A stretch of 64,000 nt of DNA, taken from positions 32,001 through 96,000 of the forward strand of contig JBBRCZ010000001.1 in the NCBI GenBank assembly GCA_038204425.1. Reading direction: 5' to 3'. This DNA comes from Spirochaetia bacterium. Lineage in GTDB: Bacteria > Spirochaetota > Spirochaetia > DSM-27196 > Salinispiraceae. Positions 1 through 64,000 of the stretch are shown one piece after another. Position 1 is the first letter of the stretch; each line of letters starts with the position of its first letter. The notes beneath the pieces were generated by a model. That model saw only the letters and a program-made list of their open reading frames with translations. It was not told the DNA's origin and ran no database searches. The position numbers and the translations under genes are program-made.

Positions 1-954
1 TTCTGGCGTAATGGTGCCATAGTCTACAAGGTCAGTAATGGGATCCCTAAAGCGCGAGTTTTTGTAGCCGCCTGAAGTAGGAAAGAGTGTTTCGTTACCG
101 ATCTGTCCATGGTTCATGATCATTGCCAAGCTAAAGATCTTAAAGACTGAACCGGGTTCGTAAACGTAAGAAATCGCCAAATTTCGGCGTTGCTCGGCAG
201 AGCTAGTGGTGTAAGTGTTGGGATCATAGCCAGGTCTAATTGCGGAAGCCAAAATTTCGCCATTACGTGCGTCCATAACTATAAAAGCCAATCCCTGCGG
301 ATTATACTGTGCAACGGCTCGATCGGCCATTGATTCCATAAAATGTTGGATGGTGCTGTCGAGAGTCAACACCACCTGGTTGCCATAAGCTCTACCGTCA
401 GCAAGTATGGTATCACGCGCATTGAGTGTTTGATCCAATAGGTATTCTAGCCCTTCCAAACCGCTGTTTTCACTACCAGTAAATCCAACAATGTGAGCGG
501 CTCCTTGGCCCTCTGGATAGTTTCTTGCTTGATTGGGCTCCAAATAAATGCCTTCAAGTTTACCCTTACTTATAAGGTCTCGCACTTTGGAGGCCTTTTC
601 CAAATCTAGACGTCTTTGTAGGATCACTGCACCTTGGGCGTCTTTGAGCTTCAAATAGATTGATTCTTCATCTTCTTGAATAATCTCAGATAGTAAGTGA
701 GCGGACTCGTAGGCATCTGTGATATTGCGTCCCCAAGCAGCCAAAGTAAATACCGTAGTTTGAATAGCAAGCAATCGCCCGTTGCGGTCTACGATCGGGC
801 CGCGTTCTTGTGCGGCTTGATTTGTCTGGTTGGCGGGTGTTTGGCCAAATAGCATGATTCCCGCATACTGAAGGATGATGACTATTGCGGCAATGCCAAG
901 CACAATTGAAAAGATAAAGAGGCGTTTGCGAAATAGCGCTTCCATGGTAATCAT
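1..954 (-). CDS. Class B penicillin-binding protein (FtsI/PBP2-like transpeptidase), runs off the window edge
   Basis: Not in the ORF track (no stop in window). Manual minus-strand translation from ATG 954 (or 945) gives an N-terminal TM helix, the dimerisation motif RGPIVDRNGRLLA and the active-site SxxK motif in YEPGSVFK. Confidence 0.9.
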   Translation of the reverse strand, partial: MITMEALFRKRLFIFSIVLGIAAIVIILQYAGIMLFGQTPANQTNQAAQERGPIVDRNGRLLAIQTTVFTLAAWGRNITDAYESAHLLSEIIQEDEESIYLKLKDAQGAVILQRRLDLEKASKVRDLISKGKLEGIYLEPNQARNYPEGQGAAHIVGFTGSENSGLEGLEYLLDQTLNARDTILADGRAYGNQVVLTLDSTIQHFMESMADRAVAQYNPQGLAFIVMDARNGEILASAIRPGYDPNTYTTSSAEQRRNLAISYVYEPGSVFKIFSLAMIMNHGQIGNETLFPTSGGYKNSRFRDPITDLVDYGTITPE

Positions 955-1086
955 AAGGCATACATCTTATACCATAGAATTAGGTTTTGGTGCACCCGGC
1001 TTTGAAGCTGGGATACTATGCATTTTTCTCAAAAAGTGAATAAATTGCAGCTGTTTTGATTGGTCCGACCTGTCGATAGATATATC

Positions 1087-2304
1087 ATGGTTTCAGCAAT
1101 CAGCAACCAAAAGGTCGAACGACGAAAACTCTTTACCTCCAATAGCAAATGGGCAGAACGCAATAGTTCGGTAACCTGGCAAGGTTCCGCAGCTAGGTCT
1201 GATATTATTTTTGGAAATGGCATAGGAAGCACTGCTCGTCCTGCTAGCTTAGAGTCACTTACGAAAAAGAAAGTGTCAACAAAAGTGTGGGCCTGGCCAT
1301 GGTCCAACAAGGACCCTTGGTCGCGGATCAATGCCAGGTCCATTAGACTTAGTCCAAATCACTATCCATGGCTTATGGCTGCAGCATTGTTCACTGTTTT
1401 TTCGTTTTCAAACTTATTGACTCCTTCTTCGTTTTTGAGTGGCCTAATAAAGAGTCGCAATATTGTTTTTGCTACTGATCGCCAATTAGATACTATGCTT
1501 TTAGACTATGCTAGTCCGTTAGCAGAGGAGCAACTGGTCAAACTAGGTGATGACTTTGATCCGCGTAAACTGATGGAACTGAGCATCCAAAACTATGTAG
1601 TTGGCCCAGGTGACACGCTCGGTGGCATTGCCGAAAGGTTTAACCTCAATCTCGATACCATAATAAGCTTTAATGGAATTACCGACCCACGTCGCATTAG
1701 GCTAGGTTCAAACTACAAAATTCCCAATCGCGACGGACTTCTATACACAAGCAAAAAGGGTGACACACTAGCTGGATTGTCAAAACGATTTAACGTAACT
1801 TTGACTGCAATGTTAGATGCCAATGGATTGGAAGATACCAACATAACAGTCGGTATGGATCTGATTCTTCCGGAGGCCCGCCTTGATCCTACAGATCTAA
1901 AGTTGCTATTGGGTGAGCTCTTTGCTTGGCCCATCGGTGGTGCTAGATTTACGTCTACATTTGGCTATCGTAACGATCCGTTTACGGGCCAAAGGCGCTT
2001 GCACAACGGCGTAGATCTCGCCCGCTATCATGGCGCTTCTATTAAAGCCGCAAGCGCTGGAAGAGTAGTAGCAATTGACACGCAGATTGGCAACTATGGC
2101 AAGGTTATCATAATCCAACATCCACGCGGATTCAAAACGCTTTATGCTCACCTAGATTCGTTTCAAGTTAGATTGGGGCAGTATGTGAATCAAGGGCAAG
2201 TAATTGCTAAGATGGGAAATACCGGAAGATCTACTGGTACTCATTTACACTTTTCGGTTATAAAGAATGGGGTATTTGTCAACCCTCTAAAATACTTACC
2301 ATAG
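1087..2304 (+). CDS. LysM x2 + M23 metallopeptidase (peptidoglycan endopeptidase/activator)
   Basis: Two LysM repeats (YVVGPGDTLGGIAERF; YTSKKGDTLAGLSKRF) and M23 motifs HNGVD, YAHL, STGTHLHF. Start uncertain (ATG 1087 chosen). Confidence 0.9.
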   Translation: MVSAISNQKVERRKLFTSNSKWAERNSSVTWQGSAARSDIIFGNGIGSTARPASLESLTKKKVSTKVWAWPWSNKDPWSRINARSIRLSPNHYPWLMAAALFTVFSFSNLLTPSSFLSGLIKSRNIVFATDRQLDTMLLDYASPLAEEQLVKLGDDFDPRKLMELSIQNYVVGPGDTLGGIAERFNLNLDTIISFNGITDPRRIRLGSNYKIPNRDGLLYTSKKGDTLAGLSKRFNVTLTAMLDANGLEDTNITVGMDLILPEARLDPTDLKLLLGELFAWPIGGARFTSTFGYRNDPFTGQRRLHNGVDLARYHGASIKAASAGRVVAIDTQIGNYGKVIIIQHPRGFKTLYAHLDSFQVRLGQYVNQGQVIAKMGNTGRSTGTHLHFSVIKNGVFVNPLKYLP

Positions 2305-2321
2305 TTTGTTGGAGTAGAAAA

Positions 2322-2447
2322 ATGAGAAAACTATTTCTTGTTGTGGTTTTATTGTTGGCCGTGTTCGTTTTTCTCAATGCCTACGCTTCAAGCAGCGACA
2401 CGCCGGCGCTTAGTCAGGTTCCTGCAAATTCGCTTACTGTCAACTGA
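2322..2447 (+). CDS. Small 41-aa protein with signal-peptide-like N terminus
   Basis: GGAG at 2311-2314, ATG 2322; translation MRKLFLVVVLLLAVFVFLNAYASSSDTPALSQVPANSLTVN*; followed by a terminator. Too short for the ORF track. Confidence 0.6.
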   Translation: MRKLFLVVVLLLAVFVFLNAYASSSDTPALSQVPANSLTVN

Positions 2448-2466
2448 TTCCCCAGTATCACCAAGC

Positions 2467-2499
2467 AAAAAGTCAGGTCCCATGGGCCCTGACTTTTTT
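2467..2499. terminator. Bidirectional intrinsic terminator between the small ORF and secA
   Basis: AAAAAGTCAGG-TCCCATGGGC-CCTGACTTTTTT hairpin with A and T tails, between convergent genes. Confidence 0.85.
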
Positions 2500-2521
2500 A
2501 TCACCTTATACCCTGCGACCG

Positions 2522-5302
2522 TCACGCTCCGTGACAGTGTTTGTACTTTTTACCACTCCCACATGGACAGGGTTCGTTTCTTCCAACTTTAGGCACGTCT
2601 CTAACGACTGTAGCTGGCGCAGCGCCCGAGCTTCGCTGGGCCCGTTGAGTCGGGCTAGCTATGTTTTGGCGAGCGGGGCCACCCGAGCCAGAAAAAGTTT
2701 GCATTTGCTGGTGAACAGCATTGTTGATTCTAATATTGGGTGCATTGAGGCTTGGACTAGTTTGATTCTCAACTCGTGCTAAAAGTAGTTTGCGTGCCAA
2801 AGAAATCTTAATGTCAGCCAGCATCTCATCAAATATTTCAAAGCCTTCTAACTTGTATTCAAGCAAAGGATTTTTTTGGGCATAAGAGCGCAAGTAAACT
2901 GCTTCTCGCAAAGCTTCGAGGTTTTCGAGGTGATCCTGCCAACGGGCGTCAATGTGCCTGAGGTACTCATAGCGAAGAATCATGTTGAGGTGCTCGCTAC
3001 CAATTGCGTTGGCCTTGTCAGCAAAATCTTTTGACGCTTCAGTAAGTAGGGTAGCAAGCAATTCATTTGGCTTGAGCGTGTTCGCCTCGTCAAGTTTAAG
3101 GCGAGGAATCCAGAATAGCTTTTCCTTGATTTGTTCAAATGCCAAGTGCAAGGCGATTTTATCATCACCATTGTTTTTAAAGTACTCAGACAAGCAATCT
3201 TCTAACTCTTCTGCAACGGTTGTCATTATTCGCTTGGTTAAAGTTCCATCAGTAATTATCGCATCGCGTTGACCATAGACAAACTTTCTTTGTTCATTGA
3301 GAACATCATCAAAGTCCAATAGATGCTTACGAATGTCAAAGTTGCGTTCTTCTACTTTGCTTTGGGCTCGTTCAATCGCTCTATTGAGCAAAGGATGATT
3401 GAGTGCTTCACCACCCTTCATGCCGACTCTTGCCAACATGGACTTGAGGTTGGACGCGCCGCCGCCAAAGAGCCGCATTAAATCATCGTCGAGGCTAATG
3501 AAAAAGCACGATTTTCCAGGGTCACCTTGGCGACCAGATCTACCTCGCAGTTGGTTGTCAATACGCCGGGACTCGTGACGCTCGGTACCAATTATATAGA
3601 GCCCACCTAAATTCTTTACTTCTTCAGAGTCTTTCAGCCATTGAGGCCGTTCTTGATTGTATATTTTTTGGTAGCTGGCTTGGTCGGCATCGGTACCTGC
3701 CTTTTTTCGTGCCCGAAATTCAGGGTTTCCGCCAAGCTTTATGTCGGTACCGCGGCCCGCCATATTGGTTGCGATAGTTACCGAGCCCTTGGCGCCCGCT
3801 TCGGCAATAATCATTGCTTCTCGAGCGTGGTTCTTTGCATTGAGGACCTCATGTTTGACACCGCGGCGGGTCAATTTAGTCGACAGCCGTTCTGACTTGT
3901 CGATGCTTACCGTGCCTACCAAGACAGGTTGGCCCTTTTCGTTTACTTCAGCTATTTCTTCACAAATGGCATCAAATTTATCTTCTTCGTTTAAGTAGAT
4001 CAGGTCATCTTCGTCCTGTCGTGACACTGGTCGGTTGGTGGGGATTACTGCAACGTCCAATCCATAAATGTTGCCAAATTCTTTGGCTTCCGTTTCAGCA
4101 GTACCGGTCATGCCTGATATTTTGGTGTACATGCGAAAGAAGTTCTGAAAAGTAATAGTAGCAAGAGTTCGGTTTCTCTGAGCAACTTTGATGCTTTCTT
4201 TGGCTTCTATGGCTTGATGCAAACCATCGGAATAGCGACGTCCGTGCAAAATACGTCCGGTAAACTCATCTACAATCTGTACTTGTCCGTCTTTGACTAC
4301 ATATTCGGTGTCGCGTTTAAAAAGTTTGTGGGAGCGAATGGCTTGAGTCACCAAGTGAATGTATTCAAGATTCTCTCCATCGTAAATACTGCCAACGATG
4401 CTTTTGTTACGCTGTAAGAACTGTTCAATTCGATTGAGTCCTGCTTCGGTAAACATGACCCGTTTACCTTTTTCGTCGAGCTTATAGTCGCCTGGCTTAT
4501 CGGCCGGGTACTCCTGTGTCTCGGGATTCTTAAAATATTCTTCTGTGGCGCTGTCTTTGAGGCATTCAAGAACTAGGTTGACAATTTTGTTGGCCTCGGT
4601 GTACTTGCGTGTGTCTTCTTCGGCTGAGCCAGAAATTATCAAGGGCGTACGCGCCTCGTCAATTAAAATTGAGTCAATTTCGTCAATGATGCAGTAATAG
4701 TGCTCTTGCTGTAGCTTGTCGGCAATCTCGTAACGCATATTGTCGCGCAAGTAGTCAAAGCCAAACTCATTGTTAGTTCCGTAGGTTATGTCACAGCGAT
4801 AATGGGCTATTCGTGATTCGGGAGGCATGGTGCTAATTATCCACCCTACACTTACGCCAAGATAGTCAAAGACTGGCTTCATCCAAGCTGCATCGCGCTC
4901 GGCCAAATAGTCGTTAACGGTAATGATGTGGACGCCTTTTCCAGTAAGTGCATTTAGATAGGCTGCAGGCGTAGATGAGAGCGTCTTGCCTTCACCGGTC
5001 TTCATTTCCATGATCCGGCCTTGATGCAAGGCAATCGAGCCAAGCAACTGCACGTCATATAATCGTTCGCCCAAAGTTCTTCTGGCCGCTTCGCGTGCCA
5101 AAGCAAACGATTGAGGTATAAGGCTGTCAATCTTGGCGCCTTGCGTCAGCTCGTCACGCCATTTTTTGCCTTGTGTAACAAACTGATCTCTATCTAAAGA
5201 CATAGCCCAGGCTTCAAAGGTGTTTATCTGACCTAGAATAGGCAGAAGTTTTTTGAGGTCGGCATTGTTTTTATTGCCGAAAACCGCTTCGAATAAGTTC
5301 AT
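2522..5302 (-). CDS. secA: Preprotein translocase subunit SecA
   Basis: MKTGEGKT Walker [34 protein letters not shown]-terminal SEC-C motif [19 protein letters not shown]. Confidence 0.99.
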
Positions 5303-5337
5303 TTAACCAATGTATACTGGTGCTAACCTGCGGTCAA
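5303..5337 (-). promoter_or_regulatory. Sigma70-type promoter of secA (probably leaderless transcript)
   Basis: Minus strand TTGACC-17nt-TACATT-6nt-ATG; no SD before the ATG. Confidence 0.65.
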
Positions 5338-5360
5338 GCTTGCCAGACTAAGCTGGTTGA

Positions 5361-5389
5361 TTGACATGGCCGGTTTGACCATCTACTAT
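5361..5389 (+). promoter_or_regulatory. Sigma70-type promoter of the lipoprotein operon
   Basis: TTGACA-17nt-TACTAT, 8 nt before ATG 5398. Confidence 0.65.
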
Positions 5390-5397
5390 TAGCCAGA

Positions 5398-6630
5398 ATG
5401 ATTTTCCCCGTGACAAAATATGCTTATTTTCTGTGCGTTTCCCTTTTGCTTGTACTTGTATCTGCCTGTACCAGAGGTGCGCCGGACATACTTGATTCCG
5501 AAAACTTGTTTGACATCCCGCTGGGAAAACTTGAGAACTCAATTGACCTTTTTCAGATCAATGGAGTCAAGTCCAATCGAAAAAATAGGCTGTTTGCTCA
5601 GAACGGGCTGTTTTGGATTAGCAATGGCAATGCGTCCAAAGTTTTACAGTTTTCTTCCTATGGCGATCTACTTGGTTTGATTTACAATCCGCAGGAAAAT
5701 CCGCGACCGGTACTTACCGCAAGTAGTAGTGACAAACTCGCCAACAAACGCTCATTTGCGTTTGCACTTGAAGATGTTGGAGAAATTGTAGTCCAAAGAA
5801 GCGGTACTATTTTGCTAGAAGATAGGACACCCGAATCCCAAAAGACCCTAGATCCAAATCTGAATGCCGTCTTAAACAGGATTGTTTTACGCTTTGACCA
5901 AAACGGCAAATACCTTGACTACTTGGGTCAAGAAGGAAAGGGTGGTGCAGCCTTTCCTTACATTGTCAGTTTGCATGTTACCGCTTCTGACGAAATAGTG
6001 GTCGTTTCGCGAACGATAGACCAGTGGCTGGTGTTTTGGTTCGACAAAGACGGAAATCGCCGTTACGCTTATCAATTTAGTCAAAACCGGCTTCCAGTGC
6101 CGGCCAATGACGGCCGCTTTCCAGCATTGTTGTCTATTTTTCCAGATGCCGAGTCCAATCTTTTGTACCTGCATCTCGCCTACTACCCGATTCAGGAAGG
6201 TGGGCAAACAAGCGGGCAGGATATTAGTCTAATTGAAAGCCGTATATACACTTTGGACACCCTAAGTGGTAAGTTTGTTTCTTGGTTTTCACTTCCTGCC
6301 GAGTATCAGAACTCCAAAGCGGCCGAAGTGCTTGGCAAAACTGAAGACCAATTTCAGGCCTTGCAATCCTTTATCGGCGTGGCAGTTGGCGGACGATTAT
6401 ATTTTATTAACCATCGGTCTAAGAATACCCATCTACTGAGTGTGTATGATAGGAATGGACGGGTAATCTCCTTAGGCTATATTTCACTTGACGATAACAA
6501 GTTGTTTGAACTTCAATGGTCAGTAAGCCTTGACGGACTTATCTCGGCATTTCAAGGCTTCGCTGACAAAGCAAGTGTTAGTACGTGGAACACCAATCGC
6601 CTGTCCGGCTTAATGCGAGTCAATCGTTGA
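5398..6630 (+). CDS. Spirochaete lipoprotein, probable beta-propeller (recalled as LIC_12708-like; unverified)
   Basis: Lipobox LVSAC after a hydrophobic stretch; beta-rich body with NHL-like segments (RFDQNGKYLDYLG). Confidence 0.7.
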   Translation: MIFPVTKYAYFLCVSLLLVLVSACTRGAPDILDSENLFDIPLGKLENSIDLFQINGVKSNRKNRLFAQNGLFWISNGNASKVLQFSSYGDLLGLIYNPQENPRPVLTASSSDKLANKRSFAFALEDVGEIVVQRSGTILLEDRTPESQKTLDPNLNAVLNRIVLRFDQNGKYLDYLGQEGKGGAAFPYIVSLHVTASDEIVVVSRTIDQWLVFWFDKDGNRRYAYQFSQNRLPVPANDGRFPALLSIFPDAESNLLYLHLAYYPIQEGGQTSGQDISLIESRIYTLDTLSGKFVSWFSLPAEYQNSKAAEVLGKTEDQFQALQSFIGVAVGGRLYFINHRSKNTHLLSVYDRNGRVISLGYISLDDNKLFELQWSVSLDGLISAFQGFADKASVSTWNTNRLSGLMRVNR

Positions 6631-7244
6631 GTCGCTATGATTATGAAGCCGGAAGCCAGATTCCAATTATGTACAGACGTGGTCCAGAGTACTGGCAAAA
6701 GGGTAGGGCACCTGTTTATTCAGACCCAGAAAGACTGCGACAACAAGTCCCTGTCAAAAAATCTTTGTTGCAACGCATAAAAAGTGGAAGCCAGTGGCGA
6801 ATACTTGTGTTGCTTGCGTTAAATGTTGGAATTTTAGTTTTTGTAAGCACTATGATCGACCAAAACAAAGTGCAAGAACTTAGCAAAACGATTGATGGCA
6901 TGGAAATCAAGCTCTCGGTGGCATCCAGTCCCGACGAAGTGGATAGACGATTGGTGGTACTCAACTTCCGCCAAGTAAGTAAGTCCACCCATAGTAATCT
7001 ACTCGCAGACTTTTGGTTTGAGTCGCTTGATGCTCTGGGCGCCATTATTGACTCCCAGAGCCAAAACGATATTCTTCCAAGTTACGTTGGTGATGAGCGG
7101 CAATTCTTAGCCAAAATCCCACTGCAAGCCAATTCAGTTAGAACACGCGTGGTTTTTTTGGAAACCAATCAGTCGCTTGCACTCGGTTCCCAAGAGCCTT
7201 GGATACTTGAGGTATCCTTTGCTAAGTCTGGAGACGATCAATGA
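6627..7244 (+). CDS. Hypothetical single-pass membrane protein
   Basis: In-frame TTG overlapping the upstream stop (TTGA); one TM helix (ILVLLALNVGILVFV); ATGA overlap with the next gene. Confidence 0.7.
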   Translation: MSRYDYEAGSQIPIMYRRGPEYWQKGRAPVYSDPERLRQQVPVKKSLLQRIKSGSQWRILVLLALNVGILVFVSTMIDQNKVQELSKTIDGMEIKLSVASSPDEVDRRLVVLNFRQVSKSTHSNLLADFWFESLDALGAIIDSQSQNDILPSYVGDERQFLAKIPLQANSVRTRVVFLETNQSLALGSQEPWILEVSFAKSGDDQ

Positions 7245-7645
7245 GTCAGCAGCGTTCTCTTGCAGCATACATAGCAAAGAATGGCAAGATACTACTTGGC
7301 CGAAGGAACAATGTTGGTGATATGGGCGGCAGGTGGGAACTTCCTGGCGGCAAAGCCGAGCTCAGCGAAACCGATCAAGAAGCCCTCACTCGAGAACTCA
7401 AAGAAGAGCTCTCTGTCGAAGCAACAATTCTTGACCAAATTGAGGCTGACAAATTTATTCATGATGGCCGTGAGCATCTTCTTTTTGTCTATGCGGTAAC
7501 TATTGAATGTGAGCCCACAATTCTAAGTGAACATCAACAAGTAGCTTGGTTTAGTCTAAACGCTCTTCCGAACCCAAGCGACTTGGTTGACTCAGACGCC
7601 AGAGTACTTGCTAAGATTGCAGCAAAATATCAAAATCCATGTTAA
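7241..7645 (+). CDS. NUDIX hydrolase (MutT-like)
   Basis: Nudix box WELPGGKAELSETDQEALTRELKEELSV. Confidence 0.92.
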   Translation: MSQQRSLAAYIAKNGKILLGRRNNVGDMGGRWELPGGKAELSETDQEALTRELKEELSVEATILDQIEADKFIHDGREHLLFVYAVTIECEPTILSEHQQVAWFSLNALPNPSDLVDSDARVLAKIAAKYQNPC

Positions 7646-8922
7646 ATAATGGTTCCATTGGGAACAATTCCATTCTTTGGTATAATAATTATGTTGTCGC
7701 GTATAAAGTGGGTTTGATAGTCGCCATCTTCCCGCGGCAATTTATCAATGCCAATTCTGCAATTTTCGCCTATTCGCGCGTTCTTGTCGATTATTGACTT
7801 CTTAACCAAAGAGCCGCGACCAATACCAATGTCCGGGATTCCTTTTTGCTTGTTTTGCGAGCGTTCCTCGATAGTCTCGTAAAAATCTGCACCCATACAA
7901 ACTACGCCATCTAAACTTGCGCCAGATTCGATTAAAGTTCTCAGGCCAACTATTGAGTTAACAATACTAGCGTTGGTGATTATACAGCCATCGGCAGCCA
8001 AACTTTCGGAGATGCTGCAAAAGTTAAACTTGCTGGCCGGAAGATCTCGCTTGTGTGTGTAAATGGGGCGATCTTCATCATAAAAATTAAACTTGGGGTT
8101 TATACTTGCCAAATCGATATTGGTCTCATAGAAATTCTTAATGGTACCAATATCTTCCCAAAAACCAGTGTAAATGTGCGACTGGACTTTGCATTTCTCA
8201 ATCAAAAAAGGAATAATTTCGTGGCCAAAGTCGGTAAAATCGTTGTCTAATGCGCGTTCTAAAACCTCAGCCTTAAAGAAGTAGATGCCCATGCTTCCAA
8301 GATACTCACGGCCAGCGCTCTGCATTTCCTTGCTCGGATGCAAATCATGAGGGATCTTGAGGTGTTCTATGTCCCGGCTAATCTCGGGTTTTTCTATAAA
8401 CTCAGTCACTCGACCCTTGCCGTCAACTCTCATAATGCCAAACCCTGAGGCGTCCTCTCGGCTAACTGGAGTTGTTGCAATGGTTATGTCAGCTTTTGAG
8501 TCCAGATGCTTTTTCATAAACTCTTGCATGTCCATACGATAGAGCTGGTCACCGGATAGTATTAAGTAATGGTCAGGATTTTGGCTAGAAAAATGATGCA
8601 TGTTTTTACGGACCGCATCCGCTGTTCCTTCATACCAACCGGCTTTGTCAAAACTTTGTTCCGCGGCAAGTATTTCTACAAAACCTCTAGTAAATGCGTC
8701 AAATATATACGTGTTACCCAAATGAAGATGCAGTGAAGCAGAATTAAACTGCGTCAGGACGTAGATTTTTTTAAAGCCAGCATTAATAGAGTTGGAAATG
8801 GGAATATCTACTAGTCGATATTTTGCACCAAAGGGAACTGCTGGCTTGGCCCGACTTCGAGTGAGCGGGTACAGACGAGTCCCTTTTCCGCCACCGAGAA
8901 TAATTGTAAGTACGCTTTGCAT
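7642..8922 (-). CDS. glgC: Glucose-1-phosphate adenylyltransferase
   Basis: GGGKGTRLYPLTRSRAKPAVPFG, WYEGTADAV, LSGDQLYRMD. Start trimmed to ATG 8922, which has a GGGGAG SD. Confidence 0.97.
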   Translation of the reverse strand: MQSVLTIILGGGKGTRLYPLTRSRAKPAVPFGAKYRLVDIPISNSINAGFKKIYVLTQFNSASLHLHLGNTYIFDAFTRGFVEILAAEQSFDKAGWYEGTADAVRKNMHHFSSQNPDHYLILSGDQLYRMDMQEFMKKHLDSKADITIATTPVSREDASGFGIMRVDGKGRVTEFIEKPEISRDIEHLKIPHDLHPSKEMQSAGREYLGSMGIYFFKAEVLERALDNDFTDFGHEIIPFLIEKCKVQSHIYTGFWEDIGTIKNFYETNIDLASINPKFNFYDEDRPIYTHKRDLPASKFNFCSISESLAADGCIITNASIVNSIVGLRTLIESGASLDGVVCMGADFYETIEERSQNKQKGIPDIGIGRGSLVKKSIIDKNARIGENCRIGIDKLPREDGDYQTHFIRDNIIIIPKNGIVPNGTII

Positions 8923-9028
8923 GAGGTCTCCCCTGCTATTGTAGGCTAAGCGACAAGTTGGGGTCAACAAGAAACTCATGCGCAGATATAGACTTTTTTG
9001 CATGGTAGTCAAAAAAGTGTCGGACAGC

Positions 9029-9057
9029 TTTACAACGATTTAGAGAAGTGTTATAGT
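9029..9057 (+). promoter_or_regulatory. Sigma70-type promoter for the RRM gene (implies a 5' UTR of about 160 nt)
   Basis: TTTACA-17nt-TATAGT. Confidence 0.55.
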
Positions 9058-9222
9058 CGGTTTATGCTGTTAAAAATTGATGGCATTTGCTTCCAACGTT
9101 CAGTACCGGTGTCTTCGTCTCTGCTGGAATCTGCTTCCTTTGGTGACCGCCCGAACCTTTATATTACTTTATAAAGGTGCTTTCCGTTGAGAGTGTGGGC
9201 TTTTAGCCCGAAAGGAAGCCTC

Positions 9223-9567
9223 ATGGCTACTAAGACTTTGTATGTGGGCAATATGGCCTACAGTACCCCCGAAAGCACCCTGCGGGTGGTATTTGAACCC
9301 TTCGGACCTATCCAAAGTGTTCGCGTTATCGGAGACAAAGGTTTCGCTTTTGTCGAGATCCCAGAAGAAAACTTGCAGGCAGCAATTGACAATGTCAACG
9401 GTAAGAACGTTGATGGTCGACCATTGACTGTAAACGAAGCTCGTCCTCGCACTGAGAACCGCGACAATGACCGTGGCGGATACGGTGGCGGTGGCGGCGG
9501 TGGCGGTGGCGGTGGCTACGGCAACCGAGGTGGTGGTGGTAATGGTGGCGGCGGTCGTCGTTACTAA
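9223..9567 (+). CDS. RRM (RNP-1) RNA-binding protein with Gly-rich tail
   Basis: RNP2 LYVGNM, RNP1 KGFAFVEI, GRPLTVNEARPR, poly-Gly/RGG tail; AAGGA SD. Confidence 0.95.
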   Translation: MATKTLYVGNMAYSTPESTLRVVFEPFGPIQSVRVIGDKGFAFVEIPEENLQAAIDNVNGKNVDGRPLTVNEARPRTENRDNDRGGYGGGGGGGGGGGYGNRGGGGNGGGGRRY

Positions 9568-9614
9568 GAAACCCAGTTTGGAACGATAGCTTTAATAGCG
9601 TAGTTTTTAAACAT

Positions 9615-9646
9615 AGCTGCTCTGATTTATCAGGGCGGCTTTTTTT
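9615..9646 (+). terminator. Intrinsic terminator
   Basis: AGCTGCTCTGAT-TT-ATCAGGGCGGCT stem (with GU pairs) followed by a T run. Confidence 0.8.
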
Positions 9647-9783
9647 ACGCTTAAATTTTAAGAGTATTGTGTTTTTTTGCTTGCTCAAGTCGCTTAGTTA
9701 TTGTGCTATGCGAGCTCAGTGCCGATAAAAATAAGGTGCCATGCTTCCTGTATGGTCAATTTGGTATTTTTGGAGCTGGATTC

Positions 9784-11097
9784 ATGAGAACAATGGCAGT
9801 GATTAGTTCTGATCAAAAACTTAACGACAGAATAAAAAAAGTATGTGACATCTTTTCTCAAACCGACCTAGAGATTGTGCCAGTAGTTTTGGGCAACGAA
9901 GAAGAAGCTTTGGCCTTTATCAAATATGACTTGCCAGAAATTAATGTAATTCATTTTTCAGATAAAGATTTGGACATAGACAAGGTTCTAAAGGCCATAA
10001 AAAACGACCAATGGTTACACTATGGCGGTATTGTTGCCGTTCATGCTGACAAGGATAGAAAGCTATGCGCAGAAAAGCTAAAAGACTGCAATCTGCTGTC
10101 GTTGCTTTCAAGAAAAGAGTTTGTCCAAGGTTTCTATAGAATTCTTAAGATTCTGAGTCAAAATAGACAGGTAATCTTTCAACGCGACCTGCAAGCATTC
10201 TTAATGAAGAGCCTTTCGGGAAGCCTTGTAATGGATAATGATCCTCTAAACGTGCGAATTTACGCCAACCTAATTTCCAACTACCTTTTTAATTCCAACT
10301 ATGTTAACGCTGAACTTCGTGACCGCTTACACGTTGGACTACACGAAATGTTGATGAACGCGGTTGAGCACGGAAACTGCGAAATTAGCTACGAAGAAAA
10401 GACAAACTGGCTTGAGTCACACGGTGACATTCTTGAACTGATTCGGCTAAAGTGCCAGGATCAAGGAATTAAGGCAAAAAAAGTTTTCTTCAATTACCGA
10501 ATCAGCAAAGAAAAGTCGAGTTTTACTATCAAAGATGAAGGTGCCGGATTCGATTGGAACCATCATTTAAACAAGCGTGACCATTCAGACAATTTTGGCT
10601 TGCACGGTCGTGGTATTGCGATGACAGGCATCTACGTTGAAAACCTGCGGTACAACGATGTTGGCAACGAGGTCAGCTTTGACGTCAGCCATCAGCAAAA
10701 CGAAACCAACGTCTTGCCAAGTATATTTGTGGACCAAGATGAAGTCGAGTTTAAAGACGGCGAAGCGATATTCCGTGAAGGTGAAGTCTCAAACAATCTA
10801 TATTATATCGTTTCTGGAGAACTAGAAATAATTCGTAATAAACAAGTGGTATCCGTTTTGACTCCCGATGACTTATTTTTGGGTGAAATGTCTTTTCTGT
10901 TGGCAAACAGAAGATCAGCGACGGTAATATCCAAAGGAAGCTCGGTATTGGTTCCTGTTTCGAAACACAGTTTTGTAAATATTATCAGAGAACAACCACA
11001 TTATGGCATTTTTTTGGCACGACTTTTGGCCCATCGGCTTGAGCGAATGAACAATGCTATGGTGGAGCTACACAAGGACAGGTCCGCTATTATTTGA
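9784..11097 (+). CDS. Signalling protein: degenerate receiver-like N terminus, RsbW-type HATPase_c, C-terminal cyclic-nucleotide-binding domain
   Basis: N-box LHEMLMNAVEHGN, G1 IKDEGAGFD, G2 HGRGI; CNB cassette FLGEMSFLLANRRSATV; GGAG SD before ATG 9784. Confidence 0.85.
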   Translation: MRTMAVISSDQKLNDRIKKVCDIFSQTDLEIVPVVLGNEEEALAFIKYDLPEINVIHFSDKDLDIDKVLKAIKNDQWLHYGGIVAVHADKDRKLCAEKLKDCNLLSLLSRKEFVQGFYRILKILSQNRQVIFQRDLQAFLMKSLSGSLVMDNDPLNVRIYANLISNYLFNSNYVNAELRDRLHVGLHEMLMNAVEHGNCEISYEEKTNWLESHGDILELIRLKCQDQGIKAKKVFFNYRISKEKSSFTIKDEGAGFDWNHHLNKRDHSDNFGLHGRGIAMTGIYVENLRYNDVGNEVSFDVSHQQNETNVLPSIFVDQDEVEFKDGEAIFREGEVSNNLYYIVSGELEIIRNKQVVSVLTPDDLFLGEMSFLLANRRSATVISKGSSVLVPVSKHSFVNIIREQPHYGIFLARLLAHRLERMNNAMVELHKDRSAII

Positions 11098-11347
11098 CCT
11101 TGGCCTCGTAGCCGATTCTCCGTATTAGTTCAATAATTTGGTCTATGCTTTCTTTTTTTCCATCGTAGTCAACGTGGATTTCGGCCTTTACGCGGTCAAC
11201 CTCGACATCTTGTATGCCTTTAAACTTTTTACCAACGTGTTCTATTGTATGCGCACAAGAAGAACAAGTTCCACCAGTGCTTGTCAAAACAGTGTGAACC
11301 AGGTTCTCGCTTGCGATAGGTTCTTTCTTTCCTAAAAAAAATGCCAT
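11090..11347 (-). CDS. Heavy-metal-associated (HMA) domain metallochaperone (CopZ-like)
   Basis: GGTCSSC metal motif, ferredoxin-like pattern ending IRRIGYEAK. Confidence 0.88.
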   Translation of the reverse strand: MAFFLGKKEPIASENLVHTVLTSTGGTCSSCAHTIEHVGKKFKGIQDVEVDRVKAEIHVDYDGKKESIDQIIELIRRIGYEAKVK

Positions 11348-11520
11348 GTCTACAATATAATTAGAAAATATGCTTGAAGGCAAGCAAGTAACTAGGCTTG
11401 GTGCTGTTATAACTTGAACGGAGCACCGATTTAGGATATATTTCGCTGCTACTTGGAACTGACTAAACGTTTCAAATCAAGAACCACATGCCGGTGGTTT
11501 TATCATTGAGAGGAGCCATC

Positions 11521-12894
11521 ATGGCCGAACTAGAAGAACGAGCTGACAGTCAGCTTATGGACAAGGTCGTGTCGCTTGCCAAGCGTCGTGGTTTTGTTTA
11601 CCAGTCGTCTGAAATTTACGGGGGACTCTCTGGCGCATGGGACTACGGCCCATTGGGCATTGAGCTTAAAAACAACATTCAGCGGTTTTGGTGGAAAGAG
11701 ATGACTCGCAAGCACGACAATATTGTTGGACTTGATGCATCTATCTTGATGCACCCCAAAGTCTGGGAAGCCTCGGGCCACGTGGCAAATTTTTCTGACC
11801 CGTTGGTTGACTGTAAGCAGTGTAAAAGTCGCTTTAGAGCTGACCACATTGATTTAAAGGCACCTTGTCCCAACTGTGGCACGAAAGACAGCTTTACCGA
11901 ACCGCGACAGTTTAACTTAATGTTTAAGACCCACCTTGGATCCAGTGAAGGACCAGAAAGTGTCGTCTACCTTCGTCCAGAAACAGCTCAAGGCATCTAT
12001 GTAAACTTTAAGAATGTCCATCAAACTTCCCGAGTCAAGATTCCTTTTGGTATCGCCCAAGTTGGTAAAGCATTTAGAAATGAGATTGTAACCAAGAGCT
12101 TTATTTTTAGATCCTGCGAGTTTGAGCAAATGGAGATGCAATACTTTGTTCATCCCAGTGAAGATGAAAAATGGTTCGCATTCTGGAAAGAAGAACGCTT
12201 AAAGTATTATACAAAAATGGGTATTGTAAGCGAGAGGTTACGTTTTCATCATCATGGTACTGAGCTGGCCCACTACGCCAAAGACGCCTATGATATTGAA
12301 TATTTGTTTCCGTTTGGCTGGAAAGAACTTGAAGGTATTCACAATCGATCTAACTTTGACCTAACGCAGCATGGTAACTATTCTGGAAAAGATATCAACT
12401 ATCTTGATGAGGAAAGCAAAGATCGTTTTGTGCCCTTTATTATTGAAACTTCTGCCGGCTTGACACGTAGTCTTTTGATGGCAATTTGTGACGCATACGA
12501 GGAAGAACTGGTGCAAGAAGCTAGTGAAGGAAAAGAAGCCGACACAAGAACCGTCTTGCGCCTGCATCCTGAACTTGCGCCAATTACAGTTGGAGTCTTT
12601 CCGCTAGTCAAGAAAGACGGTTTGTCGGAATTGGCCCAAGATATTTGCCAAGAATTATCTGACGACTATGCAGCGTTCTACGACGCATCGGGAGCTATTG
12701 GTCGACGATATCGTCGACAGGATGAAATCGGCACCCCTTTTTGTGTGACGATAGACTATGACAGCAAAGAAAACGGGACGGTTACCTTGCGGTTTCGTGA
12801 CAGTATGGAACAGATTAGAGTTCACAGAACAGAACTGTCTGCCGCGATCAAGGGGGCCATTAAATCCTATGTTAGAGTATCCTCCAAAGCCTAA
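11521..12894 (+). CDS. glyQS: Glycine--tRNA ligase (dimeric type)
   Basis: EIYGGLSGAWDYGPLG, YLRPETAQG, FEQMEMQYF, IGRRYRRQDEIGTPF; AGGAG SD. Confidence 0.98.
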   Translation: MAELEERADSQLMDKVVSLAKRRGFVYQSSEIYGGLSGAWDYGPLGIELKNNIQRFWWKEMTRKHDNIVGLDASILMHPKVWEASGHVANFSDPLVDCKQCKSRFRADHIDLKAPCPNCGTKDSFTEPRQFNLMFKTHLGSSEGPESVVYLRPETAQGIYVNFKNVHQTSRVKIPFGIAQVGKAFRNEIVTKSFIFRSCEFEQMEMQYFVHPSEDEKWFAFWKEERLKYYTKMGIVSERLRFHHHGTELAHYAKDAYDIEYLFPFGWKELEGIHNRSNFDLTQHGNYSGKDINYLDEESKDRFVPFIIETSAGLTRSLLMAICDAYEEELVQEASEGKEADTRTVLRLHPELAPITVGVFPLVKKDGLSELAQDICQELSDDYAAFYDASGAIGRRYRRQDEIGTPFCVTIDYDSKENGTVTLRFRDSMEQIRVHRTELSAAIKGAIKSYVRVSSKA

Positions 12895-12998
12895 GTTTTT
12901 GATAGAGTGAGATTTATGTCTCCCTCTATGTAGAGAAATCTAACCCAAGCAAGGGTAAATCCATTGAGCTTTAAGCTGAGCGCTATGGTATTTATTCG

Positions 12999-13025
12999 TA
13001 AGTCCCGTTTTGAAAATGCCGATGA
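12999..13025 (+). promoter_or_regulatory. Putative sigma28 (FliA)-type promoter
   Basis: TAAG-15nt-GCCGATGA versus consensus TAAA-N15-GCCGATAA. Confidence 0.6.
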
Positions 13026-13109
13026 TGACTAGGGAGTTCTAACATCGAGACAAATCGAAGCCCGAAAGCAGCCCAGCGCTATAGGTACTCACTCGTTTGG
13101 CGAACCGCA

Positions 13110-14393
13110 TTGCTCTTTGTGGTGATGGCTATTTTGAACCTCAGTCTCTTTGTAATCATGGTTTTTGAAAATCAGTTGGACCTTATTCTGCAGAACGCGC
13201 TACTTTCTAGCCGGCTACAAGTTGCTACTTTCCAATCTACTTTGTTAGAGATCCTTGGTCCACAACAAGATTGGAGCGACGAAAAGGCCCGCGAACTGCA
13301 TCGTCGCGTCAGTCAAAACGGTATGGACAACTATACGCTCTTTAGGGAAGACGGCCGTGTAATAATGGATGTAAAGAACTGGGAAATCAGCAAACGCGAC
13401 GACGCAAGTCTTGATGAACTCAAATCTATTAACGCTGCAATGGCAAGAAAGGCATTTGAGAACGCTGCTTTTTCAGAAAAAATCGAACCAGAAAGTAAAC
13501 TGCTCGATCTTTGGGCGCCCTTTAATTTGGCGTCGGATAGCCAAGGGGTAGTTAGGTTAAGAACCAAACTTAGCGAAATTGGCTATTTGATGGAAATTTT
13601 GTACAGACAAGCTCTTTTTATTGGCTTGGCATTGCTGCTTATTCATTTTGTTTATGCTTTTCTCACCTTTAGACAAATCTTTGTACCTTTGCGACTATTA
13701 CTGATGGGCACCCGTGCTATTGCTTCTGGCCAGCTTGACGTACATATTCCGTTGCTAAAGCGCAACGAAATGGGCGAATTGGCCGCCGCCTTTAATGAAA
13801 TGGGTGTAGCCGTTAGAAATATGAAAGAGGAAGCCTTAGGTGCCAATCCGCTGACTGGTTTGCCGGGAAACCATGCGATTGCTCACAGCATAGAAGAACG
13901 TCTGCAAGGCGAACAGAAGTTCGCCGTTTTGTACTGTGATCTAGACAATTTTAAAGCGTACAATGACAAATATGGCTTCTCTAAGGGCGACGACGCCATC
14001 CTTTATGTTAGAGATTGTCTAAGCAAGCTAGAAAAAATGTTTCCCAATCGCAACGTCTTTATTGGACATGAAGGTGGCGACGACTTTGTGGTAATAATTG
14101 ATTATGTCGTAGCGATCGACTTTTGTGAGGCGTTTTTGCCTCTATTTGATTCTGCAATTTCACAGTTTTATAAACCGTCAGATATGTCCTCAGGCTTTAT
14201 AGAAAGCGTCAATCGACAGGGTGTGGCCATGATTTTTCCACTCATGTCCATCTCTGTCGCAATTGTTTCAAATAAATTTAGACCTTACAAACATTATGGC
14301 GAACTCGTCCAGGCTGCTGCTGAAATCAAGAAACTGGCCAAGAAAGTTAATGGGTCCTCCTATGTGGAGGATACAAGAGCAGATAGACCGTGA
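13110..14393 (+). CDS. Membrane diguanylate cyclase (TM-periplasmic domain-TM-HAMP-GGDEF); true start may be upstream at 13044
   Basis: HAMP (RNEMGELAAAFNEM), NPLTGLPGN, DLDNFKAYNDKYG, A-site GGDDF. Confidence 0.88.
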   Translation: MLFVVMAILNLSLFVIMVFENQLDLILQNALLSSRLQVATFQSTLLEILGPQQDWSDEKARELHRRVSQNGMDNYTLFREDGRVIMDVKNWEISKRDDASLDELKSINAAMARKAFENAAFSEKIEPESKLLDLWAPFNLASDSQGVVRLRTKLSEIGYLMEILYRQALFIGLALLLIHFVYAFLTFRQIFVPLRLLLMGTRAIASGQLDVHIPLLKRNEMGELAAAFNEMGVAVRNMKEEALGANPLTGLPGNHAIAHSIEERLQGEQKFAVLYCDLDNFKAYNDKYGFSKGDDAILYVRDCLSKLEKMFPNRNVFIGHEGGDDFVVIIDYVVAIDFCEAFLPLFDSAISQFYKPSDMSSGFIESVNRQGVAMIFPLMSISVAIVSNKFRPYKHYGELVQAAAEIKKLAKKVNGSSYVEDTRADRP

Positions 14394-16351
14394 CAAGTTT
14401 TTCGCGTTCGGCGGGTATACTGCTATTGACCTTGCTTTTAGTTATGTCCGCGTTTTTTGTAAACCTTGTACTTTTGGATTGGAGATTGACCGAGATCAAT
14501 CCAAACTTGGCATCCATGTCTGCCCAAAAAAGAGATGATATTTCGTTTTCTTTGCTTGGAAAAATGGAGTTGATCCGCCTAAGAAGTGAAAATGGCAACG
14601 AATCAGAAGGTGATGGTATTCTTGAAGCTCGGCTGGAGACACTTGGCGCCAACGATGCATTTGTACTAAATGAGGCAAAGTCACCTAGTTCAAAAGGGCG
14701 TTTCGAGTTTGCCGAGCCCGTTGTGCGGGTGTTTATCAACACGCTAAGAACCATCATTGGCAAAAAAGAACTGCCAAAAACTCAAAAGGAAGATCCGCGT
14801 TTAATAAACCTTCAGCAAGCTTACTTGTGGGAGCGCGCCCGCAAATATCCGATGGCAATAAGAATCTACCAAAAAATAAATATGGAAAGCAAGATCGCTC
14901 CGTCAATGCGAGCTAGTCTCTTAATTCATCTTGGTTATTGTTTGGCGCTCAACGGTCAAAAGCCGGAGGCGAGAAATATCCTAAACCAAGTTGTAGAAGG
15001 CGTGTTTTCAGAAGATTCTAAGCTCTTGGCAAGGGAAATGTTAGGGTATTTGGACTACTTTGAAGAAAAGCTGGTCGAGGCTGCCATCAAGAAAGATCCA
15101 CTTGCTAGAGCGCGCAACGAGTTTTTCTTGGGGGAATACGCAAGAGCCGTGGCTTCATTTACCGATTTTCTGAAAAAACCAGAAGCGGGCTATGTGCAAG
15201 AAGCATATTTCTATCTCGCCCGATCCGTTGAAGAGACAGGACAAATTGAGCAAGCAGAAACCTACTATCGACGAGTAATTTTTATTGAACAAGCCAGTGA
15301 GTGGACCACAAAGGCATGGCAACGCTTGTTTTTCTTGGGTGGCATCTACGCCAAAAAGCCCGAATTGGTAGACGAGGCCCGAAGTCAGTTGGAATCGGTT
15401 GGGCAGGCATATTGGATTAACGCGGTATCTGGATCGGTCAAAGTCGTTGCAGCACAGCCCGACTTGGCTACAAGAATAGAAGAGCTTTCAAGTCGCGGAC
15501 CTGATCTCGGTCTAGATAAGGCAGTTTTGGATGGCCAAAATGATCAGAATGGTCATTCTGTCTTTGCATCCAAAACAAATGAAGAAATTCTAAGCCAAGA
15601 GTCTCAGGTCTTAGTGACCAGCCAGTCAGGGTCGGCTGTATTGAGGATGGATGGTCAACTAATGGGATACACACCAGTTTTTGTTAAAGTCGAGCCCGGC
15701 AAAACGTATGTCTTTAGTTTAGAATCTGCGCGGGGATTCGTGGTACGTAAATGGACAGCTCCAAATAAGCAGGACTTTCTAGAACGGCTTATGATCGACC
15801 TTCCGCGACAGCGGTCAGTGCCAAGCAGCACAAGCAGCACAAGCAGCACAAGCAGCACAAGCAGCACAAGCAGCACAAGCAGCACAAGCAGCACAAGCAG
15901 CACAAGCAGCACAATAAGGCCACGCACGTCAACTACAAGTACTACGATAATTGTGCCTACATCAACGACCAGTACCTCTTCCACTTCTTCCACTTCGACG
16001 ACTACGACTACTGTGGGTGTTTCCAGCTTGTTTGAGAGTTTGAATAACAACGGTGGTTCCAATGGCACACCGACGGTTCCCAAGCCATTATCGGGCAACG
16101 ATCTACCAGCGATAATCTCATTTGCGATTGGTGGAGTTTCCATGGCAGTGTTGGGAATCTCTGCAGGAATTGGTGCTGGCTATTATAGCGACTATCAAGC
16201 GGCCGTTTCGGCAACGGAAATTACCAGACTGCGTGATTTGCTGCAAACACATGAAGCGATAAACGTTATTTCAGGAATTATTGGTGGTTTGGGGCTCGCG
16301 GGTGGTCTAGTTTTCGTTTTGATTCCAGATCAAAATGAAGCTCCGCCCTGA
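14390..16351 (+). CDS. Membrane protein: TM, TPR repeats, PEGA-like domain, Ser/Thr-rich linker, two C-terminal hydrophobic helices
   Basis: TPR patterns (EAYFYLARSVEETGQIEQAETYYRRV), PEGA signature (GSAVLRMDGQLMGYTP), (SST)10; GTGA overlap with the cyclase stop. Confidence 0.8.
   Translation: MTSFSRSAGILLLTLLLVMSAFFVNLVLLDWRLTEINPNLASMSAQKRDDISFSLLGKMELIRLRSENGNESEGDGILEARLETLGANDAFVLNEAKSPSSKGRFEFAEPVVRVFINTLRTIIGKKELPKTQKEDPRLINLQQAYLWERARKYPMAIRIYQKINMESKIAPSMRASLLIHLGYCLALNGQKPEARNILNQVVEGVFSEDSKLLAREMLGYLDYFEEKLVEAAIKKDPLARARNEFFLGEYARAVASFTDFLKKPEAGYVQEAYFYLARSVEETGQIEQAETYYRRVIFIEQASEWTTKAWQRLFFLGGIYAKKPELVDEARSQLESVGQAYWINAVSGSVKVVAAQPDLATRIEELSSRGPDLGLDKAVLDGQNDQNGHSVFASKTNEEILSQESQVLVTSQSGSAVLRMDGQLMGYTPVFVKVEPGKTYVFSLESARGFVVRKWTAPNKQDFLERLMIDLPRQRSVPSSTSSTSSTSSTSSTSSTSSTSSTSSTSSTIRPRTSTTSTTIIVPTSTTSTSSTSSTSTTTTTVGVSSLFESLNNNGGSNGTPTVPKPLSGNDLPAIISFAIGGVSMAVLGISAGIGAGYYSDYQAAVSATEITRLRDLLQTHEAINVISGIIGGLGLAGGLVFVLIPDQNEAPP
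15824..15913 (+). repeat. Perfect tandem repeat (AGCAGCACA)x10 encoding (SST)10
   Basis: Ten identical 9-bp units counted directly. Confidence 0.97.
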
Positions 16352-16423
16352 ATAAGTAGAGCAGTTTTCAGAATCATAGACAAGCAGGAGTAGAGGGTTC
16401 CTATTTTTGCCGATCGGAGTATT

Positions 16424-17485
16424 TTGGTGCCAAACCCCCATGTTTTCCAAAGTCAACATGCAATCATAGCTGCCGATTCGCGTTCTCTCAAGGTTTTGGC
16501 CGATCAAAGTATTGATTTAGTTGTTACTTCTCCCCCTTATCCGATGATCGCTATGTGGGACAGTTTGTTCTCTGGATTTGACGCTGAGGTCAAAAAAGCA
16601 TTTGAATCACAAGACGGAATCTTAGCTTTTGAATTGAGTCACCTGCAACTTGATAGAGTTTGGCAAGAACTTTGGCGGGTTGTCAAAGAAGGTTCTTTGG
16701 TCTGCATCAATATTGGTGATGCGACCCGCAGTATAGCCGGCCAGTTTTCGCTTTTCCCCAACCAGGCTCGGATAACTATGGCAATGCAAAAAATTGGATT
16801 TTCTGTTTTGCCTAGCATAATTTGGAAAAAACCCACCAATAGTCCTAACAAGTTCATGGGTTCAGGTATGTTGGCAGCTTGCGCTTATGTGACACTAGAA
16901 CATGAGTACATACTGATATTTAGAAAAGGCGGCAAACGAGAATTTGGTTTAGGACAAGAAAGTTTGAATCGCCAGCGCAGTTCGTTCTTTTGGGAAGAGC
17001 GCAACGTTTGGTTTTCTGATCAATGGGAACTAAAGGGTCTTAGGCAAAAGTTGCCGCAAAACGCAACGCGAGAACGCAGCGCAGCCTACGTTCTTGAGCT
17101 TCCTTGGCGGCTAATCCAAATGTATTCTTGCTACACAGACACCGTGCTCGATCCCTTTGCAGGAACGGGTACCACTTCACTTGCAGCAGCAGTTAGTGCA
17201 AGAAATAGTATTGCCATAGAATATGAACAAGAGCTTTTGGTAACCATAATGGAGACTCTTAGAATGGCTCCGTCTTGTTCACAAGAACTGACAAAAAGAA
17301 GACTGCAGGACCACATAGATTATATCAAAAAACGCCAAGAAGCAGGGCTTGTGCCTAAGTATTTTAACGATCTACACAAAGTGTCGGTTGCAACCCGACA
17401 AGAAAGCCGGCTTGTTCTAACTGCTGTAAACCAAATCACTGAACGTCAAGACGGCGTTTTTGAAATGCGGCACACAAGCATATGA
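16424..17485 (+). CDS. Orphan beta-class N4-cytosine DNA methyltransferase (MthZI/Zim-like, probable CTAG specificity)
   Basis: Catalytic TSPPY precedes SAM motif DPFAGTGTT (beta order); family blocks INIGDATR, KFMGSGM, YVTLEHEYILIFRK, FWEERNVWFSD. No adjacent endonuclease. Confidence 0.88.
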   Translation: MVPNPHVFQSQHAIIAADSRSLKVLADQSIDLVVTSPPYPMIAMWDSLFSGFDAEVKKAFESQDGILAFELSHLQLDRVWQELWRVVKEGSLVCINIGDATRSIAGQFSLFPNQARITMAMQKIGFSVLPSIIWKKPTNSPNKFMGSGMLAACAYVTLEHEYILIFRKGGKREFGLGQESLNRQRSSFFWEERNVWFSDQWELKGLRQKLPQNATRERSAAYVLELPWRLIQMYSCYTDTVLDPFAGTGTTSLAAAVSARNSIAIEYEQELLVTIMETLRMAPSCSQELTKRRLQDHIDYIKKRQEAGLVPKYFNDLHKVSVATRQESRLVLTAVNQITERQDGVFEMRHTSI

Positions 17486-17488
17486 TTT

Positions 17489-17989
17489 TTAAACTCCGGA
17501 TAGTAACTTTTCTATAGGTAAAGCTAATCTACGAGGCTCCACTCCCGGTGCAAAGCGACTGAGCACTTTACCAGTCGGACTTACTAAAAATTTCGTAAAG
17601 TTCCACTTTATTGAGTCGCCCAGGATCCCGCCTGCCGATTGACGTAGGTAAATATAGAGCGCATGCGACCTTGGCCCATTAACGTCAATTTTGGAAAAGA
17701 CAGGAAATGTAACTTTGAAATTTTTGCTGCAAAAATCAAGAATCTGAGCGTCTGTTCCTGGTTCTTGGTGGCCAAATTGGTCGCAAGGAAAGGCCAAGAT
17801 TTCCAAACCACGCGGTGCATATTTTTGATAGAGATCTTCCAGTCCAGTGTATTGTGGTGTAAAACCGCAGCGACTTGCAGTGTTAACTATCAATAGTACT
17901 TTTCCGCGATACTCGCCGATATTCTGCTCTTTGCCATCAATGCGCACCGCGCTGTAGCTATAGATCTTTTCGTCAATTTCCGATTGCAC
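17489..17989 (-). CDS. Glutathione peroxidase family (Cys-type) peroxidase
   Basis: NTASRCGFTPQY, FPCDQFGHQEPG, IKWNFTKFL; GGAGG SD 7 nt before GTG 17989. Confidence 0.95.
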   Translation of the reverse strand: MQSEIDEKIYSYSAVRIDGKEQNIGEYRGKVLLIVNTASRCGFTPQYTGLEDLYQKYAPRGLEILAFPCDQFGHQEPGTDAQILDFCSKNFKVTFPVFSKIDVNGPRSHALYIYLRQSAGGILGDSIKWNFTKFLVSPTGKVLSRFAPGVEPRRLALPIEKLLSGV

Positions 17990-18047
17990 CACTAAGCCTC
18001 CAGCTCTGGTTAAAATCTCCAAAAATAAAAACTAAGTCAAGTTTCTT

Positions 18048-19634
18048 TTAAAAAATCATTACCGGAGAAAGCAGGTAAACCATTATACCAAGAACGAATA
18101 CGTAAGCCAAACAAAAAAGCAAGGTTTGTCTAAGTATGGCACCTTCTTGGCCAGTTAGACCAGTAGAACTAGTCGCCACTGCAATTGATTGCGGACTAAT
18201 CATTTTGCCTGCCGTGGCGCCAGCAGTGTTGGCTGCAGCAAGCCAGTATGGATCGGCCCCAATCCTTCCAGCGACCTCAGTTTGAAGTTTACCAAAAAGG
18301 ATATTGGAGCTTGTGTCACTTCCCGTCACAAAGGTGCCCAGTGTACCGATTAGGCCGGCAATCAATGGATAAACGGGGCCAGCGACCAAAACCAGAAACT
18401 GTGCCAGCGTCGCTATCATACCAGAGTAGCCCATGATTTTGGCCATAGCCAGAATAGAAACCACGGTTATAGCCGAGTGCCGCAGCTTCCAACAAGTTTG
18501 GAAGAATATGCGCACCGTGTTGCCAATTTTTTGTTTTTGAATCAAAGATGCTGCAATTGCAGCAATAATGATGAGAACACCAGGTGTGTTTAGCCACTTA
18601 AAACTGACAGCTTTGCCCTGCTCGCCCCCAACAAACACAAAGGAACTTTGTACCGATGCCATAGCATGGTGCAAGCCGGATATTAGCGGGCTGCTAACAA
18701 GTATCAGTGTACAGATCAGAAGGTAGGGCAGCCATGCCAAGAAACCAGTCTTAAAGCTTATTTTATTTGCTAGTTCGACTGGAGATTCAGTGACTGTGGC
18801 CGGTGCTTGTTTTTGGCGTCGACGTGACAGCAGTATAGTTACTATCAGGCTCGAAATACTGCCAAGTAGTGCTGGAAGTTCGGCACCCAGAAATGCCGCC
18901 GCCAAGAGCTGTGGAACTGCGAAGGCCAAACCCGAAGCAAACGTAATGCCCCACACGCCTTTTAACGCGGCAAATCCATGACTTTGGCGAGTTTGGCCAG
19001 GTTTTTTGCGGTCGGCCACGGTTAGGCCGGTCATCATGACCAGCGCAAACGGAATTAGGATTATAAATGGGCTAAGTTGAATGCCGACTGCTAGGCTTAG
19101 TGTTTCTACGCGCAGTCCAGTAATCTGCGCTAAGGTACTCACTGGTATACCTACCGCACCAAAGGCGGTTGGCACGGTATTGGCTATCAAACTAAGTACG
19201 GCGGCAAAAAGCGGGTTAAAACCTAATGCAGCAAGTATACTTGCGGGAATTGCTACTGCAGTACCATAACCCGCTACAGATTCCAGAAATCCACCAAAGC
19301 CCCATGCCAAAATCAGAACTTGAATACGTCGATCTGACGAAATAGCAGTTAACATTTCTTTAATTACGTTGAGGCTGCCACTGGCTACGGCAAGGTTGTA
19401 AGTAAAGATCGCCGCAACAATTACCAGCATAATTGGCCACAATGCGATTGCCCCGCCTTCGGCTGCCGCGGCAAGTAGATCAACTATATTCATTTGAAAG
19501 ACAAAAAATGCTATTAAGGCACTACTCAACAATACTAATGGACTTGCAATATGAGCTGGCCACTTAAACGCTCCAAGGGCAATTAGTAAAAAAACTATCG
19601 GAACGAGAGTACTTATAATCAAAAGTGGATCCAT
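18048..19634 (-). CDS. L-lactate permease (LctP/LutP family)
   Basis: Polytopic; GFLESVAGYGT, ANTVPTAFGAVGIP, GSDTSSNILFG, GKMISPQSIAV. Confidence 0.93.
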   Translation of the reverse strand: MDPLLIISTLVPIVFLLIALGAFKWPAHIASPLVLLSSALIAFFVFQMNIVDLLAAAAEGGAIALWPIMLVIVAAIFTYNLAVASGSLNVIKEMLTAISSDRRIQVLILAWGFGGFLESVAGYGTAVAIPASILAALGFNPLFAAVLSLIANTVPTAFGAVGIPVSTLAQITGLRVETLSLAVGIQLSPFIILIPFALVMMTGLTVADRKKPGQTRQSHGFAALKGVWGITFASGLAFAVPQLLAAAFLGAELPALLGSISSLIVTILLSRRRQKQAPATVTESPVELANKISFKTGFLAWLPYLLICTLILVSSPLISGLHHAMASVQSSFVFVGGEQGKAVSFKWLNTPGVLIIIAAIAASLIQKQKIGNTVRIFFQTCWKLRHSAITVVSILAMAKIMGYSGMIATLAQFLVLVAGPVYPLIAGLIGTLGTFVTGSDTSSNILFGKLQTEVAGRIGADPYWLAAANTAGATAGKMISPQSIAVATSSTGLTGQEGAILRQTLLFCLAYVFVLGIMVYLLSPVMIF

Positions 19635-19681
19635 CTTATCAACCTTTTTTAAACGGTAGTTGGTTTAGGTAACGTGGATTC

Positions 19682-19720
19682 ATCATGTAGATTGCTTTTG
19701 CAACCGTCAAGTTGCAAAAG
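19682..19720 (-). promoter_or_regulatory. Lactate permease promoter with a palindromic operator around its -35
   Basis: Minus strand TTGACG-17nt-CATGAT; the -35 is the 6-nt spacer of the perfect repeat CTTTTGCAAC-N6-GTTGCAAAAG (19695-19720). Confidence 0.6.
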
Positions 19721-19768
19721 ACTCATAATTCTCAAACTAGATGACTTATGTCAGGTTCTAGTCAAACT

Positions 19769-20419
19769 TTATTGATCGTCGGTCAAAGACTCAAGTTCTT
19801 CAAGGTGGTGATCATCAAGTTCTGTATCACAAGAGTTGTCCACTGAGGGTATTTCTAGTTCGTCAAAATTAAGGTCGTCGGGAACATCAATCACATCGTC
19901 TTCGATCTCGGCTCTAAATGCTTCTTCAAATTCTTCGTCAAATTCTATCTCGCCTTCCGATTGCCATAATTCCAATGCTTCATCGGAATAGCGGTCCATA
20001 GCCAAGTACCAAGAGTCCTGATCCAGCTCTATGGTTTGATGCAAGGCGTCTAAAACGTGTCTCGGAATCCGGTTTTGTTCGGCCAGCCAACTATAAAAAT
20101 CCACAATACTTGCTATCATTGACTTTTGATCCTCTGTGCCCGTCCACATCGCCTTATGGACCAAAAAATCGCCAATAAACTCGCTTACAACCGATGGCTC
20201 AGCACCGTAGTCAATATTCAGAGGCGCCTTTTTGGCAACGAAGTGTTCAAAGTAGAAGTCTAAATTGTTGTGGTGTTCTTCAATTTGTTCGCTAACTAGA
20301 CCGTCATCTGTGAGATGTCCCGTAAAAAGTTTGACAAACTGCTCAAAGTTGGGTGGGGGCGCTTGGTCTGTTGAATAGTTAAAAAGAGTATTCTCTTGGT
20401 CCATACTTGTATCTTCCAC
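19769..20419 (-). CDS. Acidic hypothetical protein resembling a stand-alone tyrosine-recombinase N-terminal (SAM-like/core-binding) domain
   Basis: Helical pattern GLVSEQIEEHHNNLDFY...SIVDFYSWL; no catalytic domain; D/E-rich tail. Confidence 0.6.
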   Translation of the reverse strand: MEDTSMDQENTLFNYSTDQAPPPNFEQFVKLFTGHLTDDGLVSEQIEEHHNNLDFYFEHFVAKKAPLNIDYGAEPSVVSEFIGDFLVHKAMWTGTEDQKSMIASIVDFYSWLAEQNRIPRHVLDALHQTIELDQDSWYLAMDRYSDEALELWQSEGEIEFDEEFEEAFRAEIEDDVIDVPDDLNFDELEIPSVDNSCDTELDDHHLEELESLTDDQ

Positions 20420-20575
20420 AAGTCAACCATAACCCCAAGCGCATCTTCCAGCAAGTATGGACCGTTAGTCGGTTTGCTTCAAATCGCTGTAAAACACTTT
20501 TTTGACACTATTTTCTTGAAAAATAGCCTGCGGAGAGCTAAACTTATTCCAATGATATTCTCAATGGAGGGAATT

Positions 20576-21502
20576 ATGAAGAAGATTACGTTTGTAAAGT
20601 TTGGATTGGCACTGCTTATTGCGGCTGCCTTAAGCAGTTGTTCATTGTTAAGTGTGGCAGGTACTGTCATTGATGCCAAGGCCGCAGCAGGTAGCCTTGG
20701 CACCCTTGATGGAGCTACAGTAACTTTAACTGGAGACAAGGGTATTTTTACTGGTAACGTCGTCAGTGGTAGCTACATTATTGATTTAGTACCAGATGGT
20801 ACTTACACCATCAATGTGACCAAGTCTGGCTACGCCTTTTTGCCAGAGACCTTTACCGTTTCGGGTTTGTTTGTGACAGCGCCTGACGTTATTGGGTTTC
20901 CTGCGCCATCCGTTAATTCAGTCTTGGTATTGTTGAAGTGGGAAAACAAGTCCAGAGACCTTGACTTGCATGCAGTTGCCGGTGCCGACAACGATTGGAC
21001 CACCCTCGACGGTAACGACAATGTCAAACATGTTTACTATGGCAACACGTCGTACGCAACCAACGGCTATGATCTTACTCTAGATAGAGATATTACTGAG
21101 GGCAATATCGCAGCAAATATTCCATTGGAAACTATTAGTATTTCTGACAGCGCTGCAGCAACAACACCAGAAGAAGTCCGTTTCTATGTACATAGTTATA
21201 GTACAACTAATGGGCTTACTGGAGGAATCAATGGTGGCACAACAACGGTTTCTGCAAAAGCCAAAGTTTATGCAATTCAATATGAACCTGCCAAGTCTGG
21301 AACTAAAGAAACGGTGCTGGGCATTTGGACACTTCCAACAGATACCTTGGAAACTTCACTGAGAGTATTTAAATTGACTCTTGATGAAGTTAGCGGACTG
21401 GTATTTGACAATTTAGTAACCGACACAGTCAACCTCGGTGCTGGTGTAGTTGTTAGGTCTGGAACTAATGGTGTTATAGGCATTCCTTCACAGATCAAGT
21501 AA
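20576..21502 (+). CDS. Surface lipoprotein with carboxypeptidase-regulatory-like Ig domain and YfaP/TerD-like beta domain
   Basis: GGAGG SD, lipobox LSSC, VPDGTYTINVTKSGY, LKWENKSRDLDLH...LDRD...ETISI. Confidence 0.72.
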   Translation: MKKITFVKFGLALLIAAALSSCSLLSVAGTVIDAKAAAGSLGTLDGATVTLTGDKGIFTGNVVSGSYIIDLVPDGTYTINVTKSGYAFLPETFTVSGLFVTAPDVIGFPAPSVNSVLVLLKWENKSRDLDLHAVAGADNDWTTLDGNDNVKHVYYGNTSYATNGYDLTLDRDITEGNIAANIPLETISISDSAAATTPEEVRFYVHSYSTTNGLTGGINGGTTTVSAKAKVYAIQYEPAKSGTKETVLGIWTLPTDTLETSLRVFKLTLDEVSGLVFDNLVTDTVNLGAGVVVRSGTNGVIGIPSQIK

Positions 21503-21529
21503 TTTTTTAGAACTAAGAGTTGTTATAAT

Positions 21530-21558
21530 AATGGGAGGCACTAGGTCTCCCATTTTTT
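21530..21558 (+). terminator. Intrinsic terminator-like hairpin between the lipoprotein and PEGA genes
   Basis: AATGGGAGGC-ACTAG-GTCTCCCATT plus T run. Confidence 0.7.
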
Positions 21559-21575
21559 CGTAAGGAGTTAGATAG

Positions 21576-22673
21576 ATGATAAAAAAGACATTGATTTTTT
21601 TGGCAGTGCTGTTGTTGGCGGCTGTGTCAGTCTTTGCGCAGCGTTCCGGTCGTCTCAGCACTGAGGCACAGAATTACACCTTAACCGTGGTTGTTAATGG
21701 TGCGCCTAATTTTCAGATATTTGTAAACAACAATGCTATCAAAGGCAATGCGCTACAATTGCCCGCCGGTAGCCACACGGTACGAGTCCAAGCAAACGGC
21801 TTTCAAGTGTGGCAGACAACGGTCAACTTGACTTCAAACCAGCAAATTAGAGCAGATTTGGTACCCTTAACTTTTGCACTTAGCTTTAATATCAGGGGCA
21901 GCAAAAGTTTTCAAATTGCCGTCAATGGTAACACTATCAAAGGCAACTCGATACAATTGTCGGCTGGCAATCACAACGTAGAGGTGAGTGCCAATGGTTA
22001 TCAGACTTACCAGACAACGGTTAACCTAAGTGGAAACCAAACTATCACGGTTGATTTGATTCAGAACAACTATACTTTGTCCATCAATGTTAGCGGTAGC
22101 AAGGACTATCAGATTTCGGTCAACGGTAGTTCGATCAAGGGTAATTCTGTAAGTTTGCCACCTGGCACTCATACGGTTCAAGTTAGTGCCAATGGTTTTC
22201 AGACCTATCAAACCAGCGTTAACCTTTCCTCTTCGCAGTCTTTAAACGTTCAGTTGGTATCACTAACTTATTCACTGGCAATAAATGTTAGCGGCAGCAA
22301 ATCTTTCCAGATTAGTGTCAACGGTTCGCTAATATCTGGCAACACGATTCAACTTCCTGCTGGTAGCCATACGGTGCAGGTTACTGCCAACGGCTTTCAA
22401 ACTTACCAGACTAGCATTAATTTAAGTTCCTCGCAGGTAGTCAATGTACAATTGGTGGCACTTACCGGAACTCTAAGGGTCAACCTTCCTCGAAATGCCA
22501 GCCTTAAGATCAATGGAAGGCAATCAAAAGATAGCACCGTTAGTCTGCCAGAAGGCCAGTATACGATCGAAGTAGAACTTGCCTCGTTAAAAACACAAAC
22601 ACAAGTACAGATTGTCGCAGGTCAGACAATCGAACTTAACGTTGGTTTGTCTCTATTAACCGTAAACAACTAA
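21576..22673 (+). CDS. Secreted PEGA-repeat protein (four 66-aa repeats plus one divergent)
   Basis: Signal peptide ending VFA; repeated motif FQISVNG..I.GN...LPAGSHTVQV.ANGFQTYQT..NL; AAGGAG SD. Confidence 0.85.
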   Translation: MIKKTLIFLAVLLLAAVSVFAQRSGRLSTEAQNYTLTVVVNGAPNFQIFVNNNAIKGNALQLPAGSHTVRVQANGFQVWQTTVNLTSNQQIRADLVPLTFALSFNIRGSKSFQIAVNGNTIKGNSIQLSAGNHNVEVSANGYQTYQTTVNLSGNQTITVDLIQNNYTLSINVSGSKDYQISVNGSSIKGNSVSLPPGTHTVQVSANGFQTYQTSVNLSSSQSLNVQLVSLTYSLAINVSGSKSFQISVNGSLISGNTIQLPAGSHTVQVTANGFQTYQTSINLSSSQVVNVQLVALTGTLRVNLPRNASLKINGRQSKDSTVSLPEGQYTIEVELASLKTQTQVQIVAGQTIELNVGLSLLTVNN

Positions 22674-22705
22674 CTCTTTGTCGATCGTACTAATTTTATG
22701 CTTTG

Positions 22706-22734
22706 AGACCCCAGATTTTCTGGGGTCTTTTTTT
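22706..22734 (+). terminator. Intrinsic terminator
   Basis: AGACCCCAGA-TTT-TCTGGGGTCT plus T run. Confidence 0.88.
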
Positions 22735-22846
22735 GTATTTGGCTTGGAATGCAAGACAAAAGTAAGATAATTTGGTTTAGTGAACAGAGTCGGCAACGTA
22801 TGCGCAGTCGAGGTGTCTTTAAGGTAACGAACAAAAGAGGATTACC

Positions 22847-23407
22847 ATGAACAAGATCAACAAATCAGCTTATTTGGTTCTGGCAGATGGATTTGAGGAA
22901 ATCGAGGCCATAACGGTGATAGACTTTCTGCGTCGTGGTGGCATTGAAGTACTAGTGCTCGGAGTAAATAAAGCCAGATTAAAGGGCAGCCATGGCATTG
23001 TAGTGGAGGCTGATTGGGCGCTCGCTGGCGATGAATCCTTGTGTGATGCACTGGTACTGCCTGGTGGTTCACCTGGTTCAGAAAATTTAGCCGCATCGCA
23101 AGAACTGGGAAAGCTCTTGGATGCGCACTTTAAAAATGATCGTCTTATTGCCGCTATCTGTGCCGCTCCGAGTTTGGTTTTGGGTCCGTGTGGCATTTTA
23201 AGAGATAGGCGTTATACCTGCTTCCCAGACAAGGAAGACGCAAGTAGTCAAGGCATCTATACGGCAAATAGAGTAGAAGTCGACGGAAGGCTGATTACTT
23301 CAAAGGCTGTAGGTACTTCGGCTGAGTTTAGCTTAGCAATTATTGAAGCCTTACTTGGTAGTGAAGCTGCAAAGCAACTAGAAGAACGAACTTTTGTAAT
23401 CCGATAG
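22847..23407 (+). CDS. DJ-1/YajL (ThiJ/PfpI) family glyoxalase/deglycase
   Basis: GFEEIEA, VLPGG, nucleophile in AAICAAP. Confidence 0.93.
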   Translation: MNKINKSAYLVLADGFEEIEAITVIDFLRRGGIEVLVLGVNKARLKGSHGIVVEADWALAGDESLCDALVLPGGSPGSENLAASQELGKLLDAHFKNDRLIAAICAAPSLVLGPCGILRDRRYTCFPDKEDASSQGIYTANRVEVDGRLITSKAVGTSAEFSLAIIEALLGSEAAKQLEERTFVIR

Positions 23408-23494
23408 TCACTCTAGTGCAATCAAAACCTATTGGCGTGTTGTTATTGTGCTGTGGACCAACAAAGATCGCTATTACACAGTCGCTGCACGCAG

Positions 23495-25024
23495 ATGTTC
23501 TGGATCAGATTATTTTTTTTGGGTCTTTTTTCTTTATTGCTTGTAGAAAAAAACAATGCCAGCGAACCAGATTGGCAAACCAAGTTGACTTTAGAATTTG
23601 AAGCCAGGCACGGCGTTCTTTATGGCCGTATGACTGGCGACTTGGAAATTGCAATGGCCAACGACCGCGCGTTTGTGCACCTACCATTCCAAGTTGACGA
23701 GTATTTTGCTAGTGCTCCCAGCTTGGGACTCGAGCAGACATTTGCCGACCTTCGTATTTGGTTTGATAGCAAGTATCTGCGAGGTGGCAATGTATACGCA
23801 GATGGTATGGTACGACTTCAGAATGGAACAAGTCCCCATTCTATATGGGGTTACCGTCTTTCGGGCCTTGATGGTATTAAGGCTGCTTTTAGAACCGTCA
23901 CCAGTGATAGCCAAGATGCCTGGTGGGGTGCCAGCGTTCTTTTACCGTTGACTAGAGCAGATCTTATACAAGGCTTTGTAGGTATTGACCCCAGCGGACT
24001 TGGGAAAGGCTGGGTTCTCAGCGGCTTAATGCATCAATCTGTGCTGAATAGTATTGTAGTAGCACCTTGGCAAAGTACCCAATTTGTATTTGATACGGGC
24101 CTGTTGCAAGGGCGATTTACTGATAAAGAAGACATCATACTAAGGCAAGATGATGCTTGGTTTAATGAATCATCTTTGTGGAATCCCAATGGAAGCCTTA
24201 AGTTTTTTGTCTGCCCAAATGTGACTACGCAGTTTGGCGATCCAAGCAACAAAACCAAACTAAGCGCTTTAGCAAACCTGCAGGTAAGTTTTAGTTGGCC
24301 ATTGCCTCCATCTCTATATTTGGTCTCTGCGTTCAGCTGGCTAGAAACTTGGCGCGATCAAGACAAACAGACTTGGACCTTGGACAGCTATCTGCAAGTA
24401 CTGGTAAAAGATAATCATTGGCGAGATTGGTTTGGAAAGAGTACAAGCGAAGACCTGAAGGCCATGATTCGCACTAGTCTTAGCATGCCCAACCGTAACA
24501 GTATAAGATGGCAAGCTCAGTTTGGTTTGCCATCTATTGCTGTGCAGCAGAATGAGTCTGATCAAGAGTCATGGCGCATCGGTATTGGTTTTAAGCATGA
24601 TAAACAAGCAAAGTTAATGGTAGACTTTTTTCTGGAAGATCAAAATCAATGGGACGCAAGCGCCGCCTTGGCGTACCTGTTTAAACTCGGTGCCAAAAGC
24701 GACACCTGGTTGTTGAGCTTGGCATCCAGTGTCAGTGAAAAAAAAATGGCACTTGAACTGGCGGGGCAACTTAAGCTTACTCAGCTGACCATATCGACCC
24801 AGTTTGAGCTCATGAGCCCTTGGGATAGCTGGCTTTTAGAATTTGGCCTAGATACCAAACTGGGCCTTACCTGCAACGATATAGAAATTGACCAAAAAAA
24901 CTTTTTAAATTTGGCAGCCAGTATGACACTGGATTTGGCTATTGCGCAGCAAAGTCTGGAGCAGATTTTGAATCTTGCACAATTTGGGTTTGAGATTACC
25001 GCCTCACTTACAAGCAAGCATTAA
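23495..25024 (+). CDS. Hypothetical exported protein, possibly outer-membrane beta-rich
   Basis: Long ORF, N-terminal hydrophobic segment, Trp-rich alternating beta-strand patterns; no family recognised. Confidence 0.6.
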   Translation: MFWIRLFFLGLFSLLLVEKNNASEPDWQTKLTLEFEARHGVLYGRMTGDLEIAMANDRAFVHLPFQVDEYFASAPSLGLEQTFADLRIWFDSKYLRGGNVYADGMVRLQNGTSPHSIWGYRLSGLDGIKAAFRTVTSDSQDAWWGASVLLPLTRADLIQGFVGIDPSGLGKGWVLSGLMHQSVLNSIVVAPWQSTQFVFDTGLLQGRFTDKEDIILRQDDAWFNESSLWNPNGSLKFFVCPNVTTQFGDPSNKTKLSALANLQVSFSWPLPPSLYLVSAFSWLETWRDQDKQTWTLDSYLQVLVKDNHWRDWFGKSTSEDLKAMIRTSLSMPNRNSIRWQAQFGLPSIAVQQNESDQESWRIGIGFKHDKQAKLMVDFFLEDQNQWDASAALAYLFKLGAKSDTWLLSLASSVSEKKMALELAGQLKLTQLTISTQFELMSPWDSWLLEFGLDTKLGLTCNDIEIDQKNFLNLAASMTLDLAIAQQSLEQILNLAQFGFEITASLTSKH

Positions 25025-25039
25025 TTGGCCGCACGATGT

Positions 25040-25960
25040 CTACTGCCAGTCGCCAAGCAAGACTACTTCTTCTTCTAACTCAAATCCTAGTTGGTCTTTT
25101 ACTGCGCTTTTTATCAGAATCATTAGATCCCAAATGTCTTTTGAGCTGGCTTTTTTTACGTTTACAATAATATTGGCGTGTCGTTCAGAAATTTGTGCAC
25201 CTCCACACCGTGTGCCTCTAAGACCGAGGCTATCAATGATTTGGCCACTTGGTGCGCCAAAAGCACGATTATTTTTAAACACACTGCCGGCGCAAGGATA
25301 GTCAAAGTGACCTTTAGAGCGTCTATCGGCCTCAAACTCGTGCATTTTCTTCCAAGATTTGCGTTTGTTGCCAGCTTGCAGGTTAAAACAAGCCTCAGTA
25401 ATTATCCATCGGTTTTTCATAAACGGCGTGTCTTTGTAGTCAAATCGATGTTGCGTGGGTAGCAAGGTTTGCTCGACCAGATTTTGGTCCAAATAGCGAA
25501 CCCATACTAGTACCTCACGCAGCTCACTACCGTAGCAGCGAGCGTTCATGTAAACTGCGCCGCCAGTACTTCCGGGCATTGAGAATATAAACTCGAGCCC
25601 AGATAGACTGGCGTTAGCGGCCTTTGCTGAAACAGTTGAAATGGGCAAGCCAGACGAACAAACGATGGTTTGGGCTTTTGCATCAATTTTGCAATGCTTA
25701 AGTTTGGTGGTATCTATCACCAAGCCCCTAACTCCGGTATCACTGACTAAAATGTTTGCGCCTCCACCAATAGTGGAGCTATGAATTTGCTGTTCTTTTG
25801 ACCAAAAAAGCATTTTTTTGAGACTTTCTAGGTCATAGGGTTGGAAAAAAATATCGGCTGCACCTCCCGTTCTAAAGGTGCTGTGTTTGGCCATCGGTTC
25901 GTTAAAGTATAACGCTCCATTACAATTGATTTTTTTGAGGCTTTCCCGTACGCTATCCAT
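25040..25960 (-). CDS. murB: UDP-N-acetylenolpyruvoylglucosamine reductase
   Basis: HSTFRTGG, GGGANILV, PGSTGGAVYMNA, AGSVFKN, HANIIVN. Confidence 0.96.
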   Translation of the reverse strand: MDSVRESLKKINCNGALYFNEPMAKHSTFRTGGAADIFFQPYDLESLKKMLFWSKEQQIHSSTIGGGANILVSDTGVRGLVIDTTKLKHCKIDAKAQTIVCSSGLPISTVSAKAANASLSGLEFIFSMPGSTGGAVYMNARCYGSELREVLVWVRYLDQNLVEQTLLPTQHRFDYKDTPFMKNRWIITEACFNLQAGNKRKSWKKMHEFEADRRSKGHFDYPCAGSVFKNNRAFGAPSGQIIDSLGLRGTRCGGAQISERHANIIVNVKKASSKDIWDLMILIKSAVKDQLGFELEEEVVLLGDWQ

Positions 25961-26008
25961 CTTCGGTACTATAGCCGTTAGCAAGCCGCATGAAAAGAGA
26001 GGTTGTAC

Positions 26009-27475
26009 ATGGCGTTACAATTGTACAATTCCCGTACCCGACAGCTCGAACCTTTTGTTTCTATAGAAGAAGGGCTGGTCAAATTCTATTGTTGCGGTCC
26101 GACAGTGTACAATTTTGCTCATCTAGGAAACCTGAGAACTTATATTTTTGAAGATTTACTACGACGCACGTTTTTGGCTTTAGGCTGGAAGGTAAAGCAC
26201 GTAATGAATGTCACCGATGTTGGGCATTTAAGTGACGATGGCGACGACGGTGAAGATAAGATTATAAAAGCTGCTCGTCAAAAAAAAATGTCAGTGTGGG
26301 ATATTGCCCAATACTATACTGATACCTTTTTTGAGGATTGTAAAAAACTAAACATTCTTCGACCAGAAGTGGTCTGCAAGGCGACTGATCATATCCAAGA
26401 AATGATTGATCTTATAAAAAAGCTCGAACAAAATGGATTGACCTATCAAGCTGGTGGAAACGTTTACTATGAAGTGAGCAAATTTGAGCGCTACAATGAG
26501 CTTGCGCGTTTGGACAAACAAGAATTAAGAGACGGTGCGCGGATAGAAGTTGATGAGCATAAGAAGAACCCACGCGACTTTGCATTGTGGTTCACCAATT
26601 CAAAGTTTTCTGACCAGGCTATGTTGTGGGATTCGCCTTGGGGCAGGGGCTATCCTGGCTGGCATATTGAGTGTTCTGCCATGAGTACTCAATATCTGGG
26701 TGAGCACTTTGACGTCCATTGTGGTGGTGTGGATCATATCAACGTTCACCATACCAACGAGATTGCGCAGACGGAAGGCGCGTACGGAAACCATCCTTGG
26801 GTCAACTACTGGATGCATGCCGAGTTTTTGCTTTTAGATTCGTCCAAAATGTCAAAGTCTTCAGGACAGTTTTTGACGGTCGATCGGCTCGCTGAGGCAG
26901 GCTTTGAGCCTTTGGACTTTAGGTACTTTTGCTTAGGCGCAAGCTACAGAACCCAACTAAATTACAGTGATGAAGCAATGCAAGCTGCCAAAAATGCACG
27001 AAAAAGACTCATTGATCGACTTTACACTATATATGCGTCTCTAATGAGCAACTATAGCGACAATAATCTTATTGACCCCCTGTTAAGCATTACCCTAGAT
27101 AATCCTAGGCTATTGCGATTTGTTGATGCGATAAGTGACGACCTTAATATGCCACAAGCGATTGCTTGTGTTTGGGAAACATTAAAGTCCGACCTAGACG
27201 CATCCGAAAAATTGAGCGTAATCTTAGAAATGGACAAGGTTTTGGGTCTATCGTTACTAACTTGCTTGCGAGAAAGAAAAAACAATCAAGTCAACAAAGC
27301 TATTGCCAACAACGATAATGATAAAGATCGCATACTTGCTCTTATCGAAGAGAGAATCCAAGCACGAGCAAACAAGAATTTTCTACGTTCCGATGAAATC
27401 CGAGATTTACTCAAGGCAGAAGGCATAATTCTGGTTGATACGGCGGGCGGTACCACATGGTCAAAAGCCAACTAG
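26009..27475 (+). CDS. cysS: Cysteine--tRNA ligase
   Basis: CGPTVY, HLGN (HIGH-like), PGWHIECSAM, KMSKS. Confidence 0.98.
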   Translation: MALQLYNSRTRQLEPFVSIEEGLVKFYCCGPTVYNFAHLGNLRTYIFEDLLRRTFLALGWKVKHVMNVTDVGHLSDDGDDGEDKIIKAARQKKMSVWDIAQYYTDTFFEDCKKLNILRPEVVCKATDHIQEMIDLIKKLEQNGLTYQAGGNVYYEVSKFERYNELARLDKQELRDGARIEVDEHKKNPRDFALWFTNSKFSDQAMLWDSPWGRGYPGWHIECSAMSTQYLGEHFDVHCGGVDHINVHHTNEIAQTEGAYGNHPWVNYWMHAEFLLLDSSKMSKSSGQFLTVDRLAEAGFEPLDFRYFCLGASYRTQLNYSDEAMQAAKNARKRLIDRLYTIYASLMSNYSDNNLIDPLLSITLDNPRLLRFVDAISDDLNMPQAIACVWETLKSDLDASEKLSVILEMDKVLGLSLLTCLRERKNNQVNKAIANNDNDKDRILALIEERIQARANKNFLRSDEIRDLLKAEGIILVDTAGGTTWSKAN

Positions 27476-27508
27476 GGCACTGTAACACAAGACGAGGATG
27501 GTTGTTTA

Positions 27509-28027
27509 ATGTCATGGGTGCATGATAAAGATTTACGATTTAAGCAAGTCTACGATGAGGTCTTTCCAATTGTTCTCAAACTGGTATGGCGGGTAACTGG
27601 TGACCAAGAGAGTGCTGAGGAGCTATGTCAGGATGCTTTCATCAAACTCTATGAACGCTTGGATAATTTTCCTGACAACAATCAGGCCAAATATTGGATG
27701 ATCCGTGTTGCCAAAAATCACGCGCTCAACTATGTGAAGAGGAAGCAGCGAGAAAGGCACGCTTATGAAAAGGTCTTAAAACAACCTGAGCGGATTTTGG
27801 AAGATGGCGAAGGCAAACTGATACGAGCCGAAGAAAAGCTATCGGTACAGTTAGCTCTGGAAAAACTGCCACCAAATATGAAAGAGATTTTGGTAATGAA
27901 AGAATATGGTGAGATGAACTATAGGGATATTGGAAAAGTGCTGGGTATTAGTGAGGCAAACGTAAAGGTTCGAATGTTTCGTGCCCGCCAACGATTACTT
28001 TCGATTATGGAAAAGGAGGGGGTATAA
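27509..28027 (+). CDS. ECF RNA polymerase sigma factor
   Basis: Region 2 AEELCQDAFIKL..WMIRVAKN; region 4 YRDIGKVLGISEANVKVRMFRARQRL. Confidence 0.95.
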   Translation: MSWVHDKDLRFKQVYDEVFPIVLKLVWRVTGDQESAEELCQDAFIKLYERLDNFPDNNQAKYWMIRVAKNHALNYVKRKQRERHAYEKVLKQPERILEDGEGKLIRAEEKLSVQLALEKLPPNMKEILVMKEYGEMNYRDIGKVLGISEANVKVRMFRARQRLLSIMEKEGV

Positions 28028-28028
28028 T

Positions 28029-28721
28029 ATGAAGACCGAACTGCAAATACTGTCGGAGTATATTGATGGTGAGTTGCCGGTTGATGTTTCCAAACAATTG
28101 GAAAGCAGATTACGATCAGATCAATTGCTTTCACAAAAACTCGACTCGATGCGAAGTATTGGTCTGCAAAAAACCGACCTCAATCAAGATGCAGCCATAC
28201 AACAGTCCAGTGAACGCATCTGGCTGCGGCTACAATCTAGACTTGCTGACAAAAGACAGCCTGTTTCTAGGATCAATTCTTTGGTTCAGATACTGAAACA
28301 AAAAATTAGTATTCCGCTGCCGGCGCTCGCGGCAATGGCGGTTGTGGTATTTGCGCTCACCTTGTTTAGTTTGCCGCGCGCCACTACAAGCGGACCCAAC
28401 GAAGATAGTATCAGCAACAACAGATTAGAATTACCACGAGACCTTGTCAGTAGCGACTCTTTTCCTAGTAGGTCATTGGTCAGTGATTCAGCAACCCAAA
28501 CTTATCCCAGCGCAAACGATAGCACGGTACAAGTTACCTTTGAAGTGCAAAACATAAACGAGCTACTCAATCTCCTAGAAGGCAATGGAGAAATTCGAGA
28601 GTTGAGTATTAAGTTGCCACAGCTTAAGAGTATTCCAAAATCACGCGAGCCGGTTCTTATTCATTCAAGTGATTTGGTAAATGCCTCATTTAATCAAGCA
28701 AATGGTGGAGTCAGGCGTTAA
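28029..28721 (+). CDS. Membrane-anchored anti-sigma factor
   Basis: LSEYIDGEL N-terminal anti-sigma motif (no HxxxCxxC), one TM helix, directly after the ECF gene; AAGGAGG SD. Confidence 0.8.
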   Translation: MKTELQILSEYIDGELPVDVSKQLESRLRSDQLLSQKLDSMRSIGLQKTDLNQDAAIQQSSERIWLRLQSRLADKRQPVSRINSLVQILKQKISIPLPALAAMAVVVFALTLFSLPRATTSGPNEDSISNNRLELPRDLVSSDSFPSRSLVSDSATQTYPSANDSTVQVTFEVQNINELLNLLEGNGEIRELSIKLPQLKSIPKSREPVLIHSSDLVNASFNQANGGVRR

Positions 28722-29248
28722 TGATAATTTTGGCGACGATTAGGGTTAAGGCTTTTTTGGTGTGCCTATTCTTGTTGACTCAGCTTGCGTTTGCTCAACA
28801 AACCAAGCCGGCTCAGCCATCCGAGCCAATTGATAGTGAAATCAATAGCCAATTGGAAGAAATTAAAGCCAAGGCACTGATAGTCAAAGTTCATGCTAGT
28901 CTAGAAGGATCTCAGGGCACTGCTTGGTTTCAAGATTTGAAGCGATTGACCGTCCATGGATTGGCAGTCAGCCTTCGCATGGAAGGCGACGGCATGCTTA
29001 TCAACTTGCAACTGACGCCCTATCGGCAAGATGGTGAGCAGCTTTACCTGCTGTTACAAGCGCAAATTTGGTTTAAAGCACTTGGTAGTACTGTACTCCA
29101 GTACCATTCAACCGTTAAAGGCATTCGAACTAAAATGGGCGAGGCTGTTATTTTTTATCCGCTTGGACTCAAGGTTGAACCAGATGATCAGGTCATTTCG
29201 ATTCAGATTTTGGTCGGGCCGTATCAGCAACAAAGAACTATTCAGTGA
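28721..29248 (+). CDS. Hypothetical secreted protein in the ECF operon
   Basis: Signal peptide ending AFA; overlaps neighbouring stop and start codons. Confidence 0.75.
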   Translation: MIILATIRVKAFLVCLFLLTQLAFAQQTKPAQPSEPIDSEINSQLEEIKAKALIVKVHASLEGSQGTAWFQDLKRLTVHGLAVSLRMEGDGMLINLQLTPYRQDGEQLYLLLQAQIWFKALGSTVLQYHSTVKGIRTKMGEAVIFYPLGLKVEPDDQVISIQILVGPYQQQRTIQ

Positions 29249-30861
29249 AGCAGCGCTTAATTGAGATGGTTGCCAAAAAGCGCATTCCTTTTTCGTTGAC
29301 CCTGACCTTGATATCCATGGCACTGTTTTTATTGAGCTTCCTATTTCTTAGTCAAAGCCCACGACTTGATTTAATACAACCCTCCTTGGCTTCCAGTGGG
29401 AGTGAGCTGGTCCTTAGTGGTGCGCACTTTGGCGATAGCATAGAACAGGGTACAGTTAGCATTGCTGGAGAAAAAATCCCTCGTGCTTCGATCAAGAGTT
29501 GGGAATCTTCTAAGATTGTACTGACCGTACCACGAGAAGCTCGCACCGGTTCCCTGGTGGTTGAAACTTCACTTGGTCTAAGTAGAGGTATTCTGTTTAC
29601 GGTTAAGAACCGAATCCCAGAACTGATAGGAAACGCAGAAACAGCGAGAAGGGAAATCATTGAGACAATTGAACCAAGTCCAGTAATTAGGGGACAGATT
29701 GTTACTATTCGTGGCCGCATGTTTGGCAATTCTGCCGCTGGTCGACACGTTTTTGTAAACGGTATTGCTGTAGCAGAAGAAGACCTAGTTTTCTGGTCAA
29801 ATTCAGAACTCAGGTTCATCATGCCAGCAACAAGTTTGAATTCAAATCAGGCTGTACTTAGCATAGGAGATTTGGCTGCCCGAGAGCCAGAGTCAACCTT
29901 TTCTCTTTCAGTGTCTCTATCACGTCAAGTATTTGAGTCCGAAGCAAACTACTTGATTAGCATTGCAACGGAGATAGGCGAACTTGAGATTTCCAAGTCA
30001 AACGAAGCATCTCTGATTGTCTATTTACCCAAGGTCTTGAATGATGTTTCTCAGCACGTACTTAGTGAGAAGATTGACGGTTCAGGCGAAAAGTTGGATC
30101 GCATTTACGGTTTACATGCCTTTAGTTTATCGCAACCAGATCCAATTAGAAACTACAAATTTGAGGTTCAAACCAGTGTAAGCACCAGATCGAGCTCATT
30201 GATAATAGATGGTGATCCAAAATTGAGTCTGGAAGCAAACTTGAGCGACCTTAGTGCCTTTTTAAGTTCCAGTCCTTTGGTCCCCCTAGGTGATCCAAAA
30301 CTCAAAAAATTTGTCAAAGATCTTATGCCGGCCAATGTCTCACTTTTAGAAAAATCACGTTTGCTCTATGAGGCAATTTTACAAAATATAAGTCCTAGCG
30401 ATCAAGAAGGACTGGGTTTTGCAGCTCAGGTTCTTATTGACAGGAAGGCGGGTGCTTTTGGCTACGCCAACTTGATGGTGGCCTGTGCTCGCTTGGCAGG
30501 GGTTCCAGCAAGATTAATTGGCGGGGTACGTGATAATGGCAATTCCCTGGGTTTGGATCACTATTGGGCAGAGCTCTTGATACCTGGAATTGGTTGGATC
30601 AACGTGGATCCCTACCTTGCGGATCACACATCCTCAGTAGGTCGCACGCAAGCTCGTGCCAATTTCTATTTTGGCGGCATCGATAAAAAACGCGTCGCAT
30701 TGATGCGTGGGGATGAGAAAAGTGCTTTGACTCGCAATGACAGCGGTACCAGAAAAATCTTTCAACGATTCATTCTAATGGCCGCACATGCTGAGTCCGG
30801 TGATGGCATTGACTCGTACGGACTTTTTATTCCAGAAGTGAGCATGCGCGAAGCTCTTTAG
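29245..30861 (+). CDS. IPT/TIG x2 + transglutaminase-like domain protein (catalytic Cys apparently replaced)
   Basis: TIG repeats (LVLSGAHFG; VTIRGRMFG); TGase-like YANLMVACARLAGVPAR, HYWAE, GWINVDP. Confidence 0.85.
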   Translation: MKQRLIEMVAKKRIPFSLTLTLISMALFLLSFLFLSQSPRLDLIQPSLASSGSELVLSGAHFGDSIEQGTVSIAGEKIPRASIKSWESSKIVLTVPREARTGSLVVETSLGLSRGILFTVKNRIPELIGNAETARREIIETIEPSPVIRGQIVTIRGRMFGNSAAGRHVFVNGIAVAEEDLVFWSNSELRFIMPATSLNSNQAVLSIGDLAAREPESTFSLSVSLSRQVFESEANYLISIATEIGELEISKSNEASLIVYLPKVLNDVSQHVLSEKIDGSGEKLDRIYGLHAFSLSQPDPIRNYKFEVQTSVSTRSSSLIIDGDPKLSLEANLSDLSAFLSSSPLVPLGDPKLKKFVKDLMPANVSLLEKSRLLYEAILQNISPSDQEGLGFAAQVLIDRKAGAFGYANLMVACARLAGVPARLIGGVRDNGNSLGLDHYWAELLIPGIGWINVDPYLADHTSSVGRTQARANFYFGGIDKKRVALMRGDEKSALTRNDSGTRKIFQRFILMAAHAESGDGIDSYGLFIPEVSMREAL

Positions 30862-31031
30862 CCAAAATTAGATTAGCTAGTACTGAATCACTTTATATGC
30901 CATATTTTCGTGCCGATAAGGTATACTATAAGAAGGCTATGTAAGCTTTAGGCACGGATGTCTTGTTTTGAGCATTGACGATGTGTTTCGGCTCCTTTAA
31001 ACTGAACTGAACGGAGATGGACCAGTAAAAG

Positions 31032-32261
31032 ATGAGTAACCCCCTACAGCTTTCCATCGTTACCTTCAACAAAGGCGCCTATATTACTGTAGAAGGCAAG
31101 GCAAACGCCGATCAGTTTTATATTGTCCGCACCGGTAAGGTGCAGGTATCAAAAGAAGTACAAGTTGTTTCGGAAGAGGGTGGAAACATCCTCAACCCAG
31201 GCGATTTTTTTGGCGTTGTTGCGACTATGTCTGGGCACTCGCATATAGAAACTGGACAGGCTATCACTGACGTTAGCCTTATTGCCGTTTCGCGAGACAA
31301 GTTTGATCTCTTGATCGAAAAAAATACGCCTGTAGCAATGAAGATTATTGAAAGTTTTAGTAAGCAGCTACGCCATTTTGACGAGGCGCTAACTAGACTT
31401 ACCCAGAAAACAATTAAAACTGAGAGCGAACCCAGCCATCTGTTTCGTATTGGTGAGTTTTATGCCCGGCAAAATCAGTTTAACCAAGCCTATTATGCTT
31501 ACTATCAGTTTCTAAAGCTTTGCCCAGGTGATGAAAATGCTGCCAAAGCTCGCGAACGACTCGCAAAGATTAAGCCATATTCCAAAGCAGTTTTTCTCGA
31601 CGGAGACGATAAGGTCTTTACTCGTGAGTATCCAAAAGACAACATGATCTTTGCTGAAAACATGCCAGGAAAAGAACTCTACATTATTCAAAAAGGGACT
31701 GTCAAAATAACCAAGATAATGGGCGAAAATGAAGTTTTGCTTGCGGTTTTAAAGCCTGGAGATATCTTTGGCGAGATGAGCCTGATAGAGAACAAGCCGC
31801 GCTCGGCGAGTGCTATAGTGATGGAAGACAGCGTTATGCTTGCTGTCAATAAAGAAAACTTTGCGCGAATGGTAACATCGCAACCACAAATCATTACTCG
31901 GCTCACAACTCTTTTGGCTAAACGCATGTGGCTCATTTACAAACAGCTGGCCAACACGCTCATCTCTGACCCAGTGGGTAAACTATGGGACTATCTTTTT
32001 ATTCAACTCGAGCAGCAACGAGTTCTACTCAAACGCGGTGACAACTTTACCTTTTCTTTTGGTGTACGTGAAATTGGACCGATGGTTGGATTGCCGCCAG
32101 CTGTCGGTAATACTGCGGTTATGGAACTACTTAAAAGCCCAATCATCAAAAATATTGACAATAGGATTGTGTGTACCGACGTAGAAGGGCTATCAAAACA
32201 AGCTTCGTTCTATAGAAAAATGCAAAGAATCGAGCTCGCAAAACGAGAAAACAAACGTTAG
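31032..32261 (+). CDS. Crp-like protein with two cyclic-nucleotide-binding domains separated by a TPR
   Basis: CNB1 FYIVRTGKV..PGDFFG; TPR HLFRIGEFY..QAYYAYYQFLKLCP; CNB2 IFGEMSLIENKPRSASA. Confidence 0.88.
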   Translation: MSNPLQLSIVTFNKGAYITVEGKANADQFYIVRTGKVQVSKEVQVVSEEGGNILNPGDFFGVVATMSGHSHIETGQAITDVSLIAVSRDKFDLLIEKNTPVAMKIIESFSKQLRHFDEALTRLTQKTIKTESEPSHLFRIGEFYARQNQFNQAYYAYYQFLKLCPGDENAAKARERLAKIKPYSKAVFLDGDDKVFTREYPKDNMIFAENMPGKELYIIQKGTVKITKIMGENEVLLAVLKPGDIFGEMSLIENKPRSASAIVMEDSVMLAVNKENFARMVTSQPQIITRLTTLLAKRMWLIYKQLANTLISDPVGKLWDYLFIQLEQQRVLLKRGDNFTFSFGVREIGPMVGLPPAVGNTAVMELLKSPIIKNIDNRIVCTDVEGLSKQASFYRKMQRIELAKRENKR

Positions 32262-32273
32262 TACCATCGTTAA

Positions 32274-33557
32274 TTAGATTAGCTCCATTGTTTTTTGTAT
32301 TGATTGCGCAAGGCGATCTAAGGCTTTGGCGCTATGTCTATTTCCAATAAAGCACGCTTCAAACTGCGAAGGCGGAAAGTATACAGCCTTAGCCAGCAGT
32401 GCATGGAAAAATCGGCCAAAAAGCAAACTGTCACTTGCAAGGGCATCACTTAAGTTGTTGACCGGCCTTGGGTTTGCAAAGATGGTAAACAGGCTTTGAC
32501 ATTGAGCGAGTCCAAAACGAGTTTTATCAATTGCGCGATCAAGTTTTTGATAGAAAGCGGCGCTTTTTTCGGCAAGTTGCTGGTAGGTCTCAGGGTTTTT
32601 TAACTGTTTTAAGACTTGATAGCCGGCTGCCATAGCGAGTGGATTGCCTGAAAGTGTCCCGGCCTGATAGACAGGTCCAAGTGGTGCTATAAGCGTCATA
32701 AGTTGTTTTGACCCACCATAACAGGCAGCTGGCAGACCCGCACCTATAATTTTACCTAAACAGGTAATATCAGGAACTATGCCAAAGACTGCTTGAGCAC
32801 CGCCCCAAGCCAAGCGAAAGCCTGTAATTACTTCATCAAAAATAAGTAAAGAACCATGTGCTGTGCAAAGACCGCGTAAGCATTGCAAAAAACCGTGTAC
32901 TGGTAAAATTAGGCCCATGTTGGCAGCGACCGGCTCCACTATTACGGCGGCTACCTGAGTACCTTTTTCTAAAAAAAATCGCTTGAGCGCCTCACTATCG
33001 TTATATGGTAAACTTACGGTGTTTTGAATCTGATCCTGGACAATACCACTACTCGCGCTACTAACTTGGTTTAAGACGCCAGAACCGGCTTTTACCAAAA
33101 GACTATCAACATGGCCATGGTAGCAGCCATCAAATTTTACAATCAATTGTCTGTTGCTGGCTGCGCGCGCCAGTCTGATTGCGCTCATGGTGGCTTCCGT
33201 GCCGGAACTAACAAAACGCATCATCTCCATGCTTGGAAATGCATCCTTTATAAGCTCCGCCAGTTTGTTTTCTTGTATGCTTGGAGAACCCAACGAACAA
33301 CTTAGTTTGCATTGAGACTGAATAGCCTTTACTACTTTTTTGTTGCCGTGGCCAAGAATATGCACACCCCAGCTTTGCACGAGGTCTAAGTAGGGCTTGC
33401 CACTAAGATCAAAGAGATAGGCGCCCTGGGCTTTTTTGAAAAATAATGGATTGCCGCCAACCGCAGCAAAGCTTCTTACGGGGCTGTTGACCCCGCCAGG
33501 AAAAAGCTCTTTGGCCTGGGCAAGAGCCTGTGCTTGTTTGTCTGCGCCCGGTGGCAA
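32274..33557 (-). CDS. hemL: Glutamate-1-semialdehyde 2,1-aminomutase
   Basis: PGGVNSPVR, SSGTEATMSAIRLAR, FDEVITGFR, PLP lysine in LGKIIG, YQAGTLSGNP. Confidence 0.97.
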   Translation of the reverse strand: MPPGADKQAQALAQAKELFPGGVNSPVRSFAAVGGNPLFFKKAQGAYLFDLSGKPYLDLVQSWGVHILGHGNKKVVKAIQSQCKLSCSLGSPSIQENKLAELIKDAFPSMEMMRFVSSGTEATMSAIRLARAASNRQLIVKFDGCYHGHVDSLLVKAGSGVLNQVSSASSGIVQDQIQNTVSLPYNDSEALKRFFLEKGTQVAAVIVEPVAANMGLILPVHGFLQCLRGLCTAHGSLLIFDEVITGFRLAWGGAQAVFGIVPDITCLGKIIGAGLPAACYGGSKQLMTLIAPLGPVYQAGTLSGNPLAMAAGYQVLKQLKNPETYQQLAEKSAAFYQKLDRAIDKTRFGLAQCQSLFTIFANPRPVNNLSDALASDSLLFGRFFHALLAKAVYFPPSQFEACFIGNRHSAKALDRLAQSIQKTMELI

Positions 33558-33568
33558 ATGTTTGTGTT

Positions 33569-34564
33569 TTATAACGTGTTCCTTGCCAATAAATAGTCTT
33601 CGGCTGCATAGCTGAGGATCAAGTCGCTTCCTGCTCGCTTAATAGCTGTGAGTGTTTCTTCTAATGCCAATCGGTAATCTATGACACCTGCAGCCGCCGC
33701 CGCTCTCAGCATCATAAATTCACCAGAGGTATGATAGGCTGCCAAGATGATATCTGGAAACTTGTTCTTGGCTCTGGCAACTAGATCAAGATAGAGTAGA
33801 GCTGGTTTTATCATTACAGCAGTCGCGCCCTCTTCAATATCAGCTTCAATTTCGCTGATGGCCTCTTGTGGATTGCGGTAATCCATCTGGTAAGTCTTGC
33901 GATCTCCAAAACTTGGGCTCGAGCCAGCTGCCATTCTAAACGGGCCATAAAATGACGAAGAAAATTTGGCTGAATATGAGAGTATGTTAACGTTTTTTTG
34001 GTCGGAACTCTGATAGCCGTTCTCAGCCAGAAGTGTTTTGATCGCTAGAACCTGTCCATCTATCATTGCCGACGGTGCTACCCAGTCTACACCCGCTTGG
34101 GCGTGAGCAAGGGCCATTTTTGCAAGAGCGGCAGCACTGGGGTCATTGTCAAGGTGTATCTTGTCGGGCCCAATTATTCCACAATGACCATGGCTGGTGT
34201 AGGCGCACAGGCAAATATCACTGTAGACAATTAGATTCGCAAAACTGTCTTTAATGAGTCTTATAGCCTGGCAAACAATACTTGATTCTTGCCATGAGGC
34301 TTCTGCGTTGAGACTTTTTTTTTGATGATTGACTTGACCAAACAAGAGCACTTTGTTGATCCCCAAAGTAATAAATCGCTCGAGATAACTTAGCAGTCTA
34401 TCAAGACCTACGTGCATGGTTCCATCTAAGCCAACAATTGGGTAAAACGCTGTTCGGTCTTCCACCAAAAAAATAGGCTGAATAAAGTCGAGGGCTGAGA
34501 GGGAAGTTTCTGCAAGAGCATCACGCGTTGCTTGGTCGATGCGTCGCTGATGAAAGCGTCTCAT
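33569..34564 (-). CDS. hemB: Porphobilinogen synthase (Zn-type)
   Basis: DICLCAYTSHGHCG, YSAKFSSSFYGPFR, DRKTYQMD, MIKPAL; ATGA overlap with the upstream gene. Confidence 0.96.
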   Translation of the reverse strand: MRRFHQRRIDQATRDALAETSLSALDFIQPIFLVEDRTAFYPIVGLDGTMHVGLDRLLSYLERFITLGINKVLLFGQVNHQKKSLNAEASWQESSIVCQAIRLIKDSFANLIVYSDICLCAYTSHGHCGIIGPDKIHLDNDPSAAALAKMALAHAQAGVDWVAPSAMIDGQVLAIKTLLAENGYQSSDQKNVNILSYSAKFSSSFYGPFRMAAGSSPSFGDRKTYQMDYRNPQEAISEIEADIEEGATAVMIKPALLYLDLVARAKNKFPDIILAAYHTSGEFMMLRAAAAAGVIDYRLALEETLTAIKRAGSDLILSYAAEDYLLARNTL

Positions 34565-36648
34565 AAATGTGAGTCCAGCGCAGCCTGGGTTTGTCTCCCG
34601 CGGCAATGCACAAGCACACGCTTCCACCAAGCAAGCGAGCGACTCGATTTGCTGTCAAGTTCTGGGAAAGAAGCAAAAAAGCTCTCAACTGTGGATGGCG
34701 AAGTAAAGACAACATGGTCATAGCGCTCAAGTTCGTCAAACGAGCAATGTGACGCTTGGTTAATCTCCACTGTATGATAGATGTTTATGCATGCTACTTG
34801 GTGGCTCCTCTCGGAAAGCAAGCGCGGGATAAGGTCCAAAGCCTTATCAGAACGAGGTAATAAGATTCGTTGGTTACCTTGGTTTTGATTGCAAAAAGCT
34901 TCTACCAAGCCTTGAGAATCTTCTTGCTCTGCCGTTAGATCAGCAATTAACCCGTAATGTGCCAGCGCCGCTTTGGTGGTCTGTCCAATAGCTGCTACTT
35001 TAACACCGTGAAGTAGCCTGAGGTCCAATGTTCTTTTTTTGAGCAGGTTTGTATAAGCTTCAACAGTATGGCGGCTGGTAAAGATTAACCAATCAAAAGG
35101 CATTGGTTCTTTAAACAGCACCGTGAGAGCCGGGGCAGCAATTTCTTGTTCGTTTAATGGCTGAATAGCTATAAAGGGAAGGTGAGTGACCCTAGCTAAG
35201 CCAATGCCGAGCCGCTTTATTTGGTCTTGCGTCGCAAGGTCGGGACCAGTCCATAACACGCGTGGTTGGCGGTCAAACCAGTCGTTTCCGGCGCGTTGAT
35301 CGACGGTAGGCCCACCGATTAGCAGAATCGGTCCGTCGCCTTCCGGCAAATCTTGACTTGGTAGTTCTGCCAAGCTTACTAGTTTAGTGATTTGGTCCTT
35401 GGCCGCAGCGTTGCGAACCCAGACAAAATTGGTCTTGTCAGAAAGTCCTGCGTCAAACGCTTTGGTCCGAATTTCTTCCCTGGCTTCTGATGCCATAAAA
35501 AAAACGTTGGTGTCGGCGTAAGTCCAATTTATTTTTTCTGCAGGCCAAGCATTTATTAAGCTTACACTAGTTGCTTTGCCGCGCTCACTTAATGGTATAC
35601 CTGCAAATGCGGCTGCCGCTTGAGCAGAAGAAATCCCCGGTATGAGTTGGTAATCGACCAAGCGGCGCCCGAGAAATGCGGCTTCTTCACTGCCTCGCCC
35701 AAAGACCAAAGGGTCTCCACCTTTTAACCTGACAACATTCTTGCCTTCAAGCGCTGCCTCATACATGATTTGATTGATCTCGTCTTGCTTTTTTTCATGG
35801 ACTTTTTTTCGCTTGCCGACGTAAACGGTTTCGGCTTTGATGCCTGCAATAAGACTCAAATCGAGTAAGGCATCGAAAAAAACCAGGTCGGCTTGGTCGA
35901 CTAGTTTTTTTCCCCATTGACTGATCAGCTCAGCATTACCAGGACCCGCTCCAACTAAACTCACAGCTCCCCATTTCTTTCGTACGTCCAGACCAGCAAA
36001 GTTTTGCTTCATTCGAGCGTAATTCTGCCTACCGACGAGTGCAAGCTGGCCTTGTAGCGGATGGGTTTGTAGTGGCAAATGCGTTCCCGGGGGCAGATTT
36101 AGGCGCTTTAACGCACAGGCGGCAACTACAATGGCGTCAATCTCATTGCTCTGCAAATAGCTTAATCGTTCGGCAATGGTACCGCGCACGCCCACAATGT
36201 CTAAATCTGGGCGCAGAGCAAGCATGCCGTCTCGTCTTGTTGGCGAACTTGTGGCCACGCGGGCACCATGAGGTAAATCTTGCCAAGTGTAGTTGTGCTT
36301 ACTGCAAAGTTGGTCATGTGCTAGACTCGCCAAACTAAGCGCCCACACGCTAAGACCTTGAGCCAATGGCCACGGCAGGTCTTTGGCAGAATGGAGTGCA
36401 CAATCACATTCGCCTTTAAGCACTGCAAGATCGAGGTCCCGGGTAAAAAAATCTTCGTCCGTTGCGCCATCCAACAGCGACGTTTTTTTGTCTCTGTCAC
36501 CCGGACTTTCAAGCAGAACAGGCACAAAATGAAGTGTTTGTTTAAATAGGAGAGCATTATAGGCTTGGACAAACTCACTAAACTGGGCTTGTGACAAGGG
36601 ACTCGATCTTATAGCAACTTTTATTTCTGACAGTTCTTGCCCCCTCAA
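34561..36648 (-). CDS. cobA: Triple fusion: truncated hydroxymethylbilane synthase (HemC) + uroporphyrinogen-III C-methyltransferase (CobA) + uroporphyrinogen-III synthase (HemD)
   Basis: HemC motifs RSSPLS, HSAKDLP, TSSPTRR, RGTIAERL (aa 1-222); CobA LVGAGPG, RLKGGDPLVFGRG, IPGISSA; HemD WLIFTS, AIGQTT, VFTSPSTV. Confidence 0.92.
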   Translation of the reverse strand: MRGQELSEIKVAIRSSPLSQAQFSEFVQAYNALLFKQTLHFVPVLLESPGDRDKKTSLLDGATDEDFFTRDLDLAVLKGECDCALHSAKDLPWPLAQGLSVWALSLASLAHDQLCSKHNYTWQDLPHGARVATSSPTRRDGMLALRPDLDIVGVRGTIAERLSYLQSNEIDAIVVAACALKRLNLPPGTHLPLQTHPLQGQLALVGRQNYARMKQNFAGLDVRKKWGAVSLVGAGPGNAELISQWGKKLVDQADLVFFDALLDLSLIAGIKAETVYVGKRKKVHEKKQDEINQIMYEAALEGKNVVRLKGGDPLVFGRGSEEAAFLGRRLVDYQLIPGISSAQAAAAFAGIPLSERGKATSVSLINAWPAEKINWTYADTNVFFMASEAREEIRTKAFDAGLSDKTNFVWVRNAAAKDQITKLVSLAELPSQDLPEGDGPILLIGGPTVDQRAGNDWFDRQPRVLWTGPDLATQDQIKRLGIGLARVTHLPFIAIQPLNEQEIAAPALTVLFKEPMPFDWLIFTSRHTVEAYTNLLKKRTLDLRLLHGVKVAAIGQTTKAALAHYGLIADLTAEQEDSQGLVEAFCNQNQGNQRILLPRSDKALDLIPRLLSERSHQVACINIYHTVEINQASHCSFDELERYDHVVFTSPSTVESFFASFPELDSKSSRSLAWWKRVLVHCRGRQTQAALDSHL

Positions 36649-37586
36649 TGCGCATGCTCCAAGTTATTTGAACAATGTTGCTGCCATGTCAATCTGGAAC
36701 TTTGCTGCTTAGCTAGCCAGCTTTCTAAATGGCTACGCAGCAAAGTATGGGCCTTATTGGCCTTGTTTTGTCGTTCGGTTTGATTGAGTTTTGATATGGA
36801 TTCGATTGCTGCAAGATCAAAATACTCAATATGGTTTCGATGCATGCAGGCAGGATCGACGTCTGGTGGAGCGGACAAATCAATCAAAACCAGCGGTTGG
36901 GTTTTCTTAACGCTTGCATCGCGAAGTACAAAGTGGCGTGGCCTAATCAAATAGTGTGGTGCCGAGGTACAAGATATTACGCAATCGGCATCAATCAAAA
37001 TTCTGTCGAGGTCGGATAGAGGACTCGCTTTGACGTTATAAACTTGAGCCAGTTGGTTCGCAAGTGTTGCATTGCGATTCGCAAGTATTGTCCCGGAAAG
37101 TGGTTTATTGCTCAAATAGTTTAAGATTGATTTGCTAATCTCGTTTATGCCAATAATCACGACATTGTAAAACTGCCTTTGTTCGAGCAAATTAACGGTT
37201 ATTTGTCCATGGCCAATACTGCCGCGATCGAGCCCGGTTTGGTGGCGTACTAATTTGCCACAACGTAGGGCTTGCTGAAATAGCAGATGCAAGTCTGAGT
37301 TAATGGTTCGTTTTTCTATCGCTGCGAGATAGGTAGATTTTACCTGTCCTTGAATAGCCTTTTCACCTATAATTGGACTCTTGAGACCGGCGGTGACACT
37401 GGCCAAATGTTCTATTACTGGCATGGTTATTGGTCCTGATCCAAAAAAAAGCTCAAGTCGGTCACAAGTTTCTAGAACAACATAGTGTTTAATCTGACCT
37501 GTTAGCAAAAAATCTGCTAACAGCACACGTTGTTCCAATCTAAGTTTTGAGTCTGGTGTAAATGTTTTAAAAGATACCATAGTCAT
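36645..37586 (-). CDS. hemA: Glutamyl-tRNA reductase, short divergent form
   Basis: ETCDRLE (catalytic Cys), SPIIGEKAIQGQVK, SCTSAPH, IDLSAPPDVD; position in the hem cluster. Confidence 0.85.
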   Translation of the reverse strand: MTMVSFKTFTPDSKLRLEQRVLLADFLLTGQIKHYVVLETCDRLELFFGSGPITMPVIEHLASVTAGLKSPIIGEKAIQGQVKSTYLAAIEKRTINSDLHLLFQQALRCGKLVRHQTGLDRGSIGHGQITVNLLEQRQFYNVVIIGINEISKSILNYLSNKPLSGTILANRNATLANQLAQVYNVKASPLSDLDRILIDADCVISCTSAPHYLIRPRHFVLRDASVKKTQPLVLIDLSAPPDVDPACMHRNHIEYFDLAAIESISKLNQTERQNKANKAHTLLRSHLESWLAKQQSSRLTWQQHCSNNLEHAH

Positions 37587-37627
37587 TAGTCAGCTCATTA
37601 ATTTGGCTGAACTCTCCTGCAGTGGCG

Positions 37628-38605
37628 CTAGCCAATTTTGAGCATTCGCTCAACTGAGGAGCGGGCTTTCCTGGCTATCTCGACGTCAACAAGAACCTCA
37701 AAAGTCAGGGTTTGCAGGCTGTGCAATATTTTATCCAAAGTAATTCTCTTCATGTGTGGACACGTATGGCAGGTGCTAATAAAGTTTTTGCCAGGAAACT
37801 GGCTGCGCAAGTTGTCGCCCATACTACATTCAGTAATTAGCAAAATATTGGACTTTCCCGATCTCTCAATCGCACCTTCCATCTGACTTGTCGAACCGGC
37901 GAAGTCGGCCAATTCGGTAACTGTGGTGTCGCATTCAGGATGTGCGACCACCATCAAATCAGCAAACTGATTACGAGCGGCTGCAACATCTTCTGGTCGA
38001 TAGAGCTCATGAACCATACATTTGCCTTTTTCCCAAGCAATAATCTTTTTGTTGGTCATTTTTGCGACGTTTTTTGCAAGATAGGCGTCAGGGAGAAAGA
38101 TTACCGTGTCACTATCTAGGCTGTTTACTACCTTAACTGCATTTGATGAGGTGCAACAAATGTCAGTTTCTGACTTTGCGTCAGCCGTACAGTTGACGTA
38201 GGTTACAACCGGTACTCCCGGGTACTGAGCCTTTAGTGCGCGAATGTCGTCAGAGTTAATGCTCTCAGCCAACGAACATCCGGCTTCTGGGTCAGCAATA
38301 AGCACCATTTTGTTGGGATTGAGGACTTTAGCGGTTTCGGCCATAAAATGCACACCGTTAAACAGTATAATCTTGGCATCGGTTTCGGCAGCAAGTCTAC
38401 TTAGGCCCAAACTATCGCCTACAAAGTCTGATACACCCCAATAGACGTCAGGCGTCATGTAGTTATGCCCAAGCACTACCGCTCCCAGTTTGTGCTTGAG
38501 ACTCTGTATTGCTTCTATGGTTTCCATGGCCTCTTCGACTTCGTGCGACGGCATAGTGACCAATAGTCTATTTTGTACTTCACGGTGATCGTAAGTCAAC
38601 TTCAT
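37628..38605 (-). CDS. nadA: Quinolinate synthase
   Basis: [45 protein letters not shown]. Confidence 0.96.
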
Positions 38606-38683
38606 ATCTTATAATAGTAATGAGGGCCGCCTTTGGCTATACACTTAGGATTCTTAGATTGATTTTTCTGGCAAGGCGTCTTT

Positions 38684-39769
38684 CTAGATAGTCGTTTTTT
38701 GCCCGCTCGGGTGTGCAATCGAAACTTTGTTGCGTCCTGCATGCTTGGAGTCGTACATGGCACTATCTGCTCGGTCGATAAAGGTGTGGGTATTAACGTC
38801 AATGTTGGCGTTGTATTCCACCACTCCCATCGAAACAGTCAACGATATCGGTTGATCATTGTAGACAAAATCATTGTCGGCAATTGTCGCCCGTATTCGT
38901 TCACTGATGGTAAAGGCTGCATTTGTTTCGGTGTCTGGCAACAAAAGTACAAATTCTTCACCACCATAGCGGGCGGCTAAGTCTGTTTGTCTAACGTTGC
39001 CAAGTATGACCGAGCAGACTTGTTTGATAACTTCATCACCGCAGACATGCCCGTAGGTGTCGTTTAAGTCTTTAAAATGGTCAATATCTATCATAACTAG
39101 CGAAAGCGGATATTTTTCTTGACGAGCATGTACCATGTGGTCTTGGAGCACATCAATAAAGAAATGGCGTAATTTTAACTTGGTCATTATGTCGGTTGTG
39201 GTGACTTCATAAAGAAACGCGTTGTGTACAGCTATACCTGCCAGTGTCGTTATATCCATCACATAATCCCGTTCGTCTTGGGTAATCTTGGTACCTTCAA
39301 TAGGGTCACCAAGTACCAAAATACCGTTGATCATGCTTTTTGAACGCATAGGAACAACCAAGTAGGGTTCAAGAATTGCTAAGGCGCCAAGGTTTTTTAC
39401 TTCCGGGCAGGCACTTAACAATTCTTCAAAAGTATGGCAGCGAAAATTTTCTTGAAAATAAGCTAAAAGTATATGGTCTTCTGAGATTATGTAGTCTACT
39501 GAATGGTCAATATCAAAGCCCACAATGCTGCGGTGCAGGTACAGGTGTTGCTTGTCTATCTCTTTGCGGGCAAACAGGCCTGCTTTGAGTACCTTTAACT
39601 GACCCATGCAGATATACAAAATAGATTGAACCAGATTGTTATAGTCTAGGTTGGAATTAAGACTCTTGCTGATTTCAACCAATTGTTTTGCATCGAAGAG
39701 TTTTTTTTCATAGTCTTTTTGCATGAGGCGCATTTGTTCTGACAATTGATGCCTTTTTTTGACCAGCAA
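38684..39769 (-). CDS. GAF-GGDEF diguanylate cyclase
   Basis: GAF region, DIDHFKDLNDTYGH, I-site RQTD, A-site GGEEF; GAGGAG SD before TTG. Confidence 0.93.
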   Translation of the reverse strand: MLVKKRHQLSEQMRLMQKDYEKKLFDAKQLVEISKSLNSNLDYNNLVQSILYICMGQLKVLKAGLFARKEIDKQHLYLHRSIVGFDIDHSVDYIISEDHILLAYFQENFRCHTFEELLSACPEVKNLGALAILEPYLVVPMRSKSMINGILVLGDPIEGTKITQDERDYVMDITTLAGIAVHNAFLYEVTTTDIMTKLKLRHFFIDVLQDHMVHARQEKYPLSLVMIDIDHFKDLNDTYGHVCGDEVIKQVCSVILGNVRQTDLAARYGGEEFVLLLPDTETNAAFTISERIRATIADNDFVYNDQPISLTVSMGVVEYNANIDVNTHTFIDRADSAMYDSKHAGRNKVSIAHPSGQKTTI

Positions 39770-39863
39770 GCGGTTGCTCCTCTTCGGATCTAATTATCGA
39801 GAAAAATGGCAGTCTTGGCAAGTCAAATAATTCTTACTCAATTTTGCCATTTATCATCCAGTA

Positions 39864-40505
39864 TTAGTTTCTTAAATGTTTCATATGTGGGCTATTTTGA
39901 TACAATTTTCCGAGTTTTTCTATGGCCTTTAGTCGGCAAATTGCATCTTCAACTGCTTCAATGAGTAGAGCGAGTCGTTGTTTGCAGGATCGGCACTCAA
40001 GTACTGCTTGTTTTTGTGTCTGATTGAGTAGCTTTGTGCCAGAAAGCAAGTAGCTCAAGTCGTTAATATCCATCTGAGCAAGACTTCCGCCGACAGCTGC
40101 TGAGCCCGATACACGAAAAAGTATTGCCATTAAACGGATTAAGCGTAATCGAAGATCGTCCAGGTCGGCTGAGCTTTCTTGATAGGTTTCGATAGTTCGT
40201 ATTCCAGTCTGCCAACTTGGCCGCTTGAAAAATGACGGACCTTCAATTTCAAAGGGCAGACTGCCTTTTACCACAAGTTCTAAATGATTGTCTTTTTTTG
40301 GTTCAAAAAGGGCAACAATGTTGGCTAGGCAGCCAATTTTACTCAAACGAGTACCGTCATTATAGATTAAACCAAGTTCACTTTTAGTTAGGTGGCAGTT
40401 ATAAAGGCCTTCCTTTTGGCGCTCATTGCAAACATCCAAGATCATCGTTTCGCCGGGAAGCAAAACAATATCTATGCTTAGGATAGTTACGTCTGGTATG
40501 GTCAC
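39864..40505 (-). CDS. Stand-alone LON peptidase substrate-binding-domain protein
   Basis: VLLPGETMILDV, IGCLANI, KQAVLE...RLALL; no AAA+ or protease domain. Confidence 0.72.
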   Translation of the reverse strand: MTIPDVTILSIDIVLLPGETMILDVCNERQKEGLYNCHLTKSELGLIYNDGTRLSKIGCLANIVALFEPKKDNHLELVVKGSLPFEIEGPSFFKRPSWQTGIRTIETYQESSADLDDLRLRLIRLMAILFRVSGSAAVGGSLAQMDINDLSYLLSGTKLLNQTQKQAVLECRSCKQRLALLIEAVEDAICRLKAIEKLGKLYQNSPHMKHLRN

Positions 40506-40672
40506 TTTTTGGTCCCTATACAGTTCCTGTGTTTTGTAGCTACTAATTAAGGTAACGCAAGTCTTGGCAATTCCAAGCTAATAGACAGATATCGAAGATA
40601 TAACTGAACAAAGCAATGCACTTGCCAGTTTGGGGCGCTTTGTGGCAATCTGACACTGTGGAGAACAATAGA

Positions 40673-41443
40673 ATGCTGGAAAGAATAGAAGGCCTTGCCA
40701 ACAGCAATGCAGAGGCTCTAAAGCTTAACATCTACCCAGGTAGAGGTATTGTGGCTGGCCATAATCAAGAAGGTCAGCTTTTGGTGGTCTACTGGATCAT
40801 GGGAAGGAGCTCTAACAGTCGCAATCGCATGTTTGTGGCCGAAGGCGACCATGTGAGAACAGAGGCCGTTGATCCTGCACGGGTCGAAGACCCTTCTTTA
40901 ATTATCTATCATCCGCTTAGACAAGAACCTAGTGTGCTTTTTCTCAGCAACGGTGACCAAACAGATACGTTGTGGAAACAGTTTAGACATCAGCGGCTTG
41001 TTGCCGAAGGTGCTGGTGAGACCTTGCCCTCGTTGCTATCGGTTTGTACCCATGCTTTGCAGACTAGAACCTATGAACCCGATGCACCCAATTTTACCCC
41101 GCGTATTTCGTTGGTAGCAGGGACAAGCAAGGACTCAAGCGAGTACCTGCTTTCGATTCTAAAGATCGGAGAACTTGGGGACGGCTTTTGTCAACGAAAC
41201 TACTATCATTTTGAACGAGCAACACCTGGTTTTGGCCACTTGATTCATACCTACGTTTCAGACGGCGACCCCTTGCCAAGTTATTGTGGCGAGCCAGTCT
41301 TGGTTCCCATTCAGGATTCAGTGGAAGAAGCCTTGGCCTATTGGTGGGACAAGCTTAACCCTGAGCACCGCATCAGTCTTTTAGTGCGGAAGTTTGCTGC
41401 TGACGGAAGCTGGCAGCAAAAAATTATTAATCGTTTTGCTTAA
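40673..41443 (+). CDS. IMP cyclohydrolase-like protein (PurO-type family)
   Basis: YPGRGI, YWIMGRSSNSRNR, SNGDQTD, YEPDAPNFTPRIS, HTY. Alternative start GTG 40658. Confidence 0.85.
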   Translation: MLERIEGLANSNAEALKLNIYPGRGIVAGHNQEGQLLVVYWIMGRSSNSRNRMFVAEGDHVRTEAVDPARVEDPSLIIYHPLRQEPSVLFLSNGDQTDTLWKQFRHQRLVAEGAGETLPSLLSVCTHALQTRTYEPDAPNFTPRISLVAGTSKDSSEYLLSILKIGELGDGFCQRNYYHFERATPGFGHLIHTYVSDGDPLPSYCGEPVLVPIQDSVEEALAYWWDKLNPEHRISLLVRKFAADGSWQQKIINRFA

Positions 41444-41511
41444 ACATTTTACTTTTTGCCTTGACGTAGTCAAACTCTGCTTTTAACCTTTTCTTACGGA
41501 GGAGCTCATCC

Positions 41512-43614
41512 ATGTGGAATACCGTGCTCTTGTTTATCCTCATAGCCGCGTCTCTTGCAGGCGCGTACGCACTATTGAGAACCCTTTGGATTTATCGGCA
41601 ACCTGTCGAAAATCTTCGCTTAATAAAAATAGCTGGTTACGTCTCTGACGGAGCAATGGCTTTCATGATGAAGGAGTATCAAGTACTTCTTCCATTCGTC
41701 CTAATTACGGCACTCTTCCTTTGGGTTGGCAACGTTGGCTTAATAAAACTGCAAGCCTTGAGTTTTCTACTTGGTGCCGTTTGCTCTGCATTGGCTGGGT
41801 TTATTGGTATGCGTGTGGCCACCAAGGCAAATTCCAGAACCACTCATGCCGCACAGTTTGGCATTGGCCCGGCGTTAAAGATCAGCTTTGCCGGCGGAAC
41901 AGTTATGGGAATGACGGTGGTAAGTCTCGGCCTTTTGGGCATTATGGTCCTATTGTGGGTTTTGGTGCTTAATTTTGGATCCAGTGCTACGGTCCTATCC
42001 GAAACAATAATGCCGGTTATTTCAGGGTTTTCACTCGGTGCAAGTTCAATCGCGCTTTTTGCTCGAGTTGGCGGTGGCATTTTTACCAAGGCAGCGGACG
42101 TTGGCGCTGACTTAGTGGGTAAGGTAGAAGCCGGAATCCCTGAGGATGACCATCGCAACCCCGCTGTAATTGCTGACAATGTTGGCGACAATGTTGGTGA
42201 CGTAGCCGGTATGGGGGCCGATTTATTTGAGAGTTTTGCCGGTTCATTGATCGGCGCAATGATACTTGGGGCCAGTATGATAAGTCTGAGCGAAGGAATG
42301 AGGTTAAGCTTGGCTGCCTTGCCCTTGCTGATGGCTGGTGTTGGTGTGATAGCAAGTATCGTTGGCATATTTTTTGTCAGAATCAAAAAAAACGGCAATC
42401 CGCAAGCTGCCCTCAACCGAGGCTCCTTTGGTGCAGCCATCCTTGCGGCCATAGGAAATTTTGTTTTGATTCAGCTTTTTCTGGGTGGAAGCACCGTACC
42501 AACGGGCTTTGCGGCACTGTCAGCATGGATTAGCCCACTTGGATCACTCAACATCTATTTTGCAACTATTGCAGGACTGGCAGGCGGTATTGCGATTGGC
42601 TTACTTACCGAAGCCTATACCGGAACCGGTAAGAAGGCAGTAGAAAACATTGTCAAGGCTTGTGAAACAGGACCTGCTACCACGCTAATAACCGGAATGG
42701 GTATGGGTATGATGTCGACCTTTGCGCCAGTACTAGTAATTGGTGCCGCCATCTTGATTAGCTTTGCCTTTGCCGGCGTCTACGGCATAGCCATGGCTGC
42801 CTTAGGAATGCTCTTAACCCTTGGTATCCAACTGGCAGTTGATGCCTACGGACCGATAGCTGACAACGCTGGTGGCTTGGCAGAGATGAGTGAGATGCCA
42901 GCTTCAGTGAGGGAGGTCACCGATAAGCTTGACGCTGTTGGAAACACTACTGCCGCTATAGGCAAAGGATTTGCGATAGGTTCCGCTGCACTCACTGCCC
43001 TGATACTTTTTGCAGCCTTTCAACAGAGCTTGGGACTAGATGCATCTTTGTTTAACCTAATTAATCCCTTGGTTATGACTGGTTTACTTTTGGGCGCTGT
43101 AATACCTTACTTATTCTCCTCCTTGGCAATGACTGCCATCGGAAAATCCGCCTTTGATATGATAGAAGAAGTTAGACGGCAGTTTAGAGAGCGACCTGGT
43201 ATCCTTAACGAGACCGAAGAGCCTGATTACAAACGGTGTATTGCCATTTCAACAAGCTCCGCTTTGCGAAAAATGATTCTGCCAGGATTAATTGCGGCAT
43301 TGACGCCGATCATAGTTGGCTTCTTGGGTGGTGTTGAAATGCTGATGGGCGTATTGGCCGGTGTCACCGTTTCTGGAGTTGTCTTGGCAATCTTTATGTC
43401 CAACTCAGGCGGTGCTTGGGACAATGCCAAAAAAACTATTGAGGCACGTAAAGGTGGCAAGGGGAGCGAAGCTCACAAGGCCGCAGTTGTTGGTGACACG
43501 GTAGGCGATCCATTTAAAGACACCGCCGGTCCTTCTATCAACATTCTAATCAAACTAATGGCGGTTGTTAGTTTGGTTATCGCCCCAATTCTCAAAGCCT
43601 TTTGGCATCTGTAA
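41512..43614 (+). CDS. hppA: Membrane-integral pyrophosphatase, K+-dependent type (probably Na+-pumping)
   Basis: [39 protein letters not shown]; Ala in GNTTAA marks K+ dependence. Confidence 0.96.
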
Positions 43615-43625
43615 AGGAACACGTT

Positions 43626-44411
43626 ATGAAGCACGAAAATCACCTGTATTTGATACTGTTTCCGATTGAAGCCTTGGTAGGTAGTCATCTAGAACCAGAT
43701 GCTTTTGCGCGTCACTTCAATTCTGGTTCAAGTAAGTATTATGCCGGTAAGCTAATTTTTATTGAGGTAGACCCAAGTTTTAGACATCCCTACTTTAAAC
43801 TTGAAGAGCGACTTCCGCTCTTGGTGCCACATGAGGACGGCAGACCCAAAGCTACCAAATACTTCAGTACTTACCGAGTGCTGGAGCACGTCGATTATGA
43901 TGCCTTGGGCACCTTGTATGTTGCCACACCAGAAGGCTATGTGCTGCCAATTTCTCCTTCGGTGCATGAAAAGAAACACCAGCCTGGTCTAATAAGGATC
44001 TTTTGGGAAGTTGCGCCAGTCAGTATGGTGGTGCTCTCTGACTATAACTTTGTTGAGTACGCAGATTTTATAACCAATCCAGAAAACCCGATATCAGCAC
44101 CAAAAATGTTCTATACCCAAATTGACTTAGAAATAGGGGAGTTTTTGAAAGAGTTTGAAGAGAACCCATTACGTCAATCGCCAATACCTGACGTGCATCC
44201 GTCGGTTCTTCGTGATGGCATTTTTGAACTGCAGAATAACAGCAATAAGCACACTAAGGGACTATCATTGTCCAGCCCACTCAGCAAACTGAGCTTTAAG
44301 AGCTTGAGGCACGGTTTTATGTTTGCTTCACAAACTGGCTGCAAATACTATGGGTTTCCCGCTTTGACCGACATAGAAGCCAAACACTATCGATTCTGGC
44401 GCTACATGTAG
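43626..44411 (+). CDS. Hypothetical cytoplasmic protein, probably co-transcribed with hppA
   Basis: AAGGA SD, 11 nt after the hppA stop; 261-aa ORF; no family recognised. Confidence 0.75.
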
Positions 44412-44508
44412 GATAGGGGCATTATAGGGGCTTGCAGCTACCATGGTTTGCGAGCACCCGCCATGGTAATACGTAATAGACCCGACCAAACAGTCTTATC
44501 GTTTGAGC

Positions 44509-44537
44509 AAAAAAAAACCCTACATCCGTAGGGTTTT
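44509..44537. terminator. Intrinsic terminator (strongest on minus strand, for tRNA-Asn)
   Basis: A9-CCCTAC-ATCC-GTAGGG-TTTT. Confidence 0.85.
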
Positions 44538-44563
44538 CTCTTAATAAAGTTGGAAGCTGATTG

Positions 44564-44636
44564 CTCCCCCGCGTGGACTCGAACCACGGACCAGGTGATT
44601 AACAGTCACCTGCTCTACCGACTGAGCTACAGGGGA
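44564..44636 (-). tRNA. tRNA-Asn (GTT)
   Basis: Cloverleaf TCCCCTG..GCTCAGTCGGTAGAGC..GGTGA-CTGTTAA-TCACC..CGTGG-TTCGAGT-CCACG-CGGGGGA-G; CCA not encoded; upstream TTGACA-17-TAATCT promoter (44657-44685). Confidence 0.98.
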
Positions 44637-44765
44637 ATGAAGATCGAACGGTAGGTAGATTACCCAGAATATGGGGCTTTGTCAATTCGTTTTCTTTAGC
44701 TGGGCAAAAAAACATTACGCTTTTAGTTAATACCAAAGTTTTACGTACGCTTCATCTATCGTTGT

Positions 44766-45065
44766 CTAAACGTTAAATGGTTTTACCGTAAAAGCCAAAC
44801 TTCCTCGGCGCACACATAGAGCTTTAATCATGGCATTATGCCCATAGGGGTCGGAAACGGTTTCTATGTTCTCAACTAGTAGCACATCTTTTTTCTCAAA
44901 CTCAAAAAAACCTTGTGATGGATCAAAAGGATGAGGAAAAAATACCAAACGTTCTTCGTGTCCCTTGAGTAGTTGCGTACTTCCGAAGTACCAAGCTCCT
45001 AGAGATTTGTCTAAAAAGGATGGCAGGCTTGCTGTTTCCAGTTCTAAATTTGAAAGTGTTTCCAT
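44766..45065 (-). CDS. Small hypothetical protein (99 aa)
   Basis: Preceded by TTGCCA-17-TATAAT-7nt-ATG; beta-rich globular composition. Confidence 0.7.
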   Translation of the reverse strand: METLSNLELETASLPSFLDKSLGAWYFGSTQLLKGHEERLVFFPHPFDPSQGFFEFEKKDVLLVENIETVSDPYGHNAMIKALCVRRGSLAFTVKPFNV

Positions 45066-45128
45066 AGCTTTAATTATAGGGCGCTTATCTGAATTTGGCA
45101 AAAATATTTTATGGGTATTTTTTTAGGC

Positions 45129-45788
45129 TTAAACAAGCAAAAACTTGAGGCGAAACTCTTCATCTAGCTCGATGCACTTAAGTGAGGTCTTTGACACACC
45201 AGTTGAACTAGAAAGCAGTGCCTGGCTATAAAACTGACCAGGAAACTGTTCAAAGTTTGTTGACAGTCCCAATGGCTTGGCAATAACGAGGTGATCATTG
45301 CTTGCTTCTATTTGACAAAGTATAATTTCGCCTACTTTTGTGTCCAGGAATGACAAGTGGCCACTAGTTAGCGGCAGCACTTCCGACGCGCTATGTTTTT
45401 TTGGCAAGTCGCCATGTTCTGTTTGACTGAGCAAAAGAGCCACTAGGCGTTCAGATTCAAAGCCTTCTTCTATAACTTCAAGATTATCAAAGGCGTCAAG
45501 TTTTTCTGATTCTTCTTGGCTCATCGGTGTTGAGCAAACAATGACTATTTTGGTGTTGCTCAGGCGAGCATTGCCATTGCGCCAAGTCGCTGCAATTTTC
45601 CAATGCCTCGGAAAATCTTCATGGTCCCAAATAACGATATCGGGCATAACTTCGTCCATGTTGTCCAAGGCCTTGAGCGGATGCTGATAGCTGACTATTA
45701 GTGCATCTTGATTGCTCAAGGCTTGGTTAAAGAGGGCTTCAAGTTCCGGTTTGTCCGAAACTATCATTATGCGTGCGCAGTGTTTCAC
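45129..45788 (-). CDS. Receiver-like N-terminal domain plus degenerate PilZ-like C-terminal domain
   Basis: LKALDNMDEVMPDIVIWDHEDFPRHWK receiver-like block; C-terminal beta-barrel pattern without an RxxxR motif. Confidence 0.6.
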   Translation of the reverse strand: MKHCARIMIVSDKPELEALFNQALSNQDALIVSYQHPLKALDNMDEVMPDIVIWDHEDFPRHWKIAATWRNGNARLSNTKIVIVCSTPMSQEESEKLDAFDNLEVIEEGFESERLVALLLSQTEHGDLPKKHSASEVLPLTSGHLSFLDTKVGEIILCQIEASNDHLVIAKPLGLSTNFEQFPGQFYSQALLSSSTGVSKTSLKCIELDEEFRLKFLLV

Positions 45789-46756
45789 TCAGTTCCCTTG
45801 TTGTTGACGACGTAGTCGCGGATCTTCCAAATTCCACTCTGCAATGTCAAATTGTAGCGGTATTCTTTTACTTCAATTACTGATGAACCGGGGCTTTGAT
45901 AGCGTTGTAGAACAATCACACGGCCGTTGTTTCCCCTATAATTTGTCTCAACAATATTCCAACTTTTTGGAATAAAGGAAATAGTGTCGTTGGGGGTGCC
46001 TGCCCAAAGTTCTTCTTTGTATTTTAGAAGTTCAGTTTCTTGGTCAAGTTCAGACATGCGCTTAAATCGTTCTCCACGCCTTCCATCGTTGTTATACAAA
46101 GACTTGAGATCAAGATACAAAAAGAATCGTTCTTTTTGTTCGGTTCTTTGGCGAGCTTGGAGCATGTAGTCGACAACTTGGTCAGGTGGAAGTTTTTCAG
46201 CCCTCAAAATTTCTTCGACTTTTACTAGCAGCGTTTCTTCTGCTTGCGCTGCTTTTCTTACCGCAGGTCTAATTGATACCGTCAAGCGATTTGACAAAAG
46301 TGGAAAGCTCTGCATACTTCCCTTTAGCTCGGGATAGAAGTTGGCGGCAACCACAAAGACGCCAGAATTAAGGTCTTTGTAGTCGGTTAGGGTCTCAATA
46401 AAACTAAAATCCTCACCTGGTTGCAATAAAACATCGCGAACATAAATTGGCTTGTTTTGCGAAATTACGGAAACAAAGGTCTGACTTGGCCTAGTGTCTT
46501 GGTTGCCCAAAGTTTTGACGGCAAAGTCCAAGCTAAACATCCTTGTGTCGGCAAGTCGGAAGCGGTATATTTCCGGGGAATCGTTTGAGAGTGTTACTTT
46601 GATTTTAATCGGGTCACCTTCGTAATACAATTGTTGATCAAAAAGCTGTATACTGATCGAAGTTTTGTTGCTTGCAGGAATTTCTGCTGAAAGAGTTGTC
46701 ACTATGGACGCCATAACAATCAATAACAAGCCACTACGTGGAATTTTCTGTTTCAC
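45785..46756 (-). CDS. Hypothetical secreted protein (Ig-like N-terminal domain)
   Basis: GGGAGG SD before GTG 46756; signal peptide ending LSA; overlaps the next gene. Confidence 0.75.
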   Translation of the reverse strand: MKQKIPRSGLLLIVMASIVTTLSAEIPASNKTSISIQLFDQQLYYEGDPIKIKVTLSNDSPEIYRFRLADTRMFSLDFAVKTLGNQDTRPSQTFVSVISQNKPIYVRDVLLQPGEDFSFIETLTDYKDLNSGVFVVAANFYPELKGSMQSFPLLSNRLTVSIRPAVRKAAQAEETLLVKVEEILRAEKLPPDQVVDYMLQARQRTEQKERFFLYLDLKSLYNNDGRRGERFKRMSELDQETELLKYKEELWAGTPNDTISFIPKSWNIVETNYRGNNGRVIVLQRYQSPGSSVIEVKEYRYNLTLQSGIWKIRDYVVNNKGTE

Positions 46757-46801
46757 CCTTTTTCCTCCCGTCGAATATCCTTTATATTGTCGGAACATTT
46801 T

Positions 46802-49800
46802 ATGAATACCTTATTTGATAGTGTGATTAGTCAAAAGTTCAAGAGTTACTTTCCGTTTAAAGAGTTCGCAGACAGTTTGCAAAACAAAGTGTTCCCGTTG
46901 GCGGTTCACGGTTTACATGGATCTATGTTGGCGCTGATCTGGAATCGCTATTGGCAAAGAGATCAAAAAGGTGCCTTGCTGGTTTTTCCAAGCGAAAAAG
47001 AGGCCGAACAATTTTGCATGGATTGTCAAAGTTTTGATCTACCTTTTTTGCATTTTCCTTGGTGGGGAACAGCGCCTTATCACGACGTCGCCCGTACCTC
47101 GCCAATCTTTGGTAGACGAGTAGAGGTGCTTTCGGCCTTGAGAGGTTCCTACCGGGGTTTAGTGGTTACTAGCGTCAGGGCGCTTTTGAGCAAGTTGCCA
47201 AGCGTCGCAGACCTTGATCAAGCATGCTTTGTTTTGGCAAAAGGAAACGAAGTTAACACCAAAACTTTGGCAGAAAAATTGACTAACATACACTATTTGA
47301 GGGTCAATAGGGTAAGCGTGCCTGGTGAGTTTGCTTTGAGGGGTGAAGTACTTGACCTGTGGATGCCAGGTGATGATTTAGCAATTAGACTTGGTTTGGC
47401 CTTTGACAAGATTGAAGAAATAAGACGATTTGATCCTGTCACTCAGTCCTCGCATGGCAAAGTTGAACAAGTGCGAGTGCATCCTTTTAGAGAGCAGCTC
47501 TGGCAAACTGCCATGTATAGCAAGTTGCGAGACAGACTCGACCGTCTAGCAGAAACCAAACAGCGAGATAGCCGACTCAAAGACGAACTGATGCAAAGCC
47601 TGATCGATGGCAACGCCCGCGGCGAGGAAACATGGTACCCGATTGCCGTCGACAATGCTGCAAGCTTGATCGACTATCTTGATCCAGCTTTGCCAGTGTG
47701 TTTGATAGACTATGAGCGTCTTTATGCGGCAGCAGAAGCACTTGAGCGAGAATACTTAGCAAGTTGGCGCAAGCTCAGGATAGAACAACCTCTCTTGCCT
47801 CGGCCAGAGAGACTTCTGTGGGCACTTGGTGACTTGCAATTGCAAATAAAACGCTTAGTCGTTTTTCCAGTTCTCAACACTGGCACTAGCCGTTTGGACA
47901 ATCCACTCGAGCAGAGCGATGAAGGCTCTGACTTATCTAACGACATGCAAGCGTATTCTTCGCACGAAAAGGCCCGCGAAGATCAAGTTTCAGGCTCCAG
48001 CGAGTCTCCTGAAGATGGCGACGAATGGTTTGGAACCACAGGCGAAGGGCGACAAAAACCACCTCACTTTGAAGCCAAAAAAAAGATCCAGCTCTCCGGT
48101 GAAGGCTCGCGAAGCTGGTTTGGCAACATCAATTTTCTTAAAGACGAATTGTCAGCCAGCATAAAAGCTGGCTACAAAATATTTGTCTTTGCCGAGTCCG
48201 AAGCTCAAGCTGCCCGGATCGATCATCTACTTGGCGATCTCGACGTAAACGTCTTGCCACAACGGATTTCTTCTGGTTTTGCGATCGCTTCGATCGGGCT
48301 TTTGGTTATAGAAGAGAACGAGATTTTTGGCAGACGCAAGCGCATTTCTAGCACGTTGCAGAAAGTTCAAAGTCAGGTTTTGGACACCTTTGTTGATTTG
48401 GAACCGCGTGACTATGTTGTGCACGTAAACCATGGCATAGGAAGGTTTTGCGGCATCAGAAGAATTATGGCTGGTGACACGGAACGAGACTACATAGAGC
48501 TGGAATATGCCGACCAAGAGTTTATTTTTGTACCGATAGAACAAGTCAACTTGGTTCAACGCTACATAGGAAGTCAAGGTGGCGAACCGCGACTCGACAC
48601 GATTGGTGGCAAGTCATGGGAGAAACGCACATCTGCAGTTAGAAAAAGTGTAGAAGATATTGCTGGCCGCCTCATTGAGCTCTATAGCCGACGAAAGAAA
48701 GCGCGTGGCTTTGCTTTTCCGCCCGACAATGAATGGCAGATTGAGTTTGAGTCGAGCTTTCCGTTTGAGGAGACGGAGGACCAGATCAAATGCATCCGTG
48801 AAGTAAAAGAAGACATGGAAAAACCCTTACCCATGGACAGATTGGTCTGTGGCGACGTTGGTTATGGTAAGACCGAAATTGCTTTGAGGGCCGCATTTAA
48901 AGCGGTTAGTGCCGGCAAACAAGTCGCATTTCTGGCGCCAACCACCATTTTGGTTGAGCAGCATTTTGAGGGATTGCTAGAACGAATTAAAGACTTCCCC
49001 GTCAAGATAGGTATGTTGTCTCGATTTGTGCCGCAAAAAGAGCAAAAGAAGGTTCTGGCGCAACTAGCGGATGGCCAAGTTGACATGGTTATTGGCACCC
49101 ACCGTTTGCTGCAGAAAGACGTCGCCTTTAAAGATTTGGGGCTAATTATAGTCGATGAGGAACAGCGTTTTGGGGTCAAAGACAAAGAACGCCTCAAAGA
49201 AATGAAGCATTCGGTGGATAGTTTGACGCTGACGGCCACGCCAATACCAAGAACATTGCATATGAGTCTTTTGAAGATCCGCGACATGTCGGTTTTGCAG
49301 ACACCGCCTTACAATCGCCGTCCAATAGAAACCTGTGTGCGCGGTTTTGATGAACAAACCGTTGCCATGGCTATAAGGCGAGAGATTGAACGAGGTGGAC
49401 AAGTTTTTTACCTCCACAATCGTGTTGAGAGTCTAGAAAACGTGATGCAGTTTATCCAGACAGTTGTTCCCGAAGTAATGGTGGAATGCGCCCACGGGCA
49501 AATGGGTCCAACCGAACTAGAAGACATTATGCACCGCTTTATTCACGGGAGTTTTCAGGTACTAGTAGCGACCACCATTATTGAGAATGGCATCAATATT
49601 CCCAACGTCAATACTATCATTATAGATAGAGCAGATATGTACGGCATAAGCCAACTGTACCAGTTGCGCGGACGGGTTGGGCGTTCTGGTAGGCTAGCCT
49701 ATGCCTATCTTTTGTACCCTGGTGAGCGAGCCCTTTCAGAGCTTGCGATGAAGAGGCTGCAAATTATTTCTGACTACACTGAGCTTGGATCGGGCTTTAA

Positions 49801-50401
49801 GATTGCCCTCAAGGACTTGGAAGTTCGCGGGGCCGGTAACTTGCTTGGCTCTGAACAATCAGGAGAAATTGTGAGCGTCGGTTTTGACCTCTATCTTAAG
49901 CTACTGGACGAGGCAATTCGTCGCTTAGCAAAAGAAGGAAAGGCTGACGAAGAGCAAGAAATTTACCTTGATCTTGAGTACTCGGGCTTTATTCCTGACA
50001 CCTACGTCAGTCAAGCCAGCGATAAAATGGAAGTCTACAAAAAAGTGGCCAGTATAGTTACAACTGCGCAGTTGGAGTCGGTGCATGCCGAACTGACTGA
50101 CCGCTTTGGTCCATTGCCCGACGAAGTTTTGAGCTTACTGGGACTTGCGGAGATCCGCATTCTTTGTAGAAGTCTGCATGTGGTAAGTCTCAAAGAACGC
50201 AAGGGGCAGTTGGAGGTTGAGTTTGGCAAAGTTAGCCAGCTCAATGTAGGAAAAGTTATGGAACTCATTCGTAGTTCGGCCGGAGCAGTTAAGCCTGACC
50301 CGTTGCGCCCTCAGGTCTTGCTCATGAAAACCGAGCACATTGGACTCAAAGAAAAAAGTGAGTTTATTCGTGATAGACTCAATCGATTGGTGTTAGCATG
50401 A
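46802..50401 (+). CDS. mfd: Transcription-repair coupling factor
   Basis: UvrB-like N terminus, RID (VVHVNHGIGRF), GDVGYGKT, DEEQRFG, QLRGRVGRS, TRG motif DLEVRGAGNLLG. Confidence 0.98.
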   Translation: MNTLFDSVISQKFKSYFPFKEFADSLQNKVFPLAVHGLHGSMLALIWNRYWQRDQKGALLVFPSEKEAEQFCMDCQSFDLPFLHFPWWGTAPYHDVARTSPIFGRRVEVLSALRGSYRGLVVTSVRALLSKLPSVADLDQACFVLAKGNEVNTKTLAEKLTNIHYLRVNRVSVPGEFALRGEVLDLWMPGDDLAIRLGLAFDKIEEIRRFDPVTQSSHGKVEQVRVHPFREQLWQTAMYSKLRDRLDRLAETKQRDSRLKDELMQSLIDGNARGEETWYPIAVDNAASLIDYLDPALPVCLIDYERLYAAAEALEREYLASWRKLRIEQPLLPRPERLLWALGDLQLQIKRLVVFPVLNTGTSRLDNPLEQSDEGSDLSNDMQAYSSHEKAREDQVSGSSESPEDGDEWFGTTGEGRQKPPHFEAKKKIQLSGEGSRSWFGNINFLKDELSASIKAGYKIFVFAESEAQAARIDHLLGDLDVNVLPQRISSGFAIASIGLLVIEENEIFGRRKRISSTLQKVQSQVLDTFVDLEPRDYVVHVNHGIGRFCGIRRIMAGDTERDYIELEYADQEFIFVPIEQVNLVQRYIGSQGGEPRLDTIGGKSWEKRTSAVRKSVEDIAGRLIELYSRRKKARGFAFPPDNEWQIEFESSFPFEETEDQIKCIREVKEDMEKPLPMDRLVCGDVGYGKTEIALRAAFKAVSAGKQVAFLAPTTILVEQHFEGLLERIKDFPVKIGMLSRFVPQKEQKKVLAQLADGQVDMVIGTHRLLQKDVAFKDLGLIIVDEEQRFGVKDKERLKEMKHSVDSLTLTATPIPRTLHMSLLKIRDMSVLQTPPYNRRPIETCVRGFDEQTVAMAIRREIERGGQVFYLHNRVESLENVMQFIQTVVPEVMVECAHGQMGPTELEDIMHRFIHGSFQVLVATTIIENGINIPNVNTIIIDRADMYGISQLYQLRGRVGRSGRLAYAYLLYPGERALSELAMKRLQIISDYTELGSGFKIALKDLEVRGAGNLLGSEQSGEIVSVGFDLYLKLLDEAIRRLAKEGKADEEQEIYLDLEYSGFIPDTYVSQASDKMEVYKKVASIVTTAQLESVHAELTDRFGPLPDEVLSLLGLAEIRILCRSLHVVSLKERKGQLEVEFGKVSQLNVGKVMELIRSSAGAVKPDPLRPQVLLMKTEHIGLKEKSEFIRDRLNRLVLA

Positions 50402-51093
50402 AAGAAACCTTAAACGATCGTCATATTAAAAGTTTTGCCCGCCGCACTGGCCACTTTAGCGAACTGCAACAACGCGGTTTTGATCTTTACGCAAAGCCGC
50501 TCTTGCTGCCCTACAGTAAGGAAAAACTGGATTGGGCCAAGATTTTTGGCAATACCAATCCCGTCGCCTTGGAGATTGGTTTTGGCATGGGCCAAACCAG
50601 TTATGACATGGCACTTGCCAATCCAGACTACAACTTTGTTGGCGTTGAAGTTCATACACCCGGGGTGGGAGCCTTGCTTGAGCGCCTTGGTAGCAAGGGC
50701 ATAAACAACTTTCGCATCATCAACCACGATGCAGTTGACGTTCTGCAAAACATGATAGTTGAAGAAAGCTTCGCTAGGCTGCACGTTTTTTTTCCTGATC
50801 CGTGGCCCAAGCTCAAGCACCGCAAACGGCGCCTCATTCAGGCTGAGTTCTTGGATACTGTGGCGCGTTATTGCAAGCCTGGCTGCTTTCTTCATCTGGC
50901 AACCGATTGGCAGCACTATGCCGAGTCAATGCTTAAGGAAATAGCAAGGTCAGAGAACTGGCAACTTTGTGAACAAAACGCAGCAGAAAGACCCATGATA
51001 CGCACATCGAGCGCTTTTGAGCGCAAGGGGCTGGCAAAGAATCACAAAATCTGGGACATTTATGTCTGTAAAAGTCGACTTGATGATATATAA
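50398..51093 (+). CDS. trmB: tRNA (guanine-N7)-methyltransferase
   Basis: LEIGFGMG, GVEVH, FFPDPWPK, HLATDW. Confidence 0.96.
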   Translation: MKETLNDRHIKSFARRTGHFSELQQRGFDLYAKPLLLPYSKEKLDWAKIFGNTNPVALEIGFGMGQTSYDMALANPDYNFVGVEVHTPGVGALLERLGSKGINNFRIINHDAVDVLQNMIVEESFARLHVFFPDPWPKLKHRKRRLIQAEFLDTVARYCKPGCFLHLATDWQHYAESMLKEIARSENWQLCEQNAAERPMIRTSSAFERKGLAKNHKIWDIYVCKSRLDDI

Positions 51094-51126
51094 TTAATTC
51101 TATCAACAATGGTGGGGAGGACAGAA

Positions 51127-52416
51127 ATGCCGCATGCTGAACTAAATATAGATGGTCAAAGATGGGAGTTTCCCGTTATAGAAGGAAGTGAAGGCGAGAA
51201 AGGTATAGACATTAGTACCCTGCGTGACAAAACGGGCTATATTACGCTCGATATTGGTTACCAGAACAGTGGAAGTTGTACCTCAGCCATCACGTTTATC
51301 GATGGTGACAAAGGAATTTTGCGCTATCGCGGCATTGACATTGAAGAACTGTGCTTAAAGTCAACCTTTATTGAGACCTCGTATCTGCTCATTAATGGCA
51401 GGCTTCCAACAGTAAGTGAACGAGGAAATTTTTCTAGATTCTTAACCGAGAGTTCAATGCTGCATCAAGACATGGTCAACTTCTTTTTGACTATGCCTCC
51501 CAACGCTCACCCAATGGCAATCTTGTCTACCATGGTGAGTTCCTTGGCTATCTTCTATCCTAAGTACTATACCGAAGACAAAGACGAAACTACGTTTAAC
51601 ACCATGGCAGCTCGCCTTATTTCCAAGATCCGAACTATTGCCGCCTATAGCTTCAAAAAGAGCATCGGTGATCCGTTTACCTATCCTCGCCATGACTTGG
51701 TCTACTGCGCAAACTTTCTCAATATGATGTTTAACAGCCCGGTTAAACCTTATACGGTGGATCCAGAAGTAGAACGAATTTTGAACATGCTTCTAATTAT
51801 CCACGCGGATCACGAACAGAATTGTTCCACATCAACAGTACGATTGGTGGGCTCAAGTCAAGCCAACTTGTACTCGAGCATTTCGGCAGGCATTAGTGCT
51901 TTGTGGGGCCCATTGCATGGTGGAGCAAATCAACAAGTTTTGGAAATGCTAGAACATATTCACAACAATAAGATTCCTGTCTCGCAAGTTATCGAATCGG
52001 CAAAAGACAAGAATAGTAATTTTAGATTGTCAGGATTTGGGCATCGTGTTTACAAAAACTATGATCCACGTGCCAAGATTCTCAAAGAACAGTGTTTTAA
52101 ACGGGTGTCGTCCAACAAGGGCAATGATCCTCTGCTTGACATCGCACTTGAGCTAGAAGCTGCAGCTCTCAAAGATCAATACTTTGTGGACAGAAAACTT
52201 TACCCCAATGTAGATTTTTACTCAGGCATTATCTATCGCAGCATTGGTATACCAACCAATATGTTTACTGTGATGTTTGCCATGGGAAGAATGCCTGGCT
52301 GGATCGCCCAGTGGAAAGAACTACATGAATCTAAGCCCTTTAAAATTGGCCGCCCGCGCCAGATCTATACTGGCCCAGTCCAGACCAACTACCTGTCCCA
52401 AGCTGAGCGCAAGTAG
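51127..52416 (+). CDS. gltA: Citrate synthase
   Basis: ITFIDGDKGILRYRG, HADHEQNCSTST, GPLHGGAN, GFGHRVYKNYDPR, YPNVDFYSG; GGGAGG SD. Confidence 0.97.
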   Translation: MPHAELNIDGQRWEFPVIEGSEGEKGIDISTLRDKTGYITLDIGYQNSGSCTSAITFIDGDKGILRYRGIDIEELCLKSTFIETSYLLINGRLPTVSERGNFSRFLTESSMLHQDMVNFFLTMPPNAHPMAILSTMVSSLAIFYPKYYTEDKDETTFNTMAARLISKIRTIAAYSFKKSIGDPFTYPRHDLVYCANFLNMMFNSPVKPYTVDPEVERILNMLLIIHADHEQNCSTSTVRLVGSSQANLYSSISAGISALWGPLHGGANQQVLEMLEHIHNNKIPVSQVIESAKDKNSNFRLSGFGHRVYKNYDPRAKILKEQCFKRVSSNKGNDPLLDIALELEAAALKDQYFVDRKLYPNVDFYSGIIYRSIGIPTNMFTVMFAMGRMPGWIAQWKELHESKPFKIGRPRQIYTGPVQTNYLSQAERK

Positions 52417-52447
52417 CAAGTAGAAAAAATAAATACTGGGTGACCTT

Positions 52448-54112
52448 CTAGTTGTCGCCCAGTTCTTTGGCAATATCCATTATCAAGTCGCTGATTCGCT
52501 CAAGTTGCTCCAAGGTATCAATATAAAGCAGTTCGGCCTTGAGCTTGCCACTTTGTTGAATCCGTTTTCTAGCCGCCTTTTTGAGAGAGTTTCTAAAGGT
52601 GTCTAAGCGTGCTTGTTGATCCCACGCGACTTGCAGTTCATCTGGACTCAACTTGGTTGCTAGGTGCTTGCGCACAAAAGCAAGAAACTGATTGATTTCC
52701 TTTATAAACGGTGCGACTTCGACCTGAGACTCATTGGCAAACCAGTGCTGTTTTTCAGCGCATCTAACCAAGGTCTTGGTCAAATCGTTTATGCAGTCCG
52801 CTATCATTTCTAGATCCGAAACAATTTTGAGTAGTCGCGCAAATTGGCGAGCTGTATGGTCTCCGGGTCTGTCATTCTGCGCCTGCGCGATGTAGGCCGA
52901 TATCTCCTCATGCATCTGATCAACGTAAACTTCTAAGTCAAAAATGCCCGCCAGATCAGCCGGAAGAATGCTGTCAGATTTTTCTCTTTCTTGATTATAG
53001 TGAGCAAACATAGCAACTACTTTATCTGCCATACGCAAAGTTTCGTTGCGTGCCGTTACGAGGCTAATTTCTGGCGTCTCATACATACTGGTAGAAACGT
53101 ACCTTAGCTTATACTGATAGCTTTCATCTTCCGGTCTGATGGGAACCATTCGCTCTATCAAGCGAGCAAAGGCCGGAACAAACCAGATAAACAGAAAAGT
53201 ATTAATAATGTTAAAAAGAGTATGGAACAAAGCGATATGTACCGGCATATCCGCCGGACTATTAGCATTACCAGGCATAATCCACTCGACGAAGTTGGTC
53301 AAAAGGCCCAAAGCTGCAAGTGCCCAAACTACTCCAACTACATTAAACATAGTATGCGCCATCGCGGCCTGGCGTGCGACGCGGTTCTGACTAAAGGCTG
53401 CAATTTGTGCAGTGATAGTTGTTCCTATGTTTTCACCGAGACAGAGCGCAGCAGCAGTTTGGAAGTCAATCCAACCCGCGTTTGCCATGGTCAAAGTAAT
53501 GGCCATGGCGGCACTAGAAGACTGTACAATTACAGTTAGTACTGTACCAATGAGTATAAAAATTAGGCTGCTAATTGGCCCAACCTTACTAAGGGACGCT
53601 ATTGATTCCAGAATTGCTGGATATTGTTTTATATCGGGGACAGCGTTCTTTAAGTACATTAGCCCTAAAAACAAGATGCCGAAGCCAATTAGTACATTCC
53701 CCAATGCTTTTTTAGTCGACGACTTCATAAAAACAAAGGGCAGACCAAGGGCAATTATAGGAATTGCAATGTGAGCGATATCAAATTTAAAGCCGAGATA
53801 GCTAACTATCCAAGCGGTTAAAGTTGTGCCAATGTTGGCTCCTAGGATAACGCCAATGGCCTGAACAAGGTTAAGCAAGCCTGCGCTAACAAAACTAACC
53901 ACAAAAACGGTGGTTGCCGAAGATGACTGAATTATTGATGTTACGCCAAGCCCTGTTAGTAGGGCAGTAAAACGGTTGCGGGTCATGTTGGCCATCATAG
54001 CCTGCAAGCGCGACCCGGCTGAGTTTTGAAGGCCATCGCTCATTACTTTCATGCCAAAGAGAAAAAGTCCTAAGCTGCCTACGACTTCAACAATTCCAAG
54101 TATGATACTCAT
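52448..54112 (-). CDS. Na+/phosphate cotransporter (NptA/YjbB family) with PhoU-like C terminus
   Basis: Repeated QSSS motifs, GANIGTT and GENIGTT; helical C-terminal ERISD. Confidence 0.92.
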   Translation of the reverse strand: MSIILGIVEVVGSLGLFLFGMKVMSDGLQNSAGSRLQAMMANMTRNRFTALLTGLGVTSIIQSSSATTVFVVSFVSAGLLNLVQAIGVILGANIGTTLTAWIVSYLGFKFDIAHIAIPIIALGLPFVFMKSSTKKALGNVLIGFGILFLGLMYLKNAVPDIKQYPAILESIASLSKVGPISSLIFILIGTVLTVIVQSSSAAMAITLTMANAGWIDFQTAAALCLGENIGTTITAQIAAFSQNRVARQAAMAHTMFNVVGVVWALAALGLLTNFVEWIMPGNANSPADMPVHIALFHTLFNIINTFLFIWFVPAFARLIERMVPIRPEDESYQYKLRYVSTSMYETPEISLVTARNETLRMADKVVAMFAHYNQEREKSDSILPADLAGIFDLEVYVDQMHEEISAYIAQAQNDRPGDHTARQFARLLKIVSDLEMIADCINDLTKTLVRCAEKQHWFANESQVEVAPFIKEINQFLAFVRKHLATKLSPDELQVAWDQQARLDTFRNSLKKAARKRIQQSGKLKAELLYIDTLEQLERISDLIMDIAKELGDN

Positions 54113-54300
54113 GCGATACCTCAAAATAAAACATTGGAACAAGGAAAGAAAGAGTCAACGAGACATTTTTAATGGCCCCATATTACGGTAGAGCCAAGGA
54201 TTAAACAACACTGATTCCGAGCTTGCTGCAAAAAAACTAAGCGCCAATTAGCTTTTTGGTATTGCTTGCCCAGTCCAGCAATTCTGATTAGACTCAGCTT

Positions 54301-55023
54301 ATGAACCAAGAAACAAGATTGCGTAACCTCATCCGACTCTTTTTTAGTGCCGTTGTCATAGTGACGGTTTTGTCACTATCACTTAGTTCTTGTAATCGAG
54401 CAGCATCAACTAACTCGCTAGGTTTTGGGCCATTGCTTAACGCGCCCTATGCCCAGATACATCAGATATTTGGCTACAAGACGGGTGATTCGCACCGAAT
54501 AGACACTGCAGACGAAGTAAGCAGGCCTTTTGTGGCTGTTTTTTGGCAGTTGCGTAAAGACCAAAGGCGTGCACTCTTGCTAACTATGGCTTATCCAGCC
54601 TTCATACAATTTGTTGAAGAAACGCTTGATTCAATCAACCCAGAAAAGAACGAAGGCAGAGTCACCGTTAGCGACCCAGTTTTTTTTGAACAGTTTATGG
54701 AACTTGTTGAGGTCGTTAATTCGCGTTTTGATATCGGAATAGGCGCCAGTTTACGTTTATCAGGGATTAGATATCTCCTAGCCGTAGAAAAAGATAGTTC
54801 TGGAGGCAAGATACTTAACCTAATAGAACGCAAGGGAAGCCAAAAATCAAGTGAATTAGCGACAGTGCCTGACTACCTCAAGCCGTCGCTTGCGGAACTC
54901 TCCTGGCGAGTTATAACCGTCAATGAAGACGGTGAAAAAACAGCCCGTTTTTTCACTGTAGAGCCTAATCTTCTACGTGACATTCATCTGATAAGAGCAC
55001 TTTACGGTCCACAAGAGCTCTGA
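54301..55023 (+). CDS. Hypothetical lipoprotein
   Basis: Lipobox LSSC after a hydrophobic stretch; promoter TTGCCC-17-TAGACT-6nt-ATG. Confidence 0.72.
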   Translation: MNQETRLRNLIRLFFSAVVIVTVLSLSLSSCNRAASTNSLGFGPLLNAPYAQIHQIFGYKTGDSHRIDTADEVSRPFVAVFWQLRKDQRRALLLTMAYPAFIQFVEETLDSINPEKNEGRVTVSDPVFFEQFMELVEVVNSRFDIGIGASLRLSGIRYLLAVEKDSSGGKILNLIERKGSQKSSELATVPDYLKPSLAELSWRVITVNEDGEKTARFFTVEPNLLRDIHLIRALYGPQEL

Positions 55024-55052
55024 CCGTCAAAGATCCGTTGCACACTAAGTTG

Positions 55053-57089
55053 TCATTTCTTTACGATCTTTTTTTCAAAGTGACTAAATTCCATCGAACA
55101 GGTTCCACGACCTTGGGTCAGGCTACGAAGAGCAGTAGAATAGCCAAACATTGCTTCTAACGGCGCTTGGGCGCTGATGTGTTCTACGTTGAGACGACTT
55201 TCAACTTCGTTGATCAGACCACCGCGCATGCTGATACTGTTGATTACTTCTCCCATAAATTCCTTTGGACAGACGAGTATAAGTTTCATCACGGGGCTCA
55301 ACAAATGCGGGTCTGCTTTGCGACAAGCAGCATCATACGCCATGTTTGCACAGGCTTCAAAAGCAAACTCACTGCTGGTTTCTTCCCTAAATTCAACGTC
55401 TATCAGGCTTACCTGAACATCAATGCAGGGATAGCCCATGTTGATACCAGAAGAGAAACTCGACTCAATGCCGCGTCTAATTGCTTCTGAGTAGAGCTCA
55501 GGCAATATCCCTGATTTTAGTTTGTCACTATATAAGTTGCCTTGGCCACGTTGTGCTGGAGAAACCTCTAGGCTAATCGAAACAGCGTATTCTTTACCGC
55601 CAATAACTTTGTTAAAGAGTTCGGTATGAGCATGAGTGATGCCAATACTTTCGCGATAGGTAACTTGAGGTTTGCCCAGCTTGGCGCCAACTTTAAACTC
55701 GTCGATAACTCTGGTTGTAATTACGTCTAAGTGTAGTTCTCCCATTCCGGAAATGATAACTTCCCCAGTCTCGGGGTCTTCACGCCAAAAGAAAGTTGGG
55801 TCTTCGCGGCTTAATAGATCAAGCACTGTCTTTAGTTTGTCTCGTTCAGAAAGAGTTCTTGGCTCCATTGCTGCGGAAATTACAGGCTCTGGAAAGTGCA
55901 TTCGTTCCAGGATAACTGGTACGCCTTCACTTCCAATCGTGTCCCCAGTTTGTGCGAGCTTAAAACCAACCACTACGCCAATGTCGCCTGCGCGCAACTC
56001 TTCTATCTGTTCATTGCGATTAGCATGCATGCGTAAGAGACGATTTATTCGCTCTCTCTTTTTCTTTGAAACGTTGTAAATTGCCTCACCAGATTTTATT
56101 ACCCCTGAGTACACACGGATATAACATAGCGCTCCTGCTTCTCGATCATTAAAAATCTTAAAGATCAGGGCCGAAGCGATTCCCTTGTCATTGCGCTCAA
56201 GCAGGTAGTCTTCGTCTTTTTTTGCATGATGGGTAGTAATAGCAGGGAGTTCGTCAGGTGAAGGCAGGAAGGCAAGCACCGCATCAAGAACTGGTTGAAT
56301 GCCAATGTTTCTAAGCGAAGCTCCGCACAAGACTGGTACAATGGCTCTGGCAATTGTAAGTTTTCGTAGTTCGGCAATCAGTAAAGAAGGCTGAATATCT
56401 CCACCTTCTAGGACTAAGTTGGTTAGTTGATCGTTTTCCGACGTCAACCTATCTATAAGTTTTTCTCTTGCGATCTGAGCGCTTTCGATAAGCTCTTGTC
56501 TGATTTCTTTCTGATGAATAGTGCTTCCGTTGTCCTGATCGTCCCAATGAAGCTCCTTCATTATTATTAGGTCTATGCAGCCTTCAAACTCAGCTTCCGC
56601 GCCAATGGGGACTTGTATAGGCAAAGGGTTGCAGGAAAATTTTTGCTGCATCTCTTCTATAACAGCAAAAAAATCGGCGCCTATTCGATCCATCTTATTT
56701 ATGTAGGCTATTCTCGCCACACTATATCGATCTGCTTGGTGCCAGACGGTTTCACTCTGAGGCTCAACACCGCCAACTGCACAGAAGATGCCTACTGCAC
56801 CATCAAGTACGCGAAGTGAGCGCTCTACTTCGGCTGTAAAGTCAACATGTCCTGGGGTGTCAATAATATTAATTTGATAGTCGCGCCAAAAGCAGGTTGT
56901 TGCCGCAGATGTGATAGTGATACCGCGGTTTTGCTCCTGCTCCATCCAATCCATGGTCGCGTTGCCGTCATCTACTTGCCCAATACGATGACTCTTACCA
57001 GTGAAGTAGAGTATGCGTTCCGTTGTGGTCGTTTTTCCAGCATCAATGTGAGCCATGATGCCAATATTTCTTACATGATTGCCTGACAT
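55053..57089 (-). CDS. fusA: Elongation factor G paralogue (stand-alone, EF-G2-like)
   Basis: [36 protein letters not shown]; not flanked by rpsL/rpsG/tuf; divergent domain IV. Confidence 0.93.
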
Positions 57090-57350
57090 GTGTTTCCGCC
57101 TTGGATACCTGAAAAGGAATGAATATGCAGGTTCTTGCAAAAGTAATTTTTGTGTTCCCTGCGCCATGGAAATTTCAAAGACTCTTGAAATTGCTTCTAT
57201 TTAGGCTACTATACCATGCTAATCAAACGATTGTCGAAGGGGCATTGCATTTTCTGTACAATAACAGACAATTAAATCATGGTGTTCGTAAATTATATAG
57301 TTCGCTAGTGCAGTGATTTGCATTGGCACAAGTAAAAAAGGAATGAAGTT

Positions 57351-60149
57351 TTGATAAGCAGACGTATGACCATAGTTTCCATCATTTTGTGTGCACTTGG
57401 TCTAGTTGGCATAGCTATTGGATTGGATCAACTTGACCACTATCCTTGGGAAAGCGAGTTAAACCTGATCTACCCATCCCTTGCCGTAGTGGATTCAGTT
57501 GGCACTATCCACATTGTAGATTCGGCAAGTCGCCGGATTGTTTCAACTGACCAACAAGGAAGACTACTCAATCTGCACCACGGAGGCCAGAGACAGCAGG
57601 GGTTCTACTATGCGCATGACCTTGACCTTGACAGCTTGGATAGACTCTATGTCTACAATTTGATCCCAGAAGAAGGCAATGTGGCTCAAACCAAAGCGAT
57701 ACAAATTGTTAGATACAGTCACGATGGAAATTTTGATAGAATAATTTTTGAACAAATTAGTACCAACCAAAGTCGCGAGCACCGTCAAAACCACCGTCGA
57801 TACTTCCCAGACCTTTTTTCTCTCTCGGTACTGGGCGAGACTATTTACTACTTTATCAATGATGGCAAATCATTAAGCCTCAACAAAATGGATCTTGAGG
57901 GAAACGATAAAAGCAAGGTTCTTGAACTTCCCTACTTAGACGGTTTGGTGGCCATTGACGGAATTGAAAAGGGTTTAATCTTTGCGGTCACTCGTGACGG
58001 CAGTATTTTTCGTCTTGATGAGAACCTGATTTGGCAAGTACTTAGCATTGATCACACAGTTAGACCTTGGGATATCAAGTTGGGCAGTGATTCGAGGATT
58101 TGGTTTCTTGATTTAGTTAAAAGAGAGATTCGCACTATTGAAAAACCTTTGACTGCAAAAGTAGTTAGCGTGGCTTTTAAGATGGGCCTCAACGAGGGTA
58201 GTCCTGGCGACCGTTTTTTCCTTGGAAAAGACAATAGCTTAACTTTGACCGAAAAGTTGGGGCAGTCTATCATTTTTCAGGATAGTCAAGGCCAACGACT
58301 GAAACTGCAAACACTAGTCCGAGACCCAAACGAAATGCTTAGAACCATGATTGCTTGGTTTGGCGTCATGCTAACGGCAATTGCCATTGTGCTTGCTGTT
58401 TTTGCTTTTGTCACGATGCTCTTCAAAAAAAGAATTCCAATAGTCCTGATTCACTTGCTATTACTAGTCCCATTTATTGGGCTTGCGCAGGCTTTTTATT
58501 TTTCGCAGCTTTATCAAATTCTGCAAGTGCGCTACCAAGCCCAAGTCAAAATATCACTGAGCGCGGCCGCGCTACTGGCAACCAAAGCCGTTGATGCGCA
58601 AGCATTGGATCGTCTGCAAAAGCCACAAGACTTTAGTGGTGCAAGTTATTCGGCAGTCGCAGAGAGGGGAAGCCAGCTTGCTGATCTTTTGGATAATAGT
58701 CTATTGTCATATTTCTCTATTTACAGAATGCAAGACCAACGAGTGTATGTTGTTTACACTAGTTCGAGATCATTTGGGGTGATGTACCCTAATGATATTT
58801 TTCCAAAAGCTGCACTTGAAAGCTTTCAAAAAAACAGTATCGTTTTTACGGAATATGATGACGAATTTGGGCGTTATAAAGCGGCTTTTGCCTCAGTGCT
58901 CAATGGGCAAGGAAAAGTTGTTGGTGTTGTTGAAACAGGGCTCTTCGCTGACTTTACCAAAGATTTTGAAGACCTCAATCTTGACGAGGTACAAACGTTT
59001 GTCATATTGAATGCTATCTTTTTCTTAGGACTATTTGTCTGCGTGACCCTAATGATGCTTCGTTCCCTCAACCCTGTTAGGCGAATTGCGCGAGAACTGG
59101 CCGCTGGCGCACTAGATATTGCTGTAGATAGCAGAGAAACTGAGCAAGTGAGCCAAACCAGAAAAGGTTTTTCTTCCAAAGCAGCGCGGTTGCGGACAGA
59201 TCTGAAACAACTAAATCAAGCCACCAAGGCTAGTGCCCGCTTCGTACCGCAACAATTTCTGCATCTACTTGGCATTGAAGATAGTGCCACTTTGAACCTG
59301 GGTTTTCATAAAAGTCAAACTATGGCTGTTTTGTGTTCCAGTGTAGCTAATTTCAAAAAAATAGGCTCCCATCTTTCGCCGCAAGCGGTTATAGACTTTC
59401 TCAATGCGTATCTAAAAATTGTTAGCCCTTGCCTGCAAAAGCACCACGGATTTATTGACCGCCATATGGGCGACAGCTACGTTGCCCTTTTTCCTCGCAA
59501 AGCAATGGATGCAGTCTTGGCAGTTTTCCAGATTTGCCAAGAAGTGCTTAGCTATAGTCACAGGTCTGGTTTTCCTGGAAGTGAAGAGCTGAGTCTTAGT
59601 TTTAGTATAGACTATGGTAGTCTACGCTTGGGGATCGTTGGCGAGTCAAATAGAATGGAAAGTAGGGCTATTTCGGATACCGTAAAGCTGACTGAAGTAC
59701 TAAATCAGCTCAGTCAAATCTACCACGTAAGGCTTGTGTCTACGGAAGACACTTTATACCAGGTTCTAAGTGAACTTGGATTTCATGCCAAACGGTTTGC
59801 CGACCAAAGAAGATATGAAGATTTAAAAAAACTCTATCCAAAACTTACTTTTAGGCGACTTGATCTCATTAAGTTTAGTCCCCTAAAAAAAGCAGTTTCT
59901 GTTATTGAAATCTGCGGCACGGATCGGTTTCCGTCACACTTGGGCATCGATTGGATTGTGCGTTACGAAGCTGCCTTTGACGCCTGGCTTTTGGGTGACT
60001 TTAGAATAGCCAGTGAACTCTTTGAAAAACTTTACAATGAGGCACCTGATGACCTTGTTGTTAAGAGGCAGTTGGAGCGTACTAGCAAGCTACTGAAAGA
60101 GGGCATGCCTGAGACATGGACACCGGAAGTGGAGGTGTCCGAAATATGA
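57351..60149 (+). CDS. Membrane sensor: NHL/beta-propeller, TM pair, Cache-like domain, TM/HAMP-like linker, degenerate class III nucleotidyl cyclase domain
   Basis: NHL motifs (YPSLAVVDSVGTIHIVD; RPWDIKLGSDSRIWFLD); cyclase block RFVPQQFL, FIDRHMGD, GIVGESNRME. Start TTG 57351 or ATG 57366. Confidence 0.82.
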   Translation: MISRRMTIVSIILCALGLVGIAIGLDQLDHYPWESELNLIYPSLAVVDSVGTIHIVDSASRRIVSTDQQGRLLNLHHGGQRQQGFYYAHDLDLDSLDRLYVYNLIPEEGNVAQTKAIQIVRYSHDGNFDRIIFEQISTNQSREHRQNHRRYFPDLFSLSVLGETIYYFINDGKSLSLNKMDLEGNDKSKVLELPYLDGLVAIDGIEKGLIFAVTRDGSIFRLDENLIWQVLSIDHTVRPWDIKLGSDSRIWFLDLVKREIRTIEKPLTAKVVSVAFKMGLNEGSPGDRFFLGKDNSLTLTEKLGQSIIFQDSQGQRLKLQTLVRDPNEMLRTMIAWFGVMLTAIAIVLAVFAFVTMLFKKRIPIVLIHLLLLVPFIGLAQAFYFSQLYQILQVRYQAQVKISLSAAALLATKAVDAQALDRLQKPQDFSGASYSAVAERGSQLADLLDNSLLSYFSIYRMQDQRVYVVYTSSRSFGVMYPNDIFPKAALESFQKNSIVFTEYDDEFGRYKAAFASVLNGQGKVVGVVETGLFADFTKDFEDLNLDEVQTFVILNAIFFLGLFVCVTLMMLRSLNPVRRIARELAAGALDIAVDSRETEQVSQTRKGFSSKAARLRTDLKQLNQATKASARFVPQQFLHLLGIEDSATLNLGFHKSQTMAVLCSSVANFKKIGSHLSPQAVIDFLNAYLKIVSPCLQKHHGFIDRHMGDSYVALFPRKAMDAVLAVFQICQEVLSYSHRSGFPGSEELSLSFSIDYGSLRLGIVGESNRMESRAISDTVKLTEVLNQLSQIYHVRLVSTEDTLYQVLSELGFHAKRFADQRRYEDLKKLYPKLTFRRLDLIKFSPLKKAVSVIEICGTDRFPSHLGIDWIVRYEAAFDAWLLGDFRIASELFEKLYNEAPDDLVVKRQLERTSKLLKEGMPETWTPEVEVSEI

Positions 60150-61795
60150 AAAAAATATCAGATCGAGTAAATTATTTTCTTTGCATGTATAAAGATGGCT
60201 TGGTCGTTTTTGTAAGTATAGCCTTTTTTAGTGGGTTAGGACTGGTTCTTGTTGATCATGGCTTCTTGCTTTCGGTGTTAACCACTCAGAATGACAAAAC
60301 AAGTTCCTTTTTTTTGTTACTGGTCGTTTTTATGCTCTCACTTATTTGGACGATCGTCACGCTCTTGAGGCGCATATTTTACGGAAGAATATCGATCATG
60401 GCAAAACAGTTTTTAATACTGTTGCCATTGGCCGTCATTTCTATCGCAATCGGCTCTGAAAGGCTTTATCAATTTTTTGATCAAAAGCATAAAGCTGTGT
60501 TTGATTCAAATTTGGCCTCTTTGGCGGGCATTGGTTCGACCCTTATCCGGGGGGAAATCATAGAAGAGATCCAGTCCAGTTCTGATAGGGAAAAGCCCGC
60601 ATTTTTTGACGTGGCTAAGGCTATTGAAAACATCTTAAATGAGTACAGAAATGTTTGGAAGATCAATGTCAGTGCGGCGATATATGCCTATCGTGACGGT
60701 AAGATCTATTTTATCAAAAGCCTCAGTAACTACTATGGGGTGCAGCATGCTCAAGCTGACAATCCTAAGTGGCAACTAGACTGTGCCCAAAGTGGGCAAA
60801 TCAAAACCGCTGAGTTTTTCGATGAGTCGGGAAAATATCTGACTGTCGTCACACCGATAAGAAATTTGGCCGGTAAGATAGTCGGTGTTTTTGAAGTTTA
60901 CAAGAATGCCTCTATCGTCGAGCAGCTTGCATTGGATCTTCGACTTGGCTTGCTAAAGGGCCTGCTTTGTTCTGTTTTGGTCATGCTTGCGATGCTACTT
61001 GCTGCCCATTTCTTTTTCTTTTCTGTTTCTGGTCCCGCCAGTACTTTTAAAAGTCAAACCTTTAAAAACCGTAAAAAAGATAGATTATTTGACTTAAACC
61101 GAGAGTTCAATAGCATGGGCATTGAGTTTGGGCAGTACTTTACACGCTTGACCAATATTAGAGATGCCAATGCGCACTTTGTGCCCATTGATTCTTTGGC
61201 TTTTCTTGGGCAGCAATCACCAATAGATATTAGGCTCGGGCAACAAATTCGCATGCCGATGACTGTTTTTTTTGTTGCTTTTCAATCGATCGCTTCGCTG
61301 TCTGAAAGCACTAGTGCCACCATGAGTGCAGAAGATCACTTTGGGTTTATCAATGATTTTTTGGGCATAGTAGGCCCGTTGGTCAGAGAAAACGGCGGGT
61401 TCATAGATTGCTACCTTGGAGATGCGATTCTCGCATTCTTTCCTCGGTCGGCTAACGACGCGGTCGATACCACCTTGAGTATGAGCCGATCACTACAGAG
61501 CTTTAACAAAAACCAAAAGGAACACGGCAAAAGAGAAATTGATTTTGGAATTGGCATTCATTCCGACCAAATAATTCTTGGTGTGATAGGCGATGAACAG
61601 CACTTGGTCACTAGCACAGTCTCTAATGCAACTGATATAGCAAAAAACCTAGCAGTCCTCAACAAAACCTATGGCTGCACTTTGATAGCGAGCAAAAGTG
61701 CCTTGCAGGTGACGGACGATGCACACCGGGAGCTGTTTAAGTTCTTGACAGTAATAATAAAAAATGGCGAGTCAACTGCAATCTACGGAATCTGA
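60146..61795 (+). CDS. Second membrane protein with Cache-like domain and degenerate class III cyclase domain
   Basis: GGAGGT SD, ATGA overlap; HFVP, GGFIDCYLGDAILAFF, FGIGIH, LGVIG. Confidence 0.82.
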   Translation: MKKISDRVNYFLCMYKDGLVVFVSIAFFSGLGLVLVDHGFLLSVLTTQNDKTSSFFLLLVVFMLSLIWTIVTLLRRIFYGRISIMAKQFLILLPLAVISIAIGSERLYQFFDQKHKAVFDSNLASLAGIGSTLIRGEIIEEIQSSSDREKPAFFDVAKAIENILNEYRNVWKINVSAAIYAYRDGKIYFIKSLSNYYGVQHAQADNPKWQLDCAQSGQIKTAEFFDESGKYLTVVTPIRNLAGKIVGVFEVYKNASIVEQLALDLRLGLLKGLLCSVLVMLAMLLAAHFFFFSVSGPASTFKSQTFKNRKKDRLFDLNREFNSMGIEFGQYFTRLTNIRDANAHFVPIDSLAFLGQQSPIDIRLGQQIRMPMTVFFVAFQSIASLSESTSATMSAEDHFGFINDFLGIVGPLVRENGGFIDCYLGDAILAFFPRSANDAVDTTLSMSRSLQSFNKNQKEHGKREIDFGIGIHSDQIILGVIGDEQHLVTSTVSNATDIAKNLAVLNKTYGCTLIASKSALQVTDDAHRELFKFLTVIIKNGESTAIYGI

Positions 61796-61848
61796 ACATT
61801 TCTTGGAACCTTCGATTGCTAAGGATTGCATTAGAATCTAGGCGGCGA

Positions 61849-61878
61849 TTGACATAAAACCGGCGCATATGCTAAGTT
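61849..61878 (+). promoter_or_regulatory. Sigma70-type promoter for tRNA-Val and downstream genes
   Basis: TTGACA-18nt-TAAGTT with TGn extension. Confidence 0.55.
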
Positions 61879-61893
61879 CTTTTCTATCGAAAA

Positions 61894-61966
61894 GGGCGCA
61901 TAGCTCAGTTGGGAGAGCGTCTGCCTTACAAGCAGAATGTCGGCGGTTCGAGCCCGTCTGTGCCCA
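61894..61966 (+). tRNA. tRNA-Val (TAC)
   Basis: GGGCGCA..GCTCAGTTGGGAGAGC..TCTGC-CTTACAA-GCAGA..GGCGG-TTCGAGC-CCGTC-TGTGCCC-A; CCA not encoded. Confidence 0.98.
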
Positions 61967-62006
61967 TATTCTTTTCTTCCAGTGGCTTTCTGGAGTTTAA
62001 TTCAAG

Positions 62007-62537
62007 ATGACAAATAATGTTTTGGATCAGGCTATTAGACGAGTAAAAGACTTTCCCCACAAAGGGATAGTCTTTTACGACATCACGAGTCTAATCGCAA
62101 ACCCACAGGCTTTTTCCCTAAGCGTAGAACTGTTATCTGCTATTGTTCGTGACAGTGGTGCCCAAAAAATTGTTGGCACCGAGGCGCGAGGTTTTATTTT
62201 TGCAGCTGCGATCGCTCATGTGCTTTCTTTGCCCTTAGTTATTGCCCGCAAACCAGGAAAACTTCCAAATCCAGTGCAGATTGCAAGCTACAGTCTTGAG
62301 TACGGTAATGACAGCATTTGTATTCAAGATTTTGACCTTAGAGCAGGAGAGCATGTTTTTATAGTCGATGACTTGGTTGCCACGGGCGGGACTATCAAAG
62401 CTGTTGTCAATATTCTAGAAAAAGCCCACATGATAGTTTGCGGTGTTGGAGCGGTAATTGGACTGCCTTTTCTTGGTTTTGAGAAGATTCTATCACCAAT
62501 AAAGACACATACCCTTATTGATTTTGATTCAGAATAG
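62007..62537 (+). CDS. apt: Adenine phosphoribosyltransferase
   Basis: DFPHKGIVFYDIT, EARGF, RKPGKLP, YSLEYG, VDDLVATGGT. Confidence 0.96.
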   Translation: MTNNVLDQAIRRVKDFPHKGIVFYDITSLIANPQAFSLSVELLSAIVRDSGAQKIVGTEARGFIFAAAIAHVLSLPLVIARKPGKLPNPVQIASYSLEYGNDSICIQDFDLRAGEHVFIVDDLVATGGTIKAVVNILEKAHMIVCGVGAVIGLPFLGFEKILSPIKTHTLIDFDSE

Positions 62538-62540
62538 ACA

Positions 62541-63248
62541 ATGATTGCAAACGACCTCAGAATACTATATCAAGATGAACAGATTTTGCTTGTACACAAA
62601 ATGCCAAAAATTCATGTGCATCCTAGTCGCCTTTCTATTGGTGAAGTCAGTCTGCAAGACCTGCTTCACCAAACTGGTTATGATTTTGCACAATGTGTTC
62701 ATCGCCTCGATAGACCAAGCTCAGGACCCGTTATTTTTGCCTTGCGCCCCGAGCTTGTAGCACCGTTGACTTTGCAATTTGAGCAAAATTTGGTGAGAAA
62801 AACCTATCTTGCGCTGGTACGTGGATGGCTGGAGAAAAAAACAGTGGCAGAGAGTCCAATTGACGATCAGTTGGGTGGCTTGGCTAAAGCAGCAATCACC
62901 CACTTAGAACCGACGAGCAGGTTCTTGATTGACCGCGAGATAGGACTTTGGAAGCATATGCGCCTTAGTCAAGTCCGCGCCCAGCCACAGACCGGTAGGA
63001 GGCATCAAATACGACGTCACCTCAAGAGGATGGGGCATCCTATTATTGGTGACTTTGCACATGGGGACCGTCACTACAATCATAGTATGATGGAGCTCTT
63101 GGGCGCCTGTAGATTGCAGCTTGCTTGTGTAGAACTGGCCTTTATTCATCCAACTACCGGTGCGCAAATAGATGTATATGATCCGATTGAACACCACGAA
63201 GCGTGGATCCTAAACAATCCGTCTTTTAGGAAACTCATGCTCAGTTAA
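62541..63248 (+). CDS. RluA-family pseudouridine synthase (TruC-like, no S4 domain)
   Basis: HRLD catalytic motif, KTYLALVRG, TGRRHQIRRH, HPIIGD. Confidence 0.9.
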   Translation: MIANDLRILYQDEQILLVHKMPKIHVHPSRLSIGEVSLQDLLHQTGYDFAQCVHRLDRPSSGPVIFALRPELVAPLTLQFEQNLVRKTYLALVRGWLEKKTVAESPIDDQLGGLAKAAITHLEPTSRFLIDREIGLWKHMRLSQVRAQPQTGRRHQIRRHLKRMGHPIIGDFAHGDRHYNHSMMELLGACRLQLACVELAFIHPTTGAQIDVYDPIEHHEAWILNNPSFRKLMLS

Positions 63249-63258
63249 GGCAATTGAG

Positions 63259-64000
63259 CTAGTACTTGGGCCCTTCTTTGCGGATTAGCCAGCACCAATG
63301 AGGCCTTTTTCCCTTAAAGTCTTCGGGTATCGACTTGTTGGTAATATCATCTATCCACTTGCAGTCTATTTTCTCTTTTTCGAGCTTAAATTTGCGGAAG
63401 TTGTTGGAAAAAACGATTGCGCCATTCTTGCTCAAGAGCTTGAGCGACTGATTGATGATAGTGACATGATCACGTTGGATGTCAAAAACACCTGCCATCT
63501 TTTTTGAGTTGGAGAATGTTGGCGGGTCAATGACTATCAAGTCAAATTGTTGTTTTTCTTTAACCGCGAGAGGAAGCCAGGCCATCACATCGGCCGACTC
63601 GCAGCGATGCAACTTACCAGCAAAACCGTTGAGGGCAAGATTACGGCTGGCCCAATCACTGTAAGTATTAGAAAGATCTACACTCAGCGTAGAAGCCGCA
63701 CCACCGGCGGCTGCATAAACAGAAAAACTGCCTGTATAAGAAAAAAGATTGAGGAAGCGACAATTGAGTGCAAACTGAGAAACCATGACTCTGGTATCGC
63801 GATGGTCAAGAAAAAGTCCTGTATCAAGGTAGTCAGATAGATTTATTTCAAACTGCAAATCATTCTCTTTTACCTCGAGTATTTTGGACAACTGAGCAAC
63901 TTTTTCATATTGCTGATGGCCCTTTTGCTGCAGTCGTGTCTTTAAAAATACGCGGTCTTCCTGTATACCCAGAGCGCGCCGTGCCGCGTCGGCCATTGCT
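63259..64000 (-). CDS. Class I SAM-dependent rRNA methyltransferase (RlmK/RlmI-like), 5' end outside the window
   Basis: DYLDTGLFLDHR, FLNLFSYTG, DPPTFSNSK, IPEDF. Confidence 0.9.
   Translation of the reverse strand, partial: AMADAARRALGIQEDRVFLKTRLQQKGHQQYEKVAQLSKILEVKENDLQFEINLSDYLDTGLFLDHRDTRVMVSQFALNCRFLNLFSYTGSFSVYAAAGGAASTLSVDLSNTYSDWASRNLALNGFAGKLHRCESADVMAWLPLAVKEKQQFDLIVIDPPTFSNSKKMAGVFDIQRDHVTIINQSLKLLSKNGAIVFSNNFRKFKLEKEKIDCKWIDDITNKSIPEDFKGKRPHWCWLIRKEGPKY

Follow-up and report, generated by a model that had tools for sequence, protein, structure and literature searches.

The window analysed here, a 64,000-nucleotide stretch of a Spirochaetia genome, encodes a real variant of a known enzyme: a hydroxymethylbilane synthase (HMBS, HemC) devoid of domain 3, housed in a HemC–CobA–HemD fusion. 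The explanation we judge best, and consider fairly probable, is that of an active two-domain HMBS whose base mechanism is independent of a thioether and which serves a sirohaem-only branch, with CobA at the position of domain 3.

Architecture of the fusion

The fusion, identified from the ORF list and Pfam and modelled with AF2 (pLDDT 94.4, pTM 0.87 for the whole protein), comprises 695 aa and occupies positions 34561..36648 on the (-) strand. Its N-terminal HemC module, resolved by Pfam, AF2 and Foldseek as domains 1 and 2 only, covers aa 1-225 (35974..36648, (-)), with PF01379 at aa 9-214 (36007-36624, (-); profile 1-206 of 207, E 1.9e-38). The first-pass annotation had ended the HemC part at aa 222 (35983), within 3 residues of this border, and its observation that HemC runs straight into CobA holds: after AGLDVRKK comes CobA sequence, with PF00590 starting at aa 229. 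The CobA (uroporphyrinogen-III C-methyltransferase) module extends over aa 229-429 (35362..35964, (-); PF00590, E 2.8e-40) and the HemD (uroporphyrinogen-III synthase) module over aa 479-693 (34570..35214, (-); PF02602, E 5.5e-42). Structure matches back both assignments, aa 225-461 superposing on the C-terminal half of CysG and on SUMT (Z ~20-21, rmsd 1.8-2.4) and aa 461-695 on P. aeruginosa HemD 4es6 (Z 20.9). On the CobA module TIGR01469 scores 180.4 bits, slightly under its cut-off of 185.

The HemC module and its missing domain

The AF2 model of the HemC module (pLDDT 95.0, pTM 0.90) finds its best Foldseek matches in the HMBS of E. coli, B. megaterium, A. thaliana and human, at query TM-scores of 0.78-0.88, and a second structure comparison again returned HMBS structures as best matches. 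The catalytic Asp of HSAKDLP and the Arg motifs were said to be kept, and so they are: when E. coli residues D84, R11, Q19, K83, S129, R131/R132, R149, R155, R176 and Q198/G199 were traced into the module, D90, R14, Q22, K89, S134/S135, R138, R155, R161, R182 and Q199/G200, the pyrrole-binding residues among them, proved invariant or at least 97% conserved. HSAKDLP lies at 36373-36393, the D90 codon (the E. coli D84 equivalent) at 36379..36381 on the (-) strand. Catalytic residues are invariant across 121 aligned sequences and common, at 90% or more, to 187 two-domain and 50 canonical sequences; the position of D90 is Asp in 121/121 sequences and in 67/67 named domain-3-less loci. With PF01379 matched at nearly full length, the HMBS fold and every catalytic residue present, this is a true two-domain HMBS module. 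From its context and conservation we regard it as intact and very probably active, and we hold an active two-domain HMBS to be highly likely.

Domain 3 itself is gone, as first proposed. Pfam returns no PF03900 match in the fusion even at E<=1, and the TIGR00212 hemC match ends at position 209 of 293, having begun at position 1 (131.9 bits, under the cut-off of 164). The best-fitting HemC model is NF002202, of which aa 8-225 match positions 20-234 of 241 at 158 bits, under the cut-off of 251. Absent from the fusion is the cofactor-binding Cys of the domain 3 G-G-C loop (E. coli C242, human C261), and the ER..GGGC tail motif seen in canonical relatives is lacking in this protein. Because domain 3 is absent, the canonical Cys within it cannot hold the primer. 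Neither a second hemC nor a separate domain-3 gene emerged from a search of the genome, an assembly of 2.84 Mb in 24 contigs with an estimated completeness of 95.61%, which gave 0 matches to PF03900 at E<=1 and a single match to PF01379, the fusion ORF; the description of this ORF as the only hemC therefore stands.

Operon and apparent end product

Directly upstream of the fusion lies hemA, a short glutamyl-tRNA reductase of 313 aa (36645..37586, (-); ORF, Pfam and family models). Downstream follow hemB (porphobilinogen synthase; 33569..34564, (-); ORF, Pfam), with a likely ATG start at 34564, and a hemL-like class-III aminotransferase gene (32274..33557, (-); ORF, Pfam) in the glutamate-1-semialdehyde aminomutase position. 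The TTG start of the fusion, preceded 8 nt 5' by a GGAG Shine-Dalgarno-like motif (36657..36660, (-)), overlaps the hemA stop (TTGA), and its TGA stop overlaps the hemB ATG (ATGA), giving a translationally coupled order of hemA, fusion, hemB, hemL.

Consumers of sirohaem are encoded in the genome, namely two SirC-like genes and a 527-aa NIR_SIR reductase, with CysK and PAPS-reductase neighbours. No URO-D, CbiC or CbiD was found in the genome, so neither cobalamin nor protohaem is taken to be the end product; apart from the fusion, TP_methylase is matched only by a 265-aa frame elsewhere. The operon thus appears to feed sirohaem for sulfite/nitrite reductase. In such a sirohaem-only branch the products of hemA, hemL and hemB would supply PBG, and the fusion would carry it through HMB and uroporphyrinogen III to precorrin-2, leaving the SirC-like proteins and then sulfite/nitrite reductase to follow.

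A clade of domain-3-less enzymes

Although the module had been presented as a single oddity, it is instead one member of a large monophyletic group. A single-gene FastTree tree, sampled with a bias towards relatives of the 695-aa fusion, places 316 of the 317 domain-3-less tips, the fusion among them, in one clade (support 0.935) that branches from within the canonical forms. The clade includes Chlamydia (among them the C. trachomatis and C. crocodili loci), Bacteroidales, Omnitrophota and Verrucomicrobia; in Chlamydiae and Omnitrophota stand-alone two-domain HemCs of 209-250 aa occur with no fused partner. Its signature combines HSAKDLP, DFFT[RK][ED], E25 (98% conserved, at a position variable in canonical enzymes), D66 (94%, against Gly in 84% of canonical enzymes) and loss of the Arg found at position 107 in 96% of canonical enzymes. 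The fusion carries HSAKDLP, EDFFTRDLD, E25, D66 and A107. Because parsimony leaves the ancestral state of the fused architecture ambiguous (18 versus 18 changes), we make no claim that fusion is ancestral.

Residue 178 and other cysteines

The first-pass annotation drew attention to C178, a Cys where E. coli has Ala, and the correspondence is borne out. Its codon lies at 36115..36117 (-), within IVVAACALKRL (36100-36132), in the first turn of helix 177-182 of the AF2 model. The 1pda alignment (query residues 9-191, chain residues 6-185) pairs it with E. coli A172, and in V. cholerae HemC its counterpart is the third Ala of the LAAAG motif. It is flanked by A176 and R182, which match human Ala189 and Arg195. 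Those human residues are assigned to pyrrole-binding site 1 in the table of PMC7959689, and in the molecular dynamics of PMC3945110 (Table 1) E. coli A172 touches the polypyrrole at stages P4M-P6M. From these correspondences C178 is predicted to line the cleft, adjoining pyrrole-binding site 1.

How well C178 is conserved depends on the depth at which one looks. The 120 closest fusions (39-56% identity) all have it, and 0 of 44 canonical enzymes do (A 42, S 1, T 1). Of the 316 clade tips, 193 carry C at this residue and 109 carry A, the others having I (6), V (5), S (2) or L (1), and there are at least 11 changes between C and non-C. Among the 67 named domain-3-less genomes, 42 have A, V, I or S there, and in the Chlamydia-type branch 91 of the 101 tips have Ala. 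Even within the main triple-fusion clade, otherwise intact fusions have S (L069), V (L078, L080, L106) or I (L044, L053) there. Because parsimony on residue 178 is ambiguous (11 versus 12 changes), C178 is not claimed to be ancestral.

Neither C81 nor C178 is present in 46 of the 316 tips, and 6 of the 316, putative HMBS enzymes from metagenome assemblies with no reported completeness, have a core free of any Cys. In five genomes, comprising three with Cys-less HemCs, one with a V178 fusion and that of Chlamydia crocodili, there is exactly one PF01379 match each and no PF03900 match at E<=0.1. C81 and C178 are nearly exclusive (58 and 47 of 121 sequences, both in 2; among the 316 tips, C81 only in 77, C178 only in 187, both in 6), a pattern that we read as clade structure rather than function. 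As an alternative anchor C81 was rejected: its E. coli counterpart, A75, is named in no contact list consulted.

Because residue 178 has changed at least 11 times and six members are Cys-less, a relocated Cys cannot, on these alignments, be the general solution of the domain-3-less clade. The earlier proposal of C178 as a relocated Cys thus survives in part: conservation fails at the level of the clade and holds within the protein's own subclade, where C178 adjoins pyrrole-binding site 1. In this protein it may be an optional anchor, and in the subclade at most an optional extra one.

Predicted docking of CobA

Superposition of the model on three-domain HMBS does not stop at the HemC border. 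With 4htg, 243 residues align over model positions 6-326, whereas only 220 model residues span 6-225, so the match continues into CobA. Complex prediction for HemC and CobA scored 0.62 against 0.15 for the best control. Among solved complexes 116 of 157 attain that mark, among mismatched pairs 2 of 215, figures that are approximate here, our own alignment having been used. Runs share at least 94% of contacts, with partner pLDDT at least 86. The predicted CobA interface on HemC comprises residues 88, 91, 93, 101, 104, 197-198, 203 and 222-225, and the contact residues of CobA are conserved: Y296 in 92/116, R329 in 97/116 and a hydrophobic residue at 330 in 114/116. These models suggest that CobA docks on domain 1 and the hinge, at the former position of domain 3.

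How the primer may be held

In the mechanism that we favour, PBG deamination and chain building would use the cleft and the residues that serve E. coli HemC, here R14, Q22, F68, K89, D90, S134-S135, R138, R155, R161, A176, R182 and Q199-G200. The primer, presumably dipyrromethane or the first PBG units, would be held non-covalently by the Arg/Lys–carboxylate network, helped by the clade-specific acidic residues E25 and D66. In the fusions the CobA module would occupy the place of canonical domain 3, packed against domain 1 and the hinge.

Alternatives differ in how much of this they would overturn. That domain 3 was removed by an assembly, frameshift or gene-calling artefact is scarcely credible: the fusion is a single unbroken reading frame with a confident whole-protein model, its junction recurs in other best-scoring fusions and in genomes from several phyla, and nothing was found in favour of an artefact. 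Because the architecture is identical in all 119 other best-scoring fusions (39-56% identity to the 695-aa protein), we rule it out. Hardly more plausible is a module that has lost catalysis and survives as a relic, or only as a scaffold that binds PBG, with HMB and uroporphyrinogen made elsewhere. Such a reading would accommodate the loss of a feature regarded as essential and scores that miss the curated thresholds of NF002202 and TIGR00212 alike, but it must contend with catalytic and pyrrole-binding residues that are all invariant across a deep clade, a genome with no other PF01379, a place in a coupled hem operon and the sirohaem consumers encoded alongside. Another polypeptide or module could in principle supply the anchoring of domain 3, whether through a Cys of CobA or HemD or through an unrecognised separate protein, and the predicted docking of CobA on domain 1 and the hinge, adjoining the catalytic loop and made through conserved residues, would suit that idea. 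We nevertheless consider it very unlikely: no Cys column is conserved in CobA/HemD (top counts 26, 21, 17 and 11 of 120, at columns 653, 365, 599 and 348), the contact loop 324-332 of the 695-aa protein contains no Cys, stand-alone two-domain HemCs manage with no fused partner, and the genome has no PF03900 at E<=1.

A more substantial rival is an otherwise canonical enzyme in which a dipyrromethane thioether on C178 replaces that on E. coli Cys242, in this protein and its subclade. The invariance of C178 among the closest fusions and its absence from canonical enzymes speak for it, and the enrichment of an active-site Cys in the very clade that lost the canonical one argues for real anchoring, at least in the subclade; in favour too are the polypyrrole contact of E. 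coli A172 and the position of C178 between the residues matching human Ala189 and Arg195. Against it stand the repeated switches at residue 178, the S, V or I of intact fusions, the Ala of the Chlamydia-type branch and the six Cys-less cores, as well as geometry: in the holoenzyme site 1 is occupied by ring c2, and an anchor should reach ring c1. As a full account we find it unlikely. The narrower claim, that this one protein carries a pyrrole bound covalently to C178, we hold only tentatively, if somewhat less doubtfully, and it can be true together with a thioether-independent mechanism for the clade.

Non-covalent priming, the other option raised in the first-pass annotation, is now more likely as the base mechanism than a relocated Cys, and independence of the domain-3-less clade from a thioether seems to us somewhat probable. 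This view is weakened because the covalent link is regarded as essential in E. coli, in the passages cited from two reviews (PMC13564367, PMC7242693). In its most far-reaching form, a conjecture that we rate as possible but doubtful, the whole clade (Chlamydia, many gut Bacteroidales, Omnitrophota and this organism) would make hydroxymethylbilane with no covalent dipyrromethane, the primer being non-covalent or the chain begun on free PBG; E25 and D66 would replace the thioether, and in the fusions CobA would take domain 3's place in one polypeptide channelling PBG to precorrin-2.

Significance

A Cys-linked dipyrromethane is given as a general property of HMBS in the parts cited of PMC13564367, PMC7242693 and PMC7959689, and our search of the open literature, in main texts, found no description of a domain-3-less HemC and no assay of any enzyme of the clade. 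A deep and widespread clade that dispenses with the cofactor domain, some of its members free of Cys, makes the question of chain priming and retention testable with one recombinant protein. There is a practical consequence also. Because the fused HemC scores under curated cut-offs, and the only names that homologues carry, 'uroporphyrinogen-III C-methyltransferase' or 'methyltransferase/synthase', leave the HemC part out, pathway reconstructions can wrongly score hemC as missing.

Comparison with known systems

Canonical three-domain HMBS (E. coli 1PDA/1AH5, B. megaterium 4MLQ, human 3ECR/7CCX) shares with the module the fold of domains 1 and 2 (TM 0.78-0.88, rmsd 1.5-3.8 A, 25-30% identity), the catalytic Asp, the Arg/Lys/Ser/Gln residues, the backbone pyrrole sites A176 and G200, and a hem operon setting. 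In contrast to it, the module lacks the whole of domain 3 (E. coli 222-313) with the cofactor Cys, lacks Arg107, has invariant E25 and D66 and HSAKD in place of HSMKD, and is joined to CobA at the exact domain 1/3 border.

The best model match, NCBIfam NF002202 (PRK01066), is a 241-position hydroxymethylbilane synthase equivalog that itself has no domain 3, and which we take to be a model of the chlamydial short HemC; the module nonetheless falls well short of its cut-off. In the Chlamydia-type branch position 178 is Ala and position 81 often Cys, whereas the present protein has C178 and is fused to CobA-HemD.

Fusion of HMBS to a later pathway enzyme is seen again in the HemC-HemD proteins of 517-580 aa from another class of the same phylum (L036, L037, L052); HemC-HemD fusions occur in Leptospira. 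As a precedent for loss of domain 3 these are ruled out: all three match the start of domain 3, L037 and L052 retain ER..GGGC, and they fall outside the domain-3-less clade. Bifunctional CobA-HemD (SUMT-UroS) fusions likewise exist, and here the likeness is one of modules, the CobA and HemD parts superposing on the CysG C-terminal half/SUMT and on HemD, to which the present protein adds an N-terminal HMBS module.

A two-domain hydroxymethylbilane synthase

The HemC module (aa 1-225) of the 695-aa HemC-CobA-HemD fusion (34561-36648, minus strand) is a member of a large clade of two-domain hydroxymethylbilane synthases (HMBS). The absence of domain 3 proposed by the first-pass annotation is real, and the HSAKDLP (D90) and IVVAACALKRL (C178) motifs stand where that annotation had placed them. 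Pfam locates PF01379 (domains 1-2) at aa 9-214 of the fusion, covering profile positions 1-206 of 207, followed by PF00590 (CobA) at aa 229-429 and PF02602 (HemD) at aa 479-693; PF03900 (domain 3) has no match within the fusion even at E ≤ 1. The match to TIGR00212, the hemC model of NCBIfam, stops at position 209 of 293 and falls below cut-off (131.9 versus 164 bits), as does that to the best HemC model for the module, NF002202 (158 versus 251 bits), which spans 241 positions and itself lacks domain 3. A second hemC or a separate domain-3 gene, possibilities raised along with the original claim, did not emerge genome-wide, across 24 contigs totaling 2.84 Mb (95.61% complete): PF03900 gave no match at E ≤ 1, in a search that was positive in 11 of 14 control genomes, and PF01379 matched the fusion ORF alone.

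The fold is modeled with confidence (AF2 pLDDT 95.0, pTM 0.90, 106-sequence alignment), and the top Foldseek matches are the HMBS enzymes of E. coli, B. megaterium, A. thaliana, V. cholerae, and human (query TM 0.78-0.88, 25-30% identity), with the module ending exactly at the domain 1/3 border. Across 121 sequences, there is little or no variation at R14, Q22, F68, H86-S87-K89-D90, S134/S135, R138, R155-G156, R161, A176, R182, and Q199-G200, and these catalytic residues are shared, at 90% or more, by 187 two-domain and 50 canonical sequences. They are counterparts of the pyrrole-holding residues tabulated for the E. coli (Table 1, PMC3945110) and human (Table, PMC7959689) enzymes. Two carboxylates are new to the two-domain clade: E25, present in 98% of members and variable in canonical enzymes, and D66, present in 94%, where 84% of canonical enzymes have Gly; both are candidates for a new role. 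Conversely, the Arg found at position 107 in 96% of canonical enzymes, presumably a former domain-3 contact, is lost from the clade.

Distribution of HemC without domain 3

Of 2005 candidates in a search with aa 1-225, 1176 proteins reached E ≤ 1e-5, and the top 120 are mostly 209-250 aa proteins with PF01379 alone, or pieces of HemC-CobA fusions. The best 120 matches to aa 1-460 comprise the query and 119 proteins, all with PF01379 and PF00590 and all but one also with PF02602; where a name is given, it is simply "uroporphyrinogen-III C-methyltransferase" or "methyltransferase/synthase". PF03900 is listed for none of the best 120 in either search. A scan of species-representative genomes yielded 80 loci, 13 with and 67 without domain 3 as called by a custom profile derived from 25 canonical tails. 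Among the 67 are Chlamydia trachomatis, C. crocodili, Simkania, and Parachlamydia; Paludibacter, Prevotella, and other Bacteroidales; Omnitrophota, Kiritimatiellae, and Verrucomicrobia; and "Planctomycetales" MAGs, Termititenax, and one Spirochaetes MAG. A FastTree phylogeny of 366 distinct HemC cores places all but one of the 317 tips that lack domain 3 in a single clade (316 tips, support 0.935), which lies nested within the canonical enzymes. Within the same phylum as the fusion, PF01379 passes its cut-off in 104 of 201 sampled genomes and PF03900 in 41.

Several loci show other arrangements. L045 (G018:C133:91800-94500), the sole domain-3-profile-negative tip outside the two-domain clade, is a 623-aa open frame in which the HemC core precedes a domain-3-like stretch (AEREIHRRLGIGLDAAF...) with Leu in place of the GGGC cysteine of canonical relatives; it adjoins HemC-HemD fusions in the tree. 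Three HemC-HemD fusions of 517-580 aa from another class of the phylum (L036, L037, and L052) all match the first 27-28 positions of the custom domain-3 profile, L037 and L052 retain ER..GGGC, and the PF03900 matches, found in 2 of 30 genomes of this family, are weak (E about 0.003), so the domain 3 of these fusions is diverged or shortened. L038 (G089) and L039 (G068) are a different architecture inside the two-domain clade: in open frames of ~620 aa, read in part, cores with Ile at 178 follow ~100 extra residues and precede a ~70-residue tail that is not CobA-like.

C178 as a candidate cofactor anchor

The first-pass annotation suggested that C178 might have taken over from the domain-3 cysteine (E. 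coli Cys242) as cofactor anchor, with a non-covalent primer as the alternative. The residue, equivalent to E. coli A172, sits in the first turn of helix 177-182 in the AF2 model, flanked by A176 and R182. The human equivalents of these two, Ala189 (through its backbone NH) and Arg195, are described as binding the acetate and propionate of the site-1 pyrrole ring (PMC7959689), and A172 is reported to touch the polypyrrole at the P4M-P6M stages of molecular dynamics (PMC3945110). Conservation speaks for the proposal: all of the 120 closest fusions (the best 120 of the search) carry C178, and none of 44 canonical cores has Cys at this position (A 42, S 1, T 1).

As a general solution, however, the relocated anchor does not hold. 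Among the first 121 sequences, Cys occupies the position in 47 and Ala in 72, and three of the proteins lack Cys entirely; across the 316-member clade the tally is C 193, A 109, I 6, V 5, S 2, and L 1, with at least 11 changes between Cys and other residues. Moreover, 46 tips have neither C178 nor C81, a second Cys position followed in the alignments, and six cores are devoid of Cys. The 67 named genomes, a less biased set, give A 36, C 24, V 3, I 2, S 1, and one gap, some otherwise intact fusions of the main triple-fusion clade carry S, V, or I, and same-class relatives of the fusion's genome carry I, V, or L. Each of five genomes of unstated completeness (C. crocodili, one carrying V178, and three whose cores are Cys-less) has one PF01379 match and no PF03900 match at E ≤ 0.1. 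Because it is replaced so often, C178 is unlike an indispensable attachment site. Strictly conserved in its own subclade, it may serve there as an optional or lineage-specific anchor, and a covalent pyrrole on C178 in this particular protein strikes us as plausible at somewhat under even odds.

Modeled docking of CobA on the HemC module

The AF2 model of the whole fusion reaches pLDDT 94.4 and pTM 0.87, high for a three-module protein, and its superposition on three-domain HMBS structures continues into CobA. For A. thaliana 4htg (Z 24.7), 243 residues align between model 6-326 and chain 10-307, where model 6-225 offers only 220; for E. coli 1pda, 209 align between model 6-299 and chain 3-283. 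A controlled complex prediction supports a putative binding of aa 1-225 to aa 226-460, with a score of 0.62 against 0.15 for the best control; 116 of 157 solved complexes and 2 of 215 mismatched pairs score as high (approximate counts, since the alignment was our own). Contact agreement between runs is at least 94% and partner pLDDT at least 86. The predicted contacts join CobA loop 324-332 and Y296 to HemC residues 88, 91, 93, 101, 104, 197-198, 203, and 222-225, positions on either side of the catalytic loop and of the hinge that precedes Q199-G200. These contacts are conserved: of 116 sequences, 92 keep Y296, 97 keep R329, and 114 have a hydrophobic residue at position 330. No conserved Cys occurs in the CobA or HemD parts across the 120 closest fusions, and CobA may therefore replace domain 3 as a structural lid, not as an anchor. 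Stand-alone clade members have no CobA partner.

Operon and pathway

The fusion lies in a minus-strand operon with hemA (36645-37586, 313 aa), hemB (33569-34564), and a hemL-like aminotransferase gene (32274-33557). Its TTG start shares bases with the hemA stop (TTGA) and has GGAG 8 nt upstream; the hemB ATG in turn overlaps the fusion's TGA stop (ATGA). A nadA-like quinolinate synthase gene (37628-38605; PF02445, E 3e-106) immediately precedes hemA on that strand, 41 nt away, and may belong to the same transcript. HemA itself looks like a shortened glutamyl-tRNA reductase: it carries the TC motif (VLETCDRLE) and a Shikimate_DH domain, GlutR_N is matched only at profile positions 91-151 of 151, and Pfam finds no dimerization domain. 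TIGR01035 is matched at positions 95-336 of 416 and below cut-off (168.8 versus 209.55 bits), and the 338-position NF001909 only partially.

Neither CbiD, CbiC, nor URO-D was found in the genome, and a cluster elsewhere (G000:C1:496427-503188, L136-L139) holds sulfur assimilation and sirohaem genes: a PAPS-reductase-family gene, a short GTP_EFTU-like ORF, a CysK-like PALP, a GltD-like reductase, two adjacent SirC-like NAD_binding_7 paralogues (182 and 237 aa), and a NIR_SIR sulfite/nitrite reductase (527 aa). Judged from this gene content, the operon most likely supplies sirohaem only, with the two-domain module as sole HMBS.

Mechanism and comparison with canonical enzymes

The module most likely performs the usual Asp-catalyzed deamination and chain extension, working from a primer that would lack the canonical thioether link to the protein. 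For the clade as a whole, we lean modestly toward a base mechanism independent of any thioether. In the literature searched, we found no paper describing two-domain HMBS enzymes, and recent reviews state the Cys link as general (PMC13564367, PMC7242693). Set against that canonical picture, the module fails two defining features, domain 3 and its cysteine, and keeps the entire catalytic cleft.
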